DNA of 64,000 nt from positions 2,592,001 through 2,656,000 of the forward strand of contig OY776510.1 in NCBI GenBank assembly GCA_963675665.1, read 5' to 3'. The stretch is from Spirochaetia bacterium. Lineage in GTDB: Bacteria; Spirochaetota; Spirochaetia; UBA9216. Below, one piece after another: positions 1-64,000 of the stretch (positions within the stretch are counted from its first letter, which is position 1; the number at the start of each line of letters is the position of its first letter). A program made the translations under genes and the position numbers. The notes under the pieces are model-generated. The model was given only the letters and a program-made list of their open reading frames with translations, searched no databases and had not been told where the DNA came from.

Positions 1-729
1 GTCGTTATGTGAATATAAAACATCAATGTTGTCGTATGTTTTAATGATTTTTTTCATTAGTTCGTAGCCTTTTGAGCGAAGAAAATCACCTGATACGCTG
101 TAGATTATTTCAAACTCGGGGTGAAGGTCCAGAATCTCGCGGAACCCGGCGGCGCGGCCTACGGCTACGGATGATCCTTCCGTTCCGGTTATCTCTATTA
201 TCCTGACCGGATCATCCACGGTTGGAGCCGGAGATTCGGTTTCAGAGAATTTTTCAAGAAGAAAGAATGCCGCTTCACGACCTTCCTGTTCACTGTCGGT
301 TCCGATAAAGCCCGCGTAGAGGTTTTCGTCTTCGGTATTAATCTTTCGATCAGTGATCAGTATCGGTATTCCGGCATCGCGGGCTTCCTTCAAAATATTG
401 TCCCAGCCGTCTGCTACAATGGGTACAAAGGCTATAACATCGACCTGATATACAATAAATGAACGAAGGGCTTTTATCTGATTTTCCTGTTTTTGTTCCG
501 CATTTTCGAAAAGAAGCTGGACCCCTTTTTCAGCGGCAGCTGCCTTGATTGACCTGGTGTTGCACTTTCTCCATGCGCTTTCTGCGCCTATTTGTGAGAA
601 CCCGAGAATAATATTTTCTTCCATGCCGGCAGCAGGGGCCTTACCCTGTTTCAGCTTTATATATTGAAAACCAAGAGTCCCGGCAACTATAACAATAAGA
701 ATAAAAACCAATAGTGAAGTTTTTTTCAT
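1..729 (-). CDS. Sugar ABC transporter periplasmic binding protein (YtfQ/RbsB-like); 3' end lies outside the window
   Basis: Manual translation from the ATG at 729: MKKTSLLVFILIVIVAGTLGF...GFSQIGAESAWR...QENQIKALRSFI..VDVIAFVP..GWDNILKEARDAGIP, typical of periplasmic binding protein type 1. Not in the ORF track. Confidence 0.85.
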   Translation of the reverse strand, partial: MKKTSLLVFILIVIVAGTLGFQYIKLKQGKAPAAGMEENIILGFSQIGAESAWRKCNTRSIKAAAAEKGVQLLFENAEQKQENQIKALRSFIVYQVDVIAFVPIVADGWDNILKEARDAGIPILITDRKINTEDENLYAGFIGTDSEQEGREAAFFLLEKFSETESPAPTVDDPVRIIEITGTEGSSVAVGRAAGFREILDLHPEFEIIYSVSGDFLRSKGYELMKKIIKTYDNIDVLYSHND

Positions 730-887
730 AAAATTTGATAATTTCCCGATGCGTGTACGTTAACTCATTCTAACCCTGTTTCGGCTGAATGCGCAAGAAA
801 ATTATACGCTGGTATTGTTTACGCTTTGAAGCAGAGTAGCAGAGAAGTCTATAGCCAAATCGGCTTCTTCTGCATTATAATTATGTT

Positions 888-1562
888 ATGAATCATAGTT
901 TTTCAATCAATGAGCTTCTGCTTTTCCTTATTGCACTATTTGCCGTTTTCAGCCCGTTTGCTGTAATTGGTCCGTTTGCTGTTTTTACCGGTCACTATTC
1001 CGGGAAAACCCGGCGCAGAATAGCCTTCAGGGTAAGCCTCTACTCATCGGTCCTCCTGATTGTTTCGGCCTGGGCCGGCGATGCGCTGCTTCGGTATCTG
1101 GGAATATCGGTTGCAGCCCTCGGGGCGGCCGGAGGACTTGTTCTGATATTAACGTCGCTGCCGATGATTATGAAGGGAGAATCTCCGCGAAGGAAGATCA
1201 AGACCGAAAACGAGCCCGCAAGCGGGAGCCCTGAACATGTGGAAGATCACGAAGAGGGATGGGAAACCATAGTAGTATCTCCGCTTGTTTTTCCGCTGAC
1301 TGTCGGCGCCGGCAGTATTTCGCTTGTAATCACCCAGGCAAGTCTTGCCGCGGGGATAGTCGACAAGCTGGTTTTGACAGGCATTATTATTATACACGGA
1401 CTGCTTATTCATGCCACCTATATGTTTTCCGTTCCGCTTTCGACCCGGCTCGGCGGCAGGGGCAGCGCAGTCATAACCCGGATAGGGGGAATAATACTTT
1501 TGAGCCTGGCTTTTATCATTTTTACAAACGGAATAAAAGTACTTCTTCCTGGGCTTGCCTGA
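888..1562 (+). CDS. MarC family inner membrane protein
   Basis: About 6 hydrophobic segments; motifs FAVFSPF, SPLVFPLTVGAGSI and ITRIGGIIL. Confidence 0.85.
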   Translation: MNHSFSINELLLFLIALFAVFSPFAVIGPFAVFTGHYSGKTRRRIAFRVSLYSSVLLIVSAWAGDALLRYLGISVAALGAAGGLVLILTSLPMIMKGESPRRKIKTENEPASGSPEHVEDHEEGWETIVVSPLVFPLTVGAGSISLVITQASLAAGIVDKLVLTGIIIIHGLLIHATYMFSVPLSTRLGGRGSAVITRIGGIILLSLAFIIFTNGIKVLLPGLA

Positions 1563-1585
1563 GCAAAACAGAATCAAAAAAGCAT

Positions 1586-3994
1586 TCAGTTTACAGCAAT
1601 AACGATTGTTTCCGATTCATGTCGTGAACATGAGGCCTTCAGCCTGACGGAGCCTTTTTCGCCGGTGGTTTTTATCCACGCGGCACAGACTCCGCCGGTA
1701 AAGGCTGTAAGCGACGGGCCCAAAAGCTGTGCAGGGCCGCTTATCTCAATCTGCAGAGCTTCTGAGGCAAAGGGCATTATATTGCCGTACTGGTCGAGCA
1801 GTTTGAAAACGATCCTGGTAGAGTCCCAGGTACCGGCGGGGGTAACCGCATCCAGGGTTTGATCGTCGGCTTCAATAGCCAGGACCTTAAGGCTTCCGGC
1901 CCCGTATCGGCGGCGGACCACTTCGCGTCCGTTATAGAAGCCGGTTATCTCGAAATTGTCTTCGCCGTCGCCCCATCCGGCAAAGAATTCCATGAATAAA
2001 TCAACCAGGTCCCGGAATTTCATCCGGTAACGCTGCATAATCCACGCTATCTGCAAATAATGCCGCGGTTTCATGGCTTCCTGGCCGTGAAGCATTACAT
2101 AACTGATAACCGCTTTGATAATCTTTTGATCACGCGGTCTGAAACGGCTGCCGTCCAGCCTGCTGCCTACCAGCTCGTTGATGATTACCGGAGGATGTTC
2201 GACACCGGGGTAATCATTAAAGGCCGGATAGTAGCTGCCGGTTTCTTTCCCGTTGCGGCTTATTCTGATGTAATCGCAGTTTGTATAAACCTCGATCGGA
2301 AGAATCCTTGCCGCGCTTCGTTCGCCCTTTGCAAATATGCTTGCGGCCTCAAGAACAATCTCCTGCTGCGGGTTTTTCTGGCTGGCATAGACTGCTGCAG
2401 CCGGTTTCGGTATTCTGAATATATCGGAAACGCCGTGATAGCAGATTCGGTCGCCGCTTCCGAATTCCCGGTGAGTGTTATAGTCGAACGCGCACCAGCC
2501 GATGGTACCGCAGATTCGGGGATCGCTTCCGGCCCGGTCAAGAACCCTGAGGTGTCGCAGCGCGTGTTCGCGCAGTCTTTCCTCATTGTCGAACCGCTTT
2601 GTCGGAAACATGTGTCCGTTGAATTCAGTGACGATATACGGAACAGCCCTTCGGCCGGTGATTCTGTTGCGTGCGACTTTTGCCGGGTTGCGGAGAATCG
2701 CGTATTTCGAGGTGTTTCCGGAATGGATAAAATCGTTCATGGTATATACATCTTCAAGAAGTCCGGAATGCTCAATGTAGCGGACTCCTCCCGTCTGACG
2801 CGTCGGATCAAGTTTGCGGGCAACTCTGTTGGTTTCGGCGTAGAAATCATCATCGTCCTGCGATTCGTTTATCCTTACGCCCCAGATAACTACGGACGGC
2901 CTGTTGCGATCGCGGATAACCATTTCCCCGGCTTCATTAACCGAGTTCTGTTTCCAGCGTTCTCCGCCGATATGCTGCCAGCCGGAGATTTCCTCAAAAA
3001 CAAGCAGCCCGATTTCATCACAACGATCAAGAAAGTGCTTTGACTGCGGGTAATGGGAAGTCCTCACCATGTTCAGACCGAGCTCGTATTTAAGTATATC
3101 GGCGTCTCTCCGCTGCACCCGTTCGGGCATTGCGTAACCGACGTACGGGAACGATTGGTGCCGGTTAAGGCCCCGTATCTGAAGTTTTTTTCCGTTAAGA
3201 AAGAATCCCCGGGCTGTAAACCGGCAGCTTCTGAAACCGGTCCTGACTGTAACCTCATCTGTCTTTCGGTCTTTACTATACATCCGGATCCGAACGGTAT
3301 AAAGCACGGGACTGTCAATATCCCAGGGTTCAACATCAAGACTGTTGAAACTGACGTTCAACCGGGGTGTTTCTGCGGCGGTTTCGCTTCTGCAGAGTAT
3401 TTCTCCTTTTCCGGTTTCAACAGATGCCGAAACCGAACTGCCGGTTTCAGGCTGGCCGGAGAATGAAATCTCTACATCAAGAGTATTCCCCGTTTCGGAA
3501 CTGATAACCGGTTTTGCAAACACGTCGCTGATAAATACCGGAGAAACAAGCCTGAGCTGAACTTCCCTGTAGATTCCTCCGAAAGTAAGAAAATCAATGA
3601 CATTGCCGAAGGGCGGGATTTCGGGATTTTCGCGGGCGTCGGTTTTAACCGTCAGGGAATGCTCAGCTCCCGGCCGGACAAAATCTGTTATTTCTACAGT
3701 AAATGGCGTATACCCGCCCTTGTGATCTCCTGCCGGTTTATCATCAATAAAAACTTCCGCAGCAGCCATTACACCTTCAAAATCCAGGAAAACCCGGTTT
3801 GCACCGGCTGTTTCGGGAATTTTTAATATTCTGCTGTAATAGCTCTCAAACTGGTAATCTGTCTCATCAAAACAGTTGCATGGCAATTCCAGATTAGTAT
3901 GGGGCAGGGTTATATTTTCGGATTGAATCGTTTCTCCGTTTTTATCAATATAACTGAACGACCAGTTTCTGTTCAGAGGTATTATTGTTCTCAT
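1586..3994 (-). CDS. Glycoside hydrolase family 2 (beta-galactosidase-like)
   Basis: GH2 motifs LDFEGV, GGIYREV, GLNRHQ, VRTSHYP, WGVRINES and VTEFNGH. Confidence 0.92.
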   Translation of the reverse strand: MRTIIPLNRNWSFSYIDKNGETIQSENITLPHTNLELPCNCFDETDYQFESYYSRILKIPETAGANRVFLDFEGVMAAAEVFIDDKPAGDHKGGYTPFTVEITDFVRPGAEHSLTVKTDARENPEIPPFGNVIDFLTFGGIYREVQLRLVSPVFISDVFAKPVISSETGNTLDVEISFSGQPETGSSVSASVETGKGEILCRSETAAETPRLNVSFNSLDVEPWDIDSPVLYTVRIRMYSKDRKTDEVTVRTGFRSCRFTARGFFLNGKKLQIRGLNRHQSFPYVGYAMPERVQRRDADILKYELGLNMVRTSHYPQSKHFLDRCDEIGLLVFEEISGWQHIGGERWKQNSVNEAGEMVIRDRNRPSVVIWGVRINESQDDDDFYAETNRVARKLDPTRQTGGVRYIEHSGLLEDVYTMNDFIHSGNTSKYAILRNPAKVARNRITGRRAVPYIVTEFNGHMFPTKRFDNEERLREHALRHLRVLDRAGSDPRICGTIGWCAFDYNTHREFGSGDRICYHGVSDIFRIPKPAAAVYASQKNPQQEIVLEAASIFAKGERSAARILPIEVYTNCDYIRISRNGKETGSYYPAFNDYPGVEHPPVIINELVGSRLDGSRFRPRDQKIIKAVISYVMLHGQEAMKPRHYLQIAWIMQRYRMKFRDLVDLFMEFFAGWGDGEDNFEITGFYNGREVVRRRYGAGSLKVLAIEADDQTLDAVTPAGTWDSTRIVFKLLDQYGNIMPFASEALQIEISGPAQLLGPSLTAFTGGVCAAWIKTTGEKGSVRLKASCSRHESETIVIAVN

Positions 3995-4071
3995 AAAAAG
4001 ATAGTAAAATAGAGTTTTCTTTTTTGCAAGAATCGAATTATTATTATATAGTTTATATATAGAAGATTACT

Positions 4072-5520
4072 ATGAATATTAGCGGAAAAGATCTTACTTT
4101 TGACGAACTCCTTCTTTTTTTAAATGAAACGGCAATAAGTGTAATAATAGAGGCGGAAGGCATTTTCAGCGCAGCCAACAGTTACTTTTATGAGCTGACG
4201 GGATATACCGAAGATGAACTGAGAGGGAAAAGTGTTCCCGCACTTTTTGCTGAAGAATCACTTCTTGAAATAATTGATTCCAGAGACAGAATAACTGAAA
4301 ACATAGATAAATCGCAGGTAATCAGAAGCAAGGACAAGTACCTGTCTGTTGTTCTGAAATGCAAGGACGGCAGAAATATCGGCATGCTGATGATTCTGGT
4401 TATGCTGGCCGGGCCTCCGAAAAGAAAATGGGGTTACAAGCTGATAGAGCAGTCAATCTTTCATGCCGAGACCCGGCATATTGAGAAAATGGAAAAGCTG
4501 AAGGATTACCTGCTGAACATCAGCCAGTCGCTGATAAGGCTTGAGGATATTCAGAACTTTTATACTCTGGTGCTCGAGGCTGCCGGGGCCTCGTTCACCC
4601 AGGGCGATTACTGCACCATACTGAAGCTGATCGACGGCAATATTTTTGTGCCGGTTGCAGCACGCGGGTATTCCTGGAACGTGATGGCCCGTTTCAGGCT
4701 CCCGCTGAAGCAGTCTTTCTCATGGCTGCTGCTGGGCCGGCAGATTGACCGTACAATTATTGTCGACGATATCGACAAGCTTTGCGAAAAAACAGGCAGG
4801 GTTGAAAAATTGATTGAGGTAGAAGGTTACCCGATAAAATCATCGCTCCAGACGCCAATTTATCTTAATGATGAATTATACGGAATTCTTACAATCGACA
4901 GCACTGAAAAAAATGCATTTACCGAAGACGATTTCAATACCATTGAATACCTGCGCGCCCAGATTCAGATTGCGCTTGAAAACCAGCTTCTTTATAACAA
5001 GATGCAGCACCAGGCAAGCCATGATAATCTTACCGATGTAGCCAGCCGCGGCGCTTTTGAAGAGCAGGTTATAAAATTTCTAAGAACCAAGAACCACTAT
5101 GAATCATGCTGCATAATAATGATGGATCTCAATGATCTTAAAATTGTAAATGATGTGTGGGGGCATTCCGCCGGAGACCGGCTTCTGCTGGAGTTTATAA
5201 GGATTTTGCAGAAACATTTGAGGGGCAGTGATTTACTTGCAAGACTGGGTGGAGATGAATTTGCATTCTGTTTCTTTTCGTCACAGTCGGCTCATTTTAT
5301 CGAAAGAATCGAAGAAATTCAGCAGTATTTCATCGACAATCCGCTTGATTTTGACGGAAGAAAGGTCAGCTGCTATTTCAGTTACGGAATATCATACTGT
5401 CCCGAGGACGGCGATTCCTACGCTGTGCTGCTTAATACTGCTGATTCGAGAATGTATCAGATGAAAGCGGACTTGAAAAAAGGGAAACTGAAAAATGATC
5501 TGCACGAATACAGACGGTAA
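4072..5520 (+). CDS. PAS-GAF-GGDEF diguanylate cyclase
   Basis: N-terminal PAS (ELTGYTEDEL), GAF (GILTIDS..AFTEDD), and DLNDLKIVNDVWGHSAGD...RLGGDEF. Confidence 0.92.
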   Translation: MNISGKDLTFDELLLFLNETAISVIIEAEGIFSAANSYFYELTGYTEDELRGKSVPALFAEESLLEIIDSRDRITENIDKSQVIRSKDKYLSVVLKCKDGRNIGMLMILVMLAGPPKRKWGYKLIEQSIFHAETRHIEKMEKLKDYLLNISQSLIRLEDIQNFYTLVLEAAGASFTQGDYCTILKLIDGNIFVPVAARGYSWNVMARFRLPLKQSFSWLLLGRQIDRTIIVDDIDKLCEKTGRVEKLIEVEGYPIKSSLQTPIYLNDELYGILTIDSTEKNAFTEDDFNTIEYLRAQIQIALENQLLYNKMQHQASHDNLTDVASRGAFEEQVIKFLRTKNHYESCCIIMMDLNDLKIVNDVWGHSAGDRLLLEFIRILQKHLRGSDLLARLGGDEFAFCFFSSQSAHFIERIEEIQQYFIDNPLDFDGRKVSCYFSYGISYCPEDGDSYAVLLNTADSRMYQMKADLKKGKLKNDLHEYRR

Positions 5521-5529
5521 GGCCTGCAT

Positions 5530-6951
5530 ATGAAAATAATTGTCGGGCACAGCAACATGGACCTGGATTGCATAGGGTCGATAGTACTTGCAAAATATCT
5601 TTTTCCGGATTTTCAGCCTGTAAAAAGCAGGTTGATACACCCGGTTGCGGAAAACCTTCATAATATGTATCAGAACCATCTTGCGTTTCTTAACGCCAAA
5701 GACCTTGATGGTCAGCATGTTAGCAAGATGATAGTTGTTGATACCCGCACTTCGGGACGGATAGCGGAATATCTGGCGCATATCAGTAACGATGATTATG
5801 AGGTTGAAGTATTCGATCATCACCCGGCAGACGAGAAAGACATTCCCAATGCCGTTATTCATGAAAAACCGTACGGCGCCAATACTACCCAGCTTGGAAA
5901 GGAAATTATAAAACAGGGTATAAAAATCAGCCCGGAAGACGCAACCATCGCCCTTGCCGGAATTTTCGCAGATACAGGTAATTTTACACATCTGAATGTG
6001 ACCTGCGAGGATTTTGAAGTGGCTTCATTTCTTATAGACAGCGGCGCTTCCCTGAAACTTGTTTCTCATTTTCTGCAGCCGCTGCGAAAGAAACTTCAGA
6101 TCACCCTGTTCCATCAGGTACTCAATTCGATTGAATACCGGACAATACAGGGGCATTTTATAATTACCAGTTATATCGGCCTTGACGATGAAACCTCAGG
6201 AGTAAATGCAGTAGTTGAAAAGGTTTTTGAAGTTGAAAACGCCGAAGTCTATCTGGCCTTCTTTTATATAAAGAAGCGGAAAAAGCTGCTCATAGTGGGA
6301 CGCAATAAAAAAGCCTTTATAAAACTGAATGAAATTATGGCCGAATTTGGCGGAGGCGGGCATAACCAGGCTGCGTCCGCAGTTATAAAGACTGACAACG
6401 GGAGGCCGGTTTATAACCGAATACTCGAGTATCTTGATGAAATTCTTTTACCCGCCTATACGGCGGCGGATATAATGACCGAAGATGTGATTGCGGTTAA
6501 CGCCGACAGCACCCTGCTTGACGCATCGTTGAAACTTGAAGAGATTTCACATACAGGAGCACCCGTTATTGACAGTGACGGGAATGTTACAGGATTTCTT
6601 ACGCTTCGCGATATCATGAAAGGCCGGCGTTCAGGGCAGATGCATTCGCCGGTTAAGGGTTATATGACGCGAAAGATAGTAACTGCTTCACCTGAAACGA
6701 CGGTCCGTGAGATTGACGAGCTGATGTTTGAACACAATATCGGTCACCTGCCGGTTGTAAAGGACGGAAAACTGGCGGGTATCGTTACGCGTCACGATTA
6801 TCTGAACTTCAGGCGCGGAGAACAGAAAAAACGGGTTAATGCATATAAGGAAATTGCGATCCTGAAAGAGAAGACGGAAGCTGCCGATTCGCAGAACGAT
6901 AACGGGACGGTCCCAGTTGTTCAATCCGAACACGAAATGCAGCAGCTGTAA
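5530..6951 (+). CDS. DHH/DHHA1 phosphoesterase with a C-terminal CBS pair
   Basis: HSNMDLDCIGS, VVDT, FDHHP, DTGNF, GGGGHNQAAS, followed by two CBS repeats. Confidence 0.88.
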   Translation: MKIIVGHSNMDLDCIGSIVLAKYLFPDFQPVKSRLIHPVAENLHNMYQNHLAFLNAKDLDGQHVSKMIVVDTRTSGRIAEYLAHISNDDYEVEVFDHHPADEKDIPNAVIHEKPYGANTTQLGKEIIKQGIKISPEDATIALAGIFADTGNFTHLNVTCEDFEVASFLIDSGASLKLVSHFLQPLRKKLQITLFHQVLNSIEYRTIQGHFIITSYIGLDDETSGVNAVVEKVFEVENAEVYLAFFYIKKRKKLLIVGRNKKAFIKLNEIMAEFGGGGHNQAASAVIKTDNGRPVYNRILEYLDEILLPAYTAADIMTEDVIAVNADSTLLDASLKLEEISHTGAPVIDSDGNVTGFLTLRDIMKGRRSGQMHSPVKGYMTRKIVTASPETTVREIDELMFEHNIGHLPVVKDGKLAGIVTRHDYLNFRRGEQKKRVNAYKEIAILKEKTEAADSQNDNGTVPVVQSEHEMQQL

Positions 6952-6956
6952 TTCAG

Positions 6957-8159
6957 TTAATCAAGCCGATCCGCCAGCCGGTTCAGAAAAAGTCCCACAT
7001 CGCTTACAATGCCGATTGCCTGTCCTGAGCCGCGATCGGCAAGTTTTGTAACCACCGCAGGATTGATGTCGACGCAGACGGTATTAACCCAGGACGGAAG
7101 CATATTCCCGGTCCCTATGGAATGGAGCATCGTAGACAGCATCAGTACCGCCGATGCGTCTTTTATAATTTCGGCATAGGCCGCCTGCGCCGAAATCATG
7201 TCTGTTTCTGTTTCGGGAAGCGGCCCGTCGTCCCGGATTGAACCGGCAAGGCAGTATGGTATGCCGGTTTTGACAACCGTATACATAAGGCCGCTCTCAA
7301 GATCGCCGTTCTCTACAGCAGCAGCTATGGAACCGTGATGGTATATACGGTTAATGGCTTTCATATGATTTTTATGACCTTCATGTGTAGGACGCCCCGT
7401 TTTAAGATCAATACCGAGAGATGTTCCGAAATACTGCGATTCAATATCGTGAACGGCAATTGCGTTGCCGGCAAGCAAGCCGCTGATGTAGCCCCGTTCA
7501 ACAAGAGATGCCAGCGCAGGACCTCCGCCGGTATGAATGACCACCGGGCCCGCTACAGCAATTACTTTTTCGCCGTTTTTCTTCATACTTCTGAATGCCG
7601 CCGCTATCCGGTCGACAGCCATATCAGCGGCCCGTTCTGAAGAGACCTCTCCCGACATGAACCCGAAATCATCTTTTTGTCTTTTCCGGGCCGGCGGAAA
7701 GATTCGCACCGAATCCGCGTTAACAAGAACCTGTTCGCCCTTTTTTATATCGCGCAGTTTTCGGCATTCAAACCCGCCGCCGCTTTTAATAATTGCCGCG
7801 TCCATTCTCTGGTGCGCAACTGTTTTCCATTCTCCGCCCGAATACACTTCAGTCCGGTGGTTTGTTGATGAGTAGAAGTTTTCAGGGGCGCATTTATCTG
7901 AAGGAGCCGGGCATAATTCAGCCTCGGCGGCCGATTTTTCGTAACAGCCCTGGGCTATCAGTTTTTCGGTAAGGGTTTCCAGCTGTCCGGCAGTATCGGC
8001 AGTCAACTCTATTTCAAGCCGTGATTCCTCAGTATTTATCTTGCCGATATCAAATTTTATTATTTCGTAATCGGCCCCTTCCTCAATAATAAGGTTAAGT
8101 ATCGACGATAAAATACCCGAGTCAATCAGATGCCCTGTGGAAATAAATCTTCTGTTCAT
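6957..8159 (-). CDS. TIGR00300 family protein (LOR/SDH-like; ArgZ C-terminal ornithine cyclodeaminase-like)
   Basis: GHLIDSG, FYSSTNH, FGFMSGEVSSER, GNAIAVHDIE, LAGSIRDDGPLP and KLADRGS motifs. Confidence 0.85.
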   Translation of the reverse strand: MNRRFISTGHLIDSGILSSILNLIIEEGADYEIIKFDIGKINTEESRLEIELTADTAGQLETLTEKLIAQGCYEKSAAEAELCPAPSDKCAPENFYSSTNHRTEVYSGGEWKTVAHQRMDAAIIKSGGGFECRKLRDIKKGEQVLVNADSVRIFPPARKRQKDDFGFMSGEVSSERAADMAVDRIAAAFRSMKKNGEKVIAVAGPVVIHTGGGPALASLVERGYISGLLAGNAIAVHDIESQYFGTSLGIDLKTGRPTHEGHKNHMKAINRIYHHGSIAAAVENGDLESGLMYTVVKTGIPYCLAGSIRDDGPLPETETDMISAQAAYAEIIKDASAVLMLSTMLHSIGTGNMLPSWVNTVCVDINPAVVTKLADRGSGQAIGIVSDVGLFLNRLADRLD

Positions 8160-8210
8160 AAGCTCAGTTTATATAAAACAATGTTATACTTCAATTGCAG
8201 GAGCAGATGA

Positions 8211-9002
8211 ATGATTAACAGAACAGTGGAAATAATGCTGAACAGGCGTTCGGTCAGAGCTTATACCGACACCGCAATTACGGAAGAAGACAAGCGGCTG
8301 TTGTTTGAATGTGCAATGCGCGCGCCTACAGCGGGCAATATGATGTTGTACTCCATGATCGAAGTAAGCGATCAGAAATTAAAAGACAGACTGTCGGTGA
8401 CTTGCGATAACCAGCCCTTTATTTCAAAAGCGCCCCTGCTGGTTCTGTTTCTTGCCGACTATCAGCGGTTGTTTGATTTTTACCTGGCAAGCGGGGCCGA
8501 AAAGTGGGCGGAAAAGCAGGGGCGCGAATTTCGTACTCCTGAAGAGGGAGACCTTCTGCTTGCCGTCAACGACGCGCTGATTGCCGCGCAGTCGATGGTT
8601 ACTGCTGCTGAATCCCTGGGAATAGGGTCGTGCTACATAGGCGACATAATGGAGAATTACGAAACCCATTGTCAGATGTTCGGCCTTCCGGATTATGTTT
8701 TTCCGGTAACCCTGGTCTGCTTCGGTTACCCTAAAAAACCCTGTTCCGAACAAAGCCTGGTCCCGCGTTTTGAAGAGAAATTTGTCCGTTTTGAAAATTC
8801 CTACCGCCGCTTTGAAGAGGATGAGATCCTCGGTTTATACGACAGGCTTGAGAAGTGGCTGCATAAGGGCAGGCCCGCCGATTACGCCGAGGGTAATATC
8901 GGCTGTCATCAGTACAAGCGGAAATTTGATGCTGACTACGCCCTTGAAATGAACCGTTCGGTCCGTGCGGCCCTTGAAAACTGGCGAAACAAAAACAAGT
9001 GA
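8211..9002 (+). CDS. Nitroreductase family protein (NfsA/Frp-like)
   Basis: RRSVRAY, APTAGNM, AAESLGIGSCYIG and GYP motifs. Confidence 0.9.
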   Translation: MINRTVEIMLNRRSVRAYTDTAITEEDKRLLFECAMRAPTAGNMMLYSMIEVSDQKLKDRLSVTCDNQPFISKAPLLVLFLADYQRLFDFYLASGAEKWAEKQGREFRTPEEGDLLLAVNDALIAAQSMVTAAESLGIGSCYIGDIMENYETHCQMFGLPDYVFPVTLVCFGYPKKPCSEQSLVPRFEEKFVRFENSYRRFEEDEILGLYDRLEKWLHKGRPADYAEGNIGCHQYKRKFDADYALEMNRSVRAALENWRNKNK

Positions 9003-9034
9003 GAGCCCGGGTTCCGTTTTTCAGGAATAACGGG

Positions 9035-9064
9035 CCACGGATGTTCACGGATAACCACGGATAA
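9035..9064 (+). repeat. Three tandem CACGGAT units
   Basis: gcCACGGATgttCACGGATaacCACGGATaaa. Confidence 0.75.
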
Positions 9065-9076
9065 ATTTGCTGCTTG

Positions 9077-9106
9077 TTGACACGGAAAGCGGTTAGATGG
9101 TATCTT
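9077..9106 (+). promoter_or_regulatory. Sigma70-type promoter of tRNA-Pro
   Basis: TTGACA, 18-bp spacer ending in TGG, then TATCTT, 15 bp upstream of the tRNA. Confidence 0.55.
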
Positions 9107-9121
9107 GTTTTCCAGCAATAA

Positions 9122-9195
9122 CGGGCTGTAGCGCAGGGGTTTAGCGTACATGTCTGGGGGACATGGGGTCGGCAGTTCAAATCTGCCCAGCCCGA
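9122..9195 (+). tRNA. tRNA-Pro(GGG); CCA not encoded
   Basis: Acceptor stem CGGGCTG/CAGCCCG, anticodon arm CATGT-CTGGGGG-ACATG, T-arm GGCAG-TTCAAAT-CTGCC. Confidence 0.96.
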
Positions 9196-9319
9196 ATATT
9201 AATTATTTATATTGTAACGATTTAAGTACGTACTTGAAAAACGGTTAGAAATAACCGTTTTTTTTGTATGCAGATTGTAGGCACTTTTCTTTTAGAACAA
9301 ATAAGAGGCGGCATACAAG

Positions 9320-10462
9320 ATGCACCAACCATTTACTGTTTATAAAAGAAAAACTACCAGAAAAAGAAAGTATGTATATTATGTTCTATTTCGAGATGAA
9401 GATGGGAAAAGATTATCTGGGAAGAGTAGTGGAAAGCACTCAAGAGCAGAAGCTACTGAATGGGCTAGAAAGCAATTAAATCCAACATTATATACTTATT
9501 CAGCAATAACATTTGGTAAATATGCAGAAAACTGGTTTATCTGGGGTAAATGTGAGTATCTGAAAAGAAAGTTAAGAAGAAGAGAATACTCAAGAAGCTA
9601 TGCTGAAGGGCAAAGAGGTTTATTAGAGAATCTAATTTTACCTTATTTTAAACACAAACTACTTTCTGAAATCACTCTCTATGATATTGAAGAATGGCTT
9701 TTCTCAGTTAAAGAAAAACTTTCTGCAGCTTCAGCCAACAGATCATTAACTGTTCTTAAGATAATATTTAAAGAAGCACTAAGAACAGGAAAGATATCAA
9801 GAAATCCAGCAGCAGATATTGAAAAACTTCCTGAACCCATTGTACATAAAGGCATATTATCAGCAGAAGAAGTAAAGAATTTATTCTTACCAGATTCTCT
9901 TCATTCTATTTGGAAAGGAAATCTTATTCATTTCACTTTAAATCTATTAGCTGTAACAACTGGAATGCGAATGGGAGAAGTATTAGCTCTACAAGTCTCA
10001 GATTTTCATTATGATTACATAGAAGTTAATCATTCATGGGATAGAAAATATGGATTAAAAGCACCAAAAGCTAATTCATATAGGATGGTCTCTTTACCTC
10101 AGATTACAAGTCAATGCTTTAATCAACTTCTCGCTAAAGATAAGTATCAAGATCCCTCTACGATTGTATTTCATGGAACTTCACTTAAAAGGGCTATAGA
10201 TCATAAAGCAGTTTTAAAATATTTTTATCGAGCCTTGAACGAAAGCGGTATTGATGAAGAAGAAAGGTTGAAAAGGAATATCACATTTCATTCACATCGA
10301 CACTTCTTTAATACATTTATGCGTGGACGTATTGCTGATTCAGAACTTCAAAAACTAACAGGACATCGTACTCAAAAAATGACTGAACACTATGACCATC
10401 AACAAATTGAAAGTTTTGATAATATTCGCAAAGTTCAAGACCAGATTTTAAATCAAAGTTAA
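9320..10462 (+). CDS. Tyrosine recombinase/integrase
   Basis: TGMRMGEVLAL, PKANSYR, FHSHRH and LTGH...HYDH catalytic R-K-H-R-H-Y set. Confidence 0.95.
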   Translation: MHQPFTVYKRKTTRKRKYVYYVLFRDEDGKRLSGKSSGKHSRAEATEWARKQLNPTLYTYSAITFGKYAENWFIWGKCEYLKRKLRRREYSRSYAEGQRGLLENLILPYFKHKLLSEITLYDIEEWLFSVKEKLSAASANRSLTVLKIIFKEALRTGKISRNPAADIEKLPEPIVHKGILSAEEVKNLFLPDSLHSIWKGNLIHFTLNLLAVTTGMRMGEVLALQVSDFHYDYIEVNHSWDRKYGLKAPKANSYRMVSLPQITSQCFNQLLAKDKYQDPSTIVFHGTSLKRAIDHKAVLKYFYRALNESGIDEEERLKRNITFHSHRHFFNTFMRGRIADSELQKLTGHRTQKMTEHYDHQQIESFDNIRKVQDQILNQS

Positions 10463-10539
10463 TAGTTTTCTAAATTTAAATCCGATTATTATAAAATATG
10501 CTATTATTTATATAATGAAGTAAGATAAAGAGAGTTAAA

Positions 10540-11439
10540 ATGATTCAATATGAAAATTGTAGTTCAATTTGTCCATCCCCCTTTTATAATTACATATTTA
10601 AAAATGTATATTTTAACAATCTTAAGCTCTATGAACCCCCAGCTGAACTTCCTAAAGGTATAAAAGGACATAAAAGAGGTAGAAAAAAAGTAGAGAAAAT
10701 ATCGTTAATAAATAACAACGCAATAGAGCAGCACTCAATTGATCTTCCCTTTCATAATGGGAAGTACGAAGGATTCCCTTTGCAATCTGCATTTCTACGA
10801 GAACAATCAAAATTTCAAATTCGAGATCGATCAATTCGTTATGTAGATCAAAGAAACTGGATTCTTGGGTATAATTCTCTTCACAATATTGAGCTTTTTG
10901 TTTTTCTTCCTCTTATACAAATTTCTCTTAATCAAGAAGTGATTGTCGACAATCTATTTAAAGAATATAAAACAAAAAAAAATGAAGTTTTACCACATAG
11001 TTTATTTTGCAAACAGTTATTCATCTGGCCAGAAGTAATTAGTATCGGTCGAGATAATCATATCTTTAATGATGGTAATAACGCAGATGCTGACGATCAG
11101 CAATCTTTACTAAAAGTTCCTAAATTTTTAATAAATCCAAGATGTGGCAATAAATTAGCAATCAATGAACATGTAAAACCGATAGAAACTGAATATAAAA
11201 AAGACAAAAATGATATGTATACTGATCGTTATTTCTTCATGTTCTATGATTCTCATGGAACTCTTATCTACCTAAGAACATTGCCACGATTGAACCAAAT
11301 TCTCCCTGTTGAACCTTTTAACTTTACGATTCCAGAAGGTTGTATTTGGCGGAATCTACCCCAAAATTCACATCGTAAATTCTCAGAATTACATCAACTA
11401 TCTGATATTTCATGGATATTGAAAGATATCATGCCATAA
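10540..11439 (+). CDS. Hypothetical protein
   Basis: 299-aa ORF in AT-rich DNA with an upstream RBS-like GAGAG; no motif recognised. Confidence 0.6.
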   Translation: MIQYENCSSICPSPFYNYIFKNVYFNNLKLYEPPAELPKGIKGHKRGRKKVEKISLINNNAIEQHSIDLPFHNGKYEGFPLQSAFLREQSKFQIRDRSIRYVDQRNWILGYNSLHNIELFVFLPLIQISLNQEVIVDNLFKEYKTKKNEVLPHSLFCKQLFIWPEVISIGRDNHIFNDGNNADADDQQSLLKVPKFLINPRCGNKLAINEHVKPIETEYKKDKNDMYTDRYFFMFYDSHGTLIYLRTLPRLNQILPVEPFNFTIPEGCIWRNLPQNSHRKFSELHQLSDISWILKDIMP

Positions 11440-11547
11440 TTACTTTCTTTTCTTCTCACTCTTTTACGGTAAAAATAAACCGTTTTTAAAATTTGTTCTT
11501 CTTTTTACTATTTAGGAAAGAGATAAAAGTAAGCGGTAATTCTTACC

Positions 11548-13101
11548 CTATGCCTTAATCAGCCCAGGAGTCAGGTTGAACGGAAGCAGTGCTTCATAAT
11601 CAGCCGGTGTTTTGCAATTTGGAAGCTGTCTGAAAACGTAGTAGAAATAATCATAGACCGAGAGGTTCTGCATTTTAGCTGATTCAACAAGGCTGTACAA
11701 AATTGCTGAAGATTCGGCGCCGTGTTCTGTATCAGAAAACAACCAATTCTTCCTGCCAATCACAAAAGGCCGGATTGCGTTTTCGGCAATGTTGTTGGAC
11801 GGCGTAAGTAGCGGGTCTTCCAAATACAAGTTTAACTGCTTCCAATTATCCAGCGTATAAGCAATAGCTTTTCCGAAGGCAAGTGTCGGAGGTGTTTCAG
11901 CCGCATATTTTGTCAGTAGTTCAAATAACGATTTCAAAATCGGAGAAGACCTGTTCGCTCGCTTTTTATGAAACCCCTTTTTAGAAAAATCAGCTCTCAA
12001 ATCTTCAAGCTCAAAAAGTTTCTTAATCAATTCGAGTATCTGTTTTACATCCGGAGATTTAGACAGTTCCCAATACTTGTAGAAATATCTGCGGGCATGC
12101 GCCCAACACAAAACATGCCGAATGGACTTATTCCCTTCATCGCTTAGTTTTTTCAATGCAGTATGATAAGCCTCATAATCATCAGTCTGCAGCCAGCCGG
12201 AATATTCTTGAAGAAAGTCATACGGAACTTTATGAGAGCGGCTTGTTTCATACTGGAATACGACCGATTTCTTATCAGGCTTACCCCCGAGAAATACCCA
12301 CATCCAGGATTTATCCTGTGCTTTACGGCCTTTTTCTTTCAAAACCTGTACCCGAGTCTCATCTGCGTTTATTACAGGCCCGTTTTTAATATTATCTTTA
12401 AGCAGTTCATATAGCGGCTTGCATCTTTCAGCGCATTTAATTGCCAATGTGCTCAGTGTTGCACGTGGAATATCCGCACCTATCGCATTCAACCTCTTAC
12501 TCTGTCGATAAAACGGCAGCGCATATTCAAACTTCTCATTTATAATCCATGCAAGCAGGCTTTCATCGGCAATACTTCCGGAAATGAGGTGTTTAATCCC
12601 TTCTGCTGTCTGTACTCCGGATGAATCATCAGTTGTTCCTTCACAATTTCGGCAGACATATTTTTTCTTTATCTCACGTCTGACGACTACTTTCGCAGGA
12701 ACGATGCAGAGTCGTTCAGATACATCTTCACCTATACAAACCTTCTCGGTACCACAGGCACAGGTTTTATCTTCTTCATCGATATCGTATTCAACAATCT
12801 CGCGAGGCAGGTCTTCAGAAAGCGCTTTTCTTCCCGAGTTCTTTCGAACTGTTTTTGTGTGGGCTTTTACTTCAAGGGTTTCTGATTCTATTTCATCCTG
12901 CTGCTCAAATGCGGAATCTTCTGCTTCGTTGAAAAGGGACGCCTGCTTCTTATCTTCACTGGTAAGTTTCTCAGATTTTGTTCCGAAGTGAAGAGTCTGC
13001 AGGAGGTGTACCAGTTCTTTCAATTCGGTAATCTGATTATCCTGATTTTGGACTGTTTGTTTGAGTTGAGCAATTTCGTTAAGCAAGGCTTCAGTACTCA
13101 C
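11548..13101 (-). CDS. tnpC: IS66 DDE transposase
   Basis: FGTKSEK, zinc finger (CACG...CRNC), ADET, LQTDDY, CWAHARR, NNIAENAIRP and GRKNWLF. Confidence 0.95.
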   Translation of the reverse strand: MSTEALLNEIAQLKQTVQNQDNQITELKELVHLLQTLHFGTKSEKLTSEDKKQASLFNEAEDSAFEQQDEIESETLEVKAHTKTVRKNSGRKALSEDLPREIVEYDIDEEDKTCACGTEKVCIGEDVSERLCIVPAKVVVRREIKKKYVCRNCEGTTDDSSGVQTAEGIKHLISGSIADESLLAWIINEKFEYALPFYRQSKRLNAIGADIPRATLSTLAIKCAERCKPLYELLKDNIKNGPVINADETRVQVLKEKGRKAQDKSWMWVFLGGKPDKKSVVFQYETSRSHKVPYDFLQEYSGWLQTDDYEAYHTALKKLSDEGNKSIRHVLCWAHARRYFYKYWELSKSPDVKQILELIKKLFELEDLRADFSKKGFHKKRANRSSPILKSLFELLTKYAAETPPTLAFGKAIAYTLDNWKQLNLYLEDPLLTPSNNIAENAIRPFVIGRKNWLFSDTEHGAESSAILYSLVESAKMQNLSVYDYFYYVFRQLPNCKTPADYEALLPFNLTPGLIKA

Positions 13102-13139
13102 ATAAGAATTTTACCACGGTTAAATTCGAGTGTGAAGCC

Positions 13140-13484
13140 CTAAACGCGGGAATAATTTAATTGCTTATGCGCTTTAAAGAAATCTATTCCATCAAGCAGC
13201 ATCTTCAACTCTTCGAACTTTATCTCCCTCGCGTCTTCTTCCGTTTCCGGCCAGGGGAACTTATTCTTTTCAAGTCTTTTCTGCCAAAGACAGAATCCGT
13301 TCCGATCCCAGTAAACGATTTTAAGCAGCTTTCTTTTGCCGTTGCAGAATAGAAACAGACTTTTTGAGAACGGGTCGTTCTGCATTATATTCTGAATCTG
13401 CAGGCTCAGACCGTTCACACCTTTTCGTAAATCAGTTTTCCCGGGTCTGACGAAGTAACGGTATTCTGAGTAATCGATAATCAT
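13140..13484 (-). CDS. tnpB: IS66 accessory protein
   Basis: TDLRKGVNGL, LFLFCN, KIVYWDRNGFCLWQKRLE. Confidence 0.95.
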   Translation of the reverse strand: MIIDYSEYRYFVRPGKTDLRKGVNGLSLQIQNIMQNDPFSKSLFLFCNGKRKLLKIVYWDRNGFCLWQKRLEKNKFPWPETEEDAREIKFEELKMLLDGIDFFKAHKQLNYSRV

Positions 13485-13780
13485 TCGAGCTCCCCGATTA
13501 CTTTAAGAACTGATTTCAGCCCGGCTTCATCAAATCCGGCAGTTATTGATATTAAGAACTTTTTGGTTTTTATAACTATTGGGGCGGCTGAGAAGATTCC
13601 ATTTGGTTTTATTTCAACAACTGAAGAACTTCCGGGTGCTTCCTGATTGCCAATAATTTTCCTGTTTTTATAAAACGTGTTTGGATGAATCCCGATCTCT
13701 TTACAGAACTCTAAAATCGTCTTACCGCTTTGCTGTTGTTGCTCAATGACTTCTTCCCAATTATTTATTACCTTTCGCAT
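13481..13780 (-). CDS. tnpA: IS66 HTH protein
   Basis: SGKTILEFCKEIGIHPNTFY HTH; first ORF of the IS66. Confidence 0.85.
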   Translation of the reverse strand: MRKVINNWEEVIEQQQQSGKTILEFCKEIGIHPNTFYKNRKIIGNQEAPGSSSVVEIKPNGIFSAAPIVIKTKKFLISITAGFDEAGLKSVLKVIGELE

Positions 13781-13857
13781 TTATTTCCTCCTGGTTAATA
13801 ATTCCGGAGGATAATACATTTTTATATTTTAGCAAGAAGGTAAGAATTACCGCTTAC

Positions 13858-13919
13858 GTTTCAATATTATCCTTTAGAAATTCATTCGTCTCGTATTCTT
13901 CATGTGTGTAACTTGCCAT
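13858..13919 (-). pseudogene. 5' fragment of a small Cys-rich gene split by IS66 and inversion
   Basis: AGGAG RBS, then ATG-MASYTHEEYETNEFLKDNIET; joins in frame to 19009-19248 through the shared 8-mer ATTGAAAC. Confidence 0.75.
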
Positions 13920-14259
13920 TCTTATTTCTCCTTTTAATTCTTAATGATTATAACATCAGAAAAGTACAATAAGAACTCAATTTTCTATAATTTATAGATA
14001 TGTTAAGTTTAAAATAAAATAAGTGTTCATTTTTTAAAGCTTATATCAATAGCTAAAACTGCTCCAACTAATTGTTTTTAAATTATTATTTTACTTTACT
14101 GCGCATTTCCGGATAGGAAGTTAGACAATTTACATAATAATTATTTATATAGCAATGAGATATCTAACACTTGTACACTTTATAGATTATTGGACATAAT
14201 TTCTGGAATGCACAACTCATTCAAGAATTAAACTTAAATAGATAAATTGGAGTGAAATG

Positions 14260-14472
14260 CTAAGTTGAACTTTGTTCACATCTCGTAATAATCTCAGAAA
14301 CTGGAATCCCTATTGCTTGTGCTACTTTTTCGATTGTATCCAATGTAGGACTTATCGAGTCGTTTTCTAGCTTATAGAGATATCCCCTATTTAATCCAGT
14401 TAAATTTGCAAGCTTATTCTGAGATATACCCTTAGATTCACGAAAATAAACAATGGATTGCCCGATGTTCAT
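14260..14472 (-). CDS. Cro/CI (XRE) HTH regulator
   Basis: MNIGQSIVYFRESKGISQNKLANLTGLNRGYLYKLEND..SPTLDTI; start moved to the ATG at 14472. Confidence 0.88.
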   Translation of the reverse strand: MNIGQSIVYFRESKGISQNKLANLTGLNRGYLYKLENDSISPTLDTIEKVAQAIGIPVSEIITRCEQSST

Positions 14473-14547
14473 GCTTGAAATATGAAGCATCAGGGAATAA
14501 AATATAATTGCTACATATTTGCAGCATGTCAAAAAGGAGGCATAGAA

Positions 14548-15084
14548 ATGAGAAAAAGTATTTTGGTTTTAATCGTCTTTTCATTTGGATTCGGTGCTTT
14601 TGCTGATGATACATTTGATACATTCTTTGAAACTGGACGCGTGCATTATACAGATATAGACGCTTTTACAGATGAAGAAACAAAAGTAGCTATGTTATGC
14701 AATATTGCAAATTTAACTGATATGGTAATAGGAACGATATATGTCAGAAAAAGTAAAAATTCATCAACAGAAGTATTCTTTACAGGCTCTCCAGAATTTC
14801 TAAATAATATATTAGGGACTCCACCAGTACTTCTATCAGAAAATGATCTATCAATAATGTATAGATTTGATAAAGCTCCAACAATAACAACAAATGGATG
14901 GTTAAATATTGATGGAACTGCTATTTTTCTGCCACAAAAAGAGGTATCTAAATTCTTACGTGGATTCTCGAAGTATAGCATATTACGGATTCGCTTAAAA
15001 ACTATTTCTGGGGAGGATATGGATATTACATATTCTGATATAGGTGCATTTGTTGAAGATTTAGAAGCAATAGGTCTTCAATAG
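14548..15084 (+). CDS. Exported hypothetical protein
   Basis: AGGAGG RBS before the ATG at 14548; signal peptide MRKSILVLIVFSFGFGAFA. Confidence 0.7.
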   Translation: MRKSILVLIVFSFGFGAFADDTFDTFFETGRVHYTDIDAFTDEETKVAMLCNIANLTDMVIGTIYVRKSKNSSTEVFFTGSPEFLNNILGTPPVLLSENDLSIMYRFDKAPTITTNGWLNIDGTAIFLPQKEVSKFLRGFSKYSILRIRLKTISGEDMDITYSDIGAFVEDLEAIGLQ

Positions 15085-15129
15085 CTACTATACTAAATGA
15101 AATGGAAAAATGAAAATTCTAATAATAGA

Positions 15130-15164
15130 ACAAAGGGACCTACGAATAAATAAAGTCCCTTTGT
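15130..15164. terminator. Hairpin between convergent genes
   Basis: ACAAAGGGAC...GTCCCTTTGT 10-bp stem. Confidence 0.45.
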
Positions 15165-15168
15165 AATT

Positions 15169-16245
15169 CTATTCAATTAGCAAAGAACATTGCGAGAGAT
15201 TGTTAGATTTCTTCTTGTACTCATCCCATGGTAAGAAATCATTAATCTTCTTATTACTACTTATTTGATGATGTAAATCTGAAATATGTGATCTTATTCG
15301 TGATTTTTGATATGACTCAGTAGTTGATTTTGAGATTACTTCATTTAATTTGATTTCAGTAAGCCCATTATCAACTGCGAAATTCAATCCCATCATTTCC
15401 ATAGCTCTACGAAACTCTTTTAATGAAAGAGATTCAGCAAGAATAAGATTATTGAGAAAAAGCATAGCATCAAAACCACTCTTTATATTACCAAACGATG
15501 AATCAGCTTCAATTTCTCGAATAAACTTTTGGTTTTGCTTAATCCAGATATCTTTAATATTCTTCCAGTTAGTTAGATTTGAGAAATTACCAACTTTTTC
15601 CTTTCTACAGATTGAATGCCTATGAATACGATATTCTACTCTTAGAAAATTTTTTCCAATAGAATAATCTTTCAATTGAATATGTTTGCTTTTATCATAT
15701 AAGGTAAAGCTTCGGCTTTTATTGCCCCACTTGATTCCATTATAACGATAAAATTCACTTCTCGAAGTTAAACGCATTCTGTCAAAGAAAAACAGATCAG
15801 ATAGATTTTCTATCAGAAGACAAGGAGCAAAAGATAATTTAAAGTCACAGAAAATATCTAAACGATTAATTTTTAACTCATAAATATCAACATTTAGTAG
15901 AAGTTTAATACATAGAGATTTCAGATATGAGAAAAGAGAAACAGATGAATGAGAATAGAAAAAATGAACATTGATGGGAGAATTAATACGAGGAACATTA
16001 CCCATAAAGTATAAACCAGTTCCATTCATCCAAACTTCCCATTCTGTTTCAGGATCTCTGTAATTTGCTTGAAAGTAGTGAGCTTTCAGTGAAGATAAAT
16101 CTCTACTCGCAGAGATTTTAGCTTTTGAATTCCAATGTTTTGATATTGGTTCAACATTATACCCAGGAAAATACAATTTAATTGTATCAATTCCAATGTG
16201 CTCGCTAATCACAGATAATTTTTTTATTCTATTCTTCTCTAACAT
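15169..16245 (-). CDS. Putative rolling-circle replication initiator (Rep_trans / phage gene II-X-like)
   Basis: GIDTIKL, INRLDIFCDF, FTLYDKS and LRVEYRI motif series; GAAGGAG RBS before MLEKN at 16245; directly downstream of xis. Confidence 0.65.
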   Translation of the reverse strand: MLEKNRIKKLSVISEHIGIDTIKLYFPGYNVEPISKHWNSKAKISASRDLSSLKAHYFQANYRDPETEWEVWMNGTGLYFMGNVPRINSPINVHFFYSHSSVSLFSYLKSLCIKLLLNVDIYELKINRLDIFCDFKLSFAPCLLIENLSDLFFFDRMRLTSRSEFYRYNGIKWGNKSRSFTLYDKSKHIQLKDYSIGKNFLRVEYRIHRHSICRKEKVGNFSNLTNWKNIKDIWIKQNQKFIREIEADSSFGNIKSGFDAMLFLNNLILAESLSLKEFRRAMEMMGLNFAVDNGLTEIKLNEVISKSTTESYQKSRIRSHISDLHHQISSNKKINDFLPWDEYKKKSNNLSQCSLLIE

Positions 16246-16379
16246 TGCTATAACTCCTTCATCTAAAATGTTAGATTTGCATTTTTTGTCATTATTAAAG
16301 GTTATTACATAGACACTAAGTCGAATAAAAACAATGAATAATGCTTTTTTTGATCCGATAAAAGAAATAATCAAGCAAT

Positions 16380-16586
16380 TCATTTGACTAACCATAATTG
16401 GCGATCTGAATGATACATTTTATTATTATCCTTCAGCCATTCTTTAATCTCTTCTTTGATAAATAGACGTCTACTCCCAAATTGAACGAATGGGATTTTC
16501 CTAGATGCCGTATACTTGTAGATCGTTGAACATGATATCCCTGTCAATTCTGAGAGTTCCTTTACCGATAGGTAAATCTTTTTCAT
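16380..16586 (-). CDS. Excisionase-like HTH protein (HTH_17)
   Basis: YLSVKELSELTGISCSTIYKY..RKIPFVQFGSRRLFIKEEIKEWL. Confidence 0.88.
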   Translation of the reverse strand: MKKIYLSVKELSELTGISCSTIYKYTASRKIPFVQFGSRRLFIKEEIKEWLKDNNKMYHSDRQLWLVK

Positions 16587-16716
16587 TTTTTTCTCCTTAC
16601 TAATTAGATGAGAGATAGAACAAAAAGCTTATTTTATCTGTAAGCGGTAATTCTTACCTTCTTGCTAAAATATAAAAATGTATTATCCTCCGGAATTATT
16701 AACCAGGAGGAAATAA

Positions 16717-17016
16717 ATGCGAAAGGTAATAAATAATTGGGAAGAAGTCATTGAGCAACAACAGCAAAGCGGTAAGACGATTTTAGAGTTCTGTAAAGAG
16801 ATCGGGATTCATCCAAACACGTTTTATAAAAACAGGAAAATTATTGGCAATCAGGAAGCACCCGGAAGTTCTTCAGTTGTTGAAATAAAACCAAATGGAA
16901 TCTTCTCAGCCGCCCCAATAGTTATAAAAACCAAAAAGTTCTTAATATCAATAACTGCCGGATTTGATGAAGCCGGGCTGAAATCAGTTCTTAAAGTAAT
17001 CGGGGAGCTCGAATGA
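16717..17016 (+). CDS. tnpA: IS66 HTH protein
   Basis: Identical to the 13481-13780 product. Confidence 0.85.
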   Translation: MRKVINNWEEVIEQQQQSGKTILEFCKEIGIHPNTFYKNRKIIGNQEAPGSSSVVEIKPNGIFSAAPIVIKTKKFLISITAGFDEAGLKSVLKVIGELE

Positions 17017-17357
17017 TTATCGATTACTCAGAATACCGTTACTTCGTCAGACCCGGGAAAACTGATTTACGAAAAGGTGTGAACGGTCTGAGCCTGCAGA
17101 TTCAGAATATAATGCAGAACGACCCGTTCTCAAAAAGTCTGTTTCTATTCTGCAACGGCAAAAGAAAGCTGCTTAAAATCGTTTACTGGGATCGGAACGG
17201 ATTCTGTCTTTGGCAGAAAAGACTTGAAAAGAATAAGTTCCCCTGGCCGGAAACGGAAGAAGACGCGAGGGAGATAAAGTTCGAAGAGTTGAAGATGCTG
17301 CTTGATGGAATAGATTTCTTTAAAGCGCATAAGCAATTAAATTATTCCCGCGTTTAG
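17013..17357 (+). CDS. tnpB: IS66 accessory protein
   Basis: Identical to the 13140-13484 product. Confidence 0.95.
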   Translation: MIIDYSEYRYFVRPGKTDLRKGVNGLSLQIQNIMQNDPFSKSLFLFCNGKRKLLKIVYWDRNGFCLWQKRLEKNKFPWPETEEDAREIKFEELKMLLDGIDFFKAHKQLNYSRV

Positions 17358-17395
17358 GGCTTCACACTCGAATTTAACCGTGGTAAAATTCTTAT

Positions 17396-18949
17396 GTGAG
17401 TACTGAAGCCTTGCTTAACGAAATTGCTCAACTCAAACAAACAGTCCAAAATCAGGATAATCAGATTACCGAATTGAAAGAACTGGTACACCTCCTGCAG
17501 ACTCTTCACTTCGGAACAAAATCTGAGAAACTTACCAGTGAAGATAAGAAGCAGGCGTCCCTTTTCAACGAAGCAGAAGATTCCGCATTTGAGCAGCAGG
17601 ATGAAATAGAATCAGAAACCCTTGAAGTAAAAGCCCACACAAAAACAGTTCGAAAGAACTCGGGAAGAAAAGCGCTTTCTGAAGACCTGCCTCGCGAGAT
17701 TGTTGAATACGATATCGATGAAGAAGATAAAACCTGTGCCTGTGGTACCGAGAAGGTTTGTATAGGTGAAGATGTATCTGAACGACTCTGCATCGTTCCT
17801 GCGAAAGTAGTCGTCAGACGTGAGATAAAGAAAAAATATGTCTGCCGAAATTGTGAAGGAACAACTGATGATTCATCCGGAGTACAGACAGCAGAAGGGA
17901 TTAAACACCTCATTTCCGGAAGTATTGCCGATGAAAGCCTGCTTGCATGGATTATAAATGAGAAGTTTGAATATGCGCTGCCGTTTTATCGACAGAGTAA
18001 GAGGTTGAATGCGATAGGTGCGGATATTCCACGTGCAACACTGAGCACATTGGCAATTAAATGCGCTGAAAGATGCAAGCCGCTATATGAACTGCTTAAA
18101 GATAATATTAAAAACGGGCCTGTAATAAACGCAGATGAGACTCGGGTACAGGTTTTGAAAGAAAAAGGCCGTAAAGCACAGGATAAATCCTGGATGTGGG
18201 TATTTCTCGGGGGTAAGCCTGATAAGAAATCGGTCGTATTCCAGTATGAAACAAGCCGCTCTCATAAAGTTCCGTATGACTTTCTTCAAGAATATTCCGG
18301 CTGGCTGCAGACTGATGATTATGAGGCTTATCATACTGCATTGAAAAAACTAAGCGATGAAGGGAATAAGTCCATTCGGCATGTTTTGTGTTGGGCGCAT
18401 GCCCGCAGATATTTCTACAAGTATTGGGAACTGTCTAAATCTCCGGATGTAAAACAGATACTCGAATTGATTAAGAAACTTTTTGAGCTTGAAGATTTGA
18501 GAGCTGATTTTTCTAAAAAGGGGTTTCATAAAAAGCGAGCGAACAGGTCTTCTCCGATTTTGAAATCGTTATTTGAACTACTGACAAAATATGCGGCTGA
18601 AACACCTCCGACACTTGCCTTCGGAAAAGCTATTGCTTATACGCTGGATAATTGGAAGCAGTTAAACTTGTATTTGGAAGACCCGCTACTTACGCCGTCC
18701 AACAACATTGCCGAAAACGCAATCCGGCCTTTTGTGATTGGCAGGAAGAATTGGTTGTTTTCTGATACAGAACACGGCGCCGAATCTTCAGCAATTTTGT
18801 ACAGCCTTGTTGAATCAGCTAAAATGCAGAACCTCTCGGTCTATGATTATTTCTACTACGTTTTCAGACAGCTTCCAAATTGCAAAACACCGGCTGATTA
18901 TGAAGCACTGCTTCCGTTCAACCTGACTCCTGGGCTGATTAAGGCATAG
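17396..18949 (+). CDS. tnpC: IS66 DDE transposase
   Basis: Identical to the 11548-13101 product. Confidence 0.95.
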   Translation: MSTEALLNEIAQLKQTVQNQDNQITELKELVHLLQTLHFGTKSEKLTSEDKKQASLFNEAEDSAFEQQDEIESETLEVKAHTKTVRKNSGRKALSEDLPREIVEYDIDEEDKTCACGTEKVCIGEDVSERLCIVPAKVVVRREIKKKYVCRNCEGTTDDSSGVQTAEGIKHLISGSIADESLLAWIINEKFEYALPFYRQSKRLNAIGADIPRATLSTLAIKCAERCKPLYELLKDNIKNGPVINADETRVQVLKEKGRKAQDKSWMWVFLGGKPDKKSVVFQYETSRSHKVPYDFLQEYSGWLQTDDYEAYHTALKKLSDEGNKSIRHVLCWAHARRYFYKYWELSKSPDVKQILELIKKLFELEDLRADFSKKGFHKKRANRSSPILKSLFELLTKYAAETPPTLAFGKAIAYTLDNWKQLNLYLEDPLLTPSNNIAENAIRPFVIGRKNWLFSDTEHGAESSAILYSLVESAKMQNLSVYDYFYYVFRQLPNCKTPADYEALLPFNLTPGLIKA

Positions 18950-19008
18950 GGTAAGAATTACCGCTTACCCTGGGCTGATTAAGGCATAGGGTAAGAATTA
19001 CCGCTTAC
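18929..19008 (+). repeat. Tandem 40-bp duplication of the IS66 right end
   Basis: CCTGGGCTGATTAAGGCATAGGGTAAGAATTACCGCTTAC occurs twice in tandem. Confidence 0.9.
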
Positions 19009-19248
19009 ATTGAAACCATCTGTTTCTTTTGTGGCAAAGAATTGAAGGATAATTGTAAAGATATTGGTGGTGTAGTTTATTGGCACCGAAGTGATAAAAG
19101 CATTGCTTTACATCAATGTTGTGCAGAAGAGCTGGCTATACATCTTATTAAAGATGCTCGAACATTAGTTTCTAAAACAGGAATGCGATGTAAATTGCAA
19201 CCAACTGAAAAACGAGATGTCAGTTATTCTACCCATTATCATGGTTAA
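19009..19248 (+). pseudogene. 3' fragment of the split Cys-rich gene
   Basis: IETICFFCGKELKDNC...HQCC...HG*; in frame with the 13919 fragment. Confidence 0.7.
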
Positions 19249-19284
19249 ACCTGATTCTATTATCTGGATTGGTGCACATGTTAT

Positions 19285-21198
19285 TTACCAAAAGAGATTA
19301 TTATATCCTTTTCTATCCATTGCAATTCGAAGTCTTTTGCACTTATCCCACCAACTATATATTGGCATCTCTGGAAGATGATGCTCAATTTTTCTCCATA
19401 GATTGTAATCATATCTATTCTTCTTGATTTCCTCATACACAGGGAAAAAGCATATTCTTAGTAATTTGTTAGAAACAATGTATGAGTTACTAATTATTAT
19501 TGGGAAAAAGAAATATGATAATTTTCTCTTTTCTTCGATGGTAAGTGAATAATCATCGATTTCTTCAAGATTATTAACCCAAGGTTCAATACCAGATTCA
19601 AGAATAGTTGAACTATAAGGATCAAGTGATTCTATAATTTTTAAAAAAACTGGCAATTGGATCGTATTTTGATTCTTAATCCAATTCAACGTAATATCAT
19701 GATCTTGCTTGCAAATATTTATCCAGCTTATCTTATTCTGAGCGGAATTGTCTGTAATTATTTTCAGCACAATTGGAACTGAATCAGAGCCAAATAAATC
19801 AAAAACAGCAGAATCTAAAGTTTCATTGCTGTTTACTATGATATTATGTATATATTTAAGCTTTTTATCATAATTCATTTCATCTGCATTTACACAGTTA
19901 AGTATTTCAATTTGAAAATCTTTACCTTTTTGCCAAAGCTTTTTATCAAAGATTAGATCATTATTTAAGGAAACTAAAACATTACAAATGCCAATATCGT
20001 ATTCAGAAAATGTTGATAATTTCTCAACTGTAACAATTTTTGCAAAATGTACTAATATCTTTTCTCCAATCCTATTCAATTCACTAGAAATAAGATCCCT
20101 AAATATAGTACGACATTTTTCAATTTTATTTATAAAAAGATCCTCAATTATATTTTTTATTGTATCAATTGAATAATTGTAGTCTTCTATATTTCTATCA
20201 GTGCATATTGATTTCAACATTGATTCAATTGTGTCTTTAGATAACCAATGTGCAACCGATCCTTCATAAACCTTCTGAATTAAATATATAACAAATTCTC
20301 CACCTGCTTCATTGCCAAAGATTGATAAAATTTCTTTATATAATTCTATAGAATTAATATTTCTGTTAAGAAAAATCTTATTGTATAAATCATATAATTT
20401 AAAGCCTGAATTTTTACTTTTAAGATTAAATTCATTTATGAAAGTGAAAAAATTATTATCTCCAGTAAAATACTGAGATTTCCAGTTTGGGATTAAATCC
20501 ATAAAAGATAAAGCATCATTTATTTGAACCTCATATAGGTTTTTATCAGCTCTTAGAATATGTTTTACAAGTCTTTCTGGCACAGCTTGAATAGAAAAGG
20601 GTTTATTATCAATTTTTCTATTTGATAATGATGCAGTACAAAATGAAAAATTTGAATAAACAGATTTATTTTGGTTTACTAAAAAAGCCCATATTTCTCT
20701 GATAAAATGATTACCAGTGAAAGTTTTAAATATAGCTGGCTTGTTATTGAAATAGTATGAGAATAAAACAATTGCCAGTGAATCATTGTCTAAAAAATCA
20801 TAATCAGAATATGTAATTGAGTTATCATTAACAGAAATTTTTTTTGAATATTGTTCGAACGAGTTATTGTCCATAGGCCTTTGGAATAGTTCTTCTAATA
20901 ATGAATAATTGCTAAAGTATTTAATATCCTCAAAATTAATCAACAGTGTATGGGTCCAAACACATCCTGGTCTTTTCATCTCACTCGCATACCAAGTTTT
21001 TGCTATTGCATAACACCACTCTTCGTTAAGTGGATATCCAGTATAATAAGATAAATAATTATTGCTTACTTCAGAACCAGATAAGTCACTTAAGACTGAC
21101 ATAATCCTAGAAGAACTTTTAGATAATTTAATAGAACTAGATAATAGATGATGTCCATTTGAATAGCCATGTAATGTTTGGTTGATTTCTTTATTCAT
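19285..21198 (-). CDS. GAP1-N1 domain protein (GTPase-associated protein 1)
   Basis: N-terminal QTLHGYSNGHHLLSSS...SDLSG...YYTGYPL...AKTWYASEMKRPGCVWTHTLLI; C-terminal WDKCKRLR. Confidence 0.75.
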   Translation of the reverse strand: MNKEINQTLHGYSNGHHLLSSSIKLSKSSSRIMSVLSDLSGSEVSNNYLSYYTGYPLNEEWCYAIAKTWYASEMKRPGCVWTHTLLINFEDIKYFSNYSLLEELFQRPMDNNSFEQYSKKISVNDNSITYSDYDFLDNDSLAIVLFSYYFNNKPAIFKTFTGNHFIREIWAFLVNQNKSVYSNFSFCTASLSNRKIDNKPFSIQAVPERLVKHILRADKNLYEVQINDALSFMDLIPNWKSQYFTGDNNFFTFINEFNLKSKNSGFKLYDLYNKIFLNRNINSIELYKEILSIFGNEAGGEFVIYLIQKVYEGSVAHWLSKDTIESMLKSICTDRNIEDYNYSIDTIKNIIEDLFINKIEKCRTIFRDLISSELNRIGEKILVHFAKIVTVEKLSTFSEYDIGICNVLVSLNNDLIFDKKLWQKGKDFQIEILNCVNADEMNYDKKLKYIHNIIVNSNETLDSAVFDLFGSDSVPIVLKIITDNSAQNKISWINICKQDHDITLNWIKNQNTIQLPVFLKIIESLDPYSSTILESGIEPWVNNLEEIDDYSLTIEEKRKLSYFFFPIIISNSYIVSNKLLRICFFPVYEEIKKNRYDYNLWRKIEHHLPEMPIYSWWDKCKRLRIAMDRKGYNNLFW

Positions 21199-22037
21199 TC
21201 TGAAACCTTTGTATCGTAAATAAATTGTTGTATTGGTTTAGAAATATCATTGTCCTGTTTCCCATTTGAATCGATTATTTTTATCCTATCGACTGGCTCA
21301 TCAATATCGAGTAAAGTTTGATCATCAAGTTCTCCACCTTGGGCGCTTAATCCAAAATATTGAATTTCATATTTTCTACTGTTGGTTGTAAGAAATTGCC
21401 AAAGTAATGGAAGCTTATCCTTTATAAAGGTTTCCGGTTTAGTTTTATTATTAATATTTAAAACAGTGTCATAGGCAGATACAATTATAAATAATTTAAA
21501 TTGAAAATTTGTTTTTATTTCTAAAACAAATTGAATCAAATCAATTAATTGTACTTGTGCTGGATCTGTTTTTGGATCGCGTTCTACAATGTTTTCAAAA
21601 TCAATATCATCATCATGATTTTTTAGATTTAGCTCAGAAATAAGAGTGGTGTCATTTACTTTTTTGGGGTTGATGAATACAAAGATGCCAGAACTCTTTT
21701 TAATATAGTCAAAATGTTCTTTTTTCATTAAGCGATCTATATACTGTTGTTGAAATGTTTCTCCAGATAGATCAGGGAAGTATAATGTCGATTGTCTATT
21801 TTCATTATCGACTAAAGTAATTGAGATTTCTGATTGTTCAGTATTCGATGTCCTAGGGACAGGCTCTAAATTTGCCCATTTTGTTGCGATTGATGATAGA
21901 TAGCTTTGATCTCCTACCAATTCTCCAAGTTTGAAGTGCTTAGATTGGCCACTATCAAGAAAATAATAAAGTGCTGCTAAAAATGTTGTTTTTCCAGCTT
22001 CTGGTAATCCTAAGATGAAAACACTTTCATTACTCAT
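21195..22037 (-). CDS. TRAFAC-clade GTPase (double-GTPase system, second GTPase)
   Basis: G1 GLPEAGKTT, G3 PDLSGE, G4-like SAYD, G5 SAQG; likely start MSNE at 22037. Confidence 0.8.
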   Translation of the reverse strand: MSNESVFILGLPEAGKTTFLAALYYFLDSGQSKHFKLGELVGDQSYLSSIATKWANLEPVPRTSNTEQSEISITLVDNENRQSTLYFPDLSGETFQQQYIDRLMKKEHFDYIKKSSGIFVFINPKKVNDTTLISELNLKNHDDDIDFENIVERDPKTDPAQVQLIDLIQFVLEIKTNFQFKLFIIVSAYDTVLNINNKTKPETFIKDKLPLLWQFLTTNSRKYEIQYFGLSAQGGELDDQTLLDIDEPVDRIKIIDSNGKQDNDISKPIQQFIYDTKVSE

Positions 22038-23064
22038 ATCTTTTATCCCTATAAGAAAATCTATCAAACTCAGACAGATTTTCAGCTTGAAAAGATTGTG
22101 CTTTGAGTGACCATATTGTATTCTTTACAGGTGCTGTCCAATTTTTTAATAGTTCATTTAATCCTGTACCTATTGCACAATTTTCAGTATCTATAGGCAT
22201 AGCTGCAATATTAAAACATTCTATGCTCAGAAACCGCTCTTGATATTTTTCTCTAATTTCACTTATAAGATTACCTATTTTATTTTTTATAATAGGATCT
22301 TCATTGCTTTTTTCTATAATCAAGTCATATTTTGTTACTATCAAATTTATTTTTGTATTATAGTTAATTAAGCCTGCACCTAAGAACGTGTCAATTAATT
22401 TTTTCCCACTAAAAATCTCACCATTTCGCTTTTGTTTCGTGACTAATAATTCTCCATCAAAGACCACTGCAAAAACAGATGCACTTTTAACAATGCCAAA
22501 ATCTTCCTTAGCCAAGTCTGCATTCCCAATAACTTCCTTGTAATCTTCGCCAGAAAAGTCAGATAAAAGAAAATTGTAGAATTTTTCTCGTTTTTTACAA
22601 AAGATACCAAGATGCAAAATAGCATCAGAGACTCCACGTTGAGTTTTGGGTGGTTTAGGAGATGCTTTCTTCGAAATAATTCTAGCATTAAAAGCTCTTT
22701 GCTCAAATCCTAACAGAGTTTTTGACCAATTAAACAAAAAAGAATCAATTGAGTTTTTCTGGAAGATATGATAAAAAGTTGTAATTAAAGTTGTTTTACC
22801 ACAACCCGATGGGCCTGCTATTATTACAATATCAGTTTTAAATTCTGATGTGATATCGTAAGTTTCTGATTCATTTAGCGCTTTACCAAGAGAAAGCTCA
22901 ATGACACCATCTAATTCTGTTTCTTCAATCTCTATTTCTTTAAAATCTCTATTGTCTTCTTTTTCAATAAGTGATGAATCTTTAATTGAGTCTATAGAGT
23001 CTGAAATCTTAAAACCATCTTCAGAATTGGAACTTATATCTATGTCTTCAACTTCATCTGTCAT
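22030..23064 (-). CDS. TRAFAC-clade GTPase (double-GTPase system, first GTPase)
   Basis: G1 GPSGCGKTT, G3 SDFSGE, G4 TKYD; acidic N-terminal extension. Confidence 0.8.
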   Translation of the reverse strand: MTDEVEDIDISSNSEDGFKISDSIDSIKDSSLIEKEDNRDFKEIEIEETELDGVIELSLGKALNESETYDITSEFKTDIVIIAGPSGCGKTTLITTFYHIFQKNSIDSFLFNWSKTLLGFEQRAFNARIISKKASPKPPKTQRGVSDAILHLGIFCKKREKFYNFLLSDFSGEDYKEVIGNADLAKEDFGIVKSASVFAVVFDGELLVTKQKRNGEIFSGKKLIDTFLGAGLINYNTKINLIVTKYDLIIEKSNEDPIIKNKIGNLISEIREKYQERFLSIECFNIAAMPIDTENCAIGTGLNELLKNWTAPVKNTIWSLKAQSFQAENLSEFDRFSYRDKRYE

Positions 23065-23077
23065 CTCTTAACCTTTG

Positions 23078-24193
23078 TTATTCTGCCATTGCTCTTCTTG
23101 AAAGACATTCAAGATAGAATTGATTTGAAAAATCAAGATACGAATATTTTATTTTATCAATTTTCCGTATAGAATGATTATTAAAAACTTCTTTCCAATT
23201 TGCTCCGTTTGAAACTTGTAGTGAAGAATAGATCGCGTGAAAAATTGGAGTAATATTACCAAATTGTGATGGACTAAAATCTTTTGTCAATTCATGTTTC
23301 CAATCTTTGTCAAGGCCATTAACAGCATCGTATAGAGATAATACTTCATCAGGGGCTTCAATAATCGATTTTAATAATCTGTGTAGAACAGACTGAGCCG
23401 CATATGGACCTGGCATAATAGAAACTAGATCTGAAAGTTCTTTTCCAATTGTAATGGGTATCGACTCTTTTGTTAATTTGGAGAAATGTTTTTCATGATC
23501 TCGACTATATTCTCCTGTAAGCCACCATAAGATTTGGGAATCCTCATAATAAATAAGTTGTTTTTCTTCTTTATTTATTATTTCATTATTAAGACTTGAG
23601 AATAGGTTTTCAATTTTGTCTACAAGTTTCATATTGATACTTTGCCAATTATCATCTCCCCATTCATAATCTATTGGCTCCTCACCTTCTACTGCTGTTT
23701 CTTCAGCTGAAACTTCTGAGATATATTTACGTATATCACTAAAATCAATACTAATGTTTTGCTGATCCTTTAAAGGCATTGATCTGTTTTTACGTGCTGA
23801 ATCTTTGAATGTTTGTAGAATAAAACTGGATATTTCAGGATGTGGTGTCTCTTTGATTAAAAACGACGCAGTAATAAATGGTAAAATAATTTTAAAAGTT
23901 ACTTCTTTAACATTTATCAATTTAGTAAGCGCATAGCCCGCTAACAGTGAAATTTCTTCCTTTTTTCTTCTAGAGAATGCCTGATCATATTCTCTGAAAG
24001 AATCGATAAATATTGAATAGCAGTCTTCATCAATGATATCCATTTGAAAATATAGATGGATCAAATTGATTATTGCTATATCTGATATTGATTCATCTAA
24101 ATATTTCTGAATACCGGAGATTCTGTTTTCAATAAAATCATTATCTATTTTGGGATTTACTTTATAATAGATCTCAGTTAAATCTAATTCCAT
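23078..24193 (-). CDS. GASH-like all-helical GTPase-associated protein
   Basis: EDSQILWWLTGEYSR, GKELSDL...PGP and C-terminal QFYLE motifs; operon position. Confidence 0.65.
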   Translation of the reverse strand: MELDLTEIYYKVNPKIDNDFIENRISGIQKYLDESISDIAIINLIHLYFQMDIIDEDCYSIFIDSFREYDQAFSRRKKEEISLLAGYALTKLINVKEVTFKIILPFITASFLIKETPHPEISSFILQTFKDSARKNRSMPLKDQQNISIDFSDIRKYISEVSAEETAVEGEEPIDYEWGDDNWQSINMKLVDKIENLFSSLNNEIINKEEKQLIYYEDSQILWWLTGEYSRDHEKHFSKLTKESIPITIGKELSDLVSIMPGPYAAQSVLHRLLKSIIEAPDEVLSLYDAVNGLDKDWKHELTKDFSPSQFGNITPIFHAIYSSLQVSNGANWKEVFNNHSIRKIDKIKYSYLDFSNQFYLECLSRRAMAE

Positions 24194-24196
24194 ATC

Positions 24197-25492
24197 TTAC
24201 TCCATTATTTTTATAATTGAATCATGAAAAGATTTGATATCATCTCTATCCCTTAAATCTTCAAGGATACGTTCTATAATTGATTGATGCTCGATACCTT
24301 CATCCGATTCAGTGATCAACCCAAAATCGGAAAGAAGTTTGTGCCTAAGGACATAGGATAAACTAAAAAAATCATATGCTATTTCTCGATCACTTATTGA
24401 TTTTAAATCTGCCATGATATCCTTTTCTACAGTAGTATCATCATCTTCTTCTTTTATGCGTGATTTCTGTTTATTACTTGATTCTATTTTAATACCATTC
24501 TTGCATTGATGCTTTAAAAAAAATTGTTTAAATTCATTGCCTCCACAACTGTTATAATCAGGCTCAAAAGATTGAGAATCTTTCGAAAATAATCGAGGGA
24601 AAACCTTCACTACTAAATTGCTCTTTCCTTCATCGCAAATAGTGGATATTGTAAGCCAATTATATCTTGGAATCCATTCTTTTTCAGAACGACTAGGATG
24701 AGTGGCTCCAGCACCAATGATTAAATTGTCATTAACTATATTGAGACTGTGAACATGCTTATGACCATATAGCTGAATTTTTATCCTTTGATTGATTTTA
24801 TTGATAATTTGATGTCTATCAACAAGGCACTCATGAGGATGATGACATAGTGATAGATATGTAACATTATCTTCGTTCTTTGGGATTTGATTTGCACCAA
24901 TTATCATTCTCCGTTCTAAAGTATCATTATGATTTGAAATAATAACAGAATTCAGCCCAATAATTCTTAAGTATGTGTTGTCGTTCAACGTAAAATCTTC
25001 TGTCCATACTGGTTTATCAACACTGATATTGCAACGAAATAAAGAAGCAAATGAATTGTATGAATGAATATGTTCAAACAGACTATTATTAAAGATAGTA
25101 TCCCTATGATATTTTACTATTTGCTCGTCGATATTCGTAGCGGTTTCAATCTTTTCTTGAATTGTAAGAAAGCCTTCAGAACTCATAGGTATATTTCGAT
25201 CAACATCATGATTTCCTGGTACACAAAATACTTGCGTTTTATTGATTTTCAACTTATCACAGAGTTCAAATAGAAAAACTTTAGCAGTGTCGTACTCAGT
25301 AGAATTAGCACTAAATGAAATATCCCCACAAACAAAGATTGCGTCTGGTGTACCAATTTTTGAAATAACGTTTTGATCTATATCTCTTAATAGCTCATTT
25401 CTTATATCTTCATCCAGATCATGTGGATCTCCACTATTCTTGTCAAAATGAATATCAGCAAGATGAATGAAGGATAGAAAATTTTTGTTCAT
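24197..25492 (-). CDS. Calcineurin-like metallophosphoesterase with a C-terminal adaptor domain (GAAD-like)
   Basis: HLADIH, CGDI, PGNHD, CHHP and GHKH; a linker, then a short helical C-terminal domain (IAYDFFSLSYVLRHKLL). Confidence 0.85.
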   Translation of the reverse strand: MNKNFLSFIHLADIHFDKNSGDPHDLDEDIRNELLRDIDQNVISKIGTPDAIFVCGDISFSANSTEYDTAKVFLFELCDKLKINKTQVFCVPGNHDVDRNIPMSSEGFLTIQEKIETATNIDEQIVKYHRDTIFNNSLFEHIHSYNSFASLFRCNISVDKPVWTEDFTLNDNTYLRIIGLNSVIISNHNDTLERRMIIGANQIPKNEDNVTYLSLCHHPHECLVDRHQIINKINQRIKIQLYGHKHVHSLNIVNDNLIIGAGATHPSRSEKEWIPRYNWLTISTICDEGKSNLVVKVFPRLFSKDSQSFEPDYNSCGGNEFKQFFLKHQCKNGIKIESSNKQKSRIKEEDDDTTVEKDIMADLKSISDREIAYDFFSLSYVLRHKLLSDFGLITESDEGIEHQSIIERILEDLRDRDDIKSFHDSIIKIME

Positions 25493-25800
25493 GTTAACCT
25501 TTACAAATGTTTAATAATGCAAAATTAAATAGACTTGTATCTCTTCAATCTAATTTTATCATGGGGAGGATCAACCAACAACAATAATTATTGAATAAAT
25601 AGTTTTTTGCTCAATCAATACTATAATTTTAGTCACTTCTATTGGAATCAAAAACAAAACAGTAATTCTATTGTCATTATTAATTGTGAACAATTTGTAA
25701 GCAAAAAATCTGGAATATAAAAGAAAAGCTTTGAAACATTAAGCAGAAGAATTAGCATAAATATCCATATAGTATAGAATAAAGAAAACCGAGGAAAAGT

Positions 25801-25852
25801 GCGTACATGTCTGGGGGACATGGGGTCGGCAGTTCAAATCTGCCCAGCCCGA
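25801..25852 (+). repeat. attR: exact copy of the tRNA-Pro 3' 52 nt
   Basis: GCGTACATGTCTGGGGGACATGGGGTCGGCAGTTCAAATCTGCCCAGCCCGA, identical to 9144-9195. Confidence 0.95.
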
Positions 25853-25859
25853 AAAAAAC

Positions 25860-25901
25860 AAGGAGGGTTAGCTGTTTTTAATGACAGTTAATCCTTTTTT
25901 T
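25860..25901 (+). terminator. Intrinsic terminator after the tRNA remnant
   Basis: Stem AGGAGGGTTAGCTGT/ACAGTTAATCCTTTT followed by a T run. Confidence 0.55.
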
Positions 25902-26042
25902 AATTAATACGGCAGATTTGAACATGCTGTTCGGGGGCCTGATGAGTTACTGATTAATAAGGCTGAAAGGGCTTATATTGATGAAGTTTGGCGCAGACAA
26001 ACTTCAGAGCAATGGGCTTTTTGGAGAAAAGGCTGTTGCTCC

Positions 26043-26090
26043 ATCTGCCCCAGCCCGATACATTTAAAATGTTATAGGGTAATGATTTAA
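26043..26090 (+). repeat. Degenerate att-like tRNA-Pro 3' remnant before the second integrase
   Basis: ATCTGCCCCAGCCCGA...GTAATGATTTAA resembles 9181-9224 (ATCTGCCCAGCCCGA...GTAACGATTTAA); both lie about 125-130 bp before an integrase start. Confidence 0.65.
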
Positions 26091-26187
26091 AAATAGCAAC
26101 AATTTGCCTTATATAGTAAATTTGGCATGTGTAGCACGTTTTGTAGCATAAAACTGTACTTCCAATACACAATATCGGAGGCAGATT

Positions 26188-27297
26188 ATGCAGAAAAAAC
26201 CCTATTCATTATGGAAAAGGCGCCTCAATTCGGGGCGCTTTGTCTATTATGTACGTTTCAGGCTTGAAAACGGAGCCTGGAGCACCGCAAAAAGTTCAGG
26301 TCAAACCAAAAAAACTACGGCTGAAGCCTGGGCAATCGAATACCTTAAATCAGGTCAAATAGTACTAAAAGAAAACATTCGCTTCAGTGATTTTGCGGAC
26401 GGATTCTTTGACTATGACGGCCCATTCATCAAATCCCAGCTTTACCGGGGTAAGACCATCGGCCGGCGGCATGCTGAAAACCAGAATGCCGAGGTTAAGA
26501 ATCACCTTACTCCTGTCATCGGAGATCTCAAACTCTCAAAGATCGACAGCGAGGTTATTGAGGAGCTTGTAATCGGAATGTCCGCGGCCGGTAAGGCCTC
26601 CGGTACTATTAATCATGTTCTGATTACCTTGCGGACAATCCTCCAGTATGCCTATAAGAAAAAGTACATACAACACATGCCGATAATTGAGATGATTCCG
26701 AGAAAACAGAAGGACCGCGGAATACTGAGTGTGGAAGAGGTAAAGGCTTTCTTCGCCCAGGAGTGGGCCGATAAGCGTTACTATGCCTTCAACCTCATAG
26801 CGGCCACCACAGGCATGCGTATGGGTGAAATAAGGGCCCTGCAGCGAAAAGCAGTCTTCGATGATTATCTTGATGTCTCAGTCTCCTGGGAGAAGGGGCA
26901 CGGACTAAAGTGTACCAAGACCGGCCGAAGCAGGTATATCCCGATACCTAAACGGACAAAGACGGCCCTTGAAGATGTAATGCTTATGACACCGTTTAAG
27001 GAACCCGAAGATTTTGTTTTTGTCGGTCGCAAGCGCGAAGCGCCCCTTGATACCCACATCATCCAGTTAAACTATTATAAAGCACTAAAAGGCATAGGCA
27101 TTGATAAAGAGGCCAGGCAGACCCGGAATATAACCTTTCATTCCTGGCGGCACTTTTTCAACTCGCTGCTTATTAACTCAAGGGTGCCTATCCCTAAGGT
27201 GCAAACTATCACCGGGCATTCAACCGATCGCATGACCGAGAACTACTTTCACGCGGACGAATATTCGGATGTTTTAAAGATTGCCGGGGAGATTTGA
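26188..27297 (+). CDS. Tyrosine recombinase/integrase (island 2)
   Basis: TGMRMGEIRAL, TKTGRSR, FHSWRH, ITGH..NY; homologous to the 9320 integrase. Confidence 0.95.
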   Translation: MQKKPYSLWKRRLNSGRFVYYVRFRLENGAWSTAKSSGQTKKTTAEAWAIEYLKSGQIVLKENIRFSDFADGFFDYDGPFIKSQLYRGKTIGRRHAENQNAEVKNHLTPVIGDLKLSKIDSEVIEELVIGMSAAGKASGTINHVLITLRTILQYAYKKKYIQHMPIIEMIPRKQKDRGILSVEEVKAFFAQEWADKRYYAFNLIAATTGMRMGEIRALQRKAVFDDYLDVSVSWEKGHGLKCTKTGRSRYIPIPKRTKTALEDVMLMTPFKEPEDFVFVGRKREAPLDTHIIQLNYYKALKGIGIDKEARQTRNITFHSWRHFFNSLLINSRVPIPKVQTITGHSTDRMTENYFHADEYSDVLKIAGEI

Positions 27298-27325
27298 TCT
27301 GGCTAAGTCGCGGTTTAACTATTGC

Positions 27326-27419
27326 CCTATTTGCATACTATAGGTATGCAAATAGGGTGAAATGTAAACTTGACAGTTGGTTTACATTTGCTCTATAATG
27401 CATAGTATAGGTATGCAAA
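27326..27419 (+). promoter_or_regulatory. abiE promoter with inverted-repeat operators
   Basis: CCCTATTTGCATAC-TATAG-GTATGCAAATAGGG palindrome; TTGACA(27370)-18-TATAAT(27394); second TGCATA..TATGCA site. Confidence 0.75.
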
Positions 27420-27440
27420 AATGGAGTAAGGTAAACCAGG

Positions 27441-28211
27441 ATGGCAGAATTATCTTTGGACAAAGTTTTAAATGAAGGGATAGTCGTGGATCGCAGATGG
27501 CTAAGCTCAAAAGGATTTGAGCGTACTGCTGTTGATTATTATGTCAGGGCAGGCAAGCTTATAGCCTGTGGGTATGGTGCTTACCGTAAACCGGGTCCGC
27601 CTTTGAAATGGCAAAACATAGTATATTCATTGGGACGACTCGGTGTGGAGCTGCATGTCGGAAACATATCAGCACTGTCATATAACGGATATGAACATTT
27701 TCTCCATCTGAATGCGGCAAAGGAGATCACTGTATACAGTCAGCAGCAACTGCCTTCCTGGACCATGGGCCTTTCAGATGTTTCTTTTAAACGGGTTGCT
27801 AATAATCCTTTTGAAACGGATACAAAAGTAGGATTAGAGTATGTTCCATTCGGGACCTGGGATTGGCCCATACCGTATGCTTCTACAGAAAGAGCTTTTG
27901 TAGAATTATTCAGCTCATTAAAAACAAGCGATGATATAAGGTCGGCGATGATGATGTTTGAAAGTGCCGCAACTTTGCGCCCCAAAACAATACAGATCTT
28001 GCTTGAAGAATGTAAGCAAGTAAAAGCGAAGCGTCTTTTCCTTTGGATGGGGAAACAATTGAAACATTCCTGGTATGAATTGATAGATCAGAAAAGAATC
28101 GACCTCGGAACAGGGAAGAGGCAAATAATAAAAAACGGTGTCTTGGATAAAGAGTTTCTAATCACTGTACCTAAGGAGTTGTCTCATGGACAGGCAGAAC
28201 CCCTATTTTAA
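27441..28211 (+). CDS. abiEi: Type IV TA antitoxin, AbiEi family
   Basis: wHTH N-terminus, STERAFVEL, LLEECKQVKAKRLFL, IDLGTGKR. Confidence 0.88.
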   Translation: MAELSLDKVLNEGIVVDRRWLSSKGFERTAVDYYVRAGKLIACGYGAYRKPGPPLKWQNIVYSLGRLGVELHVGNISALSYNGYEHFLHLNAAKEITVYSQQQLPSWTMGLSDVSFKRVANNPFETDTKVGLEYVPFGTWDWPIPYASTERAFVELFSSLKTSDDIRSAMMMFESAATLRPKTIQILLEECKQVKAKRLFLWMGKQLKHSWYELIDQKRIDLGTGKRQIIKNGVLDKEFLITVPKELSHGQAEPLF

Positions 28212-29100
28212 TCAAGTTAGATTGCTGGTGAATGTATTGCCGGCAATCGCTGAATCAACATGTTTCGCATTAAAGGGCGGTACCGCTATAAACCTATTTT
28301 TAAGAAATGTTCCTCGCTTATCGGTTGATATAGATCTTGTGTATGTTCTGATTAAAGAAAGAGATTTTTCTCTAAATGAGATTACTGATGAGCTTTTAAA
28401 AATCGCATCACGAATAAAGAAGATCATCCCTAATGCTGAAATCCAATACTCATACATTAATAAAACAAAATTTATAACAAAATTACTCGTTAGAAGTGAA
28501 CGCTCCATAGTGAAAATTGAGCTCTCTCCAGTTCTGCGCGGAACTGTCTACGAGCCTAAGACGAAAAGAATATCCCGGGATGCTGAGGAGCTATTTGGGT
28601 TTGCTGAGGTGCCGGTTGTTTCATTTGAAGATTTATTTGCCGGTAAAATTATTGCTGCTTTGGATAGGCAACATCCACGGGATCTCTTTGATATCAAGTT
28701 TCTACTTCAATCTGAGGGTATAACGCATTCGTTAAAAGAAGCATTTATTGTTTATCTCATTTCACATAATCGTAGGTTTATAGAAATCCTGAATCCGTCA
28801 TTGCTGAATTTATCACAATTATATCAAAATGAATTTACAGGAATGACGAACGAGAAGATAAGTATTGAAGAACTTGAATTGGTCAGAACTGAACTCATAG
28901 AAAAAGTGAATGGATTACTTGAAGATGAGGATAAAACATTTTTGATTAATTTTAAAAAAGGGAATCCGGATTGGGATTATTTCTCTGTACCACATATCAG
29001 GGAACTCCCGGCAGTAAAGTGGAAGTTGAATAACTTGCAGCAAATGGATAGTGCCGAAAGGTCAAAGATGATCCAAAATCTAATAGATTTTTTTAGTTAA
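28186..29100 (+). CDS. abiEii: Type IV TA toxin, AbiEii nucleotidyltransferase
   Basis: FALKGGTAINLF..PRLSVDIDL, GKIIAALDRQHPRDLFD. Confidence 0.92.
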   Translation: MDRQNPYFNQVRLLVNVLPAIAESTCFALKGGTAINLFLRNVPRLSVDIDLVYVLIKERDFSLNEITDELLKIASRIKKIIPNAEIQYSYINKTKFITKLLVRSERSIVKIELSPVLRGTVYEPKTKRISRDAEELFGFAEVPVVSFEDLFAGKIIAALDRQHPRDLFDIKFLLQSEGITHSLKEAFIVYLISHNRRFIEILNPSLLNLSQLYQNEFTGMTNEKISIEELELVRTELIEKVNGLLEDEDKTFLINFKKGNPDWDYFSVPHIRELPAVKWKLNNLQQMDSAERSKMIQNLIDFFS

Positions 29101-29271
29101 TAGATTTTACAGTATCAGCCTCCCTCCCTATAAATACCTTGCTCCCGTAATACAATGGACGTACACTATTTCATTAAACTAATAGGAGGAATGATAAAAT
29201 AAACCTCTGATATGATGTGACCCATGTCAAGTTAAAATATCCAGGTTTTATCTATAAGATCCCCCCCCTGT

Positions 29272-29470
29272 CCAGGACAGGAAGAAAGATAGAACAACGT
29301 TTATGCGGCGATAGACCACTCTGATATTCGCGGATTGGTTACCGCAGGTCAATGGGATCGTCGGGAGCTGCCTCTGTCTAAAACCGAGGATCAATATTAT
29401 TATTGCCTCATAGAGGTGCCGAGGGTTCTCCTTTATCACTGTTGTTGTTCTATCCATCCTTCTGTCCTGG
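29272..29470 (-). ncRNA. Putative bridge/seekRNA of the IS1111-type element
   Basis: Closed by a long stem (CCAGGACAG..GATAGAACAAC / GTTGTTCTATC..CTGTCCTGG); internal 6-8-mers match the reconstructed target and donor junctions. Confidence 0.65.
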
Positions 29471-29494
29471 TAGCTTATTAACCAACTATCGAAG

Positions 29495-30598
29495 TCATGC
29501 GACTTCTGTTCTACCTACCATCATTCCCCAAATAAATCCTGATAATTCTCTGGCAACTGCCGTAACAGTTTTCTGAGGGCATACCCCTCTACGAATCATC
29601 CTGAAATATTTCTTACTCAACCTTCTGCCGGCTTTATCAGCATAAGCTATTGTTTCAGCAGATTGTCCTTTCCTTCTCGCTGTCAGTCGTTTCGATGGCG
29701 AATACCTTTGGTAATGCCAGCTTGATTCCACTAACAGCCGTCGTAGCCTGGAGTTGCCGGCCTTCGTAATCCCGCCAAGCTTCCGGCCCTCTCCGCTTGA
29801 GTATTCTGACGGCACAAGTCCAAGATACGCCATGAAGGATTCCGCTTTTTTAAATCTTCTGAAATCTCCTATCTCGCATACAAATGTTAATGCTGTTAAT
29901 GTCTCTATACCTTTGAAACATCGAAGCCGGGATACCCTTTCTTTATATCTGTCTTCAGCAGCAATCTCTTCTATTTTTTCCTGCAACCGTTCAATCTTTT
30001 CCTCTAATTCCACAATCGCAAGATAATATTCTTTTAAAACTTCTTTATGCATTACCTGTTCAAACTGCAAGTTTTTCAACCAGGTTCGATGCGCCCCTGT
30101 CCAGTACTTTTTCCCAATATCATATTTCTTCCCGTTCCTTAGCAGAAACTGTAAGAGCCTCTGTTTCTGTTTCCTCAAATCAATTTTCATATCGTTACAC
30201 ATCCTCATGTAATCACGAACTGATTCATCTGTGCGTGTCGGTATATTCACCGGTGTTATTTCCTGATTCCTTAATGCTCTGGCTAATTTGACTGCATCCC
30301 TCTTGTCTGTCTTTATTCGGTCTCCGGGTTTCCTCGGCAATAATGATGGTGCTGCTACGTAACAGATAATTCCCATATCTTCAAGTAATCTATAAAGTGT
30401 AAATCCTGTAGGGCCTGCTTCGTAACAACACAGAATATTTTCTCCATTCTCTTTAAGTCGCTTGAAGAATCTTTTAATATTTCCGGGTTCGTTCCTGAGC
30501 TCTCTTTCAAACTCAGGATTCTGATAATTATCTCTGAATACCGCTACTGCGATTGATTCCTTGTGGACATCCATCCCTACATAAATTACACTATTCAT
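29495..30598 (-). CDS. IS110-family DEDD recombinase/transposase
   Basis: GMDVHKE, CYEAGPTG, KTDKRDA, GLVPSEYSSG and GITKAGN; start MNSV after GGAGG. Confidence 0.95.
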   Translation of the reverse strand: MNSVIYVGMDVHKESIAVAVFRDNYQNPEFERELRNEPGNIKRFFKRLKENGENILCCYEAGPTGFTLYRLLEDMGIICYVAAPSLLPRKPGDRIKTDKRDAVKLARALRNQEITPVNIPTRTDESVRDYMRMCNDMKIDLRKQKQRLLQFLLRNGKKYDIGKKYWTGAHRTWLKNLQFEQVMHKEVLKEYYLAIVELEEKIERLQEKIEEIAAEDRYKERVSRLRCFKGIETLTALTFVCEIGDFRRFKKAESFMAYLGLVPSEYSSGEGRKLGGITKAGNSRLRRLLVESSWHYQRYSPSKRLTARRKGQSAETIAYADKAGRRLSKKYFRMIRRGVCPQKTVTAVARELSGFIWGMMVGRTEVA

Positions 30599-30832
30599 AG
30601 TGGCCTCCGTTCCTTTGTATGTGGCGTGTCTGCGCTTTGCCATTAGCCATTGTGTAGGCTAATCCACGATTTTGCAAACACGGCGGTCACTTCATATTGT
30701 CTAAAGTACTCCGTACTTTTTGTTATTTTATCATTTGGTAGTTTGAAAATATCTTTTCAAACTACACCCCCAGACACCTGCATCCATGCAGGAATTTCTT
30801 ATAGGAGGAATGATAAAAAGTCTTCATGAGCT

Positions 30833-30985
30833 GGTGAATTGATATACTGCCTTAACTTTAATTGAGGCAGTAAGGTTACTGTTCGACATTTTTACTGGTC
30901 CGCGAGACCGTTTAGGAGATTGAAGAGCCGTAACCGAAACATTCAATGGTCTGCGAGACCGGATAGGAGAATGGAACAATTCACC
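30833..30985 (+). ncRNA. Putative bridge RNA
   Basis: Outer stem GGTGAATTG/CAATTCACC; two repeated units built on a GGTC(C/T)GCGAGACC hairpin, each followed by TAGGAG. Confidence 0.7.
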
Positions 30986-31020
30986 GTATAGGCACTGCTT
31001 CAAACTATTGGAGATAGAAC

Positions 31021-32133
31021 ATGAAGATGAGTATTGGCGTGGATCTTCACAAAACGCAGTTTACAGTATGCCTTTTAAGTGAAGACCGAAAAATTGATCA
31101 ATTGGGAATGTATCCGACCAGCGGAAATGGTTATGGAGCATTTCTGAAAATGCTGGATGAATATTGTGAAGAGGAATATGAGTTGAGAGCAGCGGTGGAA
31201 ACAACCGGGAATGCCCGTTATTTCCGCAATAAACTGTTAAAGGCTGGAGTCGAAGTGGTTGTAGTGAATACTTTGAAATTCAAGGTAGTGAATGAATCTG
31301 TAAAAAAGACAGACAAACATGATGCACGCACCCTGGCGGAGTTTCTTGAGAAAGACATGCTGCCTGAATCGATATTATGTTCCCAAGAGAGTGAGGATAT
31401 TCGAAGGGTGCTGAAATCCAGGTCGATACTGGTAAAATCTGTTGTGTCGTTAAAGAACCAGGTGCATGGCTTATTACTTGGTTATGGAATAGAGACCAAA
31501 CGCGGACAGCTGCAGAGTAAAAAAGAAAGGCAGCGAATCCTGAACGGTCTCGAGGACCACGACTTTTACGGAAGCGCTGCCAAAACGGTAATACCGTTAC
31601 TGGATATGATAGATAATCAGGCATCGCAAGTCAAGCAGCTTGAAAAGGTTTTGGCTGAGCTTGTGGAGGACGATGAAGATGTTGAGCTTCTGCAGACAAT
31701 ACCAGGCGTGGGTCTAATAACAGCAGCAACAGTAAGAGCCTATACAGACGATATCGGCAGATATGATAGTGCGAAGAAATATGCAGCAAACGCCGGGCTT
31801 GTGCCATGGGTGCAGAACTCAAATATGACAATACATCATGGACATATAACAAAGCGTGGGCCTGTAGAACTGAGGACAGCCTTCGTACAGATGGTGATGG
31901 GAATGGTTCGTATGCAAAAGAAGACCGGGACGTACCGAATAATGACGAAGTATGCAGCGATGAAGAAGCAGAAAGGCTCGGGTAAGAGTGTAATAGCTGC
32001 CGCCCGCAAGATGAGCACTTTGGTATATACAATTTTAAAAACCAGAGAGCCGTTTGATCCGATGAAAATGGCTTTTAGAAAAGAATACAGGGAAATGCAG
32101 GCAGCAGCATGGGAAGCTGTAATGGTCGGTTGA
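31021..32133 (+). CDS. IS110-family DEDD recombinase/transposase
   Basis: GVDLHK, VETTG, KTDKHDA, TIPGVG, AGLVPWVQNS and HITKRG. Confidence 0.95.
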   Translation: MKMSIGVDLHKTQFTVCLLSEDRKIDQLGMYPTSGNGYGAFLKMLDEYCEEEYELRAAVETTGNARYFRNKLLKAGVEVVVVNTLKFKVVNESVKKTDKHDARTLAEFLEKDMLPESILCSQESEDIRRVLKSRSILVKSVVSLKNQVHGLLLGYGIETKRGQLQSKKERQRILNGLEDHDFYGSAAKTVIPLLDMIDNQASQVKQLEKVLAELVEDDEDVELLQTIPGVGLITAATVRAYTDDIGRYDSAKKYAANAGLVPWVQNSNMTIHHGHITKRGPVELRTAFVQMVMGMVRMQKKTGTYRIMTKYAAMKKQKGSGKSVIAAARKMSTLVYTILKTREPFDPMKMAFRKEYREMQAAAWEAVMVG

Positions 32134-32195
32134 TATCCGACTAGATCATAAGCTTATATTTTTAGCTTGTGGTTGACTTTTTATAGGAGTTATAT

Positions 32196-32546
32196 ATGAA
32201 CGAATACAGGATGGAGTTGAGTATTGCCTGTGCCGGCGGTGATGCCGACCACTTCTATAACACTGTTCTTATGATCGCCAAGGGATTTGAAATCGGAGTT
32301 TTGGAGAGTAAGCTGGGGCCGCTTGAGCCCAAGGTTGAGACTGTCATAGAATATGCCCCAGCTCAGGAAGTTAATACTAAAAGAAATCTAAACATAAAGG
32401 AGGCAGCTGAATACCTCAACCTCTCAAGCAAAACCCTCTACACATATACAGAAAAAGCAAAGATTCCATTCTATAAAATTGGAAGTCGGATTTTATTCAA
32501 AACCGAAGAACTGGATGCCTGGCTGAAAGAGCGGAAGGTAAAGTAA
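32196..32546 (+). CDS. Excisionase-like HTH protein
   Basis: LNIKEAAEYLNLSSKTLYTY..KIPFYKIGSRILFKTEELDAWL. Confidence 0.85.
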   Translation: MNEYRMELSIACAGGDADHFYNTVLMIAKGFEIGVLESKLGPLEPKVETVIEYAPAQEVNTKRNLNIKEAAEYLNLSSKTLYTYTEKAKIPFYKIGSRILFKTEELDAWLKERKVK

Positions 32547-32547
32547 T

Positions 32548-33710
32548 ATGTACGAATACTATGACAGGGAAAAACTGTACACAGAGGTCTGGGAAAAACC
32601 GATGTCTGAGGTATGCAAGAGCTATGGAATATCGGATGTAGCCCTTAAGAAAACCTGTAAGAAACTGCGGGTGGCAACCCCTCCCGGGGATATTGGGCAA
32701 AGAAGGATGCCGGAAAAGAACCGCCGAAACCAAAGCTTATCCCCTTTGAAAATCCGCCCAGGCTTATAATCAGAAGAACAACATCGTCAGGTGACAACGA
32801 GCCTGATACAGAACCCAGATTGGCTCTCGAGGCATTTGAAGAGGCGGAACGCCTTGTTCAGTCACTTCAGTTGGTGCAGGTTTCGGATGATCTGGAAGAT
32901 CTGCACCCGTTTGTTCGTAATACGCGTAAAGTCTTTAAAAGACAGCAGAAAAAGCGATATTACGGAATAGACTATAACCGGGTTAACGTATCAGAGTCGG
33001 GTGTATTCGACATTAATATTGGACAGGATAGCATCGACAGGGTTTCCCTGCTACTTCAATCCATCTGTCATAATCTATTGGTTAACGGATTCATAATAGA
33101 AGCTGATGAGAGAGAAGGTGTTGTATTCCGGATTATGGATGAGGACCTCTCTATTAAGATATCCGAGTCAACTAAAAAGACAGCCATCCCTTAAGGAAAA
33201 CAGGATAAAGACAGCTACTGGCTTAAAGACTATGAGTATATTCCGACCGGGATCCTGAAACTTGAGATTAATACAAGCGCATTCACGATGAAGGGGCAGA
33301 AGGCCTGGACCGATGGTAAAACAAAAAACATTGAAAGCAGAATCAACGAAATTATACGTCAACTCATCTATGCTGCCGCCTGGAACAAGGAACGGGCTGC
33401 CAATCATAAGAAAAGAGCGGAGGAATGGAGAATCGAGGAGGAAAAGCGGGCTGAAAGAGAAAGATTGGCCAGACTTGAACGTGAAAGGATCTCCAGGCTT
33501 GAAGCTGGATACAAGAAATGGATCTACCATAAAGAACTTTCGGATTATGTTAACGCTGTAAGGTCTCACTATCTGGAGCATAAAGGAGAACCTGAAGGAG
33601 ATTTTGCCGACTGGCTGAAATGGGCCGAGGGTTATCTTGAGGTAAACAATCCGCTGAAAGATGAATACCCCAAATTCAAGATAGAGGAGGCTAAGGTATG
33701 TATGTGGTAA
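32548..33710 (+). pseudogene. Disrupted element-associated hypothetical gene
   Basis: REKLYTEVWEKPM..GISDVALKKTCKKL..PP N-terminus; frameshift near 32685; in-frame TAA at 33192-33194 between ORFs 32820 and 33288. Confidence 0.75.
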
Positions 33711-33907
33711 AGAAGAAGGATGTTAAAAGCAGTGACAATCATATAAAGAGTGAATTAGGGATTCTATTGGATGAGTTTTCCCCTGAAATACTGAAGGCAT
33801 TTACAGAGCCCCCTGAGTTTGGTTCGGTCAGTGTTAAGGTTGTTTATCATCAGGCAAAGGCTGTCAGGATTGAATGCGGAAGATGTATCTCCGCTAAATT
33901 TGGATAG
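33698..33907 (+). CDS. Small hypothetical protein
   Basis: GGAGG RBS; overlaps the previous stop codon. Confidence 0.45.
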   Translation: MYVVKKKDVKSSDNHIKSELGILLDEFSPEILKAFTEPPEFGSVSVKVVYHQAKAVRIECGRCISAKFG

Positions 33908-33968
33908 TTTTTCATTTTTCTGTACTTTCCGCATAGTTATGTATAAATTTTACTTATGGGGGTACGTT

Positions 33969-34127
33969 ATGGAGATAGAACCTGTAAATCCTGCATCTGT
34001 CCCGCCTGAACCAGTAGAACCGCCGCCGGTTACCGAGCAAGCCCCGCCGAGCCCTGAAGAAGAGGCTCCGGAGGAACAGATTATTCAGGATGATGAACTT
34101 GGAGAAAATGTAGATCTTCTGACCTGA
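33969..34127 (+). CDS. Small acidic Pro/Glu-rich protein
   Basis: GGGGG RBS; MEIEPVNPASVPPEPVEPPP...LGENVDLLT. Confidence 0.45.
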   Translation: MEIEPVNPASVPPEPVEPPPVTEQAPPSPEEEAPEEQIIQDDELGENVDLLT

Positions 34128-34258
34128 CAGATAGCACTAAACATGCCGCTAAGTAACGTGGGAAATGTCAGATAATGAAGTATTTTTGAGTTACATCGGA
34201 TTGCTCTTGTTAAATGTATAAATCTTGACAATAAGTAATATGATAGTAGAATAAGAGC

Positions 34259-34564
34259 ATGAAGTTCCCTAATGTTGAAATTCAGGATGATATTATCATA
34301 AATCTCGCAAGAAAATATCGCATAAAGGAATTGTCTTTTTTTGGTTCAATTCTGCGAGATGATTTTAATGAGGATAGTGATATTGATATTCTTGTCGAAT
34401 TTATAGATATTCATGAATATTCTCTTTTTGATCTTTTTAAAATTAAGGAAGACTTTAAATCTGTATTCGGAAAAGAAGTGGACTTGATAGAAAAAGATAG
34501 CCTAAGAAATCCGTATCGACGTGAAAATATTCTGAGAAACTCCAGGGTTGTGTATGCAGCTTAG
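34259..34564 (+). CDS. MNT nucleotidyltransferase antitoxin
   Basis: FFGSILRDDF..DSDIDILVEF; promoter TTGACA(34225)-16-TAGAAT immediately upstream. Confidence 0.9.
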   Translation: MKFPNVEIQDDIIINLARKYRIKELSFFGSILRDDFNEDSDIDILVEFIDIHEYSLFDLFKIKEDFKSVFGKEVDLIEKDSLRNPYRRENILRNSRVVYAA

Positions 34565-34895
34565 TGAAAGAAATAAAGGTTATCTCTGGGATATTCTGGA
34601 TGCTTGCAAGGATATAATAAATTTTCTTGAAAATACTACCTATGAGGATTTCTCCATTGATAAAATGAAAAGATTTGCTGTAGAGCGGCAGTTACTTGTC
34701 ATCGGAGAAGCTGCCAATCATTTATCTGCAGATTTTACTGAAGCGAATCATGATATACCCTGGCACATGATAGTTGGACTTCGGAATATTATCGCGCACG
34801 AATATGGAGAGATCCTGGTCGATAGGATCTATAAAATAGCGAGAGAAAATGTTCCGGAATTAATGGGACTAATATCTGTATTATTAGATAATTAA
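34548..34895 (+). CDS. HEPN (DUF86) RNase toxin
   Basis: AVERQLLVIGEA, IPW..IVGLRNIIAHEYG. Confidence 0.9.
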   Translation: MCMQLSERNKGYLWDILDACKDIINFLENTTYEDFSIDKMKRFAVERQLLVIGEAANHLSADFTEANHDIPWHMIVGLRNIIAHEYGEILVDRIYKIARENVPELMGLISVLLDN

Positions 34896-35005
34896 CTCCT
34901 AAATTTATTCCTTTCTCTGCATATTGTTCCTTACTGTCAATTCCTTTGATGGATCATGGGTTCGCATGTTATCCTGTGATCTATTATTAAAAAGGAGATT
35001 TAAAA

Positions 35006-35374
35006 ATGGATTTATTGGTCGATATCCTAAGCCGTATCAGGCGGGATGGGGCTATGTTCTACGGATTATCCGTGAACGACCATCTGGACTACATCAAGGG
35101 TTTGTACGACACCTTCGAAGAGCAGTATTTGATGGTGAGCCGTCTTCGTGAAAAAGTCCAGTGCAATCAGGCTGACTGCCGCAGGATTATCGAGTTTCTG
35201 CTGCAGAACAATTATATCGCAAGCGATCTCTCGACCGACAGCTTCATATCGGAGCATTTCATGTTCAACGGAAAGAAGAAAACAAAGGATGATGTCAGGA
35301 AGTTTCCCCGGGGCGATGCGGATGGAATATCAATCCTTGATGAAAATTTCAGCCTGAAGATCCCTATAAGGTAG
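35006..35374 (+). CDS. Hypothetical protein
   Basis: AGGAG RBS, 122 aa. Confidence 0.5.
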   Translation: MDLLVDILSRIRRDGAMFYGLSVNDHLDYIKGLYDTFEEQYLMVSRLREKVQCNQADCRRIIEFLLQNNYIASDLSTDSFISEHFMFNGKKKTKDDVRKFPRGDADGISILDENFSLKIPIR

Positions 35375-35409
35375 CAAAGGAAGAGCAAATCGCTATGTCC
35401 GCATGGAAG

Positions 35410-35448
35410 TTGACTTTTTAATAACCTTGTATTACATTATGTATTACA
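35410..35448 (+). promoter_or_regulatory. vapBC promoter with tandem operator sites
   Basis: TTGACT -35 and two TGTATTACA quasi-palindromes (35428, 35440). Confidence 0.6.
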
Positions 35449-35458
35449 GGGGGATTGT

Positions 35459-35704
35459 ATGACTACAGTAAGATTAAATGATGATATAGATAATAAACTG
35501 ATTCAATTGATAGATCTTGAAAAAACTACAAAAACAGAGATTATCAAGAAAGCAATATCCGAGTATTACCAGCACCATGTTGAAAAGAAAACGCCGTATG
35601 AGTTGGGAGCGGACCTATTTGGCAGAGTCGGTAGTGAGCCGGATCTCTCCCGGAATTATAAAAAGATATTAAAGGATAAACTGAATGAAAAATACTCTCA
35701 TTGA
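35459..35704 (+). CDS. Ribbon-helix-helix antitoxin (VapB-like)
   Basis: MTTVRL...KTEIIKKAISEY; overlaps the PIN gene. Confidence 0.8.
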   Translation: MTTVRLNDDIDNKLIQLIDLEKTTKTEIIKKAISEYYQHHVEKKTPYELGADLFGRVGSEPDLSRNYKKILKDKLNEKYSH

Positions 35705-36104
35705 TGCAGGTCCTTTAATAGCATTATTTAACAAAAAAGATAAATATCATGAGCAGATAAAAGCCTTTTTAAAGGACTATAATGGGGTACTGACAAGCAG
35801 TTGGCCTGTAATCACCGAAGTTACACATATGCTGGATTTTAGTGTTCAGGCTCAAATAGATTTTCTAACATGGGTGAGCTTAGGCGGGATTATATTGGAA
35901 GATATATCAGATGAAGGATTATCCAGGATCATTGAGTTATCCAGGAAATATTCAGATGTCCCTATGGATTTGGCAGATGCTTCATTGGTAGTCTTGTCAG
36001 AGAAGTTAAGAATTAAGGAAATAATATCGATCGATTCTGATTATTATGTTTATAGAACAATAAACAAAGAAATGATTGAGAATATTTTTCAATATAGTAA
36101 TTAA
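35685..36104 (+). CDS. PIN domain toxin (VapC-like)
   Basis: LIDAGPLIAL, VITEV, MDLADASLV and SIDSDY. Confidence 0.9.
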   Translation: MKNTLIDAGPLIALFNKKDKYHEQIKAFLKDYNGVLTSSWPVITEVTHMLDFSVQAQIDFLTWVSLGGIILEDISDEGLSRIIELSRKYSDVPMDLADASLVVLSEKLRIKEIISIDSDYYVYRTINKEMIENIFQYSN

Positions 36105-36170
36105 TATCCTGCTTAAGAATCTGCCGAATCTATAAAACTGCTTCTGTATTAAGCTTTATTTAAATGTATC

Positions 36171-36278
36171 TGCGAAGGGAAATTGCCGTCATACCGGATA
36201 GGCGGCCGCACAATCTTCAGAGAGAAAGAGCTGCTGGAGTGGATTGAGTATAGGAAGCGGGATGTGTTGACTGTTTAA
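36171..36278 (+). pseudogene. Remnant of a third excisionase-like HTH gene
   Basis: CEGKLPSYRIGGRTIFREKELLEWIE, homologous to the C-halves of the 16380 and 32196 proteins; no intact 5' half. Confidence 0.6.
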
Positions 36279-36411
36279 TGCTTATTTGTCGGAAAAAACC
36301 ACCATAAAGCCCAAATATGGCAATAATGACGGAATATACCAACATATAATGCCGAAAATTATACTGTTTTTGCTTCTTAATCAATGTATTTGTTGACTTA
36401 TCCCAACATTA

Positions 36412-36783
36412 GTGGCTATAATGGCTATTATGATGGAAAATGCCAACAATAACTGGGTTTCAATGACGGATTCCGCACTTATTAGTGTAATCGGTTCGTA
36501 TATCAAACACCGGCGACTGGAACAAGATAAGACGCAGGAACAAACAGCGCATGAAGCAGGCGTAAACCGGAGCACTTTGGTTCAAATTGAAAACGGGGAA
36601 TCGATTACGCTTTCTTCTCTCATCCAAATACTGAGAGCGCTTGATTTGTTGCACCTGATGGATAACTTCATAATTGAAGATAAGATAAGTCCGATACAGT
36701 ATGCAAAATTACAGGAAAGACGAAGGAAAAGAGCCAGTTCAACAAAAAGTGTAATTGAACCTGATAAGGATCTGGAATGGTAG
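36412..36783 (+). CDS. XRE HTH antitoxin (HipB-like)
   Basis: KHRRLEQDKTQEQTAHEAGVNRSTLVQIENG; the true start is probably a downstream ATG. Confidence 0.85.
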   Translation: MAIMAIMMENANNNWVSMTDSALISVIGSYIKHRRLEQDKTQEQTAHEAGVNRSTLVQIENGESITLSSLIQILRALDLLHLMDNFIIEDKISPIQYAKLQERRRKRASSTKSVIEPDKDLEW

Positions 36784-38081
36784 ATTATGCATATGTAAAT
36801 ATATGGAATACCTTAGTCGGTGTCGTCAGATGGGACCCAAACCGGCAAATAGCCGATTTTCAGTATGATAAAGATTTTCTGAACAGGAACTGGGATATTG
36901 CGCCGATTAAGATGCCGCTCAGCAACGGAGACAGGGTATACAGCTTTCCTGAACTTTTAAAAGCCAGAGACAGCACGGAAGATTCCTTTAAGGGTCTGCC
37001 CGGGCTGTTAGCTGATTCGCTTCCCGATAAATACGGAAACCTGTTAACAGAAAGGTGGCTGACTGCCAACGGGCGGCCTCCGGGCAGCATGAATCCGGTT
37101 GAAAAACTATGTTTCATCGGAAACCGGGGCATGGGGGCCCTGGAGTTTGAACCTGCCCGGATGAAACCGAACCGGAACACCTTTGCAGTCGAAATAGAAG
37201 GCCTGGTCGATATCGCGAGGAAGATGCTTGCGGAGCGTGAGGATTTTAATACCTCTCTCCAGGAGGATGAGAAACAGGCTATGAGGGAGATCCTTAAGAT
37301 CGGGACCTCAGCAGGCGGTGCAAGGCCCAAGGCTGTCATCGCGTTCAACAGGAAAACAAAAGAGGTACGATCCGGGCAGACTAAGGTCCCCGCCGGGTTT
37401 GAGCATTGGCTTCTGAAGCTTGACGGTGTAAGCGGGGTGCAGGTCGGTGATAGTCACGGCTGGGGTCGTATTGAATATGCATATTACCTGATGGCGAAAG
37501 AATGCGGTATCGAGATGACTGAATGTGAACTGCTCGAAGAAAACGGCAGGGCGCATTTTATGACGAGGCGGTTCGACCGTGAAAAGAATAACATCAGGCA
37601 CCATGTTCAAACCCTTTGCGGTATTCAGCATTTTGATTACAACAATATTTTAGCTTACAGCTATGAGCAGGTCTTTCAGACGATGCGTCAATTGAGATTA
37701 ACCCATCCTGAAGCGGAGCAGATGTTTCGACGGATGGTTTTCAATGTCCTGGCAACCAATTGCGATGATCATACCAAGAACTTTTCATTCAGGTTGAAGA
37801 AGGATGAAAGATGGGCTCTGGCTCCGGCCTACGATGTTTGCTTTTCATATGACCCGAACAATAAATGGGTCAGCCGGCAGACCTTGAGTATAAACAGTAA
37901 ACACAGCGATATTACTAAAGAAGATCTTATGACTATAGCTAAAGCAAACAATATTAAAAAGGGCAGAGAGATAATCGATGAGATTAATGCCGTTGTAAGA
38001 AAGTGGGATGACTTCGCATCCAGGGTAAACGTCAGAGAAGATCTGAAGATCAATATTAAGAATAACCTCCGCACATTTTAA
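36777..38081 (+). CDS. hipA: HipA family Ser/Thr kinase toxin
   Basis: DSLPDKYG, GTSAGGARPK, RRFDR, NCDDHTKNFSF and LAPAYD. Confidence 0.93.
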   Translation: MVDYAYVNIWNTLVGVVRWDPNRQIADFQYDKDFLNRNWDIAPIKMPLSNGDRVYSFPELLKARDSTEDSFKGLPGLLADSLPDKYGNLLTERWLTANGRPPGSMNPVEKLCFIGNRGMGALEFEPARMKPNRNTFAVEIEGLVDIARKMLAEREDFNTSLQEDEKQAMREILKIGTSAGGARPKAVIAFNRKTKEVRSGQTKVPAGFEHWLLKLDGVSGVQVGDSHGWGRIEYAYYLMAKECGIEMTECELLEENGRAHFMTRRFDREKNNIRHHVQTLCGIQHFDYNNILAYSYEQVFQTMRQLRLTHPEAEQMFRRMVFNVLATNCDDHTKNFSFRLKKDERWALAPAYDVCFSYDPNNKWVSRQTLSINSKHSDITKEDLMTIAKANNIKKGREIIDEINAVVRKWDDFASRVNVREDLKINIKNNLRTF

Positions 38082-38130
38082 GATAAGAGTGTTTAATGGC
38101 CACGGATTGCCCGGGCAAGGCAGGCGGGTA

Positions 38131-38198
38131 ACACGGACTGCGTTAATCCATATAGTCTGACTTAAACTATCAGCACCGAAGCCGCAGGCGTAGGTATG
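38131..38198 (+). repeat. 68-bp element, inverted copy of 53793-53860
   Basis: 65/68 identity to the reverse complement of 53793-53860; begins with ACACGGA. Confidence 0.9.
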
Positions 38199-38427
38199 TG
38201 CATAGCGAAGCAATGCAGGCGGTTAACGGATGAAGAGAAAAGTAATTACGTAATCAGTTGGTATGTTTATACGCAGCTATCTTTGTTCATTCATCATGTT
38301 TGCCTCCAGGATTTTTAATTGTACAGCTCATTTCAGGCTGTTCAAGGCCAAGGCAAGCGGTCTTTTAGACCGGCCCTGAGCATCCTGAAAGTGAGCCTGT
38401 CTCCTTTTTAAAAAAAGGAGGCAGAAA

Positions 38428-38793
38428 ATGCTGGTATATGAAGAGTTGTCAAATAAAGTGGTTAACGGTTTTATTAAAGTCCACAATGAATTGGGTATGG
38501 GGTTGCTTGAGTCATGTTACCACAATGCGCTGTATTTTGAGCTGAAAGAGCAGGGGCTTGGGGTCGGTTATAATGCTCCGTTTAATGTGTTTTATAACGG
38601 TCAGCAGGTGGGTGAGTTTTACGCTGACCTGGCAGTTGAGGGTAAAATTATCATTGAAATCAAGGCGGTTAAGGCTCTTTCTTCGGCGCATGAAGCCCAG
38701 CTATTGAATTATCTCCATATCAGCAAATGTCGGGTCGGGTATCTGGTCAACTTTCAGGGGGAACGGGCGGTCTGGAAACGGTTTGTGGTTTAA
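38428..38793 (+). CDS. GxxExxY protein (PD-(D/E)XK nuclease fold)
   Basis: LGMGLLESCY, ADLAVEGKIIIEIK and AQLLNYL. Confidence 0.93.
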   Translation: MLVYEELSNKVVNGFIKVHNELGMGLLESCYHNALYFELKEQGLGVGYNAPFNVFYNGQQVGEFYADLAVEGKIIIEIKAVKALSSAHEAQLLNYLHISKCRVGYLVNFQGERAVWKRFVV

Positions 38794-38794
38794 T

Positions 38795-39946
38795 TTATTT
38801 ATTATTCAATTCTTCTAATTCCTGTTTGGCTTCTTCCACCTCTAACATTGCTTGATATAAACTTAATTGGTGAGTTAAATTTTGAAGTTCTTCCTTTTGA
38901 CTCAATTCTTCTGAATTCATAAATAACTCAGGATAATTCTCTCGTAGTGTTTTTAAATTTGTATTTAATTCTGATGTTATTGAGGACAAAAGTAAAGAGA
39001 GATCCTCTCCTGAACTTGTGTTTGTTATTTTATATTCAGTAAGAGTCGCTGATTTATTTGAAAATGTAATACTTTGGATTGTGTCAGAGAACGGTTTTGA
39101 TTTATATGTGATAATGCCGATAGGTCCTAATTGAGGCAAAATTACGAAATTATCTGTAATATGTTCAGAGTTGATATTGGTCTCAATTAATAACGCTCCT
39201 CCGCTTCTGTAAGGAATCCCGGAGATTTTTGAATCTTTAAGATTCATGATTGGATCAGTTTTTATTTTTTCTGAAGTTATTCGCGATTTAAAATATAGGA
39301 CTAAATTAATGACTTTTTTTTCTTCAGCTATAATTCCCGAGAATAGCTCGTAATTTACTTTTGCGCGAGAATAATTAGAATCACTATCTTTCCAGTTTAA
39401 ATCTGAGATATCAATTATTACTGATAAAGTTTCAGTTTCTGTTCTTATCTCGGAAGCCGTTTTACCTCTGATAGAATTGATTCCTATTTTCCCAATATTG
39501 ATTGCTGCTTCTGAGAAACTTGTGATCATTTCACCTGCTTTATCCTTGATATCCAAATTTGTAGATTTAAGTATTGATGAATTCATAAATTCCAGACTTA
39601 GATCTGAAGTCTTGGTGAATTTGTTTAAGTCAGATGGCTCGAATACAAATTTTAACTCTTGATCGGGCACAATTATTGTTTCAATAGTATAATCTGTGAT
39701 TTTAATTGATATCTCGATTGATGATTCTTCATTCTTTTTTGGGTTTCCCTCATCATCTGCCGGCCATGTTTCTTTTTGAATTATTTCATAATCGAGTTTT
39801 ATTTGAAGCAACCCATACGGCATGGAAAGTATTAAGCCTTGTGGAGGTAATTCATCATTTACCATAGTTACTTCTGCAATAGAAGTGCATCCTGAATAAA
39901 ATGTCATAAAGATAAGCAAGGCAGCAACAATTTTGAATTTTTTCAT
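38795..39946 (-). CDS. Hypothetical lipoprotein
   Basis: Signal peptide with lipobox-like YSG-C; C-terminal coiled coil. Confidence 0.65.
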   Translation of the reverse strand: MKKFKIVAALLIFMTFYSGCTSIAEVTMVNDELPPQGLILSMPYGLLQIKLDYEIIQKETWPADDEGNPKKNEESSIEISIKITDYTIETIIVPDQELKFVFEPSDLNKFTKTSDLSLEFMNSSILKSTNLDIKDKAGEMITSFSEAAINIGKIGINSIRGKTASEIRTETETLSVIIDISDLNWKDSDSNYSRAKVNYELFSGIIAEEKKVINLVLYFKSRITSEKIKTDPIMNLKDSKISGIPYRSGGALLIETNINSEHITDNFVILPQLGPIGIITYKSKPFSDTIQSITFSNKSATLTEYKITNTSSGEDLSLLLSSITSELNTNLKTLRENYPELFMNSEELSQKEELQNLTHQLSLYQAMLEVEEAKQELEELNNK

Positions 39947-40055
39947 AATTTTACTCCTTTAAAATATTTTATATAGCTTAACCAAATATGAAACTGATCC
40001 CTTGATATAAAATAGATAGATGCAAATTTAGCGGTGGTGTTATTCTTTTCTAAAT

Positions 40056-40661
40056 TTAATATTCTTTTTGAATTTTGATTCTTCCTGAAAAATGAGCATT
40101 ATTGGAACAATATCCTGTGACTTTAATTTTTATATGCTTTCCATTACCTATAATGCTTGAACCTTCCAAGAATTGGAGTGTTTTTCCGCTAATATCTTTA
40201 ATGATATTGCCATCAATAATCAATGTCATTTTCCCTTCACTACAATTTGTATTTGTCCTGTTGAATTCAACTACAAAATCAGTATCTTGAGAAAAAGCTG
40301 CAAGAAGAATTTCATCTGAATCTTGGGGAAAAGCATTCCAGGTTGATGAATAAAAATCATTTTGCAGTTCTTGGACACACTCCCATGTTGCTAATATGTT
40401 TGTACCGCTTCCGGTTTGTTCGATTTGAATTTCCTTTCCTTCGAGAAATAAACTTCCCCCTTCATAGAGCATCCCTTCAATTTCAGAACCGTCAACGTAA
40501 AATTTAAATTTTGTGTTTTCTGAATCTACAAGTTCAGTACAATCTAACCTAAAAAGATGTTTTTCACTTAGAGGCATTGCTGTAATTCTTGTAAGGTTTA
40601 ACTTTTCTGTAGTTTTCCAACCGCCTTGAAGGAAGTGCACATTAGTTTTTTTATTTTCCAA
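40056..40661 (-). CDS. Hypothetical beta-rich protein
   Basis: 201-aa ORF, TTG start after AGGAA; internal two-fold similarity. Confidence 0.55.
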   Translation of the reverse strand: MENKKTNVHFLQGGWKTTEKLNLTRITAMPLSEKHLFRLDCTELVDSENTKFKFYVDGSEIEGMLYEGGSLFLEGKEIQIEQTGSGTNILATWECVQELQNDFYSSTWNAFPQDSDEILLAAFSQDTDFVVEFNRTNTNCSEGKMTLIIDGNIIKDISGKTLQFLEGSSIIGNGKHIKIKVTGYCSNNAHFSGRIKIQKEY

Positions 40662-40857
40662 TTTTTAATTTCCTTTCCTAGAATATTATAACTCCATTTT
40701 TATATTATGTAAATTATATTGAAATGACAGAATTTTTGAATCGACGTAGCATTTCAGCACGAATCCAAATGCACATTTTTAATATAAAACCACAAAATAT
40801 TATAAAAATAAGTTATAATAGCCCCTGATAATAAAATTATTTAACGAGTGTTGCCCT

Positions 40858-42594
40858 ATGCAAAATATCGAACAACAATTCCTTAACGAACTTGATGCCA
40901 AGCTCTGGAAATCTGCCGACAGGCTCAGAAATGCCCTTGATGCGGCAAATTACAAGCATGTAGTTCTTGGTATAATCTTTTTAAAATATGTTTCCGATGC
41001 CTTTGAACAGCGCCAGACGGAGCTTCGGCGTCTTTTCACTGAAGAGGGGCTTGATGATCTTTATTTTATGCCACGTGAAGATTATAACAGTGACGAAGAG
41101 TACGAACAGGCTATATCCGAGGAATTGGAACTGTATGAATACTATCAGGCTGATAATGTTTTCTGGGTTCCTAAAGTTGCCAGATGGAAATTTCTGCAGG
41201 AATCTGCTGCATTACCAATCGGAACGGTACTTTGGAAGGATGAAAAGGGTAATGATGTTAAACTACGCTCGATTTCATGGTTGATAGATAACGCACTCGA
41301 ATCGATAGAAGATTATAAAATAGATGATAAACCGGCTAATCCCAAGCTTAAAGGGATTTTGCCGCGTATTACGAATTACGCGGTAGATAATTATAATCTC
41401 ATCGAGCTTATCAATAAGTTTTCGGACACTAATTTCAGCAATCCCGAATATAACGGAGAAAAGCTAAGTCTTCACAGCAAGGATATCCTCGGGCACGTTT
41501 ATGAATACTTTCTTGGGCAGTTTGCGCTTGCAGAGGGTAAGCAGGGCGGACAGTATTACACACCTAAAAGTATCGTTACGCTGATTGTTGAGATGCTTGA
41601 ACCGTATAAAGGGCGTGTATACGATCCTGCAATGGGTGCCGGCGGGTTCTTTGTGAACAGCGATAAGTTTATTGAGCATCATGCGGCTGAAAAGCATTAC
41701 AATGCGTCAGAACAGCGAAAGCATATATCGGTATACGGTCAGGAAAGCAACCCCACAACCTGGAAGCTGGCTGCAATGAATATGGCCATCCGTGGGATAG
41801 ATTTTAACTTCGGAAAGAAGAACGCCGATTCATTTCTTGATGATCAGCATCCGGATCTAAGAGCTGATTTTGTCATGGCTAATCCCCCGTTTAATATCAA
41901 GGAATGGTGGCATCCGAAACTTGAAGGCGATGCCCGCTGGAAGTACGGTACTCCTCCGCAGGGAAACGCTAACTTTGCATGGATGCAGCACATGCTCTAT
42001 CATCTAAACGATACGGGTTCCATGGCCCTGCTGCTTGCTAACGGTTCAATGAGTTCAAATACGAATAATGAGGGTGAAATAAGAAAGAACCTTATTGAGG
42101 CTGATATCGTTGAATGCATGGTAGCCTTGCCCGGACAGCTTTTTACAAACACCCAGATCCCGGCCTGTATATGGTTCTTATCAAAGGACAAGAAAAACGG
42201 TTTTGCACTTAATAAGAAGAAAACAGACCGCAGGGGAAAATATCTATTCATAGATGCTAGAAATCTCGGATATATGAAGGACCGTGTTCTTCGTGATTTC
42301 ACGGAAGAGGATATAAAAAAGATTGTACAGGCTTATCACGCTTGGCAGCAGAATGACGGATATGAGGACGAGTCAGGTTTTTGTTACTCGGCAAGTCTGG
42401 AAGAAATAGCAAAGAATGATTATGTGCTGACTCCCGGTCGTTATGTTGGTGCTCCAGAGCAGGAAGAAGATTCCGAACCCTTTCCAGAGAAGATGCAGCG
42501 TCTGACTGGACAACTTAAGGTGCAGTTTGAAGAATCAGACAGGCTTGAAGCTGAGATACGCAAGAATCTTGCAGGATTGGGCTATTCACTGTGA
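40858..42594 (+). CDS. hsdM: Type I R-M methyltransferase subunit
   Basis: LWKSADRLR, GQYYTPKS, YDPAMGAGG, ANPPFN (N6-adenine MTase). Confidence 0.96.
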   Translation: MQNIEQQFLNELDAKLWKSADRLRNALDAANYKHVVLGIIFLKYVSDAFEQRQTELRRLFTEEGLDDLYFMPREDYNSDEEYEQAISEELELYEYYQADNVFWVPKVARWKFLQESAALPIGTVLWKDEKGNDVKLRSISWLIDNALESIEDYKIDDKPANPKLKGILPRITNYAVDNYNLIELINKFSDTNFSNPEYNGEKLSLHSKDILGHVYEYFLGQFALAEGKQGGQYYTPKSIVTLIVEMLEPYKGRVYDPAMGAGGFFVNSDKFIEHHAAEKHYNASEQRKHISVYGQESNPTTWKLAAMNMAIRGIDFNFGKKNADSFLDDQHPDLRADFVMANPPFNIKEWWHPKLEGDARWKYGTPPQGNANFAWMQHMLYHLNDTGSMALLLANGSMSSNTNNEGEIRKNLIEADIVECMVALPGQLFTNTQIPACIWFLSKDKKNGFALNKKKTDRRGKYLFIDARNLGYMKDRVLRDFTEEDIKKIVQAYHAWQQNDGYEDESGFCYSASLEEIAKNDYVLTPGRYVGAPEQEEDSEPFPEKMQRLTGQLKVQFEESDRLEAEIRKNLAGLGYSL

Positions 42595-42653
42595 TTTCTG
42601 GAGCTAAATATCGTCATGCAACCGCTAATTATCGCATGTTAGGGCTGTATATC

Positions 42654-42682
42654 TTGACAAATTCCAATCCGGATACTAAATT
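42654..42682 (+). promoter_or_regulatory. Internal sigma70 promoter upstream of the abi gene
   Basis: TTGACA-17-TAAATT. Confidence 0.6.
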
Positions 42683-42692
42683 AATATTAATA

Positions 42693-42745
42693 GGATCCGC
42701 CACGGGACACCTTCGGGTACCGCACCAGGGCGGATTGTTTTTTTA
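42693..42745 (+). ncRNA. Putative Abi_2/AbiF-associated structured RNA (antitoxin or leader)
   Basis: Stem ATCCGCC/GGCGGAT enclosing an ACC-TTCG-GGT tetraloop hairpin, then a T-tract; lies between the promoter and the abi start. Confidence 0.55.
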
Positions 42746-42768
42746 TATGCCTACGGAGGCTCCTCTCT

Positions 42769-43647
42769 GTGGCTAAAATCCCTTATACAAAGCCCGTATT
42801 ATCCGTCTCCGAGCAAATATCACTACTAAAAGATCGCGGTATAGCTTTTGCTGATGAAGAGTCTTCAGAACGATTTCTAACCTACCATAACTATTACTAT
42901 GTAAGCGGTTATGTCTATTATTTTGAAAATAAAAGCGATGTAAGAACCCATTGCCTGAAGAGACCTATAGATTTCTCCGATGTTATTGCAATTATCCGCT
43001 ATGATCAGCAATTAAGAGAGTTGTTCTTTGGCGCCGTTCAAACGATAGAATTTGCGCTTAGGAGCTCTATTGCGCGAAATCTTGCGGATATGGAGAATCC
43101 ATTTTGTATAGAAGATCGCTCAATATTTAAATCTGATTATCTACATAATATCCTTATGGGTAATATACGAAAGGCTCTTAATGATAGAAAGAAAGAACCC
43201 TTCCTTACTCACTACAGCAATGTTTATCAGGAAGAAATCCCTCCTGTATGGATAACTATAGAGCTGTTGACCTTCGGTGCAGTCTCAAGGCTGTATGCAA
43301 ATTTGAAAACACCATATCAGAAACGAATAGCTGATGAGCTACAAACAGATCACATTGTACTAGTTTCATGGTTGAAGGCTGTAACGGAATTAAGAAACAC
43401 CTGTGCGCATCATTCGCGCCTATGGAACAAAGTCTTTGTTAATGCGCCCAAGATTCGCAAGGCTGATCAAGGTTTTCCGCTTAACGAAAACGGGAAATAT
43501 CGAATAGGGGCTTTTATTCCTATGGTATTACATCTATTGAATGTTATCGGGGAAAGAAGTGACTGGGAAGATCTGTTGTTAGGCTGGATAGAGCAGAATA
43601 GAATTATTTGTTTAAGCGATATGGGGCTTGAAAGGGTGTGGAAGTGA
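42769..43647 (+). CDS. Abi_2 (AbiD/AbiF-like) HEPN RNase
   Basis: EQISLLKDRG, NYYYVSGY, PVWITIELLTFG and LRNTCAHHSRLWN (RxxxxH). Confidence 0.9.
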   Translation: MAKIPYTKPVLSVSEQISLLKDRGIAFADEESSERFLTYHNYYYVSGYVYYFENKSDVRTHCLKRPIDFSDVIAIIRYDQQLRELFFGAVQTIEFALRSSIARNLADMENPFCIEDRSIFKSDYLHNILMGNIRKALNDRKKEPFLTHYSNVYQEEIPPVWITIELLTFGAVSRLYANLKTPYQKRIADELQTDHIVLVSWLKAVTELRNTCAHHSRLWNKVFVNAPKIRKADQGFPLNENGKYRIGAFIPMVLHLLNVIGERSDWEDLLLGWIEQNRIICLSDMGLERVWK

Positions 43648-43648
43648 T

Positions 43649-45055
43649 ATGAGTTTTAAACAACAGATGAATAGACTTTCTGATTTTATAGATATTAAAC
43701 ATGGTTATGCATTTAAAGGTGATTTCTTTGTTTCAGATGAAAAAGAAGATTGTTTGGTTACTCCTGGTAATTTTGCTATTGGTGGTGGTTTTAAAGAGGA
43801 TAAACTGAAATACTATGCAGGTCCTGTTCCAGAAGATTATATTTTACATAGAAATGATCTTGTAGTAACAATGACAGATTTAAGTAAGGAAGCTGATACC
43901 TTAGGTTTCTCTGCATTAATTCCTGAAATAACTGGGCATAGATTTTTACATAATCAACGTATTGGGTTGATCCAATTTAAAAATGACGAAATTGATAAAT
44001 TCTATTTATATTTTTTATTGCGGTCGAGAGAATATCGTCATCATGTAGTAAGTAGTGCCTCTGGAACAACGGTTAAACATACGTCGCCAACAAAAATATT
44101 GTCATTTGAATTTTACAAACCACCTTTAGATGTTCAAAAAATAATTGGTAAGTATTTGATAGATATTGAAAATAAAATCCAACTCAACACAAAAATAAAT
44201 AAAACGCTTGAAGCTATGGCTCAATCAATCTTTAAAAGCTGGTTTGTAGATTTTGATCCGGTAAGAGCCAAGATGGCGGCACTGGTATCCGGCGGCAGCG
44301 ATCGGGATGCCGAGCTTGCCGCTATGAGTGTTATTTCCGGTAAAGATGAAGATGCCATTTTACAATTTGAACAGGCTGATCCGGATGCCTATAAAGAACT
44401 TGCAGAAACAGCCGCGTTATTCCCATCAGCTATGCAGGATTCGGAGCTTGGAGAGATTCCAGAAGGGTGGGAGGTTGCTGATTTAGGAGAATCCTATGAG
44501 GTTGTAATGGGACAATCGCCTAACGGAAACACTTATAATGAACAAAAAGAAGGAGTATTGTTTTTTCAAGGTAGAGCTGAATTCGGTTGGCGTTTCCCTA
44601 CTCCTCGATTGTATACTACAGATCCTAAACGGATGGCAAAAAAAGATGATATATTATTAAGTGTCAGAGCCCCAGTCGGGGATTTAAATTGGGCATTAAA
44701 CGATTGCTGTATCGGCAGAGGCTTAAGTGGCCTAAAACATCACAGTGGCTGTAGTTCATATAGTTATGCTCATCTAAATCATTTAAAAGATATTTTTGAC
44801 AGATTTAATTCAGAGGGCACTGTTTTTGGCTCAATTAATCAAAAAGATTTAAAAGCTATTAAGATTATTGAACCAGAAAAAACATTAGTGGAGCTTTTTA
44901 CGAGAAAAGTAGATGACATTGATAATTCAATTGAAAATTCAAATGAACAAATTATTGTTCTTTCTTCTATCCGAGACACTCTTCTACTAAAACTTCTCTC
45001 CGGTGAAATAGATTTGTCGGCAATTGAAACTGAATTTGATGAGGCTTGTTCATGA
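43649..45055 (+). CDS. hsdS: Type I R-M specificity subunit
   Basis: Two TRDs, PPLDVQ, LEAMAQSIFKSWFVDF, ELGEIPEGW and RDTLLLKLLSGEI. Confidence 0.94.
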   Translation: MSFKQQMNRLSDFIDIKHGYAFKGDFFVSDEKEDCLVTPGNFAIGGGFKEDKLKYYAGPVPEDYILHRNDLVVTMTDLSKEADTLGFSALIPEITGHRFLHNQRIGLIQFKNDEIDKFYLYFLLRSREYRHHVVSSASGTTVKHTSPTKILSFEFYKPPLDVQKIIGKYLIDIENKIQLNTKINKTLEAMAQSIFKSWFVDFDPVRAKMAALVSGGSDRDAELAAMSVISGKDEDAILQFEQADPDAYKELAETAALFPSAMQDSELGEIPEGWEVADLGESYEVVMGQSPNGNTYNEQKEGVLFFQGRAEFGWRFPTPRLYTTDPKRMAKKDDILLSVRAPVGDLNWALNDCCIGRGLSGLKHHSGCSSYSYAHLNHLKDIFDRFNSEGTVFGSINQKDLKAIKIIEPEKTLVELFTRKVDDIDNSIENSNEQIIVLSSIRDTLLLKLLSGEIDLSAIETEFDEACS

Positions 45056-46284
45056 GTTTTTCTGATAATTATTGGGATAAGATTCCTTCATGGAACAATA
45101 GTTCGGCACAAGAAAGTTTTGAAATTTTCTCAGACGATATTAGCGGCAGAATTCCAGTAACAAAGATTGAACACTGGCATGATTTCGTAGAACTTATAGA
45201 AGATTCTTTTTTTAATGGAAACGGCGATGAATACGTATACAGAGGTCATCGTAGATATGATTGGAGAATGACACCGACGCTTGCTCGTGTTACAGAAAAT
45301 GATATCATCACGTTGGATATTGCTGAAAAACAATTATCAATGTTTAGAAAGGCTATCAGGGGGCGTATTACAGACCATTCTCTATTGGAAGAAGGTCTCG
45401 AAGATGATGAGCTATGGTCTATCGGTCAGCATCATGGTCTTATGACACCCTTGCTTGACTGGACTTATTCTCCGTATGTTTCGCTTTTCTTTGCATTTTC
45501 AAAAGAGGATCAGGAAGAGGAAGAGGATAACCCCTATAGATCTGTTTTCATTTTAAATAAAAGCTTTATTGCAAATGATGATCTTTGCCCTGATATCAGG
45601 ATGTTTGAGCCTAAAAAAGATGATTACGGCAGGCTTGTTAACCAGGCTGGACTTTTTACCTTTTCTCCTTATGACTCAACTATCGAAAATAAACTTACCG
45701 AAGTTTTAACTGCTGAAGATTTTCAGGACGACGAGTTAAAAAACGCTACCGAGAAAGAGCAGCCTGGTATTATCGCAAAATACATATGCAAGATTTACAT
45801 AAAGAATGAAGAGCAGCAGGAATGTTTAAAATTCCTCAGAAGAATGAATGTACATCATGCAAGTCTGTTCCCGGATCTCATTGGCGCTGCGGAATACTGC
45901 AATGTCTTTATGATGGAACAAAAAAGGATTATCCCAAATCCACCTGCTTCAGAAATTAAATATTCATACGATAGTGAAAGTACATATTCAGTCGCAGCAG
46001 AACCAACGCCTTCTTATGGAAAAGCTGATTCAATTTTCGAATTACTTAAGATGTCGGATGAAAGCGGAAAAGTTACTCCAGATCTTATTGAGCTTATCGC
46101 AAATGAACTGTCAAAGGTTTTATCTAAATCGATGCTGGTAGATTGGCAGGAGCGAGAAACCCTGCAAGCCCGGATGAAAACACAAACGAGGGTTTTACTC
46201 AGAAAATATGGATATCCAAGTGAAGCGCGCGATCAAGTAATTAAAAATATTATTGATGTTCTCTCCAGGGAGGCAACCGAATGA
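45052..46284 (+). CDS. FRG domain protein with an HsdR-like C-terminal domain
   Basis: YRGH, QHHGLMTPLLDWT, LFFAF, RLVNQAGLF and SLFPDL; C-terminus VDWQERE...VLLRKYGYP. Confidence 0.85.
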   Translation: MSFSDNYWDKIPSWNNSSAQESFEIFSDDISGRIPVTKIEHWHDFVELIEDSFFNGNGDEYVYRGHRRYDWRMTPTLARVTENDIITLDIAEKQLSMFRKAIRGRITDHSLLEEGLEDDELWSIGQHHGLMTPLLDWTYSPYVSLFFAFSKEDQEEEEDNPYRSVFILNKSFIANDDLCPDIRMFEPKKDDYGRLVNQAGLFTFSPYDSTIENKLTEVLTAEDFQDDELKNATEKEQPGIIAKYICKIYIKNEEQQECLKFLRRMNVHHASLFPDLIGAAEYCNVFMMEQKRIIPNPPASEIKYSYDSESTYSVAAEPTPSYGKADSIFELLKMSDESGKVTPDLIELIANELSKVLSKSMLVDWQERETLQARMKTQTRVLLRKYGYPSEARDQVIKNIIDVLSREATE

Positions 46285-49200
46285 CGGAAGAAGAACTTGA
46301 AGGTCTGTGCCTTGAATGGTTTCATGATACCGGCTGGGAAGTTTTATTAGGATCTAATGTCACTCCCGATGGGCCGTCTCCGTTAAGAAGTTCATTCTCT
46401 CAGGTTATAATCGAAGAACATCTTCGTTTCGTTTTTGCTGATCTTAATCACCATATTCCTAAAACTGCTCATGATGTTTGTATCGAGCAGGTTATTTCAA
46501 AGCTTACCAAACCTGAATCTCTTGATCCTGTTCTAAATAATAAAAACTTTCATCATATGTTATTGGCTGGTGTTCCTATTGAATATAAAGATGGTGACGA
46601 GCTTGTTAAGGATCAGGCGCTTCTTGTTGATTTTGAGAAGTATGAGAATAACCGATTTGCAGTTATTAATCAGTTTACCGTTACTGGAACAAAGCAGCCG
46701 CGACGGCCTGATGTCGTCTGTTTTCTAAACGGTTTGCCGATTGCTGTTATTGAGCTTAAGAGTCCTAATGATGAGCATGTTGATATATGGGATGCCTTTA
46801 ATCAGCTTCAAACCTATAAGGATGAAATAGCGGATCTTTTTATCACCAATGAAGCCTTATTATAAGCGACGGTTATACTGCAAGAGTAGGCTCTCTTACG
46901 GCTAACCGCGAGAGGTTCATGCCCTGGCGGACTATAAAGAATGAAGATGACAAGCCCCTGCTTGAGTGGCAGCTTGAGACAATGGTCCGGGGATTCTTTG
47001 ATAGAGAACTGTTTCTCAATTACATTCGCTATTTTGTTTTATTTGAGAACGATGCTGATATTTTGATAAAAAAAATTGCGGGCTATCATCAATTCCATGC
47101 TGTCCTTGAAGCGGTAAGGGCTACTATCATTGCTTCGAAAAGATCCGATCCTGAGTTAATTGCCGAGAAAGCAGATTATGGCAAGCGTGTTGTTCCGGGA
47201 TGTAAGAAGGCTGGGGTAGTCTGGCATACACAGGGAAGCGGTAAGAGCATATCGATGTGTTGTTATGCCGGCATGATCCTTCAACAACCTGAAATGAATA
47301 ATCCTACCCTGGTTGTGGTTACAGATCGCAATGACCTTGACGGCCAACTTTTTACAACCTTCGGTAATGCAGTAGAACTACTTAAACAAACGCCTGTTCA
47401 GGCTTCGAATCGAGATGAGCTGCGTCAATTTATTTCCGAACGGGAGTCAGGTGGAATCATCTTTACTACTGTTCAAAAGTTTACTCTTATCAATGATGAA
47501 AATGAGCATCCGGTTTTAAATAAACGTCATAACATTGTTGTAATATCTGATGAGGCTCATCGAAGTCAATATGGACTTAAAGCTGTATTAACTAAAAATG
47601 GAATTTATAAGTTCGGTTATGCAAAGCATATGCGTGATGCCTTGCCGAATGCATCATTTATCGGATTTACGGGAACGCCAGTATCAAGCGAAGACAAAGA
47701 TACCAGATCTGTTTTCGGTGACTATGTTTCAATCTATGATATTCAGGATGCAGTTGATGATAAGGCAACCGTCCCTATCTATTATGAATCGAGGCTTGCA
47801 AAACTCGATCTGAATCAGGCAGAGATTAGTTCTCTATCAGATAAAGTTGATGAGGTAATTGAAGATGAAGAGGACATCAGCTCCCGCGAAAAAACAAAGG
47901 GGGAGTGGAGCCGACTTGAAAAACTGGTAGGTGCGGCTCCGAGGCTAAAGCAAGTTGCAGCTGATATCGTTGAACACTTTGAGACTCGACTCTCAGTAAT
48001 TGACGGCAAGGCAATGATAGTCGCAATGAGTCGTGAGATTTGCGTTCATCTGTATAATGAAATCATCGCCCTGCGCCCCGACTGGCATAATGATGATCCA
48101 GAAAAAGGTGCAATCAAAATAGTGATGACCGGCTCTGCATCAGACCGTCCCTTTTTACAGCCGCACATCTATAATAAGGCGGTAAAAAAACGAATAGAAA
48201 AGCGGTTTAAGGAGCCGGAGGATAATTTAAAACTTGTGATTGTTCGTGATATGTGGCTTACCGGTTTTGACGCACCATGCTGCCATACCATGTATGTCGA
48301 TAAACCGATGAAGGGCCATAACCTAATGCAGGCGATAGCGCGGGTAAACCGGGTCTTTAAGGATAAACCCGGCGGCCTTGTCGTTGATTATATCGGTATC
48401 GCTAACGAGCTTAAGCATGCTTTGAAGGATTACACCGAATCAAAGGGCCGGGGAGAACCAACGAGATATTCCGAAGAAGCTCTTGCTGTATTGTTAGAAA
48501 AGATCGATATAATAAGGGGGATGTTTGCAGCTTCACCATCGTCTGCAGGGCTTGATATTTCAGCATTCGAGACTAAAGCTAATAAGCTGCTTATTCCAGC
48601 CGCCAATCTTATATTAAGCATGGAAGATGGAAAGAAGCGTTTTCTTGATAATGTACTTGCTGTAAACAAGGCTTTTTCTCTTTGCGGAACTCTTGATGAA
48701 GCCAAAGTAATGAGAAAAGAGATAGCATTTTATACAGCAATAAAAGCGGCCATTACAAAGTTTACTTCAGTCGATAAAAAGCTGACCGAGGAAGAAAAGA
48801 ATTCGGCATTAAAGCAAATACTTGATAATGCAATTGTAGCGGAAGGCGTAACCGACGTCTTTGCCCTTTGTGGTCTTGAGAAGCCCAATATCGGCTTATT
48901 GTCAGATGAGTTCCTTGAAGATGTCAGAAATATGCCTCAGAAGAATCTTGCAATTGAGTTACTTGAAAAACTGCTTCAGGATAGCATAAAGGCAAAGACA
49001 AGAAATAATATAGTTCAGGAAAAGAAGTATGCCGATAGACTTCAGGAAACATTGAGAAAATATAATAACAGGGCAATAGAAACCGCGCAGGTAATTGAAG
49101 AGCTAATCCAGATGGCAAAGGATTTTCAGGAAGCATTAAGAAAGGAAGAAGCGCTTGGCCTTAATCCCGATGAGATAGCCTTTTATGATGCCCTTGCTGA

Positions 49201-49444
49201 CAATGAAAGTGCTGTTCGCGAACTGGGAGACGAGATCTTGAAAAAGATAGCCGTTGAGATTACAGAAAAGCTTCGTCAATCAACCACTGTTGACTGGCAG
49301 GTGCGCGATAGCGTCAGAGCACGATTGAAAATATTAGTTAGACGTACATTAAAGAAATGGAAATACCCGCCGGATAAATCCGCTGAAGCAGTTGAGTTAA
49401 TCATGAAGCAAGCGGAGGTAATGTCCAACGAATGGAGTAGGTAA
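46281..49444 (+). pseudogene. hsdR: Type I R-M restriction subunit, frameshifted near 46855-46862
   Basis: N part has RPDVVCFLNGLPIAVIELKS; C part has [14 protein letters not shown] and MWLTGFD; the missing [20 protein letters not shown] lies in the frame of the 46919 ORF (net 1-nt loss). Confidence 0.88.
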
Positions 49445-49566
49445 AAATGAATATTTTTTTAGGAAAGTTCAGTACAAAATATCCAGAACAAATTGAGAAA
49501 AGATTTTACGGGGCAGGAGAATATAGATAGAATCAAAAGTAATATGAAAAAGGCAAAGTTTCAATT

Positions 49567-52497
49567 ATGAGTTCAATTGAGTCTTTTAAATGCAGAAGAA
49601 GTCCATTGTTAGGCATGGTGCTTCGTCCATTTGGATATTCATATTTTGGAGCAGAGCAGACTTCTTCAGGTATAAACTTTCTTGGTAAGAAATGTAAGCA
49701 GGTTTTATTCTCAGAAATAACCGGCCCCGCAAAGTTCAAAAAGATTTTCTTCCTCACAATGGTAACTTTCCCGTTGAAATGTGGGGATTTGGTAAAAGTC
49801 GTCGGGTTAACTCAGAATGAGGCGGCCCGATTAATAACTATTTCTAATGCCGGATTATGTCAGTATGTTACCGAGCTATTTCTCGATGCAAAAAAGGAGC
49901 TTCAAACTCTTGCCAAAGCTATTGATCATCTGAAACACCCTCGCCACTATCCATCGGCTTGTTTGCTATCACCATTTCTATCCAGGGCAATAAAAGTTTC
50001 TGAAAAGTTCCCTGAGACGATTCCCAAAGGAGTATTAGAGCATAATCAGCAAAAATTATTAAATATTGTCTTAACGTTCCGGAATGCGCCAGAGAGTGTT
50101 AGAGATGCTGCAATTAAGACATTCATCGAAGAAGAATTGGCTGTGATGAATGATTTCTTTGATAAAATCGAGTCGAACCCTCTGTCGCCGGAACAACGTC
50201 GTGCCGTTATCACTGATGAGGATGCTACTCTTGTACTGGCTGGTGCCGGATCAGGAAAGACTACCGTAATTGTATCTAAAGCTGCTTACCTTATAGAGAA
50301 GGGGATTCGGTCACCTTCAGAAATCCTTCTGATGGCGTTTGGTAGAGATGCAGCTTCCGAGATGGCAAAGCGTATTCAGCAGCATACTGGAGCTTCTGTA
50401 AAATCCCTCACTTTTCACGCTCTCGGTCTCGAGATCATTCGGAAAGTCGAAGGAGTTGCGCCAGCTTTAGCGCCGCATGCTAATGATGATGCTCAGTTGC
50501 GAGTACTATTACGACAAATACTAATCAACGATATTGCCAGGCATCCAAAACTTGGAAGAGTTCTTTTAAAAACATTTTCTGAGTTTTACTGGCCATATAA
50601 GAGTGAATGGGATTTTAAGACAAGAGACGAATATTACCAGTATGTTGAAGCTAATGAACTGCGTACCCTGAAAGGTGAACTTGTCAAGAGTTTTGAGGAA
50701 TTAGAGATTGCGAACTGGCTTTATCTTAATGGTATTGCTTATGAATATGAACCAGATTATGAGTACGAGCTTCCGGAGAATGATCGACGTGCATACACTC
50801 CGGATTTTCGGTTGACAGAGAGTGGCGTATATATCGAACACTTTGGTGTTCGAAAAGCCAATGGACCAAAAGGTTCAACTTTTCTAACCACAGCGCCTTT
50901 TGTAGATCGTAAGAGATATCTTGAGGGTATGACATGGAAACGGAATATTCATAATAAATACGGCACAACTCTTATTGAAACCTACAGCTATGAGAGAATC
51001 GAAGATAGACTCACCGATGCTCTAAAAGAGAAACTCGCGCCTTATGTTACATTAAAACCAATACCTCCGGAACAAGTTTTATATACTCTGTTTGAAATGG
51101 GGCAGGTCGATAAATTTGTACAGTCTCTCGGAACATTCCTTCATCATTTTAAGAGTTCCGGAATGACGATCGAACAATGCCGGAAGAAATGTGTTGGTTC
51201 TGAAGATGCATCGCGCAGCTATGCTTTTATGGAAATTTTTGAACCGCTGTTTAACGCTTATCAGAGGCATTTAGGTAAAAGAATCGATTTTGAGGATATG
51301 ATAATCCAGGCAGCAGAGTATGTTGAATCAGGGCACTATCATAGCCCATATCGTCATCTAATCGTAGATGAGTTTCAGGACATCTCTACTGGGAGAACTC
51401 GTTTACTTCGTGCACTGAAGGGTCAACATGATGATGCACGCATTTTTGCGGTAGGGGATGATTGGCAATCTATCTATCGTTTTACAGGATCGGATATTCA
51501 TTTAATGCGTAACTTTGGGAATGAATTTGGAGGGACTTTCGCAGGTTCGAATGGTGTTCACTGCACAGTAGACTTAGGGCGTACATTTAGAAGTAATGAT
51601 AAGATTGCATTGCCTGCAAGGCGATTCGTTCTCCAGAATCCAGCACAAGTTGAAAAGAAAGTTTTATCAGCGAGTTTTTGTGATACTCCGAAGATCAAGG
51701 TTATGTATTATGTTCGCGCACAGGATGGTGAGGTCCTTAAAACAGCTTTAGAAGAGATTGGACGTAATAACACTGGCCACGCGAGTGTCCTCTTGCTCGG
51801 GCGCTATCATTTTATAAAACCGAATAATCTGGCTGAAATCCAGCAAAGTAATCCAAATATGTTCATCCGTTTCATGACGGTGCATGCATCAAAAGGATTA
51901 GAAGCAGATCACGTTGTGATTTTACACGCAACAACTGAGAAGATGGGGTTTCCTTCAGAGATAGTCGAAGATCCATTTCTTAACCTGGTTTTACCCCAAC
52001 CTGAACATTTTAAGCACGCTGAGGAGCGCAGACTCTTTTATGTTGCACTTACAAGAGCAAGAAAATCAGTAACTATACTCGCAGATCAAGAAAAGCCTTC
52101 GATTTTTGTTCGCGAATTGATAGAACAACCTGAATACGAAACGATAATACTTAGTGAATCGGAATTAGCTGTACATCGTTGCAGTGAATGTGGTGGGCAG
52201 ATGTTAGCTCAGGTCTCCAAGAATGAAAAATTATATTTTGCATGTGTGCATCGGTATCTTTGTGGGCATACGTTGTTACCTTGTAATGTTTGTAGTAAAG
52301 ATATCCCAGTAAGACAATCTGCAAATTCAGATAGGCTTGTTTGCAGCTGCGGCGCGGAATTTTTAGCTTGTCCTGAATGTCGTGATGGGTGGCTTGTTGA
52401 GCGAGTAGGGAAGTATGGAAAATTTTTAGGTTGTGTGAATTATCCAGAGTGTAAGGGCACACGGCCGATTATATTAGTTCAAGTGCCTTTAAAATAA
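49567..52497 (+). CDS. UvrD/HelD (helicase IV)-like SF1 helicase with an inserted nuclease-like domain and C-terminal Zn ribbons
   Basis: LAGAGSGKT, VDEFQD, VGDDWQSIYRF, TVHASKGLE, EERRLFYVALTRA; C-terminal CxxC pairs and FLGCVNYPEC. Confidence 0.88.
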   Translation: MSSIESFKCRRSPLLGMVLRPFGYSYFGAEQTSSGINFLGKKCKQVLFSEITGPAKFKKIFFLTMVTFPLKCGDLVKVVGLTQNEAARLITISNAGLCQYVTELFLDAKKELQTLAKAIDHLKHPRHYPSACLLSPFLSRAIKVSEKFPETIPKGVLEHNQQKLLNIVLTFRNAPESVRDAAIKTFIEEELAVMNDFFDKIESNPLSPEQRRAVITDEDATLVLAGAGSGKTTVIVSKAAYLIEKGIRSPSEILLMAFGRDAASEMAKRIQQHTGASVKSLTFHALGLEIIRKVEGVAPALAPHANDDAQLRVLLRQILINDIARHPKLGRVLLKTFSEFYWPYKSEWDFKTRDEYYQYVEANELRTLKGELVKSFEELEIANWLYLNGIAYEYEPDYEYELPENDRRAYTPDFRLTESGVYIEHFGVRKANGPKGSTFLTTAPFVDRKRYLEGMTWKRNIHNKYGTTLIETYSYERIEDRLTDALKEKLAPYVTLKPIPPEQVLYTLFEMGQVDKFVQSLGTFLHHFKSSGMTIEQCRKKCVGSEDASRSYAFMEIFEPLFNAYQRHLGKRIDFEDMIIQAAEYVESGHYHSPYRHLIVDEFQDISTGRTRLLRALKGQHDDARIFAVGDDWQSIYRFTGSDIHLMRNFGNEFGGTFAGSNGVHCTVDLGRTFRSNDKIALPARRFVLQNPAQVEKKVLSASFCDTPKIKVMYYVRAQDGEVLKTALEEIGRNNTGHASVLLLGRYHFIKPNNLAEIQQSNPNMFIRFMTVHASKGLEADHVVILHATTEKMGFPSEIVEDPFLNLVLPQPEHFKHAEERRLFYVALTRARKSVTILADQEKPSIFVRELIEQPEYETIILSESELAVHRCSECGGQMLAQVSKNEKLYFACVHRYLCGHTLLPCNVCSKDIPVRQSANSDRLVCSCGAEFLACPECRDGWLVERVGKYGKFLGCVNYPECKGTRPIILVQVPLK

Positions 52498-52606
52498 AAA
52501 TGATCATATTAAAAGAAAAAGGAGATTATAATGTATCATCCAAGTGAAAGATCAGTTTTAGATCATGCGTTTTATCTAATCCTTGTCTGCTTTGAACAGC
52601 CATTCT

Positions 52607-52930
52607 TCATGCGGCAGCATAGAGTTTTTTCCCTTGATGTATGATTTTAAAAATAAGGGTAGAAGGGTGTTCTTTTCTGTCTTCGATTTCGTTTTCTGTT
52701 AGGACAAGTAAATCAATAGGTATTCTTATTCCTTCTAAAGCTCTTAATCCGTCACGGATTCTATCTGCTTGTGATTTATCGGAATCTTTAAGAACTATGC
52801 ATAAATCAATATCACTGTCGTTTGACGGTGCGCCCCAGGCATAGGAGCCGTACAGGAATATCTCAATAGGCTGATATAAGTCGATGAGGCGTTTGGTTAT
52901 TTCGTCAAGATTTAATTCTTTGACTTCCAT
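52607..52930 (-). CDS. MNT nucleotidyltransferase with a truncated HEPN partner
   Basis: LYGSYAWG..DSDIDL; the overlapping downstream ORF MLPHEEWLFKADKD stops early. Confidence 0.85.
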   Translation of the reverse strand: MEVKELNLDEITKRLIDLYQPIEIFLYGSYAWGAPSNDSDIDLCIVLKDSDKSQADRIRDGLRALEGIRIPIDLLVLTENEIEDRKEHPSTLIFKIIHQGKKLYAAA

Positions 52931-53218
52931 AGGTTATATTAACTGTAGTATGATTGATAATCAAGGATAAAAACAATTGCGCCGGCATCATTAACTTACT
53001 TTTCTATGGGAATTATAAACACTACAATTTAGTTCATTACCGCAAGTCCCCCGGACTAAGACATTGCAATCATCAGGTAAGTTATTTAGAGTTGCCTGAT
53101 GGATTTAGCGAAACAAGTAAGAAACGAAATCAAAAATACATGAGCGGTCGACTATATTTCGGGAATTGCCTGTGTAGCGTGCAGTATAAGGATAAATATT
53201 GAATTTTATCAAGATTAT

Positions 53219-53236
53219 TGTTATACTTGTATAACA
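53219..53236. promoter_or_regulatory. Palindromic operator of the relBE-like operon
   Basis: TGTTATAC-TT-GTATAACA directly before the RBS. Confidence 0.6.
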
Positions 53237-53246
53237 GGAGGATCTT

Positions 53247-53459
53247 ATGATTGCAGTAAGACTTGAAGAAGATCTTGAAAAACGGTTGGAACATTTATCC
53301 CGGGAAACCGGTCGCAGTAAAAGTTATTATGTAAAGCAGGCTATTGAAAATTATCTCGATGACAGGGAAGACTATCTTTTGGCATTATCTGTTCTTGAGG
53401 CGGAAGAACCGGTTAAAAGCATCGAAGAAGTGAGGAAAGAGCTTGGGTTGGTCCGTTAA
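53247..53459 (+). CDS. RHH antitoxin (RelB-like)
   Basis: IAVRL..LEKRLEHLSRETGRSKSYYVKQAI. Confidence 0.88.
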   Translation: MIAVRLEEDLEKRLEHLSRETGRSKSYYVKQAIENYLDDREDYLLALSVLEAEEPVKSIEEVRKELGLVR

Positions 53460-53715
53460 ATTTTCAAACACAGCTGTTAAACAATTAAAAAAAATTGACA
53501 AAAAATGTCAGGCAAAAATACTTGATTTTCTTGAGGATGAAATAGCGAATGCAGATGATCCTAAAATAAAAGGAAAGATTCTAACCGGTGATAAAAAAGG
53601 ATTTTGGCGTTACCGCATCGGAAACTACAGAGTTATTTGTGATATACAACATAACGAATTGGTAATTCTTGCTCTTACTATCGGCCACAGAAAAAATGTA
53701 TACAAAGATAAATAA
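53443..53715 (+). CDS. RelE/ParE family toxin
   Basis: AVKQLKKID, GKILTG..GFWRYRIGNYRVI, IGHRKNVY. Confidence 0.9.
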   Translation: MGWSVKFSNTAVKQLKKIDKKCQAKILDFLEDEIANADDPKIKGKILTGDKKGFWRYRIGNYRVICDIQHNELVILALTIGHRKNVYKDK

Positions 53716-53792
53716 TCACTGTCCCGGAGTATATTGTACAATACAGGAATGCGAATGTGTCGGAATAAATACCGTTCTTAATCATCCGTGAT

Positions 53793-53860
53793 CATACCTA
53801 CGCCTACGGCTTCGGTGCTGCTAGTTTAAGTCAGACTATATGGTTTAACGCAGTCCGTGT
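53793..53860 (-). repeat. 68-bp element, inverted copy of 38131-38198
   Basis: 3 mismatches; flanked by ATCCGTG units at about 53784 and 53884. Confidence 0.9.
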
Positions 53861-54001
53861 GACCACATATCTTTTCCCGATATATCCGTGGTTATATGTC
53901 TCTCTTCTTTTATCAATAGTTGAAATCTGTGATATATTTTTGATGAAGATTTTGATAATATAAGCGGTAGAATATGGCAGATAGTGCAGGGAGCTGATTT
54001 G

Positions 54002-55498
54002 ATGAACTACGACGTAATTATTATTGGGGCCGGAATCATCGGCGGAGCTGTTGCGCGTGAGCTTTCACGGTACAATTTAAAAATACTTGCTCTTGAAAAA
54101 GAGCAGGATGTATGCTGCGGAATATCAAAGGCAAATACGGGCATAATACACTCTCCCGCTTTCATCACTCCCGGAACATTGAAGGCGAAAATGACGATAA
54201 GCGGTTTTTCCGCGTTTGATAAACTCAGTGATGAACTTGGGTTCCGTTATCAAAAGAAAGGCGCGCTGCTGCTGGCATATTCAGATGAAGAAAAAGATAC
54301 CCTGGAAAGATATATACAAAACGGAATTGAAAATTATTCACTTACAGACAGTTCTCCGCCGGAATACAGAATTCTGAGCGGTCGCGAACTAAGGGCTTTT
54401 GAACCGGAACTGAGTCCGGATGTTACAGCAGCGCTTTTTCTTCCTGATGTCGGGAGGATTATCCCGTATGAGTATGGAATCGCTCTCTGGGAGAATGCTG
54501 TGAAAAACGGTGTGGAGCTGAAACTCGGCGCGCGCGTAACAGGAATTTTAAAAGCGAAGACGGAGGGCTTATGGAGGGTGTCCGTTTCAGGCAGTGAATC
54601 ATTCAGTTCGGAATTTGTTGTTAACGCTGCCGGCCATGGAAGCAACAGGCTCGGTTTGTCCGCCGGGTTCGATGATTCCGGGATCCAGAAGGTCAAGGGA
54701 CAGTATATAATACTGGAGAAGAATACCGGCCCGGCTGTAAACCATATTCTGTTCCAGGTGCCGAAAAGGGGCATTCAGAACAAGGGTAAGGGAATCCTGG
54801 TAACCAGAACGGTATATGGAAATATTATGATCGGCCCGGACGCCCAATGGCAGAACGATGAAGATGATACTTCAACCGATCTTGAGGCGCTGTATGAGGT
54901 TATTGACGGCGCTCTTGAAAGCATTCCTGGACTTGATATATCCAAATGCATTAAAACCTTTGCAGGCGTCCGGCCGAAACCCTCAGGGGGAGATTTCATA
55001 ATTCAGGATATGGATAAGTTTATTCATCTGTGCGGGATTGAGTCTCCGGGTATTACATCATCACCCGCTATTGCCGTGGAGGTAGTGCAACGGCTTGAAG
55101 TCATGGGACTCAGTCTTGTTCCCGGCGCCGCATTTCAGCCACGTCGCAGGCCCATTGTAGAAACGGTTCTTGATTTGCCTCCGGACGAGGTTAAACGGCG
55201 CGTCGGGGTTCCGCATGGAGATCACGACAGGCTGATCTGCAGATGCGAGCAGGTCCCGGAACTGCGTATTATGGATGCGGCAAACCGGGGAATTCCGGTG
55301 CTGACCCTGGACGGAATTAAGCGCAGGACCCGCGCAGGGCAGGGACGCTGTCAGGGGGCATTTTGCGGCCCGCGGGTCAGAAGTATTCTATCGTCTGTCT
55401 ATGGGATACCGGAGGATGCTGTGTCGCAACGCGGTACGGAGCCCGAACCGGACAGGATTTCGGCACAGGACCTCAGAGCGGCTTTGCGGCGTCAATAA
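54002..55498 (+). CDS. FAD-dependent oxidoreductase with a BFD-like [2Fe-2S] domain (GlpA/L2HGDH-like)
   Basis: IIGAGIIG, SKANTGIIH, GIESPGITSSPA, ICRCE...RCQGAFC. Confidence 0.9.
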   Translation: MNYDVIIIGAGIIGGAVARELSRYNLKILALEKEQDVCCGISKANTGIIHSPAFITPGTLKAKMTISGFSAFDKLSDELGFRYQKKGALLLAYSDEEKDTLERYIQNGIENYSLTDSSPPEYRILSGRELRAFEPELSPDVTAALFLPDVGRIIPYEYGIALWENAVKNGVELKLGARVTGILKAKTEGLWRVSVSGSESFSSEFVVNAAGHGSNRLGLSAGFDDSGIQKVKGQYIILEKNTGPAVNHILFQVPKRGIQNKGKGILVTRTVYGNIMIGPDAQWQNDEDDTSTDLEALYEVIDGALESIPGLDISKCIKTFAGVRPKPSGGDFIIQDMDKFIHLCGIESPGITSSPAIAVEVVQRLEVMGLSLVPGAAFQPRRRPIVETVLDLPPDEVKRRVGVPHGDHDRLICRCEQVPELRIMDAANRGIPVLTLDGIKRRTRAGQGRCQGAFCGPRVRSILSSVYGIPEDAVSQRGTEPEPDRISAQDLRAALRRQ

Positions 55499-55542
55499 AA
55501 TACGGGCTGACTTCACATTTTTATACAAAATTGTATGTAGGG

Positions 55543-55572
55543 GGCTTCTAAAAACTGCAGTTTTTAGAAGCC
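55543..55572. terminator. Perfect hairpin downstream of the oxidoreductase
   Basis: GGCTTCTAAAAACTGCAGTTTTTAGAAGCC palindrome. Confidence 0.55.
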
Positions 55573-55901
55573 GACTTTAGATTTAGCATAACTGAGAGCA
55601 GTCATTTAATCGCTCAGTTTAAGTTACAAACAATTTTATGATCAACATGGTCCAGGAGCAGGGTAATTTACTGGGTAGCAAATAATTTTATCGGGGGATG
55701 GCCATTGATTCCGTTATCACTTTCATTATGTATTGGGGACTGGTAAAAAAGAGGCAACTAACAAAAAATTCTTGTCTGTTCGAACAGAGGGTTAATTGTA
55801 AAACAATGCAAAATATCCAAAATCCGGTAAAACTACTTTAAAATAATCCATTATTGGAGTATAATCCAAATATATAGGTAAATAACTGGAGTATAGTCTA
55901 A

Positions 55902-57113
55902 ATGTTAAATGCGTTTTTCTCAACTTACAGAAGGTTACTTGGAAATACTAATTACAGGCACCATAGATATATCTATAAGGAATTCAATACAGACAATCGT
56001 CTGACCGGTTTGATTGGGCCTCGTGGAACCGGCAAAACTACGCTTTTGTTGCAATACATCAATGAGAAGATTGATAATAAAGACGATTGTATCTATGTCT
56101 CGATTGATCATATCTACTTTTCACAGAACAGCTTACTGGATTTTATAAATGAATTATATGATGATTACGGAATAAGATATTTCTTTTTTGATGAGATTCA
56201 TAAATATCCGAACTGGAACCAGGAATTAAAAAACGCATATGACTCATATCCGGATATAAAGATAGTTTTCTCAGGCAGCTCCAGTATTGATTTGATAAAG
56301 GGAACCTATGATCTTTCCAGGCGGGGAGTTCTTTACCGAATAGGGGGTATGTCCTTCAGGGAGTATCTTCTTTTTAATAATATCCTTGATGTCGAAGCTG
56401 TAAGCCTGGAGCAGATATTGAATGAGAGGGTAAAGCTCGAAGAAAAAGTTTCAGGTATTAAAAGGATAAAAGGACATTTTAAGGATTATCTTGGAACGGG
56501 ATATTACCCGTTTTACATGGAGGATAAGGCTTCCTATAACCAGAAGATTTTAAGGATAATAGAAAAGGCTATTTTTGAAGATATTTCCAACTTTTATAAT
56601 CTTAAAACTGAAAATCTTTCAAATTTCAAAAGGATATTATCGTATTTGGCGACTATCCCTCCCGGAGAATTGAATAGAAACAGTATTTCGAGGAATATCG
56701 GGTTGGATAATAAAACAATACAGAACTACCTGAATATTCTAAAAGAAACCGGATTGATAGAATTGTTGAGAGAGAACAGATCAGGGAGCAATATTCTCAG
56801 GCAGACGGAAAAGATATATCTGGATAACCAGGATTTATATTCTGCAATAATACAAGAAATCGGATACGAATCTAAGGTAGGAACTATAAGGGAGATTTTC
56901 TTTATAAAGATGATTAAAAACTCCGGGCATAAGATTTTTTATGATAAAACGGGAGATTTCGAGGTTGATAATATTATATTCGAGATAGGCGGAAAGAATA
57001 AGAATCTGAAGCAGATTAAAGACAAGCTGGACAATGCATATCTGGTAAAAGATGATATTTTGGTTGGCAGTAAATACGAAATTCCGTTGTACCTGTTTGG
57101 GTTCCTGTACTAA
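55902..57113 (+). CDS. AAA_14 ATPase (DUF4143-type C-terminus)
   Basis: GPRGTGKTT, FDEIHKYPNW, SGSS, GYYPF and FEIGGKNK. Confidence 0.88.
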   Translation: MLNAFFSTYRRLLGNTNYRHHRYIYKEFNTDNRLTGLIGPRGTGKTTLLLQYINEKIDNKDDCIYVSIDHIYFSQNSLLDFINELYDDYGIRYFFFDEIHKYPNWNQELKNAYDSYPDIKIVFSGSSSIDLIKGTYDLSRRGVLYRIGGMSFREYLLFNNILDVEAVSLEQILNERVKLEEKVSGIKRIKGHFKDYLGTGYYPFYMEDKASYNQKILRIIEKAIFEDISNFYNLKTENLSNFKRILSYLATIPPGELNRNSISRNIGLDNKTIQNYLNILKETGLIELLRENRSGSNILRQTEKIYLDNQDLYSAIIQEIGYESKVGTIREIFFIKMIKNSGHKIFYDKTGDFEVDNIIFEIGGKNKNLKQIKDKLDNAYLVKDDILVGSKYEIPLYLFGFLY

Positions 57114-57272
57114 CGGTGATTATTATAAAGTTCACAACGTTACACAAATAACACGGATGTGTGCGGTACAGCGGAGCAGCGGTGCACGGACGAATTACCG
57201 GAAATATCACGTGATAGTAACAAGTGACGGTCTGCAAAGAGGAAGAAAAGAACGTGCAGCGAATGAAGAAAT

Positions 57273-57433
57273 GATGATCCTAAAATAAAAGGAAAGATTC
57301 TAACCGGTGATAAAAAAGGATTTTGGCGTTACCGCATCGGAAACTACAGAGTTATTTGTGATATACAACATAACGAATTGGTAATTCTTGCTCTTACTAT
57401 CGGCCACAGAAAAAATGCATACAAAGATAAATA
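57273..57433 (+). pseudogene. Near-identical duplicate of the relE 3' half (about 53554-53714)
   Basis: About 160 bp with one substitution seen (AATGTA vs AATGCA). Confidence 0.85.
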
Positions 57434-57573
57434 GTAGCTGTCCTGAATGCCGGAGTCGTAATCCCAAGAAGTTCGGCAGCTTTTGCTGCATTACCGCCGG
57501 TTTTCTTCATCGCTTCGCGATAATAGTGTGATTCGGTATTATTCAGCATTGAACGAAAATCAACGCCTCGTAT

Positions 57574-57912
57574 TTGGACAAAATCGTTAAAACATATTAT
57601 AAAGAGAGAAAAGGGATAATTGACGATGAGTTTTATACAGAGCCGGATGAATACTCAATCGATAGGTGTATAGATTATAGAAATATTAGACTGAATCAGG
57701 TAATTACTGCAGAAAAAAAGATCTTTGAATATGAATACGATTTCGGCGACGACTGGGAACACAGGATTGAACTTGAAAAAGTCCTGACAGAACATAACCA
57801 GCAATACCCAGACTGCGGAGGTCCTTTCGGTTATTCCGATCTATTGGAGATCATATCCGATAAAAAGCACGAAGAATACCGGGAGACTATTGAATGGCTG
57901 GGTGATAAATGA
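57574..57912 (+). pseudogene. Fragment of a pRiA4b ORF-3 family gene
   Basis: YEYDFGDDWEHRIELE and DCGG..GY motifs; N-terminus missing. Confidence 0.7.
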
Positions 57913-58041
57913 ATTGCTAATGGAAGAGGATTACGGTTGTCCGACTATAGATGATGACTATCTTTTATAGCCATTCTTCATGCGGCAGCATATAATTTTT
58001 TTCCTTGATGTATTATCTTAAAAATAAAAAAGGAGAAAGCT

Positions 58042-59892
58042 TTGCCCCGCGCAAAAAAGAACCCGAATGAAGGAAAGCTCAGGATTGGCGATGCCTGGAA
58101 TGCAATAACAATTATTGCATACTCCCAGAATAATCCTCTGAAGGCAATTGCCGAATTCGTTGAAAACTCAATTGATGCAAAGGCTTCGCATATAAAGATT
58201 ATCAGGGGGAAGCACAAGGGAGAGCATTATCTTAAGATAATCGATAACGGTCAGGGCATTGATGACTTCAAGTATGTTGCAACGCATATAGGCGATTCCA
58301 TTAAGCGAAAGCTTAAAAAGAGGGGCGAGAAAGGCTTGCAGGGTGAGTTCGGTATCGGCTTATTAAGTTTCTGGACCGTCGGCGAGCAGGCAATGCTTAC
58401 TTCAACAGGCAGTGAAGGCGTTACGCGAAGGCTGAATCTGGTTAAAGACAACCCCGGTTTTAATATAAGCAATGTAAACCAATTGTTTGAAAGTGAAACA
58501 GGAACCGAACTGCATATTACGCCTTTGTTATCAGGGATAAGGCAGCTGCACGGCGAAAAGATTCAGAACTATCTTGCGTCTGAACTTCGCGACCGGATTT
58601 CAAAAAGCGGTGTGGAGATCCGGATAATAGATAAAAGCGCCCGTAAGGAGTATGTCGTTGAACCGCGCAAGTTTACAGGCAGCCTTATTCATAACTTGCC
58701 TCAATGTAAGAATCCGCACGGTGAAATTTATTGCGAGCTGTATGTGAATGACCCTTCGCCGGATAATCACGTGGGCCTTTATAAGCACGGGACAAGAGTG
58801 ATAAAAGACATTACAGGGCTTGAGGCTTTTTCAAAGTCACCATGGAATTCCGAACTGCTTGAAGGCATAATCGACGTCACATTTCTGCAGCTTACACCCG
58901 GCACCCGCGACGGTGTAGTACTTGATGAGGCCTTCGTCAGCTTCGTTGCCTCTTTGGATACTATTACAGAGGATCTCTCAAAGGTTGTCGCAGCTTATAA
59001 ACGGGCTGAAGAAGAAACCGCAAGCAAGAGTATTCTTAGAAAGATAAGCCGTGCCATGAAGGAGGCTCTTTTATTTTTACCCACCGAAGAGTACAGCTGG
59101 CTTAACCTGCAGGGAAAAATAAAGACCAGGGTAGTGAAGTCTGAAAACGGAGAAATAGCGGGCGGTGAACCTGCCGGGGATGCTTCCGAAGGCCATCCGG
59201 ATTATATTGATGTCTCAGCAATTGAGTCCGAAGAAACCGACAGCATAATAATTCCGGAGATTTCCTCAGAACCTGTTGCTGAAAAGAACTTCTTTGATTT
59301 TCCGGGCCCGCTGTTTTCAGCAGTCATTTCACCATCATCTACAGTCATCCCGATAAATACATCAAAGACCTTCCAGCTGAAGGCCAGGGATAAAAAGCGC
59401 ACCCCGATAGAAGATGGTATTCAGGTTCAATGGGACCAGAAGGCTGAATTGGGTACATTTTCATCCAAAACAGGCGAGATAGTTGATTTTCAGGCCGGCA
59501 GTATACCCGGTGTTGAAGAGATAATTGCCTATGTTACACAGAATGATAAGACGGTTGAGTGTACAGCAGTTGTAACGATCACCGGTGAGCTGTTTGGAAA
59601 GGAAGAGGGTGAGGCTGTCGGCGGAAACAAGAAGGGGCTTCCGGGATATACCTTCAATCATTGCCCGGGCGAACTATGGCGCAGCCGCTATGATTCCGAA
59701 CGCGGCATAATAATTATAAACAGCGGTCATGCCGACTTTCTGTTCGCATCAAAATCAAATCCACGTAAATTGCGGTACATCACAAAGCTTTACGCAAAAG
59801 AGCTTGTTCTTGTAAATTTTCCTGAAGCGGATAGTGATAAGCTGCTTGAACGAATGATTGAACTGCAACTGTATACGGAAGAGAACCTGTAG
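58042..59892 (+). CDS. GHKL (HATPase_c_3/MORC-like) ATPase with an acidic linker and Ig-like domain
   Basis: AEFVENSIDA, IIDNGQG, GEFGIG and GTELHI; GGAG RBS before the TTG start. Confidence 0.8.
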   Translation: MPRAKKNPNEGKLRIGDAWNAITIIAYSQNNPLKAIAEFVENSIDAKASHIKIIRGKHKGEHYLKIIDNGQGIDDFKYVATHIGDSIKRKLKKRGEKGLQGEFGIGLLSFWTVGEQAMLTSTGSEGVTRRLNLVKDNPGFNISNVNQLFESETGTELHITPLLSGIRQLHGEKIQNYLASELRDRISKSGVEIRIIDKSARKEYVVEPRKFTGSLIHNLPQCKNPHGEIYCELYVNDPSPDNHVGLYKHGTRVIKDITGLEAFSKSPWNSELLEGIIDVTFLQLTPGTRDGVVLDEAFVSFVASLDTITEDLSKVVAAYKRAEEETASKSILRKISRAMKEALLFLPTEEYSWLNLQGKIKTRVVKSENGEIAGGEPAGDASEGHPDYIDVSAIESEETDSIIIPEISSEPVAEKNFFDFPGPLFSAVISPSSTVIPINTSKTFQLKARDKKRTPIEDGIQVQWDQKAELGTFSSKTGEIVDFQAGSIPGVEEIIAYVTQNDKTVECTAVVTITGELFGKEEGEAVGGNKKGLPGYTFNHCPGELWRSRYDSERGIIIINSGHADFLFASKSNPRKLRYITKLYAKELVLVNFPEADSDKLLERMIELQLYTEENL

Positions 59893-59998
59893 CTCATCCT
59901 TTTACATCATTTTTGATCAGGATTTCTTCGCTGAGAAACCCGGCTGTACAATACCTAAAACAATTACTATTATTAACACGAGGAGTGATGGATAGCTT

Positions 59999-60505
59999 AT
60001 GCTCATTATTTTTACCAATGGTTTTATACCTGTAATACCGGTTCTGATATGGAATGCAGTATTTACAAAGAAATTGCCTGAAGAATTCGGTCCCGAATCT
60101 TTTGATAGGGGTATTCCCGGGCCGCTTTTGATATCTGAGAATATCCTGAGATTACTAGTGTTCTTCCTTCCTCTGTGCACAAGGATTAATATCATCAGCA
60201 GTATCGGGCAATTGGGGTTAATAATATTTCTTTTCGGTATTGCATGTTATTTCGGTTCATGGATAATGCTGATTAGATTTCCGGGCGCAAGATGGTCCAA
60301 ATCGCTTTTCGGTTTTACGGCGCCGGCATATACGCCCTTAATCTGGCTGGTCGGCTTAAGCCTCCTGATTGACTCATATTACTTCAGATTTTCGTATGCA
60401 TTCTGGCATTATGCCATACTAAGCTGTGCTTTTATCGGTGTCCATTTAACACATACGATCCTGGCCTTCAGTAAGAAGCGACGTAGCCACAAATACAGGC
60501 TGTAG
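59999..60505 (+). CDS. Hypothetical membrane protein
   Basis: 4-5 hydrophobic segments. Confidence 0.65.
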   Translation: MLIIFTNGFIPVIPVLIWNAVFTKKLPEEFGPESFDRGIPGPLLISENILRLLVFFLPLCTRINIISSIGQLGLIIFLFGIACYFGSWIMLIRFPGARWSKSLFGFTAPAYTPLIWLVGLSLLIDSYYFRFSYAFWHYAILSCAFIGVHLTHTILAFSKKRRSHKYRL

Positions 60506-60808
60506 AGATACCTGGTCAAACGGAAGTAGAGCGGTGCGGATGTTCCTGTCATTTGCTCGACATTCTACAGGGATAAGAGTTGCCTTCTGTCTATTACATT
60601 AAACAATAACGAAGGAGTTTTCATGAGATTACTGGATATTGAGTATCAGTTTCAAACCATAATCTGTTTTTGCTCTTTGTCTTCTATCCGTGGTTTTCAT
60701 ATGGAAAATTTCATTTTTCTGCTTTGTCCCCTCAGCAATCCTTGATTTTATTTCTTTTTCCGAATCGCTTCCTGTTTTCAAATTGTTAAAAATATCTATA
60801 ATACTGAT

Positions 60809-61987
60809 ATGGATAATATTAATTCTGAAGAAAATAATAATGAATTTGCTGAACTTTTAAACCGGAGTTTTACTGAGACGGAATCATTGACGCCGGGACA
60901 ACAGATTGAAACCGACATTGTTTCAATAGCCGGAGATACTGTCTTTCTGGAGCTTAACGGAAAGACAGAGGGGGTACTTGACCGGGCCGAGCTTGCAGAT
61001 AAGGATGGAAACATTCAGGTAGAGGTCGGAGACAGGATAAAGGTATTCTTCCTTTATGCAAAAAGCGGCGAGATGCATTTCACAACAAGGATAAGCGGTG
61101 ACAAGGCCGGTGAGGCCGGTAACGCGGTGCTTCAAACGGCGTATGAAAGCGCTATTCCCGTTGAGGGCTTTGTTGAAAAGGAGATCAAGGGCGGTTTTGA
61201 TATCAGGATAGGAGACGTGCGCGCTTTCTGTCCCTGGTCGCAGATGGGTTTGAAGCGTGTAGAAAACGCTGCAGAATGGATTGGAAAAAACCTCACCTTT
61301 AAAATCACCGAATTCAGCGAAAACGGGCGTAATATCCTCGTTTCAAACAGGGCCGTTTTGGAAGAGGAACACAATAAAAAGATCGATGAGCTGAAAAAGA
61401 CTCTTCGTGAAGATATGGTTGTCAAAGGTACTGTAAAGGAGATCCGGGATTTCGGCGCTTTTGTTGATATAGACGGAATTCAGGCCCTTTTGCCGGTTTC
61501 CGAGATAAGCCGGGAGCGGGTAGAGGATATTAACTCTGTACTGAAGGTCGGCAGCGGGATTGAGGCTTCCATTCTGTCAATTGACTGGAAAAGGGAGAGG
61601 ATAAGCCTCAGCATGAAAGCTTTGCTTGCAGACCCCTGGGATGAAATTGAAGCCAAATACAGCAAGGGCTCAAAATATACTGGAACTGTTGCGAGGATTA
61701 CCAGTTTCGGGGCGTTTGTTACCCTTGAACCCGGCCTCGACGGTCTTGTTCATATTTCTGAACTCAGGGGAGATTCCAGCGACAGTAATCCTGCCGATAA
61801 ATTAAAGCCCGGGCAGAGTATCACTGTGCTTATAAAGGACATTGATAAGGGAAAAAAGAGATTATCACTTAAGCCTGCTTCAACAATTCAGGAGGATGAG
61901 ACGGTAAAAAAATATATGGAACCGGAAGTTGACTCCGATACCTACAACCCCTTCGCTGCGCTTTTAAAGGACAGAAAGAAGAAGTAA
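60809..61987 (+). CDS. Ribosomal protein S1-like protein (four S1 domains)
   Basis: RAFCPWSQ, FGAFVDI..LLPVSEIS and FGAFVTL..GLVHISEL; 392 aa. Confidence 0.88.
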   Translation: MDNINSEENNNEFAELLNRSFTETESLTPGQQIETDIVSIAGDTVFLELNGKTEGVLDRAELADKDGNIQVEVGDRIKVFFLYAKSGEMHFTTRISGDKAGEAGNAVLQTAYESAIPVEGFVEKEIKGGFDIRIGDVRAFCPWSQMGLKRVENAAEWIGKNLTFKITEFSENGRNILVSNRAVLEEEHNKKIDELKKTLREDMVVKGTVKEIRDFGAFVDIDGIQALLPVSEISRERVEDINSVLKVGSGIEASILSIDWKRERISLSMKALLADPWDEIEAKYSKGSKYTGTVARITSFGAFVTLEPGLDGLVHISELRGDSSDSNPADKLKPGQSITVLIKDIDKGKKRLSLKPASTIQEDETVKKYMEPEVDSDTYNPFAALLKDRKKK

Positions 61988-62002
61988 TTTACCGAGGGTA
62001 GT

Positions 62003-62557
62003 ATGAACGTAAAGGAAGCAATAGAATCACGAAGGGCATATCGGGCCCTTGAAACCGCACCTGTCGACAGTGAGACTGTCGAAGAACTCGGAAAAGCCGC
62101 GCAGCTGGCTCCTTCCTGCTTCAACAAGCAGCCGTGGAGGTTTGTGTTCATCTCCGGCTCGCAAAGGCTGGAAGAGTTCCATTCTGTGCTGTCGGAACAG
62201 AACAGCTGGGCTAAAAATGCCCCTCTGATAATTGCCGTGATCACTGAACCGTCAATGGACTGCAGGCTGAAGGACGGGCGGGAATACAGCTTTTTCGATA
62301 CCGGAATTGCATGCGGCTTTATAATGCTGAGAGCAACGGAACTCGGCCTTGTGGCCCATCCCATGGCTGGATACAATCAGGCCGCAGCCAAAGCTGTTCT
62401 GGGCATTCCGGAAGAGATGACTTTAATCAATCTCATCGCAGTGGGCGTCCATGCGGAGAATTACAAAAAACTGCTTGAGGGCGACAGTCTGAAAGTGGAA
62501 GCCGAACGCCCGGTGCGGAAAGATCTGTCCGAGTTAATCAGGGTCGACAGTTATTGA
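62003..62557 (+). CDS. Nitroreductase family protein
   Basis: SRRAYR, LAPSCFNKQPWRF and ATELGLVAHPMAG. Confidence 0.9.
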   Translation: MNVKEAIESRRAYRALETAPVDSETVEELGKAAQLAPSCFNKQPWRFVFISGSQRLEEFHSVLSEQNSWAKNAPLIIAVITEPSMDCRLKDGREYSFFDTGIACGFIMLRATELGLVAHPMAGYNQAAAKAVLGIPEEMTLINLIAVGVHAENYKKLLEGDSLKVEAERPVRKDLSELIRVDSY

Positions 62558-62624
62558 GCGCGTGCCCCGGACATTGACATCCGGATACGGCATGATATTA
62601 TTATATCTCCTGATGGAGGCAATT

Positions 62625-64000
62625 ATGAAAAAAACCTGCCGGTTATTAATTCTTGTCCTGGTATTGCTGCTTTGTTCAAGCATCCTTTTTGCCGAAGAGG
62701 CATCCGGCGGCGTCCCGGCTTCGTTCTGCTTCGATTTTTACCGGGCCGTCAGCTCTTCAGAAGAAAATATTCTATTTTCCCCGCTTAGTGTATCCATGGT
62801 GTTTTCAATGGTGCACGCAGGAACAGCCGGCAATACCGCGCAGCAGATCGCCCGGACCTTCGGTTTTAAACCTGACAGCAGTGAACAGGCGGAATACTAC
62901 AAGGGGATAATCGATTCCATCAGGCAGATAAACAGCGGAGACACGTCCCTTCTGCTTTCCAATTCATTGTGGCCGCAAAAAGGGGAAATTAATCCGGAAT
63001 ATACCAGGTTGATTGAAAATGTCTATCACGGGAGAATTTTCCCTGTTGACTACCGCAGCAATGCGCCTGCCGTAACTGAAGCAATTAATAAATATGTAAG
63101 AGAATCTACGGCGGGGAATATTAAACGGCTTCTAAAATACGATCTTGATTCCGAAACGGTATTCACCCTGCTTAACGTAATCTACTTCAAAGACAGCTGG
63201 TTATACCGGTTCAACGAATCCTCGAACATGGTTCTGGAATTTCATATCGATGAAGATCATTCGGTTGAGACAATTTTCATGCATCAGGAATCGCCGTTCA
63301 ACTATTATGAAGATGAGTTTTTCCAGGCGGTGGAGCTTCCATATAATACCGAACGGATCTCGATGCTGATCATTCTTCCGCGAGGCGGGGAAGACTTGCA
63401 GCGGATAGAGCAGGGCCTGTCGTTCGAACAGCTCGAAGGTGTGCTCGGCAAGAAGTGGAGTGAACCGGTTAGTCTTTACCTGCCCCGTTTTGAGCTTGAA
63501 TCAGATCTGGATTTGAAACTGATTCTCTCTTCAATGGGAATAACCGATGCTTTCAATCTTGCGAAGGCTGATTTCTCGAATATGAGCGGCGAGCGGCTCT
63601 GTATCGGCTTTGCAAAACATGCAGCACGAATAAAGGTAAATGAGGAAGGCTCGGAGGCGGCCGCAGCCACTGTTGCAGGCGGGTGTTTTCCGGCCGGCAC
63701 TCTTGTGCTTACCGCCGGAGGTCCTGTTCCAATCGAAGAGATTGAGCCGGGAACACCGGTGCGCAGCTTCAATTTCAAAAAAGACGTTTGGGAAGAAGCA
63801 GAGGTAACAGCCCTGCATCGCTTCGACAATAACGATGCCGGGGTAGAGCTGAGCATTGAGGGCAGCTTTATAAGAGCAACGAGTAACCATCCCTTCTATG
63901 TCCTTGAAGGAGAAGACCTGCAAACACGGAGATATCCGGCTGATATTTCTGATCCGGTTGATGACGCGGGATATGGCGGCAGATGGGTTGAAGCCGGAGA
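62625..64000 (+). CDS. Secreted serpin with a Hint (intein/BIL) domain in the reactive-centre loop; runs off the window
   Basis: GGAGG RBS, signal peptide, NILFSPLSV, LLNVIYFKDSW, ELPY..SMLIILP, LYLPRF, ADFSNM, hinge EEGSEAAAAT, then CFPAGTLV and ATSNHPFY; no stop codon up to 64000. Confidence 0.9.
   Translation, partial: MKKTCRLLILVLVLLLCSSILFAEEASGGVPASFCFDFYRAVSSSEENILFSPLSVSMVFSMVHAGTAGNTAQQIARTFGFKPDSSEQAEYYKGIIDSIRQINSGDTSLLLSNSLWPQKGEINPEYTRLIENVYHGRIFPVDYRSNAPAVTEAINKYVRESTAGNIKRLLKYDLDSETVFTLLNVIYFKDSWLYRFNESSNMVLEFHIDEDHSVETIFMHQESPFNYYEDEFFQAVELPYNTERISMLIILPRGGEDLQRIEQGLSFEQLEGVLGKKWSEPVSLYLPRFELESDLDLKLILSSMGITDAFNLAKADFSNMSGERLCIGFAKHAARIKVNEEGSEAAAATVAGGCFPAGTLVLTAGGPVPIEEIEPGTPVRSFNFKKDVWEEAEVTALHRFDNNDAGVELSIEGSFIRATSNHPFYVLEGEDLQTRRYPADISDPVDDAGYGGRWVEAG

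Follow-up and report, generated by a model that had tools for sequence, protein, structure and literature searches.

What becomes of a serpin whose reactive-centre loop carries a Hint domain, and what might such a domain do there? This question is raised by a gene that runs off the 3' end of the window, i.e., the whole stretch of 64,000 nucleotides of Spirochaetia DNA analyzed here. Serpins operate through a spring-loaded loop that can be used only once, Hint domains are single-turnover machines that rearrange peptide bonds, and in this gene the one is found inside the other. The initial annotation reported an open frame that starts at ATG 62625 and has no stop codon in the window; this proved correct, as positions 62625-64000 translate into 458 residues without a stop and in the list of open reading frames it lacks a 3' end. 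Read beyond position 64000 of the window, the contig extends the frame by 286 bases and completes a protein of 553 amino acids. The features of the locus are the following:

62574..62601 (+): promoter-like site, TTGACA, 16 nt, TATTAT, with a TG, located 24 nt upstream of the ATG and identified by consensus match alone
62625..64000 (+): serpin-Hint gene, codons 1-458 of 553, continuing to window-equivalent position 64283, with the stop codon at 64284-64286 (G000:C1:2654625-2656286)
62625..62693 (+): predicted signal peptide, approximately residues 1-23, with a basic N-terminus, a Leu-rich core and LFA before EE, read from the sequence by eye
62718..63683 (+): serpin residues 32-353, the body of the domain as far as P4 of the reactive-centre loop, from Pfam Serpin and PDB serpin alignments
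63642..63668 (+): hinge P17-P9, EEGSEAAAA, E340-A348, inhibitory type
63684-63686 (+): TGT codon of Cys354, the first Hint residue, P3 by hinge count
63684..64000 (+): N-terminal 105 residues of the Hint/BIL domain, the rest lying at window-equivalent positions 64001-64154, from HMM and 2LWY matches
63879..63890 (+): block B TxxH, T419-S-N-H422, read in the translation

The promoter-like hexamers match 11 of the 12 consensus positions (L002 575-602), and this site speaks for a start codon at ATG 62625 and not at the upstream GTG 62562. Relatives in an alignment of 31 sequences (A1) possess an N-terminal pattern like that of the predicted signal peptide. The neighbors in the window encode an HATPase protein, an S1 RNA-binding protein, a nitroreductase, a BcrAD/BadFG-DUF2229 activase, a DUF1847 protein and a solute-binding protein; no protease or partner gene is present among them. 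A search of the same genome for a second serpin found none, so that the gene is its sole serpin gene and has no Hint-less paralogue, and further copies of the Hint domain were likewise not found there.

The serpin itself is not truncated by its insert. The part encoded in the window already matches Pfam Serpin (PF00079) with an E-value of 6.1e-86 over residues 32-350, the same stretch to which PDB serpins align. For the full protein, the E-value is 8.2e-96 and the match is split into residues 32-350 and a C-terminal stretch. Model positions 4-329 are matched before the insert and positions 333-370 after it, and the serpin domain is therefore complete; the conserpin alignment, too, covers residues 32-349 and 516-548. 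The serpin strands for which the initial annotation had proposed to look downstream of the Hint domain were found as K511-K553, a run of 43 residues followed by the stop codon. Since these strands follow the Hint domain, we are dealing with a true insertion at P4/P3 and not with a fusion or a truncation.

The hinge of inhibitory serpins has Glu at P17, Gly at P15, Ser or Thr at P14, and small residues at P12-P9. The sequence E340-E-G-S-E-A-A-A-A348 satisfies this rule; E340, G342, A345 and A347 are invariant in alignment A1, and the inhibitory hinge is kept, together with the serpin core residues, in the Hint-bearing lineages. The gene product is an inhibitory-type serpin with predicted export. 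A continuous exposed loop that would offer P1-P1' to a protease is absent from the encoded product, in which 157 residues are inserted after P4.

These 157 residues (C354-N510) form the Hint domain, placed between P4 (Gly353) and the P' side of the loop. All sequence motifs that had been named for this frame (EEGSEAAAA, CFPAGTLVL, IRATSNHPFYV and RWVEAG) are present in the translation, codon 354 is indeed TGT, and counting from E340 as P17 puts Cys354 at P3, where it had been placed approximately. The central proposal, which puts a Hint domain into the reactive-centre loop of an inhibitory-type serpin bound for export, is borne out as well, with the serpin resuming after N510. The expected C-terminal His-Asn is likewise there (H509-N510), but the Cys, Ser or Thr anticipated behind it is not; the residue at +1 is Lys511.

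On the part encoded in the window, the Hint models score only 18-19 bits, under their cut-offs. On the complete sequence, PT-HINT (PF07591), the best-scoring Pfam Hint model, reaches 29.0 bits, its cut-off being 27.7, and covers residues 452-510 only, and TIGR01443 (intein_Cterm) reaches 19.9 against 15.6 over residues 487-510, whereas TIGR01445 stays below its cut-off (21.0 versus 24.5). The closest solved relative is a domain of the bacterial intein-like (BIL) type, 2LWY (E 9.4e-13; Hint residues 2-74 and 101-157), whose alignment ends at the same LVHN, and because of this relationship our Hint domain fits the type A BIL/PT-HINT kind. Type A BILs combine an N-terminal Cys with a C-terminal His-Asn and lack a +1 nucleophile, as set out in the relevant passages of PMC4031507. 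Judged by its sequence, we consider it highly probable that the gene product has this architecture and is catalytically competent.

In an AF2 model of the Hint-bearing serpin, residues 342-353 form a strand of high confidence, and most of the best PDB matches to the model are serpins in the latent or cleaved state; among the PDB structural matches are conserpin (5cdx) and miropin (5ncu/5ncw). We rejected this relaxed loop state as evidence because the loop is likewise inserted in a Hint-less serpin modeled identically (strand 368-381, pLDDT ~97), and AF2 is consequently uninformative on the state of the loop. The first 49 Hint residues have pLDDT values below 50, and the model provides no usable geometry of the Hint domain relative to the serpin.

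The serpin-Hint protein is not a one-off but a member of a recurrent family, in which two Hint lineages occupy two loop positions. The search for Serpin + Hint architectures that had been recommended recovered Serpin + PT-HINT in 35/91 matches of one search, and most relatives bear a precomputed PF07591 label. The family extends to dozens of sequences from several phyla, many of them from uncultured bacteria; the members with a known taxon name are a Spirochaetales MAG (P0012), Lacipirellula limnantheis (P0050) and an Anaerolineales MAG (L012). Seven loci were examined from contig and metagenome scans dominated by Hint-less serpins, and about four of these were short Hint-bearing loci (L012, L095, L096, L142). 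Among 38 Hint-bearing serpins that are 30-39% identical to our protein (alignment A2), C354, T419, H509 and N510 never vary, and at least 90% retain H422.

The residues bordering the insert tell us to whom they belong. None of the 34 serpin-borne copies of the Hint type present in our protein (type 1) has Cys, Ser or Thr at +1, and only 3/45 of a regex-parsed set do, none of them with Cys. Instead, a Lys occurs within +1 to +4 in 56/61 type-1 Hint copies, shifted to +3/+4 where +1 is Gly, and a Gly occupies -1 in 46/61. The same Hint module with the same Gly-Gly/Lys-Gly flanks is also found in unrelated secreted proteins, and these flanks should therefore be viewed as a property of the Hint module and not of the serpin. 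In the second Hint type, Cys1 follows P17 by 16-17 residues and is thus located at P1/P1', exactly the position at which a protease would cut. In the Hint tree, placing all serpin-borne Hints in a single clade is rejected; this finding, together with the differing insertion offsets, suggests that the reactive-centre loop was targeted by Hints more than once. Host-tree tests gave p-AU values of 0.215 for type-1 hosts as one clade and of 0.104 for all Hint-bearing hosts as one clade; only in the Hint tree is a single origin rejected. One AU test covered a 40-row subset of 86 rows.

How, then, might the two machines work together? Our best reading is that self-processing may control the protease trap, and we assign a probability of roughly 40% to the view that the loop is re-joined to give an active inhibitor. 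The precursor would be a masked pro-serpin whose bait loop bears a knob of 17 kDa. Once the protein is exported and folded, the Hint domain would convert the Gly353-Cys354 bond into a thioester, cyclization of Asn510 would cut it off Lys511, and an amine of Lys511, either its alpha-amine once freed, the route put forward for type A BILs, or that of the side chain, would attack the thioester. With the departure of the Hint domain, the loop would be re-joined with the length that bacterial serpins normally have, and the inhibitor would be armed. We count in favor of re-joining the architecture, the relationship to a BIL domain and the suggested repeated targeting of the loop, and further that the gene is the sole serpin gene of its genome, that the hinge is intact, and that the pattern of C354, T419, H422, H509 and N510 conservation would reflect selection on catalytic residues. 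The same may be said of the loop length: if the residues of the Hint domain are simply deducted, P17 and the conserved Pro of (D/N)(H/R)PF are 25-34 residues apart with a mode of 29 (13/45), and in Hint-less serpins they are 24-35 apart with a mode of 29 (28/133). However, this canonical length could be inherited instead of selected. Moreover, as the flanks travel with the Hint module (GG and KGxxE), the re-joined loop would contain a generic Gly-rich scar and not a tuned bait, and insertion of the spring-loaded loop, free once Asn510 cyclizes, may outrun the ligation.

The near-universal Lys at +1 to +4, in combination with Gly-Gly at -2/-1, suggests a ubiquitin-like variant of this chemistry, isopeptide splicing, which we regard as unlikely. 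Here, attack of the Lys side-chain amine on the Gly353 thioester would precede the cyclization of Asn510. It would form an isopeptide-branched intermediate that would keep the spring-loaded loop in one piece during the departure of the Hint domain, and the product would be an isopeptide-linked bait loop. Alternatively, the thioester would be retained to cross-link a target, which would make the protein a thioester-armed serpin.

The strongest competitor to re-joining is one that we take seriously without favoring it. A nick anywhere in a serpin loop is enough to make the loop insert, and a Hint domain that only cuts, through thioester hydrolysis at Gly353|Cys354, cyclization of Asn510, or both, would allow P15-P4 to insert into beta-sheet A, leaving a relaxed, hyperstable and non-inhibitory two-chain serpin. 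Such a protein could be a timer or a conformational switch, or it could serve for the release or presentation of the Hint domain. The missing +1 nucleophile and the P1/P1' position of Cys1 in the second Hint type speak for this scenario. So does a result that likewise counts against re-joining: the GGK scar that a gene for the spliced product would have was found in 0/265 unique Hint-less serpin loops. Passages in PMC7664689 and PMC4031507 further describe N- and C-cleaved products as the dominant ones for BIL domains, type A included, which again weighs against re-joining. Nevertheless, it is hard to see why a self-inactivating secreted protein should be kept with an intact hinge, in a deep clade, and as the only serpin of its genome; the loop length, with the Hint domain subtracted, also stays canonical, and the invariant His-Asn, although a family-wide Hint feature, would be needless if one N-terminal cut suffices.

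Less probable still, and rather doubtful, is a transfer in which an outside nucleophile resolves the Cys354 thioester, so that the serpin body would become attached, with Gly353 as the point of linkage, to a lipid, to the cell wall or to a target protein, in the manner of Hedgehog cholesterol transfer or of an inhibitor thioester of the alpha-2-macroglobulin type. Conservation of Cys1 and block B, the Gly at -1 suiting an accessible acyl donor, and the predicted export are compatible with such a reaction, and Hedgehog uses the first Hint step only, according to a passage in PMC7664689. It would not require the invariant His-Asn, however, and a sterol-recognition or other adduct-recruiting region is absent, as the serpin resumes directly after Asn510; nor is a partner gene nearby in the window, and the Hedgehog-type Pfam model Hint (PF01079) attains only 20.0 bits against its cut-off of 29.7. 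We hold it to be very unlikely that the Hint domain is non-processing and a permanent domain on the loop of a non-inhibitory serpin scaffold. Its long branch, with 1.47 changes per column and 45% as the best identity, the marginal Pfam and NCBIfam Hint scores, and a relative that has lost the block B His (L004) could be read in this way, but all catalytic residues are intact in our protein and invariant or nearly so in the 38 relatives, which is unexpected for a decayed domain.

Class 1 intein splicing via a branched intermediate at a +1 Cys, Ser or Thr, despite Cys1, TxxH, His-Asn and the TIGR01443 match, is contradicted by Lys511 and the 0/34 count, and also by a subthreshold Pfam Intein_splicing score (28.1 versus 35.8), the lack of an endonuclease and an exported host, so that of the earlier suggestion that splicing rebuilds the bait loop only a type A BIL or a Lys side-chain route survives.

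Our literature search found no paper on a natural serpin with a Hint domain in its bait loop. For serpin biology, the locus offers a possible built-in switch for activation or self-firing. For intein biology, it provides a natural host that gives a clear read-out of processing without a +1 nucleophile, namely a metastable inhibitor versus a relaxed, hyperstable protein. The role of type A BILs in native exported hosts and that of the conserved +1 Lys become directly testable, and the family is large enough for comparative work. If isopeptide splicing were true, Hint chemistry would gain a new reaction class, and the protein would be the first serpin that naturally arms itself. Furthermore, the Hint module could be put to use in engineered inhibitors as a mask that removes itself.

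Among known systems, the type A BILs (e.g., 2LWY) come closest, sharing with our protein the Hint fold, the N-terminal Cys, TxxH, His-Asn, the lack of a +1 nucleophile and, in the pertinent passages of PMC4031507, exported bacterial hosts. Our Hint domain differs from 2LWY by an extra segment of ~20 residues (~428-452) that is left unaligned, and from type A BILs by the near-fixed Lys and Gly of its flanks and by a host site that is a mechanistically critical spring-loaded loop instead of a variable linker. PT-HINT is the pretoxin Hint of polymorphic toxins and CdiA, and the papers that our literature search listed for it all concern toxin and CDI systems; in our protein, by contrast, no toxin domain follows the Hint domain and the serpin resumes. 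Bacterial inhibitory serpins such as miropin and conserpin share the full serpin domain, the inhibitory hinge, the signal peptide and, with the Hint domain subtracted, the normal loop length, but the bait loop of our protein is broken and no Hint-less paralogue accompanies it. Hedgehog/Hog proteins are set apart by an adduct-recruiting C-terminal region, where our Hint domain ends in His-Asn followed by the serpin. Members of the alpha-2-macroglobulin family have a bait region and a conformational trap along with a reactive thioester; their unrelated fold and their Cys-Gln side-chain thioester, as opposed to a backbone N-S shift, make this an analogy only. In conditional protein splicing, a host protein is inactive until the intervening Hint domain removes itself. 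Engineered intein switches would share this concept with the serpin described here, whose arrangement is, in contrast to theirs, natural, extracellular and without a +1 nucleophile.

The initial annotation had described an open frame from ATG 62625 without a stop in the window, and translation of 62625-64000 on the + strand gives the same 458 residues as a 3'-open ORF, with Cys354 encoded by the TGT codon at 63684-63686. In the genome sequence beyond the window end, 95 further codons lead to a stop at window-equivalent positions 64284-64286, giving a complete protein (P0002, the query of our searches) of 553 aa. Its N-terminal sequence looks like a signal peptide, in which (window 62634-62675, residues 4-17) ...LLLC17SS... 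is readable as a relaxed lipobox, with cleavage after LFA23 as the alternative. Our genome search found neither a second serpin nor a second copy of the Hint domain. The surroundings of the gene comprise:

Window 62574-62601: promoter-like site, 24 nt upstream of ATG 62625, strong (11/12 matches), a consensus match only.
Window-equivalent 65010-69212 (3011-7213 of L002, the 12-kb locus spanning the window end), - strand: 1400-aa protein with two BcrAD/BadFG ATPase stretches and DUF2229, CoA-enzyme activase type.

The 1400-aa protein, just downstream of the serpin gene, is followed by a DUF1847 gene; as far as we can see, it has no evident relation to the serpin.

In the complete protein, the hinge ...EEGSEAAAATVAGG is followed by C354...GALVHN510 and then by the serpin C-terminal signature, K511-DAQEES-PVMFYANRPFIFIIRDNLTGEIYFMGRLSKP.... 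Pfam Serpin matches the full protein in two stretches (E 8.2e-96; model positions 4-329 and 333-370 covered in the genome search), and conserpin (5cdx) aligns over residues 32-349 and 516-548. Since both match on either side, the Hint domain is a clean insertion with the serpin domain complete around it; the C-terminal strands that the initial annotation had envisaged behind the Hint domain are indeed present. Counting from E340, which we take to be P17 by alignment convention, Gly353 is P4 and Cys354 is P3, in line with the position of about P3 of the bait loop originally assigned to this Cys.

The assignment to the Hint family holds as well: PT-HINT (29.0 bits, cut-off 27.7) and TIGR01443 intein_Cterm (19.9, cut-off 15.6; residues 487-510) score above their cut-offs on the full protein, and Intein_splicing (28.1 bits, cut-off 35.8) and TIGR01445 intein_Nterm (21.0, cut-off 24.5) below theirs. 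The Hint segment alone matches 2lwy_A ('bacterial intein-like domain') with E 9.4e-13 over its residues 2-74 and 101-157, with the same LVHN end. The expected terminus of His-Asn followed by Cys, Ser or Thr stood in its first part (H509-N510), but the next residue is Lys511. According to the review PMC4031507, bacterial intein-like domains (BILs) have no +1 nucleophile, and type A BILs retain the C-terminal His-Asn, with splicing possible and cleavage dominant; the route proposed there begins with an N-terminal thioester, which, once Asn has cyclised, is attacked by the amine thereby released. These properties and this route are also given in PMC7664689, where 2lwy is listed as a BIL. With Cys1, T419-x-x-H422, H509-N510 and Lys511, the window's Hint domain fits, as judged from its sequence, the type A definition.

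We aligned 38 Hint-bearing serpins that share 30-39% identity with the query. None of them deviates at C354, F355, T419, P423, W454, D464, H509 or N510, and at least 90% retain H422. A regular-expression parse of a set of 235 proteins recovered 49 Hint-bearing serpins, 45 of them with both junctions. In type 1, that of the window, the Hint domain measures 156-162 aa and Cys1 lies 13-15 residues past P17; in type 2 the domain measures 136-138 aa and Cys1 lies 16-19 residues past P17, at P1/P1'. The +1 residue (n=45) is K in 26, G, A and I in 3 each, S, D and F in 2 each, and E, T, L and Y in 1 each, so that C/S/T occupies +1 in 3/45 and Cys in none. An HMM trained on these Hint domains finds the same module, sometimes in tandem, in hosts unrelated to serpins, namely DUF2330/ankyrin, vWA, RHS and Tim44-like proteins. 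Flanks were counted in 86 Hint domains at >= 90 bits (61 type-1-like, 25 type-2-like). For type-1-like copies in serpins and in other hosts, respectively, Lys is found at +1 in 28/34 and 18/27 and somewhere in +1..+4 in 32/34 and 24/27 (background Lys 5%), C/S/T at +1 in 0/34 and 2/27, and Gly at -1 in 29/34 and 17/27. The 25 type-2-like copies never have Lys at +1, have C/S/T there in 8 cases and Cys in +1..+3 in 15. As the GG / KGxxE flanks occur in serpins and other hosts, they belong to the mobile Hint module and not to the serpin loop.

Tandem arrays of the window's Hint type are present in P0054, P0056, P0060 (Tim44-like) and P0117, with spacers of 4-5 residues (HN-KGGGG-CFPAGT); P0117 contains three full copies. 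The type-2 serpins P0047, P0050 (from the planctomycete Lacipirellula limnantheis), P0052, P0055, P0057 and P0059 (about 680-780 aa) extend far beyond the serpin C-terminus, with GDxDxDGxVD-like motifs repeated in the extension, and P0048, a fragment of the same group, has a precomputed Dockerin_1 label. These features suggest anchoring on a surface complex.

Serpin+Hint architectures, which the initial annotation proposed to look for, were found repeatedly. In a word-indexed search with residues 330-553, 91 proteins among 3824 candidates matched at E <= 1e-3, and the precomputed Pfam labels list Serpin together with PT-HINT for 35 of the 91, counting the query itself. Exhaustive phmmer against 1.84 billion representatives gave 43,067 matches at E <= 1e-3, mainly ordinary serpins; the best 150 of these contain many more 50%-identity clusters matching via the Hint domain, some about 555-580 aa in length and others 650-1425 aa. 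Given this recurrence, the combination is not an assembly artefact. Its few named sources are a Spirochaetales MAG (P0012), L. limnantheis (P0050) and an Anaerolineales MAG (L012). Any match at all was found in 8/41 genomes of the window's own lineage: G023, of the same class, has a serpin with Hint (L004), and G025 a Hint-less serpin (L005). The serpin was found in none of five other same-genus genomes, four of which gave no match to the serpin query, and the same-genus genome G001 matched only via the Hint domain, at L006. Given how few lineage genomes match and the same-genus genomes without the serpin, the gene is patchily distributed.

L006 1186-3480, + strand: secreted 764-aa protein with a 157-aa Hint domain about 120 residues in and C-terminal ankyrin-like repeats.
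L004 933-2375, - strand: serpin+Hint protein of G023 with STGTQIF replacing ATGNHPF, the block B His and Pro being lost.

The L006 Hint domain, of the window's type and 42% identical to that of the window, is flanked by GG/C and HN/KGG (slash, junction), and its host resembles the DUF2330/ankyrin hosts of the same Hint type. The L004 Hint domain retains Cys1 as well as the His-Asn at its end, behind which GNGAKK follows, and may from its sequence be a naturally occurring variant whose N-terminal processing is impaired.

In a Hint tree (86 rows), the type-2 Hints of serpins cluster together (support 89) with a non-serpin Hint as sister (96), and type-1 serpin Hints are intermixed with non-serpin hosts; the query branch is long (1.47). 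For 40 of these 86 rows, an AU test rejected the hypothesis that the serpin-borne Hints are all monophyletic (delta lnL 102, p 0.00025), the tested group having been chosen after the first tree was seen. In the serpin-body tree (122 rows), the type-2 hosts form one clade (100) and 17 type-1 hosts another (97), nested in Hint-less serpins, with the query, P0093 and P0029 placed outside the latter (86). On a 50-row subset, neither a single clade of type-1 hosts (p 0.215) nor one of all Hint-bearing hosts (p 0.104) was rejected. We read these tree results, together with the differing insertion offsets and Hint lengths, as at least two separate entries of a Hint domain into the serpin bait loop; Hint domains may also have moved from serpins to other proteins.

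AF2 (38-sequence alignment) modeled the Hint-bearing serpin with a mean pLDDT of 80.9 and residues 342-353 as a confident strand; the first 49 Hint residues stayed below 50 and the remainder reached 54-90. The best Foldseek matches were mainly latent or cleaved serpins (among them 3nda, latent antithrombin chains, 5cdz, 1hle, 5ncu). A Hint-less control, P0180 (likewise a 38-sequence alignment), was also modeled loop-inserted (strand 368-381). Loop insertion is thus a habit of AF2, and we rejected the model as a guide to the real precursor state; such high-confidence latent-like models (me2c72c532d87, m4d57d7252ed1) are a warning against reading serpin states from predictions.

As to processing, Cys354 would form a thioester and Asn510 would cyclise, and we tentatively favor, with a probability of roughly 0.4, that the loop is subsequently re-joined. 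This is because the serpin has kept its core and its inhibitory hinge, the loop length is canonical, the genome has no other serpin, and type A BILs are reported able to splice. The length was obtained arithmetically, as the P17-to-Cys1 distance plus that from +1 to the Pro of (D/N)(H/R)PF, no joined sequence being built: it is 25-34 in Hint-bearing serpins (mode 29 in 13/45; query 29) and 24-35 in Hint-less ones (mode 29 in 28/133), so that exact Hint removal would give a loop of normal length. Adjacent Hint-less serpin gene pairs, or fused serpin pairs, occur on the metagenome contigs L115, L133 and L172.

Serpin loops are spring-loaded, which counts for scission only, a quite conceivable if somewhat doubtful outcome in which the loop would be cut and not re-joined. 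A GGK scar occurs in 0/265 unique Hint-less loops from the proteins and loci analysed, which speaks for scission and against a selected 'spliced product'; the type-2 Hints sit exactly at P1/P1', and cleavage is reported as dominant for BILs. The conserved Lys of the Hint flank varies in position, and the published alpha-amine route gives no account of it; for this reason we raise the idea, unlikely as it is, that a Lys side-chain amine attacks the Gly353 thioester before Asn510 cyclises, which would give an isopeptide link. Hand-off of the thioester is improbable, and an inert domain is distinctly improbable. The domain is not a classical intein, since it lacks the defining +1 Cys/Ser/Thr, and classical splicing can practically be dismissed.

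Among the openly accessible papers searched, we found none describing a serpin loop that contains a Hint domain. Of the listed papers pairing serpin with intein, none dealt with a natural serpin intein, the top match using an intein as purification tag; bacterial intein-like domains and serpins were paired only as separate proteins of a cellulosome; pairings of serpins with Hint domains were, by title, on other subjects, as were, by title and opening of the abstract, those of the reactive-centre loop with inteins; and PT-HINT / pretoxin HINT papers concerned, by their titles, toxin and CDI contexts. Serpin plus Hint is a real, recurrent combination of two well-known machines, undescribed in that literature and of high interest to the serpin and intein fields. 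Compared with the BIL structure 2lwy_A, the window's Hint domain carries about 25 extra residues in its middle.
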